Shown: piece by piece, positions 1 to 37,481 of the stretch | Numbering within the stretch: the first letter of the stretch is position 1 | Layout: every line of letters begins with the position of its first letter | NCBI GenBank assembly: GCA_045586685.1 | Contig: JAZNAU010000021.1 | Span: forward strand, 1-37,481 | Reading direction: 5' to 3' | Length of the DNA: 37,481 nt | Source: Clostridia bacterium | GTDB lineage: Bacteria; Bacillota; Clostridia; HGM11514 | Translations under genes and position numbers: made by a program | Notes under the pieces: generated by a model | The model's input: only the letters and a program-made list of their open reading frames with translations | Database searches by the model: none | Told to the model about the DNA's origin: nothing

Positions 1-601
1 TGCCATGAAAATGTTTCCCATTACCCTTGAAGGATGTATCTGTATGGATATTGGTGCGTCTACCGGCGGATTTTCGGATTGTATGCTTCAATGCGGTGCG
101 AAAAAGGTGTATGCAGTGGATGTGGGATACGGTCAGTTAGACTGGAAGCTTCGTACCGATGAACGGGTGGTTAATATGGAACGAACCAACATTCGTTATG
201 TGGAAGAAATTGAGGATGTACTGGATTTTGTCAGTGTGGATGTATCCTTTATTTCGCTGAAGCTGGTGTTGCCTGTTGCCTTTCGTCTGCTTGGTGAGAG
301 GGGAAGCGGTGTCTGCCTGATTAAACCTCAATTCGAAGCAGGAAGAAGTCAGGTGGGAAAGGGCGGTGTTGTCCGTGAAAAGGGGGTACATCGTCAGGTC
401 ATAGAACAGGTGATGGGATATGCCCGCGACAATGGTTTTTCTATTGGCGGATTGGATTATTCCCCCATTAAGGGACCGAAAGGAAATATTGAATACTTAT
501 TATATATAACCAAAGGAACGGAAAGTGCCTACGATGTGGAGCAAACGGTAGAAACCGCTCATGAGGTACTTAATTCCGATAATGGGGAAGTGATTGTTTG
601 A
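1..601 (+). CDS. tlyA: TlyA family rRNA (2'-O) methyltransferase, 5'-truncated by the window edge
   Basis: DIGASTGGF, AVDVGYGQL, DVSFISL, LIKPQFE and SPIKGPKGNIEY motifs; canonical tlyA-nadK-argR-recN order. Confidence 0.95.
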   Translation, partial: AMKMFPITLEGCICMDIGASTGGFSDCMLQCGAKKVYAVDVGYGQLDWKLRTDERVVNMERTNIRYVEEIEDVLDFVSVDVSFISLKLVLPVAFRLLGERGSGVCLIKPQFEAGRSQVGKGGVVREKGVHRQVIEQVMGYARDNGFSIGGLDYSPIKGPKGNIEYLLYITKGTESAYDVEQTVETAHEVLNSDNGEVIV

Positions 602-1443
602 AGTGTTTTTTGCTGAAGCCAAATCCAAAAATGAATCAAGTATTGGAAGGAATCCGTGATACGGCTCGTTCTCTTCAAGATTTGGGCGCTAAGGTGCTGA
701 TGGAAGAAAAATACCGTAGTCTTGGAGAAATAAAAGGACTTGACTACTGTTCTTCTAAACAAGCAGAGCGGGAGGCTCAGGCTGTTTTGGTGCTGGGGGG
801 AGACGGAACACTGCTCCGCGCAGCACATGAAACCAATTTGCCTTTGTTGGGAATAAACTTTGGACATCTTGGATTTATCAGCGAACTGAAAAAGGGAGAA
901 AATGATTTGTTTTCACGTCTGATTGAAGACGATTTCCGAATTGAAAGCAGAATGATGCTTCAATGTGTTTGTGTTCGGGAGGGACGGGAAAGCGAACCCT
1001 TTTATGCGTTGAATGATATTGTAGTTTCCCGAGAAACGGGAGAATCTATTTTAAGTATCAATTTACTGATAGACGGTGCCTATGCAGATACTTATCTTGC
1101 AGACGGCTTGATTGTAACAACACCTACCGGTTCTACGGCCTATGCTTTATCTGCAGGAGGGTCGATTTTAGAGCCTGATGTGGAAGCGGTGGGAATTACC
1201 CCTGTTTGCCCCCATATGCTTAGAGCCCGATCTCTGGTGGTTTCTTCTCAAAGGAGAATTGCTCTGATGCTGGCGGAGGAGAAAACTGCCCATGTGGTAG
1301 CGGACGGAATTGCACTGTACGATATTCGGGCAGAAGACCGATTGGAAATCAGTAAGGCGAAAAAGGAAACCCGACTGATTCGGGTACACAGCCGCAGTTT
1401 TTATGATATTTTGCATGAAAAGTTGGGAAGTGATACACATTGA
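598..1443 (+). CDS. nadK: NAD(+) kinase
   Basis: LGGDGT, GINFGHLGF, ALND, DGLIVTTPTGSTAYALSAGG motifs. Confidence 0.95.
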   Translation: MKCFLLKPNPKMNQVLEGIRDTARSLQDLGAKVLMEEKYRSLGEIKGLDYCSSKQAEREAQAVLVLGGDGTLLRAAHETNLPLLGINFGHLGFISELKKGENDLFSRLIEDDFRIESRMMLQCVCVREGRESEPFYALNDIVVSRETGESILSINLLIDGAYADTYLADGLIVTTPTGSTAYALSAGGSILEPDVEAVGITPVCPHMLRARSLVVSSQRRIALMLAEEKTAHVVADGIALYDIRAEDRLEISKAKKETRLIRVHSRSFYDILHEKLGSDTH

Positions 1444-1883
1444 AAACCTCAAGACACGGAAAAATTTTAGACATTATTCGAGAAAACAGCATCAAAACTC
1501 AAAAGGAACTGGCTGACTTTTTAGAACAAAGCGGTGTGAAGGTAACCCAGGCAACCCTGTCTCGGGATATTAAGGATTTAAAGCTGATTAAGGTGCACAA
1601 TGACAGTGGAGAAATGGTGTATGCTGTGGGTGGAGAGGAACCCCGTTACCATACCGGCGGTACGATTTTCAGTGAATCAGTGCTGAGCGTAGACTATGCC
1701 ATGAACATCGTCGTTGTAAAGACTCTGAGCGGGATGGCACAAGGGGTTGGCTCTTTACTGGATCGGATGAATATACCCGAAACTCTTGGCTCTATTGCCG
1801 GAGACGATACTATTATGATGATAACCCGTACAGAAGAAGAAGCAAAAAAAGTGGCATTTGAACTGGAAGATGGAATGAGATAA
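1440..1883 (+). CDS. argR: Arginine repressor
   Basis: VTQATLSRDIKDL HTH and GSIAGDDT arginine-binding motif. Confidence 0.95.
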   Translation: MKTSRHGKILDIIRENSIKTQKELADFLEQSGVKVTQATLSRDIKDLKLIKVHNDSGEMVYAVGGEEPRYHTGGTIFSESVLSVDYAMNIVVVKTLSGMAQGVGSLLDRMNIPETLGSIAGDDTIMMITRTEEEAKKVAFELEDGMR

Positions 1884-1901
1884 GATTTGGAGGTGGCATC
1901 C

Positions 1902-3578
1902 ATGCTCATCAGCCTGCAAATTGAACAAATTGCGGTTATTGAAAAGGTAACCTTAGAACCCACGTCAGGATTTTTGGTATTAAGCGGTGAAACGGGAGCA
2001 GGAAAATCTATTATCATTGATTCTATCAATATGGTACTGGGAGAACGAACCTCCAAGGATTTGATTCGGACCGGTGCGGAAAAAGCAAAGGTTCAGGCTT
2101 TGTTTTCTTTGGATGAGAAAACTTGTAAAATGCTGGAGGAACGAGGGGTATCGAGCGAGGACGGTCAGGTATTGATAACCCGTGAGCTTTATCGGGACGG
2201 AAGAAGCGTCTGTCGTATTAACGGAGAGTTATCTACAGCAGGGACAATCAAGGCAGTTTCTCCCTTGCTTTTGAATATTCACGGTCAGCATGACAATCAG
2301 TTGCTTTTACAAAACGGAAAGCATATTGATTTGATTGATGGGTTTGCAAAAAACGAAAAAGAACGCGAAGCTTGCCGTACGGCTTTTGAAGAAGTAAAAG
2401 CAGTCAGACAGGAAATAGAACAACTGCAATCAACAGAAGGGAATGCCCAGCTTCAGGAGTTGTACCGTTATCAAATACAGGAGATTGAACAAGGAAAGCT
2501 TCGCGTAGGAGAGGAAGAAGAATTACGGGAACAGCTGAAATTGTTAGAACATATAGAAACCATTAGTCAGAATACAGAAATGGCATATGACTATTTATAT
2601 GGTAACGAGGGTGCTCACGATGCCCTTTCCCGTGCTTTGGATGCATTGGAAAAAGCGGCGGTTTATGATAAAGAGCTGGAACCCTTAAGCCAAAGCTTGG
2701 AAGAAGCGGCGACATTGATGGACGATGCCTCCCATGAGCTTCGGGATTATACTCAAAGACTGGAACGTGATCCCGATGCTTTGGAACGGACGGAAAATCG
2801 TTTGGAAGAAATTCGTAAATTAGAACGAAAATACGGTGCAACGGAAGAAGCGGTACTCGCTTATTATAACGAAATCAAAGAAAAAACAGAAGGCTTTGAA
2901 AACAGTGAAGAAAAGTTGGCAAAACTTCAAAACCAATTAAATGAAAAGCAAATATTGTTAGAACAAGCATCCTCCCGCTTGGGGGAAACCAGACGGAAAG
3001 CAGCAAAAAAGCTTGAGCAGGACGTTATGGAACAGCTCAGCCTTCTTGATATGGGGAAAATGCGGTTTTCTGCCCAATTTACACCCTGTGATCCGGGCGA
3101 AAACGGCGGGGAAAAGGCGATGTTTTTGTTATCCTCAAATCCGGGAGAGGACTTAAAGGAACTTTCTAAAATTGCCTCAGGCGGGGAATTGTCTCGTATT
3201 ATGTTGGCGTTAAAATCTGTACTGGCAGACGCGGATCCTGTAGGAACTCTTATTTTTGACGAGATTGATACCGGTGTCAGCGGACGAGCAGCCCAAAAAA
3301 TAGCGGATAAGCTGTCAGGCTTGTCCCGTTCCAAACAGGTCATTTGTATCACACATCTTCCACAGATTGCAGCCATGGCGGACGGACATTTTCTGATTGA
3401 GAAACAGGAGATAGAAGGAAGATCGTCCACAAAAGTAACGTTACTTGACAAAGAAGCCAGACTCTATGAGCTTGCCAGAATGCTCGGCGGGGTCAGTGTC
3501 ACAGACCTTACGGTGGCGGCAGCTGAGCAAATGTTGGAGCAAGCAGATCAACAAAAACGAAATAATGAGTATTTTTAA
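1902..3578 (+). CDS. recN: DNA repair protein RecN
   Basis: GETGAGKS Walker A, IHGQH, ASGGELSR signature, FDEIDTGVSG, ITHLPQIAA; ATG 1902 follows GGAGG. Confidence 0.96.
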   Translation: MLISLQIEQIAVIEKVTLEPTSGFLVLSGETGAGKSIIIDSINMVLGERTSKDLIRTGAEKAKVQALFSLDEKTCKMLEERGVSSEDGQVLITRELYRDGRSVCRINGELSTAGTIKAVSPLLLNIHGQHDNQLLLQNGKHIDLIDGFAKNEKEREACRTAFEEVKAVRQEIEQLQSTEGNAQLQELYRYQIQEIEQGKLRVGEEEELREQLKLLEHIETISQNTEMAYDYLYGNEGAHDALSRALDALEKAAVYDKELEPLSQSLEEAATLMDDASHELRDYTQRLERDPDALERTENRLEEIRKLERKYGATEEAVLAYYNEIKEKTEGFENSEEKLAKLQNQLNEKQILLEQASSRLGETRRKAAKKLEQDVMEQLSLLDMGKMRFSAQFTPCDPGENGGEKAMFLLSSNPGEDLKELSKIASGGELSRIMLALKSVLADADPVGTLIFDEIDTGVSGRAAQKIADKLSGLSRSKQVICITHLPQIAAMADGHFLIEKQEIEGRSSTKVTLLDKEARLYELARMLGGVSVTDLTVAAAEQMLEQADQQKRNNEYF

Positions 3579-3623
3579 TAAAAAATAAGAGAAAAATATT
3601 TGTAAAATAGTGAAAAATGGCGG

Positions 3624-3652
3624 TTGAAAAGTTGCTTTAGTTGTGCTATAAT
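3624..3652 (+). promoter_or_regulatory. Sigma-A promoter of ptsH
   Basis: TTGAAA-17-TATAAT with extended -10 TG. Confidence 0.75.
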
Positions 3653-3710
3653 TAAAATATATTTTCTATAGAGTTGCTTTTGGTACACAAAAAATAGGAG
3701 AGTGGCTGAT

Positions 3711-3974
3711 TTGATTACAAAGGAGATTACCATCCAAAATTCTGTAGGCTTGCACGCAAGACCTGCAACCTTCTTTATTCAGAAAGCAAATGAATACAGA
3801 GCCAACATCTGGATTGAGATGGGGGAGCGGAGAATAAATGCAAAAAGCTTATTAGGAGTTCTCTCTTTAGGCATTGATAAAGGAACAACCATTACCTTAA
3901 ATGCAGACGGTGAGGATGAGGAAGAAGCAGTGAACGGTTTGATTCAGTTGATTTCTTCCAATTTTGCAGATTGA
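3711..3974 (+). CDS. ptsH: HPr phosphocarrier protein
   Basis: GLHARPA and NAKS; a TTG start at 3711 puts His at 15 and Ser at 46, as in HPr. Confidence 0.92.
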   Translation: MITKEITIQNSVGLHARPATFFIQKANEYRANIWIEMGERRINAKSLLGVLSLGIDKGTTITLNADGEDEEEAVNGLIQLISSNFAD

Positions 3975-3990
3975 TAAGACAGACGAAAGA

Positions 3991-4023
3991 GGCTGTGGAG
4001 CAATGTTTCCACAGCCGATTTTT
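3991..4023 (+). terminator. Intrinsic terminator/hairpin after ptsH
   Basis: GGCTGTGGA..TCCACAGCC stem followed by GATTTTT. Confidence 0.65.
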
Positions 4024-4046
4024 GTATTGGGAAAGGAGGAATTTCA

Positions 4047-5897
4047 GTGAATGAGCAGATTCAGGCAATGATAAAGACCTTGCCCGATCAACCGGGGGTA
4101 TACCTGATGCGTGATAATGCAGATTCAGTCATTTATGTAGGTAAAGCCAAGAATTTAAAGAATCGAGTACGGCAGTATTTTCAATCCTCCAAGCACCATT
4201 CCCCCAAGGTTACGGTTATGGTGAAGAACATTCACCATTTTGAATATATTGTAACGGACAGCGAAACAGAAGCGTTGATGCTGGAATGTAATCTGATCAA
4301 GAAATACATGCCTAAATATAATATTCTGTTAAAGGATGATAAGCATTATCCTTTTTTGAAGATAGAAACAGGAAAGGATTACCCGAAGGTTTTTATGACC
4401 AGAAAACGGGAACGGGATAATGCCAAGTATTATGGTCCTTATCTGAATGCAGCGGTGGCACGGGAAACCCTGGAACTTTTACGAAAGACCTTTGGACTTT
4501 ATTCCTGCAACCGAGAATTTCCGAGAGATTGCGGCAAAAGCAGACCTTGCCTGTATTATCATATGAAGCAATGTCCCGGCATTTGCACGGGAAAAATTTC
4601 TCCTGAAGAATATGCACAAATGGTTTACAATGCTGAACGTTTCTTGGAAGGAAAAACAGGAGATTTAAAAGAGGAATTTACTCATGAAATGATGCTTTCA
4701 TCTCAGAATTTAGAGTATGAAAAAGCCGCCTATTACCGTGATCAGCTGAAGAATATAGAGCAAATCACCGAAAAACAAAAAATGCTGGTTAGTGTAAAAA
4801 AAGAACAGGATTTTATCGGTTTTGCTCAGGACGGCGATGATGCTTGCATTCAGGTGTTTTTTGTCCGTGACGGAAAAGTACAGGGCAGAGAGCATTTTTC
4901 CATGAAGGGTGAAGGAAATGAGGAAGGAGCAGAGCTGCTCAGTGGTTTTGTAAAACAGTTTTACCATAACAGTAACATGATTCCAAAAGAAATTCTCCTT
5001 CAGGAAGAAATAGAAGACGGGGAAGAGATTTCCTTATGGTTGTCAACCCTTAGAGGCAGTAAGGTCACCGTGTCCGTTCCCAAACGGGGAGAGGGTAAGG
5101 CAATGATGGAAATGGTTCGTACGAATGCACTGCAATCCTTAGAAAATATTCGAAGCGCTGCCAATAAAACAAAAGCTCTCCTTTTGGAGTTAAAGGAAGA
5201 ATTGAAATTACCCGTTCTTCCCAGACGGATAGAAGCTTATGATATTTCCAACACCGCAGGGGCGGATTCTGTAGGGGGTATGGTGGTGTTTTCGGATGGT
5301 GCTCCCCTGAAACGAGACTATCGGAAATTTAAAATTAAGTCGGTGGAGGGGGCGGATGATTATGCTTCAATGTGTGAGGTGTTATTCCGCAGAATGACCC
5401 ATGGAATTCAAGAACAAAAACAAATAGAAACGGGAGAGCTGGAGCCAAGCAAAGCAAAGTTTTATCCTATGCCCGATTTGATTTTGTTAGACGGCGGGAA
5501 AGGGCATGTGAATGCGGTAAAAGCATTGATGCTGGAAAATGGATGGGAGATTGCGGTTCTTGGTATGGTCAAGGACGACCGCCACAAGACACGTGGAATT
5601 ACCAACGGGGAGCAGGAATTTTCTTTTAGCGTTTCTTCGCCCGTCTTTCGTTTTTTTGCACGGATTCAGGAAGAGGTGCACCGCCATGCCATTACTTACC
5701 ATAAGAAGGTACACAAAAAAAATCAGCTTATGTCCTCTTTGGAAGAAATTTTAGGAATTGGACCTGCAAAGAGGAAGGCGCTGTTGCAACACTTTGGTTC
5801 TGCAACAGCAATCAAACGGGCAGACATTAGTGAACTTTGCAAGGTTTCCGGCATTACGGAAGAATTGGCAAAGAGGATTTATGAAAAATATCATTGA
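4047..5897 (+). CDS. uvrC: Excinuclease ABC subunit C
   Basis: GIY-YIG (PGVY..IYVGKAKNL), Cys cluster, RIEAYDISN, DDYASM, LLDGGKG, HhH GIGP. Confidence 0.97.
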   Translation: MNEQIQAMIKTLPDQPGVYLMRDNADSVIYVGKAKNLKNRVRQYFQSSKHHSPKVTVMVKNIHHFEYIVTDSETEALMLECNLIKKYMPKYNILLKDDKHYPFLKIETGKDYPKVFMTRKRERDNAKYYGPYLNAAVARETLELLRKTFGLYSCNREFPRDCGKSRPCLYYHMKQCPGICTGKISPEEYAQMVYNAERFLEGKTGDLKEEFTHEMMLSSQNLEYEKAAYYRDQLKNIEQITEKQKMLVSVKKEQDFIGFAQDGDDACIQVFFVRDGKVQGREHFSMKGEGNEEGAELLSGFVKQFYHNSNMIPKEILLQEEIEDGEEISLWLSTLRGSKVTVSVPKRGEGKAMMEMVRTNALQSLENIRSAANKTKALLLELKEELKLPVLPRRIEAYDISNTAGADSVGGMVVFSDGAPLKRDYRKFKIKSVEGADDYASMCEVLFRRMTHGIQEQKQIETGELEPSKAKFYPMPDLILLDGGKGHVNAVKALMLENGWEIAVLGMVKDDRHKTRGITNGEQEFSFSVSSPVFRFFARIQEEVHRHAITYHKKVHKKNQLMSSLEEILGIGPAKRKALLQHFGSATAIKRADISELCKVSGITEELAKRIYEKYH

Positions 5898-5912
5898 TTT
5901 TTAAAAAAAGAC

Positions 5913-5941
5913 TTGCTAAATGATGAAAAAAAAGGTATAAT
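5913..5941 (+). promoter_or_regulatory. Sigma-A promoter of yajC
   Basis: TTGCTA-17-TATAAT. Confidence 0.65.
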
Positions 5942-5968
5942 AAAATAAAAAAGAGAGGAGTGAGTCCT

Positions 5969-6301
5969 ATGGGAACCCAAACAGGTACAATTCTTTATTT
6001 TGTCGTGCTGATTGCAATCTTTTATTTTATTATGATTCGTCCTCAACAAAAGCAGGCGAAGGCACGCAAACAAATGCTCAGCGAAATTAAAAACGGAGAT
6101 ACCATTATCACAAGTAGCGGTATTTATGGTAAAATTGTAAAGCTGAAGGATGATTATTTTATCATGGAAACCGGTCCTGACCGTGTAAAACTGAAATTAC
6201 AGCGGGAAGCAATCGGAATTGTGGAAAAATCTGCAGAAAAAGAAAAACCCGATACTCTGGAAGATCCTGATGAGGAGATTTCAGAAGAAACGCAAGAATA
6301 A
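5969..6301 (+). CDS. yajC: Preprotein translocase subunit YajC
   Basis: TM helix then FYFIMIRPQQK, GDTIIT.SGIYG; near secDF. Confidence 0.93.
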   Translation: MGTQTGTILYFVVLIAIFYFIMIRPQQKQAKARKQMLSEIKNGDTIITSSGIYGKIVKLKDDYFIMETGPDRVKLKLQREAIGIVEKSAEKEKPDTLEDPDEEISEETQE

Positions 6302-6302
6302 G

Positions 6303-6331
6303 TCATAAAAATTCCCCTTCGCAAATACAGT
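6303..6331 (+). promoter_or_regulatory. Putative sigma-E-type promoter for the TIGR04086 gene
   Basis: TCATA-16-AATACAGT resembles the SigE consensus ATA-N16-18-cATAcanT. Confidence 0.45.
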
Positions 6332-6364
6332 AAAGTAAGACTGTTTTTTGAAGGGGTGTTTTTT

Positions 6365-6763
6365 ATGGTGCGGCTTAAATTAAAAAATATAGCTTTCGGT
6401 GTGCTGACAGGCTATGGAGTGAGCTTAATTCTTTTATTGATTCTGGCAGCAGTCATTACCTTTACTAAGACCGGAGAAGGAATTTTGGAACCTGTTGTAA
6501 CAGGTGCAAACTTTTTAGGAATTTTTGTGGCAGGTCTGTGGTCGGTACGACACGTTACTTCCGGCGGATGGTTGGTTGGGGGTGTGACCGGAATTATTTG
6601 CCCCCTTATTTTAAGGCTGGTGGGAGCCATCATTTATGAAGGCGGATATTTTACTCCTGAGCTGATACCTACGGTGTTGCTGGGTTTTGCGGCAGGAGCG
6701 TTGGGCGGAATTGTGGGAATCAATTTAGGATACAAAGCAAGAAGAAAGGGAATGGCAAAATAG
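6365..6763 (+). CDS. TIGR04086/YrzE-like four-TM membrane protein
   Basis: Four hydrophobic helices, GWLVG and GALGGIVGIN motifs, conserved position after yajC. Confidence 0.8.
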   Translation: MVRLKLKNIAFGVLTGYGVSLILLLILAAVITFTKTGEGILEPVVTGANFLGIFVAGLWSVRHVTSGGWLVGGVTGIICPLILRLVGAIIYEGGYFTPELIPTVLLGFAAGALGGIVGINLGYKARRKGMAK

Positions 6764-6767
6764 TCTG

Positions 6768-6807
6768 AAAAAAGACGGGGGAATGATAAGATTTCCCCTG
6801 TCTTTTT
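6768..6807 (+). terminator. Intrinsic terminator
   Basis: AAAAAGACGGGGGAA..TTCCCCTGTCTTTTT inverted repeat. Confidence 0.75.
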
Positions 6808-6854
6808 ACTTTTCAATGAGGGAGAAATTATTTTATAAAACAGAATAAAAATCA

Positions 6855-6883
6855 TTGCACTTTTGAAAAAAGTATGGTATAAT
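6855..6883 (+). promoter_or_regulatory. Sigma-A promoter of the orphan-secD-secF operon
   Basis: TTGCAC-17-TATAAT with extended -10 TG. Confidence 0.7.
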
Positions 6884-6923
6884 AAATTAGTATGATGATT
6901 TTTTGAACAAAAGGAAATGAAAA

Positions 6924-7277
6924 ATGAAGAAACGGTTGCTTATATTTGGGCTTATATTGTGCCTGATGCTGGTTTCCGGTTGGACGGGAAGGAACCTTTC
7001 GTTTTATTCCTTAGATACCGGAGATTTTTATTATCAGTCTGAACCGTGGACGGGTTGTATCGGAATGACGGGTGTACCAACGTCGGACAAGGCTGTGTTG
7101 TTAAGTGTGAGCGAAACCTGTTTTGGACGGGAAACGGAACAAAAACTGGTGCCCGAGGTACCATATGCGTGTTTCTCTTTTGACAGGGTTTTATGTATCA
7201 AAAAATATGAGGTGACTGTTCCTGAACTTTGGAACAACGACCAACTTAATTTAATTGCGATGACACCCAGAGCTTGA
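6924..7277 (+). CDS. Hypothetical exported protein (117 aa)
   Basis: AAAGGA RBS, MKKR + hydrophobic signal peptide, directly after a consensus promoter. Confidence 0.65.
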   Translation: MKKRLLIFGLILCLMLVSGWTGRNLSFYSLDTGDFYYQSEPWTGCIGMTGVPTSDKAVLLSVSETCFGRETEQKLVPEVPYACFSFDRVLCIKKYEVTVPELWNNDQLNLIAMTPRA

Positions 7278-7327
7278 TTCTTTGGGGGTTTCAACAATAT
7301 AAGAAAAATTTGTTAGGAGGAATTGTT

Positions 7328-8629
7328 TTGAAGCAAAAAAGCATTGCAATCTTTGCGCTGACCACTCTTGTGGTTATTGCGCTTTCTGCCTTCGCTGCAT
7401 TTGGAATTCCAGGAACAGTGCCCGGAGTTTTGGACGAAGGTACCGAACATTACGGAATCCGTCAGGGATTAGATCTGGTGGGCGGTTCCAGAATTGTATT
7501 TGAAGCAACGGATAAGGAAGGAAATGCGGTATCTCCTTCTGCGGATGAAATGACAACAGCCGTTAGTATGTTGAAGGCTCGTCTGGATGCTCTTAATTAT
7601 ACGGAAGCTACAGTTGCAAAACAGGGTGACAACCGTATTGAGGTTGAAATCCCCTCTGTATCCGATCCGGAAGAAGCAGTTCAGAAGCTGGGTGCTACTG
7701 CTGTTCTGACCTTTACTGATGCTGACGGAAACGTTGTCATGGAAGGGTCTGATATTGACTCTGCCTCTGCTGCATTTGATGTAGTGGATGAAAGCGGTGT
7801 AAGTCAGCATCATGTGAAGTTGGTTTGGAAGGAAGAAGCGGTTTCTAAATTTGCAGCAGCCACTTCTGCTGCCGCTGCTAAGATCAGTGAAAGTAAAAAC
7901 TATATTACCATTATGCTGGATGAAGATGAGATTTCCAGTCCTGCTGTAGCACAGGAAATTAACAGCAGCGAGTGTATTATCTCCGGTGATTTTGATGCGG
8001 AATATGCAAAATATCTGGCAGGTGTGATTCAGGCAGGTCAGTTGCCTTTTGGTTTGAAAGATATTGAATTAAAGAGCGTTGGACCTACTTTAGGTGACAG
8101 AGTGTTAAGCACCAGCTTGATTGGCGGCGGTATCGGTGTGTTGCTGGTAATGCTGTTTATGTTATTGTACTATGGTGTAGCAGGTCTGGCGGCTGATATT
8201 GCTCTTCTCGGCTATATAGCTTTGATGGGAATAATAATGGCTGTGGCAAAAGTAAACCTGAGCTTGTCCGGTATTGCAGGTATTATTCTGGGTATCGGTA
8301 TGGCGGTTGACGCGAATGTTGTTATTTATGAGCGCATTAAGGAAGAGTTGAACAACGGAAAGACCGTTCGTGCTTCTGTTGATGCAGGTTTTCACCGTGC
8401 TCTGACCGCGATTGTTGACGCGAACATTACTACCATGATTGCAGCTGTTGTTCTGTACTTCTTTGGTATGGGTTCTGTAAAAGGCTTTGCAATCACATTG
8501 GGTCTGGGTATTATCGTAAGTATGTTTACTGCTGTTGTAGTAAGCCGTGTGTTGTTGAAACAACTGGTGGGCATCGGAGTATCGAACCCCCGTGCATTTG
8601 GTGTGAAAGTGAGGAAGTCAGATGATTAA
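7328..8629 (+). CDS. secD: Protein translocase subunit SecD
   Basis: GLDLVGG, VGPTLG, GMAVDANV.IYERIKEE, IVDANITT; TTG 7328 follows AGGAGG. Confidence 0.95.
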   Translation: MKQKSIAIFALTTLVVIALSAFAAFGIPGTVPGVLDEGTEHYGIRQGLDLVGGSRIVFEATDKEGNAVSPSADEMTTAVSMLKARLDALNYTEATVAKQGDNRIEVEIPSVSDPEEAVQKLGATAVLTFTDADGNVVMEGSDIDSASAAFDVVDESGVSQHHVKLVWKEEAVSKFAAATSAAAAKISESKNYITIMLDEDEISSPAVAQEINSSECIISGDFDAEYAKYLAGVIQAGQLPFGLKDIELKSVGPTLGDRVLSTSLIGGGIGVLLVMLFMLLYYGVAGLAADIALLGYIALMGIIMAVAKVNLSLSGIAGIILGIGMAVDANVVIYERIKEELNNGKTVRASVDAGFHRALTAIVDANITTMIAAVVLYFFGMGSVKGFAITLGLGIIVSMFTAVVVSRVLLKQLVGIGVSNPRAFGVKVRKSDD

Positions 8630-9518
8630 TATTGTTGAAAAGAAAAATATCTTCTTTATTATTTCCATTGTTCTGATTGTAATCGGTATTGTGTCCATGA
8701 TTGCACAGGGTTTTGCGATGGATATTGAATTTCAGGGCGGTATCAATGTAACTGCTGCTTTGGGTCAGGAATTTGAAAACAAAGATGTTGAAACCTTGGT
8801 AAAAGATGCAATCGGCGTGACTCCTTCTTCTGTTCAGAAGTCCGGAGAAAACGGTGAAGATGTTATTATCAAGATTATGTATCAGGGAAACAACAAAGAA
8901 CTTGGAAGTGAAGACCGCGAAAAGCTGACAAACGCTTTGGTTGAAAAATACGGTATTGACGCGGATGCAATTTCTATTAGTAATGTAAGTGCTACCGTCG
9001 GTAAGGAAATGCTGCAGAAGTCATTCCTGTTGTGCCTGATTACCGTTATTTTGATGCTGGTTTATATCACCATCCGTTTTGAGTTGATGTCCGGTGTTTC
9101 TTCGGTTATCGCTTTGATTCACGATGTACTGATTATGCTGAGCTTTTATTCTCTGTTCCAGATTCCTGTGAACTCTACCTTCATTGCGGCTATTCTGACC
9201 ATTTTGGGTTATTCCATCAATGCCTCTATCATGGTATTTGACCGGATTCGGGAACGCCGTCGTGTTGCAACAAAGAAAACAGTTCTTAACGATTTGGTAA
9301 ACGAAAGCATTTTGAGCACCATGGGTCGGTCTATCAATACTACCATTACAACCTTGCTGACAGTTGCTCTCCTTTGTGTATTTGGTTCTATGATGGGAAT
9401 TACCTCTTTGGTAGAATTTACTCTGCCTATCATTGTTGGTGTTATTGCAGGGTTTTATTCTTCCGTGTTTATTGCAGGTCCTTTCTGGGCAATGTGCAAG
9501 GGCGGAAAGAACAAATAA
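8622..9518 (+). CDS. secF: Protein translocase subunit SecF
   Basis: IEFQGG, IRFE, ALIHDV, LTILGYSIN..FDRIRE, RSINT. Confidence 0.95.
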   Translation: MINIVEKKNIFFIISIVLIVIGIVSMIAQGFAMDIEFQGGINVTAALGQEFENKDVETLVKDAIGVTPSSVQKSGENGEDVIIKIMYQGNNKELGSEDREKLTNALVEKYGIDADAISISNVSATVGKEMLQKSFLLCLITVILMLVYITIRFELMSGVSSVIALIHDVLIMLSFYSLFQIPVNSTFIAAILTILGYSINASIMVFDRIRERRRVATKKTVLNDLVNESILSTMGRSINTTITTLLTVALLCVFGSMMGITSLVEFTLPIIVGVIAGFYSSVFIAGPFWAMCKGGKNK

Positions 9519-9524
9519 GAAAAC

Positions 9525-9567
9525 ACATCAAAAAAGCGTGTCGGTGTCCGACACGCTTTTTTGATGT
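9525..9567. terminator. Bidirectional terminator between secF and the DUF1540 gene
   Basis: Perfect 20-bp inverted repeat ACATCAAAAAAGCGTGTCGG-TGT-CCGACACGCTTTTTTGATGT. Confidence 0.9.
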
Positions 9568-9588
9568 TCGGGGGATAGGCTTTTGCTT

Positions 9589-9915
9589 CTATCTGCACTT
9601 AAAGGAATCGCAGCAAGTATCTGAATCACAAGAACACTTATCTCCGCTGCATCCGCAGGCATCTACCTGAATTTCGGTCAGCTTACATTTGTGGTCTGCA
9701 TGATGCACACAGTTGGTAACCTCGCATCCGATAAATGTGCCAGAAACGTTGTTTTCTGCAACACTGTTGGTCATATTACCCTTACTGAAGGTGGCACAGC
9801 AAGTGGAATCAATTTCTGTAGCATCAGAGCCGCAGATGTTGATTTCATTAGCCGCACAGACTCCTGTGGAATTGTACATGCAGTCATATACTGCACAATC
9901 TACTCTGGAATTCAT
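9589..9915 (-). CDS. Cys-rich tandem DUF1540-domain protein (108 aa)
   Basis: Two C-x-V-x-x-C-x-Y/H..C..I-x-I/V..T-C-C-x-T/S-F repeats; AAAGGAG RBS before ATG 9915. Confidence 0.8.
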   Translation of the reverse strand: MNSRVDCAVYDCMYNSTGVCAANEINICGSDATEIDSTCCATFSKGNMTNSVAENNVSGTFIGCEVTNCVHHADHKCKLTEIQVDACGCSGDKCSCDSDTCCDSFKCR

Positions 9916-10015
9916 CGTAACACTCCTTTTTTTAAAATCCTTTCGGTAAATGATTACCGAGTTCTGTATTATTATTGACAATTTAAAAAAATTTATAATT
10001 GCTTTTGAAATATTA

Positions 10016-10045
10016 TTTACAATTCATATTATTTTATGATATAAT
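10016..10045 (+). promoter_or_regulatory. Sigma-A promoter of pcrA
   Basis: TTTACA-18-TATAAT with extended -10 TG. Confidence 0.6.
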
Positions 10046-10075
10046 AGAGTATATTAAATTGTTAATGAGGTTGTT

Positions 10076-12262
10076 ATGAATTTTAGTCACTTAAATGAAA
10101 TGCAGCGGCAAGCTGTGGAGCAAACGGAAGGACCTTTATTGATTTTAGCAGGGGCGGGAAGCGGAAAAACCACCGTGCTTGTGAATCGAATTGCTCATAT
10201 TATTGAAGATTTGGGGACGGCACCTTGGTCGGTGCTTGCCATTACATTTACCAATAAAGCGGCAGGAGAATTAAAAGAAAGACTTTCCAAAATGCTGGGG
10301 AATTGTGCCGATGACATCTGGGCGGGCACCTTTCACTCTTGCTGTATGCGGATTTTACGCCGTGATATTGAAAAATTGGGGTATGACCGTACCTTTAACG
10401 TGTACGATTCTGCCGACCAGCAGACCTTGATGAAGGAGTGCCTTTCACAACTGAATCTGGACGATAAAACCTTTCCGCCCAAAACCGTGCTGTCTTATAT
10501 CAGCTCGGCAAAGGATTCTTTGATTGATTGTGATACCTTTTCCAAAAAATACGAAACGGATTACAGAATGAGCAGAGTGGCGGCACTTTATAGCCTGTAT
10601 CAACAGAAACTACGTGCTTATAACGCAGTGGATTTTGATGATATTATTTTGCTGACGGTAAAGTTATTCAAAGAGCATCCGGAGGTGCTGGAGTTTTATG
10701 CCAACAAGTTCCGTTATATCTTGGTAGATGAGTATCAGGATACCAACCATTGCCAGTTTGAACTGGTTCGTCTGTTGTCCTCAAAGCATCATAATCTGTG
10801 TGTAGTGGGGGATGACGACCAGAGTATTTATAAATTTCGAGGAGCCAACATTCAGAATATTCTGGATTTTGAGCGTTGTTTTGACAATGCGGTAGTGATT
10901 AAATTAGAGCAGAATTATCGCTGTCCCGCAAAAGTATTAGAGGCGGCAAACTGCGTCATTGCTAATAATACCCAAAGAAAAGAAAAACGGCTTTGGACAA
11001 AAAATGAGGACGGAGAACTGCCCTTCTTGTTTGATGCACAAAACGAGCATGATGAAGCCTATTTTATTTCGGATAAAATTTCTGCATTGGTTCGAAAAGA
11101 AGGGGCATCTTATTCCGATTTTGCCGTTCTTTATCGTATGAATGCCCAGTCCCGTGTATTGGAAAATGCTTTGAATCAAAACGGAATTCCCCATAGAGTG
11201 TTGGGCGGGATGCGTTTTTATGACCGAAAGGAAGTAAAGGATATCATTGCCTATCTTCGTTTGGTTCAAAATCCGGGGGATAACATCAGCTTAAAACGGA
11301 TTATCAATCAGCCAAAACGGGGAATTGGACAAAAAAGCATTGATACCTTGGAGGAAGTTGCGTTAAGTCGTGGAATCAGTATGTTTGAGGCGGCAGGCTG
11401 TGCCAATGAATTTCCCCAGTTATCCCGTGGGGCGGTAAAGCTTGTGATGTTCCATGATTTGATATATGGCTTTTTCAAATATCGGGAGGAAATTGTCAGT
11501 TTACTGGATGCTATTTTACGGGAAAGCGGTTATGTGGACGAGCTTTTGAGGGAGGATACTCCGGAAGCACGGTCGAGGATTGAAAATATTAAGGAATTGA
11601 TCGGTGCCATTAACGAATATATGGAGCAGGCGGAGGAGCCTACATTGGCAGGATATTTAGAGCAGGTGTCTTTAGTCAGCGATATTGATAATTATGACCA
11701 GTCCGAGGATGCGGTGGTGTTGATGACATTGCACAGTGTTAAGGGGCTGGAGTTTCCCAACGTCTTTTTATGCGGAATGGAAGAAGGGGTGTTCCCCAGT
11801 TACCGTTCCATTACCGAGGAGGACGAGCTGGAGGAGGAACGACGGCTTTGTTATGTGGGAATTACCCGTGCTAAGAAACGTTTATTTATGACCCGCGCTT
11901 TTTCCAGAACCTTGTTCGGGAGTACCTCTTATAACAAAATTTCACGGTTCTTAAATGAAATTCCCCAGGATTTATTAAATCATCCTCAACAAGAGCCTGT
12001 GGTGCATAACAATCAGGAAAAACCGAAGATTAGTCAGGAAATGCTGTTCCACAGCGGACATTTTGGCGGATTTGGAAAACCTAATAATCAGATAAAGCAG
12101 AATTACAAAAAAGGGGATAGGGTACAACACAAAAAGTTCGGGACGGGAATGATTTTAGATGTCACGCCAAAAGGGGATGATTTGCAATTAGAAATTGCAT
12201 TTGAATCCTGTGGGACAAAGACGCTGATGTCCTCTTTTGCCCCATTGACCATTTTATCATAA
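10076..12262 (+). CDS. pcrA: ATP-dependent DNA helicase PcrA
   Basis: AGAGSGKT, TFTNKAA, VDEYQDTN, VGDDDQSIY, EERRLCYVGITRA, C-terminal Tudor-like H.KFG.G. Confidence 0.96.
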   Translation: MNFSHLNEMQRQAVEQTEGPLLILAGAGSGKTTVLVNRIAHIIEDLGTAPWSVLAITFTNKAAGELKERLSKMLGNCADDIWAGTFHSCCMRILRRDIEKLGYDRTFNVYDSADQQTLMKECLSQLNLDDKTFPPKTVLSYISSAKDSLIDCDTFSKKYETDYRMSRVAALYSLYQQKLRAYNAVDFDDIILLTVKLFKEHPEVLEFYANKFRYILVDEYQDTNHCQFELVRLLSSKHHNLCVVGDDDQSIYKFRGANIQNILDFERCFDNAVVIKLEQNYRCPAKVLEAANCVIANNTQRKEKRLWTKNEDGELPFLFDAQNEHDEAYFISDKISALVRKEGASYSDFAVLYRMNAQSRVLENALNQNGIPHRVLGGMRFYDRKEVKDIIAYLRLVQNPGDNISLKRIINQPKRGIGQKSIDTLEEVALSRGISMFEAAGCANEFPQLSRGAVKLVMFHDLIYGFFKYREEIVSLLDAILRESGYVDELLREDTPEARSRIENIKELIGAINEYMEQAEEPTLAGYLEQVSLVSDIDNYDQSEDAVVLMTLHSVKGLEFPNVFLCGMEEGVFPSYRSITEEDELEEERRLCYVGITRAKKRLFMTRAFSRTLFGSTSYNKISRFLNEIPQDLLNHPQQEPVVHNNQEKPKISQEMLFHSGHFGGFGKPNNQIKQNYKKGDRVQHKKFGTGMILDVTPKGDDLQLEIAFESCGTKTLMSSFAPLTILS

Positions 12263-12277
12263 TGGAGAGTGAGAAGT

Positions 12278-12577
12278 ATGAGTAAAAAATTGAACGATGA
12301 ACAGATAGACCGCTTGTTTGAAGGAATGCTTACATTACAGTCTGTGGAAGAATGTTACCGTTTTTTCGAGGACCTTTGCACCATATCTGAAATTAAGGCA
12401 ATGGCGCAGCGGTTTCAAGTGGCGGTCATGCTGGATGAGCAACGGGTATATACAGATATTGAACAAGAAACCGGGGCAAGCTCTGCTACCATCAGCCGTG
12501 TCAATAAGTCTCTTTTGTACGGAGAGGACGGATATCGTCTGGTATTAGAGCGATTAAAGGAAGAAAACAATGAGTAG
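12278..12577 (+). CDS. YerC/YecD family TrpR-like protein
   Basis: EECYRFFEDLCT..E...AQR and TGASSATISRV HTH; adjacent to pcrA. Confidence 0.88.
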   Translation: MSKKLNDEQIDRLFEGMLTLQSVEECYRFFEDLCTISEIKAMAQRFQVAVMLDEQRVYTDIEQETGASSATISRVNKSLLYGEDGYRLVLERLKEENNE

Positions 12578-13313
12578 TTACGAAAATTTTGCGGCTCTTT
12601 ACGACCGCCTGATGACGGATGTGGACTATGATAGCTGGTGCGATTATCTGGAAGATTCCTTTGTACGGATGAAAGTTCAGCCTAAGCTTGTGCTGGAGTT
12701 GGGATGCGGAACCGGAAATCTGACGGTTCGTCTGGCAAAAAGAGGGTACTCCATGATAGGTTTGGATAATTCCTCTGATATGCTTTCTGTTGCAACGGAA
12801 AAATCTCAGGGTTTTGATATTTTGTATTTATTACAGGATATGACAGAATTTGAACTGTACGGTACAGTGGATGCCGTGGTTTGCTCTTTGGATTGTCTGA
12901 ATTATCTGACAGAGGAAGGAATGCTGGAAAAGTGCTTTTCTTTGGTTTCCTTATATTTAAATCCGAAGGGTGTATTTTTATTTGATTTAAACACACAATA
13001 TAAAATGGAACACGTGTTAGCGCCCGAAACCTTTTTGTATGACGATGGAGAGGTATTTTATACCTGGCAAAGCATCTGGGATGAAGAATATGGAGAATGC
13101 GAATACGATTTGACCTTTTTTGTGAAAGAGGGGGAGACCTATCGTAGATTTGAAGAAACTCATTTGCAAAAAGCCTATTCCGTTTCTAAAGTGGAGGAGG
13201 CATTGAAACAAGCAGGTTTGATGATTGAGGGAATGTATGACGGTTTTGACTTGAAACCCATCCATGAAAAAACAGAGCGGATTTTTTTTGCTACTAAAAA
13301 ATCTGTATTATAA
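12570..13313 (+). CDS. Class I SAM-dependent methyltransferase
   Basis: FAALYDRLM, VLELGCGTG, QDMTEFELYGTVD motifs. Confidence 0.88.
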   Translation: MSSYENFAALYDRLMTDVDYDSWCDYLEDSFVRMKVQPKLVLELGCGTGNLTVRLAKRGYSMIGLDNSSDMLSVATEKSQGFDILYLLQDMTEFELYGTVDAVVCSLDCLNYLTEEGMLEKCFSLVSLYLNPKGVFLFDLNTQYKMEHVLAPETFLYDDGEVFYTWQSIWDEEYGECEYDLTFFVKEGETYRRFEETHLQKAYSVSKVEEALKQAGLMIEGMYDGFDLKPIHEKTERIFFATKKSVL

Positions 13314-13370
13314 TTTTGCAGAAAAAAGAAGGTTTTGTCGAACGATTTTGGGAATTTTTAATAAAAAAGA

Positions 13371-13399
13371 TTGACAAGTCTTTCTTTTTATGATACAAT
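13371..13399 (+). promoter_or_regulatory. Sigma-A promoter of the cold-shock gene
   Basis: TTGACA-17-TACAAT with extended -10 TG. Confidence 0.8.
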
Positions 13400-13455
13400 A
13401 TAATATGTAGCATGTGCATTTGTGCTACGATAAAAGCTTTAGGAGGAATTTTTAA

Positions 13456-13656
13456 ATGCAAACTGGTAAAGTAAAATGGTTTAATGCGGAGAAGGGTTAT
13501 GGCTTCATTGAAAGTGAAGATGGTACTGATGTATTTGTTCATTTTTCCGCAATCAACGCCGAAGGTTACAAAACCTTAGACGAAGGCATGACTGTTGAGT
13601 TTGAAGTTGTTGAAGGAGCAAAAGGTCCTCAGGCTGCTAACGTTACAAAAGCGTAA
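13456..13656 (+). CDS. Cold-shock protein (CspA family)
   Basis: GKVKWFN.EKGYGFI and DVFVHFSAI (RNP1/RNP2); AGGAGG RBS. Confidence 0.97.
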
Positions 13657-13710
13657 GTTTAGCCTCTACTTATAAATAGTTGAAACATCTGAATTTAACA
13701 AGTGCAGTAG

Positions 13711-13740
13711 AAAGCCTCATATCTGATATGAGGCTTTTTT
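13711..13740 (+). terminator. Intrinsic terminator after csp
   Basis: AAAGCCTCATATC-T-GATATGAGGCTTTTTT. Confidence 0.85.
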
Positions 13741-13758
13741 ACAGCCGGAGGAAAGAGT

Positions 13759-14640
13759 ATGGATACAGTATTAAAAACAATAGCCAATAAACAAATCCGT
13801 GCTTATGCTGCCGTTACAACGGATTTGATAAATGAGGCGGTCAAGTTGCATCAGACTATGCCTGTTGGAACAGCAGCTTTGGGTCGGGCACTGACAGCAG
13901 TTTCCATGATGGGAGCGATGCTCAAGGAGAACGGAGAATCCGTTTCTGTTCAATTTAAGGGAGGCGGTCCTTTGGGAACGGTATTTGCCATGAGTGAGTT
14001 TGGCTCCAAGGTAAGAGGGTATGTGGACAATCCTTATGTTGACCTTCCCTTGAATCACAGAGGAAAGCTGGACGTTCGGAATGCAGTAGGGGTTGAGGGA
14101 ACCTTAAGCGTTGTCCGTCAAATTGTGGGAGGTGACCCTTATGTGGGTCAGGTGCCTCTTGTGAGTGGTGAGATTGCGGATGATTTAACCGTATACTATG
14201 CCAAAAGTGAACAGATTCCCACAGCGGTAGGCTTGGGAGTTTTGGTGGATGTAGATTATACCGTAAAAGCCGCAGGCGGATTTATTATCTCCCTTCTTCC
14301 CGGTGCGGAGGAGGAAACCATTCAGTTAGTGGAAAAAGGCTTGTTAAGAGTGAAGTCCGTGACCGATTTGATTGTAAACGGAGCAGATGCCAAAGGAATC
14401 CTGACCGCAGTGTTGGGAGAAGATGCACAACTGGATGAAATGGAGACAGTGGTTCCGTCCTATTGCTGTCACTGTTCTATGGGGAAAATGGAACGGGGAT
14501 TGTTAAGTCTGGGACGAGAGGAACTGGAAAAGTTAGCTGAAAAGGAAGAGGATGCAGAGTTGGTTTGTCATTTCTGCAATCATAAATATTATGTTTCTCA
14601 AAAACGGCTACTTGAATTGTCTAAGAAAGCCAAAGCATAA
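13759..14640 (+). CDS. hslO: Hsp33 redox-regulated chaperone
   Basis: AALGRALT, SEQIPT, AGGF, C-terminal CxC..CxxC zinc motif (CHCS..CHFC). Confidence 0.95.
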   Translation: MDTVLKTIANKQIRAYAAVTTDLINEAVKLHQTMPVGTAALGRALTAVSMMGAMLKENGESVSVQFKGGGPLGTVFAMSEFGSKVRGYVDNPYVDLPLNHRGKLDVRNAVGVEGTLSVVRQIVGGDPYVGQVPLVSGEIADDLTVYYAKSEQIPTAVGLGVLVDVDYTVKAAGGFIISLLPGAEEETIQLVEKGLLRVKSVTDLIVNGADAKGILTAVLGEDAQLDEMETVVPSYCCHCSMGKMERGLLSLGREELEKLAEKEEDAELVCHFCNHKYYVSQKRLLELSKKAKA

Positions 14641-14646
14641 AAATGG

Positions 14647-14680
14647 GGGGCGGTAGCAAAATGTGCTACTGCCCCTTTTT
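14647..14680. terminator. Terminator between convergent hslO and the PPIase gene
   Basis: GGGGCGGTAGCA-AAATG-TGCTACTGCCCC + TTTTT. Confidence 0.8.
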
Positions 14681-14690
14681 GGTTTTAATT

Positions 14691-15923
14691 TTACTGTTGT
14701 GAGGACATAATGGCTTCAAAAATAGAATACCGTAATTCAACATTCATGCTGTCAATAAGTTCCTGATTTTTGATTACTTCCGCTTGGGCCATGATGGATT
14801 GCATCGTTGCAAAAGTATATGTTTCTATAAATTCGTTTATGTCATTCAATGGCTCCAAGGGCATTCTTTTAATAATATGGTAACCATAGGAGGTTTCTAT
14901 CAATTCGCTGACCTGACCTACCTTTAGGGCATATGCTGCATTCTCAAATTCTTCTACCATTTCCCCTTGGGAGAAGGTGTACCCGTCGGGATAATCGGCA
15001 AGACCGGGGTCTTCGGAATATTCATTCATCAGCTTGTCAAAATCCTCTCCTCTTTTAATACGGGCAAGAAGTTCCTCTGCTTGTTTTTTCACTGTTTCCT
15101 TGTCCTTCTGTTCTGTAGTCAGCAAAATGTGCTTTGCAGTAACAAATTCAGATTCGTAAAAAGCTTTCATTTCATCTTCTGTTGCATTTTCTGACACATG
15201 GTCAAATACCAGATTTCCGCAAGCAACGGAACGGGCAAGTAAATCAAATTCCCCTTCTGTAATTCCCATCAGCAAAAAGGTTTGCTTTAATGTGTTATAT
15301 TCTTCTTCGTTTTCAACGTTAACAGCATGCCATATATCTTCTTGGGTAACGGTAATTTCCTTCTCTTCTGCTAATTTGTTAAAGCAAAAGTTGGATATTG
15401 CTTGTTCTTCTGGATGCTCATTGGTTAGCAGAAAGAAATTATAAATTCCCTCTGTGATTTCCACGCCGTTAATGGTCATGACAACGGGATTGTGGCTGGT
15501 GATAATCACGGTATTGGTATCATTCTCCCAGTCAACTTCCGCATGAAAGCCTTCTGCTATGTAGCGAACAGGAACCAAAGTACGGTCGTTGATGGTAAAG
15601 GGTGCAACATCTAAAGTCACTTCTTTTTTTTCAAAATCGTTTATAACAGAGGATGTTTTTTCGTTCAAAGTGAGATACTGAAGAGTCCCTCCTTTGCCGA
15701 TTGCAACACTCTGGGCTTCTTCATCCCATTCAACATAAGCGCCTAATGCTTCTCCTACTGCACGGAGAGGGATGAACACACGGTCCTCCTTCATGATGGG
15801 ATCAACATCAAACACAACGGGTTTTCCGTCTACCAAAACAGTAATATCCTCTTGTGCTCCTACAGGAAATACAAGCAGAGAACAAACGAGGGTCATAATC
15901 AGTAATAAAGATATCTTTTTCAT
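14691..15923 (-). CDS. Secreted copper-amine-oxidase-N (stalk) domain + parvulin PPIase (PrsA-like) fusion
   Basis: Signal peptide; RVFIPLRAVGEALG / RTLVPVRYIAE stalk repeats; AKHIL, FDKLMNEYSEDPG, MVEEFENAAY, ETSYGYHIIK parvulin motifs. Confidence 0.85.
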   Translation of the reverse strand: MKKISLLLIMTLVCSLLVFPVGAQEDITVLVDGKPVVFDVDPIMKEDRVFIPLRAVGEALGAYVEWDEEAQSVAIGKGGTLQYLTLNEKTSSVINDFEKKEVTLDVAPFTINDRTLVPVRYIAEGFHAEVDWENDTNTVIITSHNPVVMTINGVEITEGIYNFFLLTNEHPEEQAISNFCFNKLAEEKEITVTQEDIWHAVNVENEEEYNTLKQTFLLMGITEGEFDLLARSVACGNLVFDHVSENATEDEMKAFYESEFVTAKHILLTTEQKDKETVKKQAEELLARIKRGEDFDKLMNEYSEDPGLADYPDGYTFSQGEMVEEFENAAYALKVGQVSELIETSYGYHIIKRMPLEPLNDINEFIETYTFATMQSIMAQAEVIKNQELIDSMNVELRYSIFEAIMSSQQ

Positions 15924-15954
15924 TGGAATCGCATCCTTTCTTTTTGTTACTTCT

Positions 15955-15983
15955 ATCATACCTTATTTTTTGAAAAAAGTCAA
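15955..15983 (-). promoter_or_regulatory. Sigma-A promoter of the PPIase gene
   Basis: Minus strand TTGACT-17-TATGAT. Confidence 0.7.
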
Positions 15984-16036
15984 TGATATTGCACAATTTA
16001 GAAACAGAATTTTTTATGTAAAAATACAGGGAATGT

Positions 16037-16065
16037 TTGACAAGTGGAATGATTTTTGGTATAAT
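16037..16065 (+). promoter_or_regulatory. Sigma-A promoter of metG
   Basis: Perfect TTGACA-17-TATAAT with extended -10 TG. Confidence 0.85.
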
Positions 16066-16067
16066 AA

Positions 16068-18029
<1,962 letters not shown>

Positions 18030-18039
18030 GGAGTGTATC

Positions 18040-18798
18040 ATGTTTTTTGATTCTCATGCCCATTACGATGACCAGCGGTTTGATGCTGACCGTGATGAAG
18101 TGATAAAGGGACTGTTACAACAAAATGTATTTGCAGTAATAAATGTGGGGGCTGACATGGTCAGCTCCCATAACAGTATCAGGCTGGCAGAACAATATTC
18201 CCATATTTTTGCAACGGTGGGAGTGCATCCCCATGAGGCAGAGCATATGAAGGAAGAAGATCTGGAACAACTAAAAAAATGGTTGTCCCATGAAAAGGTG
18301 GTTGCTCTGGGAGAAATCGGATTGGATTATTATTATGATAATTCTCCAAGAGAGGTTCAGCGGTACTGGTTTGACCGTCAGATGAAGCTGGCGGTGGAAT
18401 GTGAGATGCCGGTTGTTATTCATGACCGTGACGCTCATGGAGATACTTTGGAGATTTTAAAACGGTATTCCAAAGCTTTCGGGGTGTTTCATTGCTATTC
18501 GGGAAGCGTCGAAATGGCACGGGAGCTGGTTAAAATGGGTTGGTATCTGGCCTTTGGAGGTTCCTGTACCTTTAAAAATGCAAAGGCACTGCCTATGGTA
18601 ATTTCCGAGGTTCCGGAAGACCGATTTTTAATTGAAACAGATTGTCCCTATCTTGCCCCTGTGCCTCATCGAGGAGAGCGGAACCATTCCGGTTTTTTGG
18701 TTCATGTTGCGGAAAAAATCGGTGCCATTCGCGGATGGACGGTGGAAGAAGTGGCAAGGAAAAGCCGTGAAAACGCGGAAAAACTGTTTCGGATCTGA
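18040..18798 (+). CDS. tatD: TatD family hydrolase
   Basis: DSHAH, GVHPH, GEIGLDY, IHDRDA, HCYSG, ETDCPYL; follows metG. Confidence 0.93.
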   Translation: MFFDSHAHYDDQRFDADRDEVIKGLLQQNVFAVINVGADMVSSHNSIRLAEQYSHIFATVGVHPHEAEHMKEEDLEQLKKWLSHEKVVALGEIGLDYYYDNSPREVQRYWFDRQMKLAVECEMPVVIHDRDAHGDTLEILKRYSKAFGVFHCYSGSVEMARELVKMGWYLAFGGSCTFKNAKALPMVISEVPEDRFLIETDCPYLAPVPHRGERNHSGFLVHVAEKIGAIRGWTVEEVARKSRENAEKLFRI

Positions 18799-18801
18799 TG
18801 T

Positions 18802-18829
18802 GCACCTTTTTTCTCCTTCTTCATACAAT
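18802..18829 (+). promoter_or_regulatory. Putative sigma-K-type promoter
   Basis: GCAC-16-CATACAAT matches AC-N16/17-CATAnnnT. Confidence 0.55.
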
Positions 18830-18869
18830 GATAGTGAACCGCTACATTATGAAGGAGGAAACGAGAAAA

Positions 18870-19127
18870 ATGTCAGAACTTGAACATTGCAAAAAAGAAC
18901 ATCAACCCTGTCAAATGCCTGAAGGGATGATGCCCTTTGTGGTCTATGGATACCCCATGATGGGACAGATGCCCATGCCTTATCAAAGAGGAATGATGGA
19001 GGAACGGTGCGGAATGTACGGCACAATGCCTCAGTACTTTCCGCAGATGAACGTGATGAATCCAGTGTTTTTTAAACCTTATCAGAGACCCGGCTGTGGT
19101 TGCGGTGTGTCTGATTTAGAAGACTAA
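18870..19127 (+). CDS. Small Met/Pro/Gln/Tyr/Cys-rich protein (85 aa), putative spore coat/exosporium component
   Basis: Strong AAGGAGG RBS, low-complexity composition, GCGCG near the C-terminus, SigK-like promoter. Confidence 0.6.
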   Translation: MSELEHCKKEHQPCQMPEGMMPFVVYGYPMMGQMPMPYQRGMMEERCGMYGTMPQYFPQMNVMNPVFFKPYQRPGCGCGVSDLED

Positions 19128-19135
19128 AACAAATG

Positions 19136-19176
19136 GGGTGCCGACATGCTTGTTTATTGTTGGCACCCATTTTTTT
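19136..19176 (+). terminator. Terminator-like hairpin directly before the gatC RBS
   Basis: GGGTGCCGACA..TGTTGGCACCC followed by ATTTTTTT. Confidence 0.65.
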
Positions 19177-19189
19177 GGAGGTTTGGTGA

Positions 19190-19465
19190 ATGATGAAACA
19201 AACAGAACTGAAAACTCTAGAAAAACTATCAAAACTAAGCTTTACAGAGAAGGAAAAGAAACAATTACAAAAGGAACTGGATGCCGTCCTTCTGTTTGTT
19301 GACCAAATCAAAGATGCGGACGAAAAAACAGAGACGGGCTTCGAAAACAGTTGTGACTTACGGGAGGATAACATAGTTTATTCTTTTTCCCGAGAAGATT
19401 TACTACATAATGCCCCCACAAAAGAACAGGGGTTTTTTAAACTGCCAAGGAGGGGAGAGTATTGA
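19190..19465 (+). CDS. gatC: Asp/Glu-tRNA amidotransferase subunit C
   Basis: L.KLSKL.F, LRED, LL.NAP...GFFKLPR; precedes gatA. Confidence 0.88.
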   Translation: MMKQTELKTLEKLSKLSFTEKEKKQLQKELDAVLLFVDQIKDADEKTETGFENSCDLREDNIVYSFSREDLLHNAPTKEQGFFKLPRRGEY

Positions 19466-20916
19466 TTAGAGCACTGCATGAAGCTTTGGTCAGAAAAAAA
19501 CTGTCGGCAGTTGAACTGACGGACAAGTATCTTTCTGCAATCAATTCCTATGATTCCGCTCTCAATTCCTATATTACGGTAACTGAAAGGGAGGCAAGAG
19601 CGACAGCCCGTTTGGTAGATAAAAAAATAGCCAACGGAGAGGAAATCGGTCTTTTAGAAGGGATTCCCATGTCTGTCAAAGACAATATTTCCACCAAAGG
19701 CATCATTACTTCTTGCGGCTCTAAAATGCTGAAGGATTATAAGCCTGTGTATGATGCCTATGCGGTGGAACAGCTAAGGCTTGAGGGAGCCGTTCTTTTG
19801 GGAAAAACCAATATGGATGAGTTTGGCATGGGTTCCACAGGGGAATCCTCCTATTATGGCGCCACAAGAAATCCGTATCACCGAAACTTCGTTTCAGGGG
19901 GGAGCTCGGGAGGTGCGGCGGTGTCTGTAGCGGCAGATTTGGCAGTGTTCGGGTTAGGCTCTGATACAGGCGGCTCAATTCGCCTGCCAGCCTCTTTTTG
20001 CGGTGTGGTGGGACTAAAACCCTCTTACGGAGCAGTTTCCCGATACGGCCTGATTGCTTATGCTTCCAGTCTTGACCAGATTGGTGTTTTGGGGAAGGAT
20101 ACAGAAGATGTGGCGATTGTGTTTGATAGAATTTCTAAAGCGGACTGTCGTGATTCTACCTGTCATAAACACAAAAGAAGTTCTGCGGTTTCGGAATTAG
20201 AAAAACCGTTAAAGGGAAGAAAAATCGGAGTGCTGACAGAACTGTTCCAAGGAGTATCTTCTGAATTAGAACAAAGCCTACAACAGGCAATAATACAATT
20301 TCGTTATCTGGGAGCGGAAATTGTTGAAGTTTCTGTTCCTGATAGTACGCTTTCTTTACCTGTGTATTATATTTTAGCATGCGGAGAATGTGCCTCCAAT
20401 CTGGCAAGGTTTGACGGTGTACGATACGGAGCCCGTGCAAAACATTTTGAAAGCATTGAAGAAATGATTGTAACCAGCCGAAATGAAGGCTTTGGTTTAG
20501 AAGTAAAACAGCGGATTATGATGGGAAATTACTTTCTTCGTTCTGCTAACTACGATGATTATTACAGAACAGCACAAAGGGTACGAGCCTCTCTTTGCAA
20601 AGATGTGGAGCAGTGTTTTGCAAAGGCGGACTTGCTCTTAAGCCCTACTGTCCATACATCTGCCTTTCCGTTAGGTGCCTTAAAGGATGCGGTCTCCCGT
20701 TATCAGACCGACCTTTGTACGGTACTTGCAAATTTGTGCGGTCTTCCGGCGGTAAGTGTTCCATGCGGAGTTGACAAAACAGGCTTGCCCTTTGGTTTAC
20801 AACTGATGGGAAACAAGTTCTGTGAGCACATTCTCCTAAACGCAGCCTATCAATACGAGCAGACAACAATAGAGAGCTGTAAGCCGAAGTTTGGAGGTGA
20901 CACCGTTGGAATATAA
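19462..20916 (+). CDS. gatA: Asp/Glu-tRNA amidotransferase subunit A
   Basis: VKDNI, GKTNMDEF, GGSSGG, GSDTGGSIR amidase signature, SNLARFDGVRYG. Confidence 0.95.
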   Translation: MIRALHEALVRKKLSAVELTDKYLSAINSYDSALNSYITVTEREARATARLVDKKIANGEEIGLLEGIPMSVKDNISTKGIITSCGSKMLKDYKPVYDAYAVEQLRLEGAVLLGKTNMDEFGMGSTGESSYYGATRNPYHRNFVSGGSSGGAAVSVAADLAVFGLGSDTGGSIRLPASFCGVVGLKPSYGAVSRYGLIAYASSLDQIGVLGKDTEDVAIVFDRISKADCRDSTCHKHKRSSAVSELEKPLKGRKIGVLTELFQGVSSELEQSLQQAIIQFRYLGAEIVEVSVPDSTLSLPVYYILACGECASNLARFDGVRYGARAKHFESIEEMIVTSRNEGFGLEVKQRIMMGNYFLRSANYDDYYRTAQRVRASLCKDVEQCFAKADLLLSPTVHTSAFPLGALKDAVSRYQTDLCTVLANLCGLPAVSVPCGVDKTGLPFGLQLMGNKFCEHILLNAAYQYEQTTIESCKPKFGGDTVGI

Positions 20917-22315
20917 AATGATTATTGGATTGGAAACTCATGTGGAGCTGTCTACCAAAACAAAGATTTTTTGCGGATGCCCTATCGCCTTCGGGGGAGA
21001 ACCTAATACCCGATGCTGTCCTGTGTGTACCGGTCAGCCGGGTGCTTTGCCTTTGTTAAATAAGGCTGTGGTGGAATATGGAATTAAGGCGGGACTTGCC
21101 TTGCATTGCAAAATAAATCACCAATCAACCATGGCTCGGAAACATTATGTGTATCCTGATTTGCCTAAAGGATACCAGATTACCCAACAGGAAAAACCCT
21201 TGTGCTATGACGGAACTATAACTTTATCCGACGGGACCAAAATCCGAATCAATCGGATACATATTGAAGAGGACGCGGGAAAGCTGATTTATAAGGACGA
21301 TGCCATTTTCATTGATTATAACCGTAGCGGAGTGCCCTTGATTGAAATTGTTACGGAGCCTGATTTTCGTTCAGTAAAACAGGTGCGGGAATATCTGGAA
21401 CAGCTGAGGCTTATTATGAAATATCTCCATGTTTCTGATTGCAAAATGCAGGAGGGGTCCTTGCGATGCGACGTGAATTTGTCTGTTTGTCCAAGGGACA
21501 GTGAAGAATTTGGGACACGGACGGAAATTAAAAATATCAATTCTCTGTCTTTTGTTGAAAAAGCCATTGAATCAGAATATAAGCGACAGGTCGCTTTATT
21601 GGAACAAGGAGAAAGAGTGGTTCAACAAACCATGCGGTATAATGAAGCAACCAACTGCGCAGAACCTATGCGTTTTAAGGAAGAAACAGAAGATTACCGT
21701 TATTTTTCAGAGCCTGATATCCCTGTATTGTTGATTTCTCAAGAACAAATTGATAAAATAAAAATGACTCTTCCCCAGCTTCCCGAGGAGAAACAAAACC
21801 GGTATTGTACGAAATGGGGACTTTCTGCACAGGACAGCAGACAACTGACCAAATATCAAAAAATTTCAGAATATTTTGAGAAAATGGTGCAGGAAACGGG
21901 AGAACCGAAGCTTTGTGCCAATGTCATACTGACCCATCTGTTTCGCTTTCTGAACAACGAGGAGGAAAAGGAACAGGCTGACTTTCCTCTTTCGTCCTTG
22001 GAATTTGCTGTTGTGGTCAATTTAATTGCCAAGGGAATTATTTCCAATCAGTTTATTAAACAAATAGTGGATACCATGGCAGAACAGAAACAACCTTTTG
22101 ATGCATTGTTTGACCCGTCGGAATTTATTGTTGACGAAAGTGAAACGGAAAAAGCCGTGATAGCCGTCATCGGTCAAAACAAAAAAATGGTTGCGGATTT
22201 TCAAGGGGGTAAGGAAAAAGCTCTGGGGGCTTTAATCGGTCAGGTAATGAGGGAAACAAAGGGTAAGGCAGATGCAAAAACCGTAGAAAAGAAATTAAGA
22301 GAAAAGTTAAAGTGA
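20906..22315 (+). CDS. gatB: Asp/Glu-tRNA amidotransferase subunit B
   Basis: IGLETHVEL, YPDLPKGYQITQ, HIEEDAGK, GSLRCDVN, DYRYF.EPD; TTG 20906 follows GGAGG. Confidence 0.95.
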   Translation: MEYKMIIGLETHVELSTKTKIFCGCPIAFGGEPNTRCCPVCTGQPGALPLLNKAVVEYGIKAGLALHCKINHQSTMARKHYVYPDLPKGYQITQQEKPLCYDGTITLSDGTKIRINRIHIEEDAGKLIYKDDAIFIDYNRSGVPLIEIVTEPDFRSVKQVREYLEQLRLIMKYLHVSDCKMQEGSLRCDVNLSVCPRDSEEFGTRTEIKNINSLSFVEKAIESEYKRQVALLEQGERVVQQTMRYNEATNCAEPMRFKEETEDYRYFSEPDIPVLLISQEQIDKIKMTLPQLPEEKQNRYCTKWGLSAQDSRQLTKYQKISEYFEKMVQETGEPKLCANVILTHLFRFLNNEEEKEQADFPLSSLEFAVVVNLIAKGIISNQFIKQIVDTMAEQKQPFDALFDPSEFIVDESETEKAVIAVIGQNKKMVADFQGGKEKALGALIGQVMRETKGKADAKTVEKKLREKLK

Positions 22316-22339
22316 GCACAGAACTTGTGCTCATTTTTT
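22313..22339 (+). terminator. Intrinsic terminator after gatB
   Basis: TGAGCACA-GAACT-TGTGCTCA + TTTTTT. Confidence 0.8.
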
Positions 22340-22340
22340 C

Positions 22341-22369
22341 TTGACATATTTTAAGGATAATGGTATAAT
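22341..22369 (+). promoter_or_regulatory. Sigma-A promoter of the Fur-family/metal ABC operon
   Basis: Perfect TTGACA-17-TATAAT with extended -10 TG. Confidence 0.88.
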
Positions 22370-22370
22370 A

Positions 22371-22385
22371 TGAGAGTAATTCTCA
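22371..22385. promoter_or_regulatory. Fur-family 7-1-7 operator over the predicted +1
   Basis: TGAGAGT-A-ATTCTCA near-palindrome, similar to TGAtAATnATTaTCA. Confidence 0.7.
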
Positions 22386-22401
22386 AATTCGGAGGAGAAA
22401 A

Positions 22402-22797
22402 ATGGCATACCAAACCAAACAAAAGCATTTATTATTGCAATTTTTACAAGAACATAAAAAAGAACAGTTGTCCATTGAGGAGATTGCAACTATGATGCAG
22501 TCGAAACTGGGAAAAAGTACGTTGTATCGTCTTATGAGTCAGTTAACCGATCAGGGAGAGGTGTTACGGTTTCGGGGTAATGACCAGAAATCTGTTCGGT
22601 ATCAGTTAGTGAGCCGTGAGGATGGATGCGACGGGCATTTCCATGCCCAATGCACTTCATGCGGAACCTTATTCCATCTGCATTGCGATTTTATGAAAGA
22701 TTTAGGGAGTCATATGGGACATCACCATCAATTTCAAATCAACCCATCACAAACTATTTTATATGGCACCTGTGAACGTTGCGGGAAGGAGGGATAG
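22402..22797 (+). CDS. Fur family transcriptional regulator
   Basis: STLYR HTH, HFHAQCTSCG and YGTCERC (HxH, CxxC, CxxC). Confidence 0.9.
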   Translation: MAYQTKQKHLLLQFLQEHKKEQLSIEEIATMMQSKLGKSTLYRLMSQLTDQGEVLRFRGNDQKSVRYQLVSREDGCDGHFHAQCTSCGTLFHLHCDFMKDLGSHMGHHHQFQINPSQTILYGTCERCGKEG

Positions 22798-22798
22798 C

Positions 22799-23668
22799 AT
22801 GAAAAAAGTTTTACTATTGCTTTTAGCTTTTGTCTGCCTCTTTCTTTCTGCTTGCCAGAAACCTCAAAAAACATCAGGAATTTCTGTGATTACCTCCAAC
22901 TTCCCCTTATATGATTTTGTTCGTGAAATTGGGGGAGAACAGGTGAATGTGACCATGCTCATAAAGCCGGGGGCGGAAAGTCATTCCTTTGAGCCCACTC
23001 CGAAGGATATGATTGCGATTGAAAAGGCGGATTTGTTTTTGTATATGGGCGGTGAGTCGGAGGCTTGGGTGAAAAGTCTGACAAAGAAAGGTGCTGTGGC
23101 AATGCTTGATTGGACAGAAGAACATGACGAACATGACCACGGGCATGATGAACATCTTTGGACTTCTCCCAAAAATGCCATGAAAATGGCGGAAACCATT
23201 TGCGGTGAATTGTGCCGTATAGACCCTGAAAATAAAGACGATTATATGAAAAATCTGAAGACATACCTTGATAAGTTGAACACTTTGGATCAACGGTTTT
23301 ATCATATTGTACAAAACGGAGAACGTCAAATAATCGTGTTTGGCGACCGTTTTCCCTTTTTCTATTTTGCAGAGGAATATGGGCTTTCCTATTTTGCTCC
23401 GTTCAAAGGCTGTGCCTCTCAAGCAGAGCCCAGTGCTTCTGTGTTGGCAGAACTGATGGAGACGGTGAAAACCAAAAAAATTCCTGTTGTGTTTTATCTG
23501 GAGCTGTCCAATCAGTCCATTGCAAAAGCCATTTCAGAGGCAACGGGAGCTGAAATAAAATTGTTCCATTCCTGTCATAATGTAAGTCTTCAGGAGTGGG
23601 AGGAGGGAGCCACTTATCTTTCTCTCATGAATCAAAATGCAGAGCGGTTAGAGGAGGCATTACATTGA
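22799..23668 (+). CDS. Metal (Zn/Mn) ABC transporter substrate-binding lipoprotein
   Basis: LSAC lipobox, GAESHSFEPTP, His-rich loop, DEHLWTSP. Confidence 0.9.
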   Translation: MKKVLLLLLAFVCLFLSACQKPQKTSGISVITSNFPLYDFVREIGGEQVNVTMLIKPGAESHSFEPTPKDMIAIEKADLFLYMGGESEAWVKSLTKKGAVAMLDWTEEHDEHDHGHDEHLWTSPKNAMKMAETICGELCRIDPENKDDYMKNLKTYLDKLNTLDQRFYHIVQNGERQIIVFGDRFPFFYFAEEYGLSYFAPFKGCASQAEPSASVLAELMETVKTKKIPVVFYLELSNQSIAKAISEATGAEIKLFHSCHNVSLQEWEEGATYLSLMNQNAERLEEALH

Positions 23669-24336
23669 TGATTGTAACATGCAAGGGAGTAAGTTTGGCA
23701 TATGAAAAACGTCTTGTTCTGTCAGACTTGTCTTTTTCAGTGGAGGAAGGAGATTATGTAGCTGTCCTAGGGGAAAACGGAGCAGGAAAAAGCACTTTGT
23801 TAAAGGGAATATTAGGATTGTTAAAGCCCGTAGCGGGAGAAATCTTATTGGAAATCCGAAGCAATCAAATCGGGTATCTTCCCCAGCAAACTGATATGCA
23901 ACGAAATTTCCCTGCATCTGTCGAGGAAATTGTGTTGTCGGGAAGACTGAATCAGAAAGGATGGTACCCTTTTTTTACAAAAAAGGACAAGCAAATGGCG
24001 GAACAGTCAATGGAACGTCTGGAAATTTTAGATTTAAAAAAGAGATGTTACCGCGAATTATCGGGAGGTCAACAGCAACGGGTGTTGTTGGCACGTGCCT
24101 TGTGTTCTGCCTCTAAATTATTGTTGCTGGATGAACCCACTTCAGGACTTGATATGGTTTCTACAGAAGAATTTTACCGACTGATTGGGCAATTAAACAG
24201 AGAGGGTATGACGGTGATTCTGGTTTCTCATGATATTCCTGCGTCCTTACGGTATGCCAATCGTGTTTTGAGTCTGGAACAGGACGGCATATTTTTTGGC
24301 AGAACAGAAGAATTTAGGGGAGGTGGTTGTGTATGA
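23668..24336 (+). CDS. Metal ABC transporter ATP-binding protein
   Basis: GENGAGKST, LSGGQQQR, LLDEP, VSHD. Confidence 0.92.
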   Translation: MIVTCKGVSLAYEKRLVLSDLSFSVEEGDYVAVLGENGAGKSTLLKGILGLLKPVAGEILLEIRSNQIGYLPQQTDMQRNFPASVEEIVLSGRLNQKGWYPFFTKKDKQMAEQSMERLEILDLKKRCYRELSGGQQQRVLLARALCSASKLLLLDEPTSGLDMVSTEEFYRLIGQLNREGMTVILVSHDIPASLRYANRVLSLEQDGIFFGRTEEFRGGGCV

Positions 24337-25145
24337 CGTTTGTGTCAGAAATGCTTTCGTATCCCTTTTTACAACGAGCGTTGATTGCCGGCTTACTGAT
24401 CTCTTTGTGTGCTGCACTGCTGGGAGTCAGTTTGGTATTAAAACGGTATTCTATGATAGGAGACGGACTTTCTCATGTGGGCTTTGGTGCCTTGGCGGTA
24501 GCAACGGCGGCAGGTCTTTCTCCTCTGGTTGTGACCATTCCTGTGGTAATGATTGGGGCGATATTGTTACTGAGATTGGGTGAATCCGATGCCATAAGCG
24601 GAGATGCGGCAACAGCGGTAGTGTCAACAGGGGCGCTGGCATTGGGGGTCATGGTGGTTTCTCTGACCTCTGGAATGAATACGGACGTGACCAACTACTT
24701 ATTCGGAAGTATTCTTGCCATGAGCCGTGAGGATGTGATATTAAGCATACTGCTTGGGTCGGTTTGCCTGATATTGTTTCTCCTTTGTTATCATCGGATT
24801 TTTGGTGTTACCTTTGACGAAACCTTCGCCCGTGCAACAGGGGTGAGAGTAGGCGGGTATAACTTATTGATTGCGGTTCTGACAGCGGTTACCGTTGTAC
24901 TGGGAATGAGAATGATGGGTGCTCTTCTTATTTCTGCCTGTATGATTTTTCCAGCTTTGACTGCTATGAGAGTTTGCAAAACCTTTCGCGGAGCCACTGT
25001 CATGGCGGTTTGCCTTTCCCTAATGTCTTTTTTGATTGGGTTGACCTTTTCATATCTTTATGCAGTTCCCACAGGGGCGGGAATTGTATTGGTCAGTGTA
25101 GGATTTTTTATTTTATTTTCTGTGATTGGTAAATTGAAAAAATAG
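24333..25145 (+). CDS. Metal ABC transporter permease
   Basis: IGDGLSHV, YLFGSIL, multi-TM ZnuB-type. Confidence 0.92.
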   Translation: MTFVSEMLSYPFLQRALIAGLLISLCAALLGVSLVLKRYSMIGDGLSHVGFGALAVATAAGLSPLVVTIPVVMIGAILLLRLGESDAISGDAATAVVSTGALALGVMVVSLTSGMNTDVTNYLFGSILAMSREDVILSILLGSVCLILFLLCYHRIFGVTFDETFARATGVRVGGYNLLIAVLTAVTVVLGMRMMGALLISACMIFPALTAMRVCKTFRGATVMAVCLSLMSFLIGLTFSYLYAVPTGAGIVLVSVGFFILFSVIGKLKK

Positions 25146-25150
25146 AACAT

Positions 25151-25206
25151 ACACAAAAAGCTTCTTTTTGGCATATACTATTTGCCGAAAGGAAGTTTTT
25201 TATTTT
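25151..25206 (+). terminator. Terminator of the metal ABC operon overlapping a SigK/SigE-type promoter
   Basis: AAAAAGCTTCTTTTTGGCA..TGCCGAAAGGAAGTTTTT hairpin; CACA-16-CATATACTA. Confidence 0.6.
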
Positions 25207-25225
25207 TGAGAAAGGCGAGATGATC

Positions 25226-27055
25226 ATGTGTTCTATTTGCGGAATGATAGAATTTGAACAAAAGAATAGATTGGACGCGGATGTACTGAATCAAATGGGC
25301 ATGACCATGAAACATCGGGGGCCTGACCAGACCAATGCGTTTTATAGTGAATTTGCCATGCTTCATCACAATCGGTTGTCCGTTATTGACCCTGAAAACG
25401 GGTTGCAACCCATGACAACAGAATGGCAGGGAAAGAAGTATACCATTGTGTACAACGGAGAGCTGTACAATACCTCCGAGCTTAGAGATGAGCTGTCCCG
25501 TTTAGGGGTGATTTTTAAAACCCACTGTGATACGGAGGTTGTGCTTTATTCTTACATTTTGTTTGGAGAAAAGAGTCCTGAAAAAATGAACGGCATCTTT
25601 GCCTTTGGAGTGTATGACGAGGGAAAGAAACAGCTCTTTTTGGCACGGGACAGAATGGGAGTAAAGCCTCTTTTTTACACCATGGCAGACTCAACCTTTT
25701 TATTTGCTTCTGAAATCAAGGCACTTTTGGCTCACCCTTTCGTTCAACCAAAAATTGACCATGTGGGACTATGGCAACTCTTATACTTAACCCCTGTTAC
25801 CATCGGGGGTAGCGGTGTGTTCCAAAATATTTTTGAAGTAAAGCCAGGATACTGCGGGGTATTTTCAGAGCAAGGTCTTCGCCTTCGCCCTTATTGGACA
25901 CTGGAAGCAAAGGAATGTCACGATACTCCTCATGAGGCGGCAATGCGGACACGGGAATTGTTGACAGATGCTATTTCCCGTCAGTTGATCAGCGACGTGC
26001 CTTTATGCACCTTCTTATCGGGAGGCTTGGATTCTTCGGTGATTACCTCGGTTGCCGCAGGGGAATACCGCCGTTATGGAGAGAGTTTATCCACCTATTC
26101 TTTTGAGTATGAAGGAAATAAAGAAAATTTTCAAAGCTCTCTGTTTCAGCCACAGGGGGATGATGAATTTGCTGTTTTTTTGGGAGAATGGTTGGGTACT
26201 TCCCATACCGTGTTGACCGCACCTACCTTGTCAGTTGCTCAAAAGCTTTTTGATGCTACTCTGGCACGGGATATCCCGGGTCAGGCGGATATTGACTCTT
26301 CGCTCCTGTATTTTTGCTCCAAGGTCAAGGAGGGGCATACAGTGGCATTGTCAGGAGAATGTGCGGATGAAATTTTTGGCGGATATCCTTGGTTTTACCG
26401 TCCGGGAATGTTATATCGTGATTTCTTCCCTTGGATTCATAATCCGAAGGCAAGGATTCAGTTGTTTGATGATAAAGTAGTAAAAGGGGAGGAAGGGTAT
26501 GATTATATATCCACCGTTTATCAGCAAAGTATTCGCGAATGTCAGACGTTGGATACCGATTCCTTTGAAGACCAGACCGCAAGAGTGGCAACCTGGCTTT
26601 CTGTCAGCTACTTTATGACCTCTTTGCTGGAACGAAAAGATAGAATGAGTATGGCAAACGGACTGGAAGTGAGGGTGCCTTTTTCAGATCACCGAATTTT
26701 GGAATATGTGTACAATGTGCCGTGGCGGATTAAGTTTGAAAATCAGACGGAAAAAGCACTCCTACGCAATGCTATGGCAGAATTTTTGCCTGATAAAATT
26801 TTGTATCGTAAAAAGAGCCCCTATCCCAAAACTCACAATCCTCTGTATCAAAAAACTGTTTCGGAACTCCTTCAGAAACGACTTGAGAAAAAGTCTGGGG
26901 TACTGCATCAACTGTTGGACACGAAAAAGCTTCAGGAGATGCTGGAGTCGGAAAATACCACATGGTTTGGGCAGTTAATGGCAACCCCGCAACTCATTGC
27001 ATGGCTCATTCAATTTGACTTCTGGTTTGAGCAGTATCATGTTCAAATCGTATAA
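25226..27055 (+). CDS. asnB: Asparagine synthase (glutamine-hydrolysing), AsnO-like
   Basis: N-terminal Met-Cys nucleophile, HRGPD, YNGELYN, LSGGLDSS, SGECADEIFGGYPWF, RKDRMSM, RKKSPYP. Confidence 0.92.
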   Translation: MCSICGMIEFEQKNRLDADVLNQMGMTMKHRGPDQTNAFYSEFAMLHHNRLSVIDPENGLQPMTTEWQGKKYTIVYNGELYNTSELRDELSRLGVIFKTHCDTEVVLYSYILFGEKSPEKMNGIFAFGVYDEGKKQLFLARDRMGVKPLFYTMADSTFLFASEIKALLAHPFVQPKIDHVGLWQLLYLTPVTIGGSGVFQNIFEVKPGYCGVFSEQGLRLRPYWTLEAKECHDTPHEAAMRTRELLTDAISRQLISDVPLCTFLSGGLDSSVITSVAAGEYRRYGESLSTYSFEYEGNKENFQSSLFQPQGDDEFAVFLGEWLGTSHTVLTAPTLSVAQKLFDATLARDIPGQADIDSSLLYFCSKVKEGHTVALSGECADEIFGGYPWFYRPGMLYRDFFPWIHNPKARIQLFDDKVVKGEEGYDYISTVYQQSIRECQTLDTDSFEDQTARVATWLSVSYFMTSLLERKDRMSMANGLEVRVPFSDHRILEYVYNVPWRIKFENQTEKALLRNAMAEFLPDKILYRKKSPYPKTHNPLYQKTVSELLQKRLEKKSGVLHQLLDTKKLQEMLESENTTWFGQLMATPQLIAWLIQFDFWFEQYHVQIV

Positions 27056-27119
27056 TAAGGGGTCGGTGCATTTTTCCACAACCCGTTAAAAAGGGGATAT
27101 CGTATTAAAAATAATTTTG

Positions 27120-27148
27120 TTGCATAAAGAGAGAAAGTATGGTATAAT
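27120..27148 (+). promoter_or_regulatory. Sigma-A promoter with no downstream protein gene
   Basis: TTGCAT-17-TATAAT with extended -10 TG. Confidence 0.75.
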
Positions 27149-27152
27149 GAAA

Positions 27153-27312
27153 TTGCGATACAAATTCATTTTTAAAGATCAGAGAATTCATTTGGTAAAA
27201 ATGCGTTCCCTGTTTTCCTCATACTCTGATCGGTTGGATGGATTTGTGTCGCAGCAGCGGGGAAACGTGTTTTTCGGTGCGTTGTCCTTGGGATAACGCA
27301 CCTTTTTATTTT
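27153..27312 (+). ncRNA. Putative structured small RNA of unknown family
   Basis: Starts at the predicted +1; 18-bp stem 27153-27170/27237-27254, inner 8-bp stem, ends in an intrinsic terminator; no ORF with an RBS. Confidence 0.55.
27276..27312 (+). terminator. Intrinsic terminator
   Basis: GGTGCGTTGTCC-TTG-GGATAACGCACC + TTTTTATTTT. Confidence 0.85.
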
Positions 27313-27412
27313 GAGTTCCTTTGCTGCGATGTAAAATTCATATTTTAGGAAAGGAGGAGAGAAAGGTAGTTGCATTGACTGAAAAATGCAAACTCCTTGT
27401 TGCGACACAAGT

Positions 27413-27443
27413 AAAAAAGGGACTGGCGTGTTGCAGTCCCTTT
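27413..27443 (-). terminator. Terminator of gltX-yfcE (possibly bidirectional)
   Basis: AAAAAAGGGACTG..CAGTCCCTTT. Confidence 0.75.
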
Positions 27444-27451
27444 CAACTATT

Positions 27452-27916
27452 TTAACATTCTATGATTGCCCCTTTTGCAATGCCCTTTTCGATTTCAATT
27501 ACACCGTAGGAGGCACGTCCGTCACGAGGACGGGAAATACTTCCGGGATTTAAGAAAGTGACCCCGTCTGTTTCTGTCAGAAGGGAACGGTGGGTGTGAC
27601 CGAACAGGACGAAGGAACAACCCTGTTTTTTTGCCTTGCTGAGCATTTCCTGTCTTGTCATGGAATGACCATGAGTACAGAGCATTCTGACTCCGTCAAC
27701 TTCCCCTTGTGTAATGGTAGGCAAGGGGGAAAACCAATCATTGTTTCCCTTTACAGACAGAAAGGGAATTTGGGGATAAAACCCCTGTAATTCCTCACAG
27801 TCTGTTACCGTATCTCCCAAATGAATCACCATAGAAATTTCCCCAAGTCCCGGCAATACCCGAAGACAAGGGTGGATGTTGCCATGGGTATCTGAAAAAA
27901 TCACAATCCGTTTCAT
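27452..27916 (-). CDS. YfcE-type metallophosphoesterase
   Basis: SDTHG, HLGD, VKGNND, THGH, FGHTH, NPGS motifs. Confidence 0.92.
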
Positions 27917-29373
27917 TGGGTGACTGATTGCAAAAAGGCAATTTCCCGTTCCAGACGATTCATGGTTTCTTCTTTTCCTAAAATGACAGCCAGCTCTACA
28001 CCGCCTCCCGGTGTTACCATTTTACCTGATACCGCTGCGCGCAGAGGAAACAGAATTACCCCGTTTTTCACGCCCATTTCTTCTATCAGCTTTGATAAAG
28101 CTTCGTTCATGGCGGTTTCCGTCCAGTCAGACAAGGGTTCTAACACTTCTTTCGTTTTCATAAGAGCATTTAAAGAAATTTCAGGTGTTGTTTTCATTTT
28201 CTTGCTAATGTAAAGAGTTTCGTCATGCTCACCCATTTTGTCAATAAAATCAACAGTTTCAGGGATGTCAGACAGTTTTTCGCATCGCTTTTGCAACAGG
28301 TCTGACAGCAATTTTAAATCCACTCCTTTGCGGGAAATAGATTTTTCCAAATAAGGCAGAGCCAACTGATAAAACTCTTCCTGTGTCTTGGCACGGAGAT
28401 ATTCTCCGTTCATCCAATTAAGCTTCTTAATATCAAACACCGCAGGGGATTTGCTGATACCCTTAATGCCAAAGGCTTGAATCAATCCTTCCATGGTGAA
28501 AATTTCCTGTTCTGTTCCGGGGTTCCAGCCAAGGAGAGCCACATAGTTAATGACTGCCTCTTTTAAGTATCCCATATTGAGGAAATCCTCATAGGAGGCG
28601 TCCCCGTTTCGTTTGCTGTATTTCACGCCTCCCTCTTTTACAATAGGGGCAACGTGAACATAAGTGGGAATCTCCCAGGCGAATGCCTGATACAGCAGAT
28701 TGTATTTGGGGGTGGAGGTAAGATACTCACTGCCCCGAATAATATGGGTAATGCCCATAAGATGGTCGTCCACTACGTTGGCAAAGTTGTAAGTAGGCAG
28801 ACCGTCGGATTTTAGCAACACTCCTTCGTCCAATTCCCGGTTTTCAATTTCAATGTGACCGTAAACCACATCATCAAAGGAGGTAACCCCATCTTCGGGA
28901 ATCCGCTGACGGATAACGTAGGGCACACCGGATGCCAGTTTTTCTTCAATTTCTTCTTTGGACAGATGTTTGCAATGTCCGTCATATTTGGGGGTTTGTT
29001 TTGCGGCCTTTTGAGCTTCTCTTACTTCATCCAGCCGTTCTTCAGTACAAAAACAATAATAAGCACCGCCCAATTCTACTAGTTTTTTTGCATATTCCAA
29101 GTATATTTTACGACGCTCACTCTGGATATAAGGACCTACACTCCCGCCGATGTCCGGACCTTCATCGTGAATCAGTCCTGCACTTTTTAAACTTTTGAAA
29201 ATAATATCTACTGCACCTTCTACATACCGTTCCTGGTCGGTATCTTCGATTCTTAAAATAAAAGTTCCCTCATCATGCTTTGCCAGCAAGTATGCATACA
29301 GAGCGGTACGCAAATTTCCGATATGCATATACCCTGTGGGGCTGGGAGCAAAACGGGTTCTGATTTTTGTCAT
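27913..29373 (-). CDS. gltX: Glutamate--tRNA ligase
   Basis: [38 protein letters not shown]. Confidence 0.96.
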
Positions 29374-29415
29374 AATTTTATTAACTCCTTTTCTGAAAAA
29401 ATTCCTCTCTTTACT

Positions 29416-29466
29416 ATAATATATTTTAAATTAACTATTGTCAAGAAGAATTTTCTGTGATATACT
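29416..29466. promoter_or_regulatory. Overlapping divergent sigma-A promoters (gltX / aminotransferase operon)
   Basis: Minus TTGACA(29444-29439)-17-TATTAT; plus TTGTCA(29438-29443)-17-TATACT with TG. Confidence 0.65.
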
Positions 29467-29506
29467 AAAAAATAGAAAAATTATTTAAAAACCAGAGGTG
29501 AAACTA

Positions 29507-30688
29507 TTGAATTACATATTTTCAGATAAAATCAACAGCGTCAAAGGGTCTATTATCCGTGAAATGTTTAAGCTTATGGGTGACCCTGAGATTATTTCTT
29601 TTGCGGGGGGTGCTCCTGCGCCGGAATTGTACCCTAAGGATGAGTTAGCTGAGATTGCCGGGGAGATTTTAAAAGAACAGGGGCGCACAGCACTGGCTTA
29701 CGGTGTTACTCAAGGATATAAGCCCTTGTTGGAGTTTGTCCGTGAAAGAGAACGAAAAGCGGGTAATCTTCATGATGGAGAAGATGTGATGATTACCGCA
29801 GGGGGCAATCAGGCAATCGATCAGGTTGCAAAAATTATGATTAACGAAGGGGATACGGTCATTTGTGAAAATCCCAGCTTTATCGGTGTGTTAAACAGTT
29901 TCCGTTCTTACGGGGCAAAGCTCAAGGGCATTCCCTGTGAGGCAGACGGAATGGATATGAATCTGTTGGAGGATGCTCTTAAAACAGAAAAAAATGTAAA
30001 AATCATTTATACCATTCCTACCTTCCAGAATCCTTCCGGTATTACCATGAGTCTGGAAAAACGGAAAAAGTTATTGGAATTGGCAAAGAAATATCAGGTT
30101 ATGATTATCGAGGACAATCCTTATGGAAATCTCAGATTTGACGGAGAGCCGGTTCCCACTGTAAAGTCCTTGGACGACGGGAACAACGTTGTGTATGCGG
30201 GAAGCTTTTCTAAAACACTGTCTCCCGGTCTTCGTGTGGGATACTGTATCGGTTGTGAAGAACTGATGGAACGGCTTGATGTGTGCAAACAGGTCAATGA
30301 TGTGCATACAGGGGTGTTAAATCAGATGCTTGTAGCAGAATTTTTTAAGCGAAATGATTTTGATGCTCATGTAAAGAAAATGGCGGAATTGTACCGCCAC
30401 CGTTGTCATAAGATGCTTGATGAACTGGAAAAGGAAATGCCCGATTATGTTACCTGGACAAAGCCTCAGGGAGGACTGTTCATCTGGTGCACCATTCAAA
30501 GGGAGGTAGATACTCTGCCTCTGTCCCGAAAAGCTATTGAGCAAAAGGTGGCATTTGTTCCGGGATGTACCTTTATGGATGATATGGATCAACCCTGTTC
30601 TTCTTTCCGTCTGAATTATTCCTGCATGGATGACGAACGAATTGAAAAGGGAATTAAAATTCTGGGAAATGTATTAAAAGAAATATAA
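29507..30688 (+). CDS. PLP-dependent aminotransferase, class I/II (LysN/ARO8-like)
   Basis: IISFAGGAP, IPTFQNPSG, IIEDNPY, GSFSKTLSPGLRVG; TTG 29507 follows GAGGTG. Confidence 0.9.
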   Translation: MNYIFSDKINSVKGSIIREMFKLMGDPEIISFAGGAPAPELYPKDELAEIAGEILKEQGRTALAYGVTQGYKPLLEFVRERERKAGNLHDGEDVMITAGGNQAIDQVAKIMINEGDTVICENPSFIGVLNSFRSYGAKLKGIPCEADGMDMNLLEDALKTEKNVKIIYTIPTFQNPSGITMSLEKRKKLLELAKKYQVMIIEDNPYGNLRFDGEPVPTVKSLDDGNNVVYAGSFSKTLSPGLRVGYCIGCEELMERLDVCKQVNDVHTGVLNQMLVAEFFKRNDFDAHVKKMAELYRHRCHKMLDELEKEMPDYVTWTKPQGGLFIWCTIQREVDTLPLSRKAIEQKVAFVPGCTFMDDMDQPCSSFRLNYSCMDDERIEKGIKILGNVLKEI

Positions 30689-30705
30689 GCGAGGTTTAAA
30701 AATCA

Positions 30706-31701
30706 ATGGAAAAGAAAACAATATTTAGTGCGGTGCAACCCTCCGGCGTGGTAACCTTGGGGAATTATTTGGGTGCCATTCAGAACTGGTCTGCGTTACA
30801 GGAGGAATATAACTGCCTGTATGCAGTAGCGGATTTGCATGCCCTCACTGTCCGCCAAAATCCTGAAGAACTGCGGGAACGTTGTATCCGTCTGATGGCC
30901 CAGTATTTGGCTTGCGGATTGGATCCGGAAAAGAACATTATCTTTTTTCAATCCCATGTGAGCGGTCATGCGGAGCTTGGTTGGATTTTAAATTGCTATA
31001 CTTACATGGGTGAAATGAATCGTATGACCCAGTTTAAGGAAAAATCCTCCCGTCATGCAGATAATATCAATGTAGGGTTGTTTGATTATCCTGTGCTGAT
31101 GGCGTCAGATATTTTGCTGTATAAAGCGGATTTGGTTCCTGTGGGAGCTGACCAAAAACAACATTTGGAAATCTGCCGTGATATTGCCATGCGGTTTAAT
31201 AAAATTTACGGGGATGTTTTCACTGTACCCGAAGCTTATATTGGAAAAAATACAGCAAGAATTATGAGCTTACAGGATCCTTCCAAGAAAATGTCCAAAT
31301 CGGACGAAAATCCCAACGGCTTTGTATCTGTTATTGAAGAACCGGAAAAAATTATGAAAAAGTTTAAAAAAGCGGTGACCGATTCTGATAACCGTGTGGT
31401 TTACGAAGAAGAGAAAGAGGGTATTTGCAATCTGTTAAACATTTACTGCGGTGTAACCGGAATTTCTATGGAACAGGCAGTCGCACAGTTTGACGGTGCA
31501 GGCTACGGTACCTTTAAAACTGCTGTGGGAGAAGCGGTGGTAGAAACCCTGCGTCCCATCCGTGAAAAGTATTTGAAACTGATGGAAGATCCCGCTTACC
31601 TTGCGGATATTTACCGAAAGGGTGCGAATCTTGCAAGAGAAAAGGCAGATGCGAATGTGAAAGAGGTTTACAGAGCAGTGGGCTTGGTTGACCGTATCTG
31701 A
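30706..31701 (+). CDS. trpS: Tryptophan--tRNA ligase
   Basis: QPSG..TLGNYLGA, MTQFKEK, VPVG.DQKQHLE, KMSKS. Confidence 0.96.
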   Translation: MEKKTIFSAVQPSGVVTLGNYLGAIQNWSALQEEYNCLYAVADLHALTVRQNPEELRERCIRLMAQYLACGLDPEKNIIFFQSHVSGHAELGWILNCYTYMGEMNRMTQFKEKSSRHADNINVGLFDYPVLMASDILLYKADLVPVGADQKQHLEICRDIAMRFNKIYGDVFTVPEAYIGKNTARIMSLQDPSKKMSKSDENPNGFVSVIEEPEKIMKKFKKAVTDSDNRVVYEEEKEGICNLLNIYCGVTGISMEQAVAQFDGAGYGTFKTAVGEAVVETLRPIREKYLKLMEDPAYLADIYRKGANLAREKADANVKEVYRAVGLVDRI

Positions 31702-31718
31702 ACGGAGGAACAGAAACC

Positions 31719-32819
31719 ATGGAATTTAAATTGCAATCTACAGAAATCATTTCTATGATTTTTGCTTTTATCGTAGCGGCAATTATTGCTTTTGCCACCA
31801 CCCCCATTGCCAAACAGGTTGCCGCAAGGGTCGGAGCGATGGATTATCCCTCTGCTCGAAGAATCAATAAAACCCCTATGCCCCGTATTGGCGGATTGGC
31901 AATCTTTTTTGGGTTTTTAGTAGCGGTGCTGTGCTTTGTAGATATCGGCAGTCCGGAAATGAGGGGGATTTTACTGGGCACTGTTATTATTGTGGCGTTG
32001 GGTGCGCTGGATGACGTATATCAGTTGCCGGCTATGGTGAAATTTTTTGTGCAGATTGGTGCGGCTTTGATTGTGGTGTGCCACGGGGTAGATGTGAATG
32101 TGATTACCAATCCTTTTAAGGAAGGAGCATACATTCATTTGGGTTTCTGGAGCTATCCCATTACGATTCTTTGGATTGTAGGTGTGACCAACGCTATGAA
32201 TCTGATGGATGGGTTAGACGGACTTGCTACAGGAATTTCTGCAATCTCCAGCTTTGCTCTGTTTATCATTGCTGTGTTTACCGGTATGGGAAACAGTGCG
32301 GTGCTGATTGCGGCGGTTATTGGTGCCTGCCTTGGGTTTTTGCCCTATAATTCTCACCCCGCCAGTATTTTTATGGGGGATACAGGCTCCAACTTTTTAG
32401 GATTTATTCTGGCGGCAATCTCTGTGCAAGGGTTGTTCAAAAGCTATGCAGTGGTATCTTTGCTGATTCCTTTGATGATTCTGGGATTGCCCATTTTTGA
32501 TACGTCCTTTACCATTATGCGTCGAATTAAGAATGGACAGCCTGTTTTTCAGCCGGACCGGGGGCATTTGCATCATCGACTGATGGATAGCGGTTTTTCC
32601 CATCAGCATACGGTGTACATTTTGTATGTAATCAGTGCGTTGGCGGCTCTTAGTGCGGTAGTATTGTTGTTGTTTGGTTCTGCCCGTGCGTTGATTCTTA
32701 TTGTTGCGATTGTCCTTTTAGCACTGGGAATGCTGTCCTTTACAGGCTTCCGTTTATCAGGAGACAAACAGGAACAACCTGTTCCATCTGAAGAAAAGGA
32801 GAATCAGGAAAATGATTAA
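31719..32819 (+). CDS. Undecaprenyl-phosphate GlcNAc-1-phosphate transferase (TagO/WecA, MraY family)
   Basis: PRIGGLAI, GALDD, NAMNLMDGLDGL, IFMGDTGS, DRGHLHHRL. Confidence 0.92.
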   Translation: MEFKLQSTEIISMIFAFIVAAIIAFATTPIAKQVAARVGAMDYPSARRINKTPMPRIGGLAIFFGFLVAVLCFVDIGSPEMRGILLGTVIIVALGALDDVYQLPAMVKFFVQIGAALIVVCHGVDVNVITNPFKEGAYIHLGFWSYPITILWIVGVTNAMNLMDGLDGLATGISAISSFALFIIAVFTGMGNSAVLIAAVIGACLGFLPYNSHPASIFMGDTGSNFLGFILAAISVQGLFKSYAVVSLLIPLMILGLPIFDTSFTIMRRIKNGQPVFQPDRGHLHHRLMDSGFSHQHTVYILYVISALAALSAVVLLLFGSARALILIVAIVLLALGMLSFTGFRLSGDKQEQPVPSEEKENQEND

Positions 32820-33954
32820 AGTAATGACCGTATTCGGTACCCGCCCTGAGGCAATTAAGATGTGTCCTTTGGTAAAGGAACTGGAAAACCGAGAGGGAAT
32901 AGAATCTGTTGTGTGCGTAACGGCACAGCACAGACAGATGCTTGATCAGGTGTTGAAGTTGTTTGACATTACACCGGATTATGATTTGAATATTATGCGT
33001 GACCGTCAGACTTTAACGGGAATTACCACCCGCGCGTTAGAGGGATTGGAACAGGTGTTAGAGGAATCAAAGCCTGATCTGGTATTGGTTCACGGAGATA
33101 CCACCACCACTTTTGCAGGAAGTCTTGCGGCATATTATCATCAAGTGCCTGTGGGTCATGTAGAGGCGGGTTTAAGAACCTATCAAAAGTATTTTCCCTT
33201 TCCTGAGGAAATGAACAGAAAAATGACAGGTGCCATTGCGGATTTGCATTTTTCTCCCACCATTTCAAATAAAAACAACTTATTGAAAGAAAATGTGGAC
33301 GAAAGCGGTATTTTTATCACGGGAAATACGGTAATTGATGCGTTGAAAACCACCGTTCGCAAAGATTATGAATTTTTTACGCCTGAGTTAAAAGATGTGG
33401 ATTTTAATAATCGTAAGATTATAACCATGACTGCACATCGCCGTGAAAATTTAGGAAAGCCTTTGGAACAGATTTGCAATGCTGTCCTTCGGATTGCAAA
33501 AGAATTTTCAGATGTAACAGTGATTTATCCTGTTCATCTGAATCCAAAAGTGAGGGAAACGGCATTTTCTATTTTGGGAAAACAGGAAAATGTGATGCTG
33601 ATTGATCCGTTGGACGTAGAAGAACTGCATAATCTCATGGACAGGTGTTATTTTCTGCTGACCGACTCTGGCGGTATTCAGGAGGAAGCTCCTGCATTGG
33701 GAAAACCGGTTTTGGTACTTCGGAACGAAACAGAACGGCCTGAGGCAGTGGAAGCAGGAACGGTACGGATTGCAGGCTGTGAAGAAGAAACGATATATCA
33801 AATGACGAAGCAACTTTTGACTGATAAGGATGAATATGAAACAATGAGTCGTGCCGTGAATCCTTATGGTGATGGCGAGGCTTGCAGAAGAATTGTGGAT
33901 GCTATTTTGTATCATTTTGGAAAAGGGGAAAAACCTCAGGATTTTGGATGTTAA
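32812..33954 (+). CDS. wecB: UDP-N-acetylglucosamine 2-epimerase (non-hydrolysing)
   Basis: FGTRPEAIK, HGDTTT, HVEAGLR, HRREN, TDSGGIQEEAP, NPYGDG. Confidence 0.96.
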   Translation: MIKVMTVFGTRPEAIKMCPLVKELENREGIESVVCVTAQHRQMLDQVLKLFDITPDYDLNIMRDRQTLTGITTRALEGLEQVLEESKPDLVLVHGDTTTTFAGSLAAYYHQVPVGHVEAGLRTYQKYFPFPEEMNRKMTGAIADLHFSPTISNKNNLLKENVDESGIFITGNTVIDALKTTVRKDYEFFTPELKDVDFNNRKIITMTAHRRENLGKPLEQICNAVLRIAKEFSDVTVIYPVHLNPKVRETAFSILGKQENVMLIDPLDVEELHNLMDRCYFLLTDSGGIQEEAPALGKPVLVLRNETERPEAVEAGTVRIAGCEEETIYQMTKQLLTDKDEYETMSRAVNPYGDGEACRRIVDAILYHFGKGEKPQDFGC

Positions 33955-33973
33955 GTTTATATTAAGTAAAGAA

Positions 33974-34008
33974 AATCGTCAGAAAAACCAGAAGTTTTTC
34001 TGACGATT
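33974..34008. terminator. Bidirectional terminator
   Basis: Perfect 15-bp inverted repeat AATCGTCAGAAAAAC..GTTTTTCTGACGATT between convergent genes. Confidence 0.85.
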
Positions 34009-34014
34009 ACTTTT

Positions 34015-34887
34015 TTACAAAATACTTTTTTTATATTCGGTAGGAGAAAATCCTGTAATCCGTTTAAAGGAACGGGAAAAGTTATGGATTCCCGTAAAAC
34101 AAAGCAAATCTGTAATTTCACTGACCGAAAGATTGTCCTCTCGAAGCAGTTTTTTTGCTTCTTGAATTTTCAATTCTCCATAGTATTGCATGGGACTTTT
34201 TTGAGTGGATTCCTTAAAAATTAAGGATAGCTGAGATTTTCCCAACATAAAATGGTCGCAAAGGTCAGGAAGTGTAACCGTATCATAGAGATGTTCCTTC
34301 ATGTATTCCGTTATCAGCTCCACAGTGGAATTTTTGCCAATTAAACGAGATTCCGAATTGGGGTAAAAACGTTCTCCTAATTCTGTTCCGTTGCGGTACA
34401 GTTTAATCAGTAATTCCGCAAGATGACAGCCCATTAACTGAGTGGAGCCGAATTTTTCTTCTAAAAAATTCAAATCAATTTTATTGTTATAGTCGTTGGG
34501 GATGTGCCCCAGTGCATTCTTTGCCTCCTGTAAAAACAAAGACAGAAGGGTGCAGGCGGTTTTGTCGAGAGTGAAGGTTTTTTTGCGAAAAAAATCCATC
34601 ACCGGACTTTGAGAGGAAAAGGATACCACCAGCATATTATTTGCCACTTCTTTATTGGAAACGTGAGCATGAACTTCATTGGGTTCGTGGAAAATCACCT
34701 GCCCCTGTTCAAGATTACATCCCATTCCGTCAGTAATTGCAATGATTTTTCCTTTGTCGACATACACCATTTCCCAAAAATTGTGTTTTTCCGGTGTATG
34801 AGAGAATCCTTTGCCAAATTCAAAGTAATAAATGCTGTGAAATCCTTCAATATTCACTTGATTTTTTACCGGTTTTAATGTGAACAT
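34015..34887 (-). CDS. AraC family transcriptional regulator with N-terminal cupin domain
   Basis: [14 protein letters not shown] cupin; [19 protein letters not shown]; GGAGG RBS before ATG 34887. Confidence 0.92.
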
Positions 34888-34931
34888 AGACGCCTCCGGA
34901 AAAAATGATAAATTTATCGTAGATATTGCTA

Positions 34932-34979
34932 AAGACATTTCTTTTTATTTATTATATAATAAAATAAGACGAAAGTCAA
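34932..34979. promoter_or_regulatory. Overlapping divergent promoters (araC-type gene / sugar operon)
   Basis: Minus TTGACT-17-TATAAT; plus AAGACA-17-TATAAT; both -10 elements lie in the palindrome ATTATATAAT. Confidence 0.6.
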
Positions 34980-35008
34980 TAATCTATTGTGAAAAGAGGT
35001 TTATAATT

Positions 35009-35947
35009 ATGGATTTCTTAAGTACTGTAAAGGGTAGTCTGCTGGAAAACTTTTTCCCCAAGGGATGGGATATGGAAAAAATTGATGCATGCTGCGAAAA
35101 AGGCGTAGCGAGAGAAGATTTCTGGCATAAGGATTTTACTCCTGTTGAATGTGACAATATCAATGATTTTGACACCTATATGGGTCACGAAATTGCATTG
35201 CAGATTAAAAATGCAAAAGAAGCAGGGCAGAAATTAGCAATGATTTTGCCTGTAGGCCCTATGGGAATGTACAAATGGGCAGTTTATTTTCTGACTCAGT
35301 GGAAGGTTGATTGTAAGCATGTTTATACCTTCAATATGGACGAATGGTCTGATTCAGAAGGTAATACTCTTTCCTCTGACAACAGTGCTTCCTTTGAATA
35401 CAGCATGAAACAGGCATTTTTTGATCAACTGGGAGAATATACTATTCCCGAAAATCAGAGAAACTTTGCAACAAAAGAAAATCTGCCTACATATCCTGAA
35501 AAAATTGCTGCACTGAAAGCAGAAGGCGCAAAATTGGTGCTGGTATTCGGTATCGGCAGAGTTTGTCATATTGCGTTCTGGGAACCTCATTTTGCTGAGG
35601 AATTTGCAACAGAGGCAGAATGGAAACAACAAAATTACAGAATTGCTGCAAAGCTGCATCCTCTGACCGTTGAGCAGAATGCACTGACCAGCTTTAAGAG
35701 CAGAACTACTCTGGTTCCTTGCCGTGCAAACACTGTAGGCCCCGGTCTCTTCCTGCAGGCTGATTATATCATCGGCGGCTGTGACGGAACATTGGGACGC
35801 GGAATGGGTTGGCAAGGTATGAGCTTCTTGACCACTCTGCATTAGGGTCCTGATATGAATATTACATCTACATATATGCCTACCTTACCCGGTAAGCTGT
35901 TCTATCTGAAAGATTTGGCTGGTCCTTTGACTGCTGAATGTAACTAA
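35009..35947 (+). CDS. NagB/glucosamine-6-phosphate isomerase-like protein interrupted by an in-frame TAG at 35843-35845
   Basis: [24 protein letters not shown] resemble NagB-fold motifs; frame continues [33 protein letters not shown] to TAA 35947. Confidence 0.75.
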
Positions 35948-35959
35948 TGAGGGATGAAA

Positions 35960-36907
35960 ATGATTGATGTTGCATGTGTAGGAATTTTAGTTGCAGATGT
36001 GATTGTAAGTCCTGTTGAGGCAATGCCGGAAAAGGGGATTTTATGCCCCGTTGATTCTATTGAATTGTTTTCTGGCGGAAATGCCATGACAGCAGCAATC
36101 AATCTGAAAAAAATGGGACAATCCTCCGCTATCATCGGAATGGTAGGGAAGGACCGATTTGGTGATTTTCTTTCCGGATGTCTGGAGCAGTACGAGGTTT
36201 GTACAGGCGGGTTAAAACGTACTGAAAAAGCGCAAACCTCTGCGTCTACCTTGCTGATTTCCGAAGGAGGAGAGCGGAGCTTCTGGCATTGCGAGGGTGC
36301 AAACGGTGTTTTTTCCATTGATGATATTGATATGGAAATTGTAAAACAAGCAAAAACCGTATTTGTAACAGGTTCATTTCTTATGAATACCTTTGATGGT
36401 GCCCAGACCGCTGAATTTTTAAAGCGGTGTAAAGAGCTTGGAAAAACCACTGTGCTTGATGTGTGTTGGGACAGCAAGGGAAGATGGGGGACACTGCTCA
36501 ATCAGGTATTGCCCTATCTGGATATCTTTATGCCCAGCATTGATGAGGCAAGAGAAATTGCGAAGAAGGATACCGTAGAGGAAATGGCGGAAACCTTCCT
36601 GAAGCTGGGAGCAAAATCCGTCGTTATCAAATGCGGTTCTGACGGATGTTATCTGCGTGAAAGTCTGGAAGTACCCGGAGTTATGATTCCTGCTTGTAAG
36701 GGTGTCACAGCTGTGGACACTACCGGTGCTGGAGATAGCTTTTGTTCCGGATTCCTGGCTGCTTTTTCACGGGGAATGGATTTGAAACATTGTGCCCTGA
36801 TGGGAAATGCAACGGGCGCTCACTGTGTTATGGAGCGGGGCGCTACGACGGGAATTAAAAGTTTTGAAGAAATGTATGAATTTATGTGTACTCAGAAAGA
36901 AGGTTAA
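35960..36907 (+). CDS. PfkB family carbohydrate kinase
   Basis: GGNAMTAA, VG.D.FG, GERSF, VDTTGAGDSF. Confidence 0.93.
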   Translation: MIDVACVGILVADVIVSPVEAMPEKGILCPVDSIELFSGGNAMTAAINLKKMGQSSAIIGMVGKDRFGDFLSGCLEQYEVCTGGLKRTEKAQTSASTLLISEGGERSFWHCEGANGVFSIDDIDMEIVKQAKTVFVTGSFLMNTFDGAQTAEFLKRCKELGKTTVLDVCWDSKGRWGTLLNQVLPYLDIFMPSIDEAREIAKKDTVEEMAETFLKLGAKSVVIKCGSDGCYLRESLEVPGVMIPACKGVTAVDTTGAGDSFCSGFLAAFSRGMDLKHCALMGNATGAHCVMERGATTGIKSFEEMYEFMCTQKEG

Positions 36908-36910
36908 GTC

Positions 36911-37481
36911 ATGTTAGTATCATTACAGGAAATTTTACAGGAGGCCGAAAGAGGAAAATACGGGGTTGGTATGTTCAATATGCTCAATCTCGAAATGGCT
37001 CGCGGAATTATTGATGCGGCAGAGGCAGAAAAATCTCCTCTGATTTTGGGCGTTGCGGAAGTGCATCTTCCCACCATTCCTTTTGAATATGCGGCACTGA
37101 TTATGAGAAAGATTGCAGATGATGCTTGTGTTCCAGTTTGTCTGCATTATGACCATGGTACCGATTACAACAAAATTATGAACGTAATGCGTCACGGGTT
37201 TACCTCTGTAATGTATGATGGCAGTGCATTGCCTTATGAAGAAAATATTGCCAACACAAGAGAAATCAGCCGTGTTGCTCATGCACTGGGTGTCAGCGTG
37301 GAAGCAGAGCTTGGTCATGTAGGCGGTGCAGAAGGCGGCGGTGATGATGGTCACGAAGCACAGTATACCAATGTAGATCAAGTAAATGATTTCATTGACA
37401 GAGCAGATATTGATGCATTGGCAGTTGCTATCGGAACGGCTCATGGGCAGTATACAACCAAACCAAAGCTGGACATAAAAC
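36911..37481 (+). CDS. Class II ketose-bisphosphate aldolase, 3'-truncated by the window edge (absent from the ORF track)
   Basis: Manual translation MLVSLQEILQEAERGKYGVGMFN..VPVCLHYDHG..GFTSVMYDGS..VEAELGHVGG..LAVAIGTAHG. Confidence 0.93.
   Translation, partial: MLVSLQEILQEAERGKYGVGMFNMLNLEMARGIIDAAEAEKSPLILGVAEVHLPTIPFEYAALIMRKIADDACVPVCLHYDHGTDYNKIMNVMRHGFTSVMYDGSALPYEENIANTREISRVAHALGVSVEAELGHVGGAEGGGDDGHEAQYTNVDQVNDFIDRADIDALAVAIGTAHGQYTTKPKLDIK

Follow-up and report, generated by a model that had tools for sequence, protein, structure and literature searches.

The RNA described here is encoded in a 37,481-nt stretch of DNA from a Clostridia bacterium (contig JAZNAU010000021.1), which was analyzed at its full length and is referred to below as the window. 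It lies in a gap between two convergent genes, and the gap itself is free of genes, as an earlier note on this sequence had stated. The left flank is formed by an asparagine synthase gene (25220-27055, + strand), and on the right a gene for a Metallophos_2 phosphoesterase (27452-27916, - strand), followed by a glutamyl-tRNA synthetase gene, faces it. A promoter of the sigma-A type (27120-27148, + strand) points into the gap; it comprises the -35 element TTGCAT (27120-27125), a 17-nt spacer and the extended -10 element TGgTATAAT (27140-27148). The earlier description of this promoter as near consensus holds for the -10 hexamer and its TG extension, both of which are perfect, but not for the -35 element, which agrees with TTGACA at only 3 of 6 positions. 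For this reason, the promoter was absent from the consensus promoter scan. At the other end, an intrinsic terminator (27276-27312, + strand) pairs 27276-27287 with 27291-27302 and continues into a U-tail at 27303-27312. The terminator had been called strong, and the scan indeed listed a stem of 12 pairs (27276-27302), 7 of them G-C, with a T-run after it. Promoter and terminator enclose an RNA of about 160 nt (27153-27312, + strand), the transcript of which, judged from the promoter geometry, probably starts within the first 1 to 3 bases of its closing stem. A search for a plausible open reading frame 3′ of this RNA found none, the next gene being the convergent phosphoesterase gene with its own terminator. 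The hairpin of the latter (27415-27444) looks bidirectional and was listed by the scan on both strands.

Folding of the interval 27153-27312 on the + strand gave a minimum free energy of -60.6 kcal/mol (z = -6.6), which was not equaled by any of 200 shuffled sequences; the - strand of the same interval reached -42 kcal/mol (z = -4.5). In the minimum-energy fold, all elements of which are given for the + strand, a closing stem (P1) joins 27153-27171 to 27235-27253, a pairing that is also indicated by covariation in the family described below, and an inner stem (P2) joins 27177-27183 to 27225-27231. A weak local hairpin at the apex (P3, 27184-27208) partly sequesters the A-run of a strand that we term C (27197-27212), which consists of this A-run plus UGCGUUCCCUG. 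Strand C is complementary to a strand in the 3′ tail, C′ (27258-27274), which carries a U-run at its end, and the two can form a pseudoknot of 16 pairs with one bulge, as read by eye from the sequence. All three pairings that had been proposed for this RNA, namely, the closing stem, the inner stem and the pairing of the loop with the tail, are therefore present in the window. C′ additionally serves as the 5′ strand of a candidate antiterminator hairpin (27258-27290), in which 27258-27269 would pair with 27278-27290, excluding both the pseudoknot and the terminator. The pairing energy of the pseudoknot was calculated as -17.9 kcal/mol, or -20.5 kcal/mol with the linker included, and that of the terminator as -19.2 kcal/mol. 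P3 (-2.7 kcal/mol) and the antiterminator (-9.3 kcal/mol) are weaker in the window than the respective family means of -6.9 and -12.5 kcal/mol.

A search of the whole window against Rfam 15 at gathering thresholds returned no match, and a search of positions 27000-27480 with E values up to 10 gave only chance-level matches of at most 17.6 bits. No Rfam family, 6S RNA included, reached its gathering score, which agrees with the previous reading that the RNA bears no hallmark of tmRNA, RNase P, SRP, T-box or the common riboswitches. The same search of 20 loci holding family members (E up to 0.01) yielded three tRNAs and one subthreshold match to Gut-1 RNA, both located elsewhere than the RNA. 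The Gut-1 match (35.5 bits, the gathering score being 50; E = 0.003) was found in the window's own genome on contig C47 (L068:2036-2104, - strand), some 350 nt past the second copy of the RNA. Full-text literature searches found no description of this RNA. A catalogue of unnamed candidate RNAs from the human microbiome (PMC8040213) contained no assignable match in its main text and five of its seven supplement files, while an unnamed entry is possible in files 6 and 7. The family is thus apparently undescribed.

Searching the own genome at the DNA level revealed a second copy, 68% identical, on another contig, and the search of 60 relatives gave an ortholog with 93% identity in a sister species, along with more weakly matching copies in a number of other families within the class. 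A covariance model was built from an alignment of eight family copies; P1 and the terminator were modeled, and the pseudoknot was not. This model identified 7 copies in the own genome of 1.55 Mb and matched 41 of the 150 scored genomes of the same class, with up to at least 15 copies per genome, these counts being floors (18 candidates were scored per genome). Outside the class, 147 genomes of the same phylum contained no match, and in a phylum-wide sample of 151 genomes matches were restricted to the window's own genome and one genome of the same class. A scan with the 22-nt motif of the apical loop, using one genome per species, returned at least 120 stretches, and the model matched at each of the 80 motif loci that were examined with their flanks, giving a total of 84 matches. 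Judging by record titles, nearly all carriers are MAGs of uncultured gut bacteria assigned to Clostridia, Oscillospiraceae, Acutalibacteraceae, Ruminococcaceae or Eubacteriales, from samples of goat, deer, buffalo, rabbit and human origin. One family member (121.5 bits) was located on a 3.8-kb contig binned as Methanobrevibacter (NZ_JAZQIJ010000163.1), which is most likely a misbinned Clostridia contig. Tandem arrangements were seen at 10 or more loci, and every unit in them carries a promoter and a terminator of its own. Plasmid matches were absent, and two unannotated fecal contigs labeled "Bacteriophage sp." carry one member each. Six motif matches in IMG/VR were rejected as members, as all of them represent one phage coding gene. 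Judging by these matches, phages and plasmids are not the main carriers of the family. The label "orphan transcription unit" given to the locus is not supported in the sense of an isolated unit, as the window copy is one of seven in its genome, and hundreds exist in related genomes.

A fragment of a second family member is present in the window itself, just past the phosphoesterase terminator (27382-27410, - strand), and comprises the P1 3′ strand, the linker and C′. Over 30 nt it shares 93% identity with the matching part of the copy on contig C25 of the same genome and scores 36.2 bits, compared to a maximum of 26.3 bits in 50 shuffles; the covariance model alone was not significant at this position (14.2 bits; E = 0.35). 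The fragment suggests a past rearrangement between family copies.

Base pairing was analyzed on 41 members for a structure consisting of P1, the pseudoknot and the terminator. Standard pairs filled 95.3% of the cells, compared to 38 to 54% when the 3′ partners were slid by 1 to 3 columns. Changes on both sides were observed for 32 of 39 pairs versus 18.4 in shuffles, and none of 500 shuffles scored as high. All 14 modeled pairs of P1 (95% of cells paired) and 10 of the 11 terminator pairs displayed such changes. The pseudoknot showed them in 8 of 14 pairs (6 of 10 and 2 of 4 in its two helices), with approximately 94 to 96% of cells paired across the family. As the pseudoknot had been left out of the model, its counts were not fitted to the structure. 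The pairing of loop and tail had been interpreted as either a pseudoknot or an alternative fold, and both parts of this proposal gained support: compensatory changes in relatives were found for the pseudoknot, and alternative partners of its strands proved complementary as well. Likewise, the comparison with related Clostridia that the earlier note had proposed yielded homologs with compensatory changes in their helices. The stem at the P2 position was long but variable in length and sequence in all 41 members folded. Positions conserved in at least 90% of 100 distinct members are found almost entirely in P1, C, C′, the 5′ arm of the terminator (T), a short CAA linker and a UUU run, the last two of which are able to extend the pseudoknot. 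Nearly all conserved positions thus sit in alternative helices, which accounts for the similarity in sequence of C, C′ and T among members. As judged by these comparisons of sequences, the window RNA is a genuine structured RNA and belongs to a large family without an Rfam entry.

G-U pairs were more numerous than A-C combinations in P1 (40 versus 9), in the pseudoknot (60 versus 6) and in the terminator (74 versus 1), with totals of 174 versus 16, so the G-U bias that had been noticed on the plus strand is real. This excess argues for selection acting on the RNA of the + strand. It also weighs against the idea that the repeat functions as DNA, i.e., as a miniature mobile element or a recombination site, which we consider very improbable. 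The multiple copies, their inverted and tandem arrangements, the truncated fragment on the opposite strand of the window and the members on the two fecal contigs labeled as bacteriophage would be in keeping with such an element. However, the ratio of 174 to 16 applies to one strand, the promoter is placed at a fixed distance, and the terminator lies within the unit. Furthermore, the members have diverged with compensatory changes, unlike the near-identical copies of mobile elements, and no plasmid was matched.

The strands of the pseudoknot each have a second possible partner. In the RNA, C′ and its U-run are followed at once by T, and C′ can pair with T in almost all members (84.7% of cells, compared to 29 to 65% when slid). 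Column-wise covariation of this antiterminator was at the level of shuffles (5 pairs changed on both sides versus 4.5 expected); therefore, its support comes from the conserved complementarity and from the energy-swap test described below. With the terminator loop included, the antiterminator comprises 11 to 17 pairs with a mean of -12.5 kcal/mol, while the terminators average -16.2 kcal/mol. In several members, its pairing continues into the linker and into terminator loops of unusual length, an extension that the terminator alone would not explain. On the 5′ side, P3 arises in most members through pairing of the A-run of C and the next 3 to 6 bases with C′′, a U-rich strand located upstream, and a conserved GGUA before the A-run covaries with C′′. 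A T-box-like sensing of tRNA ends via UGGU in the loop was considered and rejected, as these bases covary within the P3 stem and are not invariant. When strands were swapped between members, the native combinations were more stable for the pseudoknot (-16.6 versus -12.1 kcal/mol; none of 1,000 permutations as good), the antiterminator without the terminator loop (-7.2 versus -5.9 kcal/mol; none of 1,000) and P3 (-6.9 versus -4.9 kcal/mol; none of 2,000), the significance of these tests being inflated by relatedness among the sequences and the energies leaving out the entropic cost of the pseudoknot.

The position of the family members relative to promoters and genes was analyzed next to their structure. 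Among 100 members with enough upstream DNA, 93 showed a -10 hexamer with 5 or 6 of 6 consensus positions, 77 had a TGn extension, and in 70 the -10 element ended exactly 4 nt before P1. This fixed spacing indicates that promoter and RNA form one module, with transcription starting inside the first bases of P1. On the 3′ side, an open reading frame with a ribosome-binding site began within 150 nt of the terminator in 24 of 41 members and within 120 nt in 64 of 84 members. Among 40 additional copies, taken from four genomes rich in copies, 33 had such a frame within 200 nt; the rule used for these counts was crude, with some calls doubtful and several real open reading frames missed. The family therefore resembles an attenuator in having a terminator in the 5′ leader between promoter and gene, an arrangement that is lacking at the window copy. 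The proposal of a "standalone sRNA or switch" is thus supported with respect to the switch, while standalone describes only the window copy and a minority of others, most copies being 5′ leaders. A leader peptide was rejected as an explanation: open reading frames of at least 10 codons with a Shine-Dalgarno sequence occurred inside the RNA in just 28 of 101 members, at scattered positions.

The downstream genes are diverse and mostly monocistronic, and no coherent functional theme was found among them. One class encodes AbrB-like proteins with a Cys-rich C-terminal tail, a name that rests on weak subthreshold matches to a 37-residue fragment. A second class consists of proteins of 77 to 96 amino acids without a Pfam or NCBIfam match at cutoff. 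A homolog search for this family returned close homologs only, a protein atlas gave no usable match, and an AlphaFold model predicted a three-helix bundle with a pLDDT of 67, too weak for a structure search. Further classes are an acidic helical family of 38 to 65 amino acids, Cys-rich small proteins, SLOG/DUF1273-like proteins and XRE regulators (both named by eye), lipoproteins, and large secreted repeat proteins or LRR surface proteins. Of the seven copies in the own genome, four are located before three AbrB-like genes, with a tandem pair at one of these genes, and two before paralogous genes for proteins of 84 and 96 amino acids, while the window copy is followed by no gene. Paralogs of one small-protein family, each behind its own leader, were observed within single genomes (G140, G128, G067, G134 and G087); G140 contains five or more proteins of 38 to 65 amino acids of the "M-D/E-N-Y-K-E-M-Y" type, and several LRR surface proteins occur in G128 and in G067. 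This arrangement suggests that leader and gene duplicate together as cassettes.

Such units could also be understood as sibling trans-acting small RNAs, with the terminated 160-nt RNA as the product, acting, for example, through its CU-rich loop or its U/A-rich strands, and read-through being incidental. Every unit, including both members of a tandem and the orphans, has a strong promoter of its own, orphan copies exist, the window copy is under purifying selection (see below), and the tandem promoter-terminator units resemble those of LhrC or Qrr. Nevertheless, we regard this explanation as rather unlikely for the family as a whole: most copies are followed by a ribosome-binding site and start codon, often within 10 to 30 nt, which leaves no room for a separate promoter, and the conserved complementarity of C′ to the terminator 5′ arm, extending into the terminator loop, would be purposeless in a pure small RNA. 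Both readings, as leader and as small RNA, can be true together.

Considering the leader position and the alternative pairings together, the family probably represents promoter-proximal leader RNAs that act in cis as termination switches by strand exchange. The proposed switch is a chain of five segments: C′′ (the 5′ strand of P3), C (the A-run plus approximately 10 nt), C′ (the 3′ tail), and the terminator arms T and T′. In the first state, C would be held by C′′ in P3, leaving C′ free to pair with T once T emerges; the antiterminator C′:T would then prevent terminator formation, and RNA polymerase would read into the gene. In the second state, C and C′ would form the pseudoknot, T would remain free, the T:T′ terminator could form, and a transcript of about 160 nt would be released. 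According to the family means, P3 plus antiterminator amount to about -19 kcal/mol and the pseudoknot to about -17 kcal/mol before T′ has been made, and the second state is much more stable once T′ is present. As the two states are near in energy before the synthesis of T′ and the second is far stronger afterwards, the outcome would be decided kinetically. The decision would fall during the short time it takes for C′, the U-run that follows and T to be released from the polymerase, and any stabilizer of one of the helices could shift it. A possible toehold for C′ is the unpaired CUCU segment of C. We infer both the regulatory use of this toggle and its default state; the effector could be a small molecule, a protein that stabilizes one of the hairpins, or the kinetics of transcription.

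If a small molecule or second messenger were the effector, it would bind the pseudoknotted or the P3 form and set termination for a regulon of surface and small proteins, making the family an orphan riboswitch class. This is conceivable, though we give it less than even chances. The layout is aptamer-like, with P1 closing a domain that the pseudoknot links to a terminator/antiterminator platform, and many copies per genome precede surface proteins, lipoproteins and small regulators, gene classes reminiscent of second-messenger regulons; one GGDEF protein is encoded in the genome. On the other hand, almost all conserved bases are explained by alternative Watson-Crick pairing, so that few unpaired ones are left for a binding pocket and none is obvious, the long P2 stem is freely variable, and the downstream genes give no metabolic clue.

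The same doubtful standing applies to a protein-dependent attenuator, in which an RNA-binding protein would stabilize the antiterminator or the anti-antiterminator, with the pseudoknot setting the default. Proteins of the BglG/LicT type stabilize antiterminators (RAT elements), and PyrR stabilizes an anti-antiterminator. In agreement with such a factor, the antiterminator is conserved across distant genomes in its sequence and not merely in its pairing, and its mean energy of -12.5 kcal/mol falls short of the -16.2 kcal/mol of the terminator, as would be expected if it had to be stabilized by a factor. Leader termination driven by a protein is established for the infC leader and L20 of Bacillus subtilis (PMC1865079). 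However, no candidate protein was found, and the sequence conservation would equally follow from the need of each strand to fit two partners.

The window copy departs from the typical leader in its energetics as well as in its lack of a gene. It is the third most pseudoknot biased of the 41 members, the first being its ortholog in the sister species. This energy bias did not differ significantly between members with and without a gene (23 versus 15; P = 0.13). As the energies of the window copy favor pseudoknot and terminator, it should terminate nearly always, and its most likely behavior under these calculations would be constitutive termination yielding a stable RNA of about 158 nt. Compared to the ortholog in the sister species (G001), the RNA is 94.3% and the promoter 93.9% identical, while the flanking genes reach 84 to 88% and the upstream spacer reaches 71%. 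The better conservation of the RNA than of the flanking genes indicates that it is maintained by selection despite lacking a gene. It could have a role of its own or be a conserved relic, with the purifying selection favoring a role. The RNA may act in trans, e.g., on sibling leaders that partly match its C and C′ strands.

Taking these observations further, we tentatively suggest, with the reservation that it may well prove otherwise, a new orphan class of riboswitch or riboregulator. In it, one global signal would control, via the five-strand toggle, a regulon comprising as many as 15 monocistronic genes in a genome, or more, with gene-less copies possibly acting in trans on sibling leaders. 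Such a reading would cover surface proteins, lipoproteins and small regulators in uncultured gut Clostridia of the Oscillospiraceae type. A structured RNA that is widespread, displays strong covariation and has no Rfam entry is rare. Roughly one in four of the Clostridia genomes sampled carries the element, in many copies, almost all carriers are uncultured bacteria of the animal and human gut, and the genes that it seems to gate encode surface protein families and small regulators. It thereby offers a testable entry to a regulatory signal in these bacteria, and as a compact natural RNA switch of five strands it is a possible model for cotranscriptional strand exchange.

Riboswitch expression platforms and attenuators share with the model proposed for the family the mutually exclusive helices, the promoter-proximal position directly before a gene and the sequestration of the antiterminator 5′ strand by an upstream element, here through C:C′, which would let the terminator form. 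Anti-antiterminator logic is likewise used by leaders of the PyrR type. The family differs from these systems in that its putative anti-antiterminator is a pseudoknot of 15 to 17 bp to the apical loop of a long hairpin, in that the loop strand has a third, local partner (P3), resulting in a chain of five strands, and in the heterogeneity of the downstream genes. 6S RNA is similar in its rod-like hairpin with paired 5′ and 3′ ends; however, the family RNAs are shorter, occur in multiple copies as leaders, contain a pseudoknot between loop and tail and have no Rfam match. Clusters of sibling small RNAs, such as LhrC, Qrr and the csRNAs, consist of homologous units, each with a promoter and a terminator. 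The presence of several units per genome, some in tandem and with their own promoter and terminator, is common to these clusters and the family, but most units of the latter abut a ribosome-binding site and a gene and contain a candidate antiterminator as an alternative. The c-di-GMP riboswitches (RF01051 and RF01786) are multicopy leaders in Clostridia that precede genes of the surface or adhesion type. Neither in sequence nor in structure did the window and the 20 loci match them, and the architecture is different; the search for RF01051 was silent in the own genome, which encodes a single GGDEF protein, and in the control genomes alike, and is therefore uninformative. In the infC leader of B. 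subtilis, termination is driven by ribosomal protein L20, and this leader of about 200 nt is comparable in that terminator use is set by a change in leader structure (PMC1865079). There, a single operon is autoregulated by its own product via rRNA mimicry, whereas in the family the same leader is placed on dozens of unrelated genes per genome.
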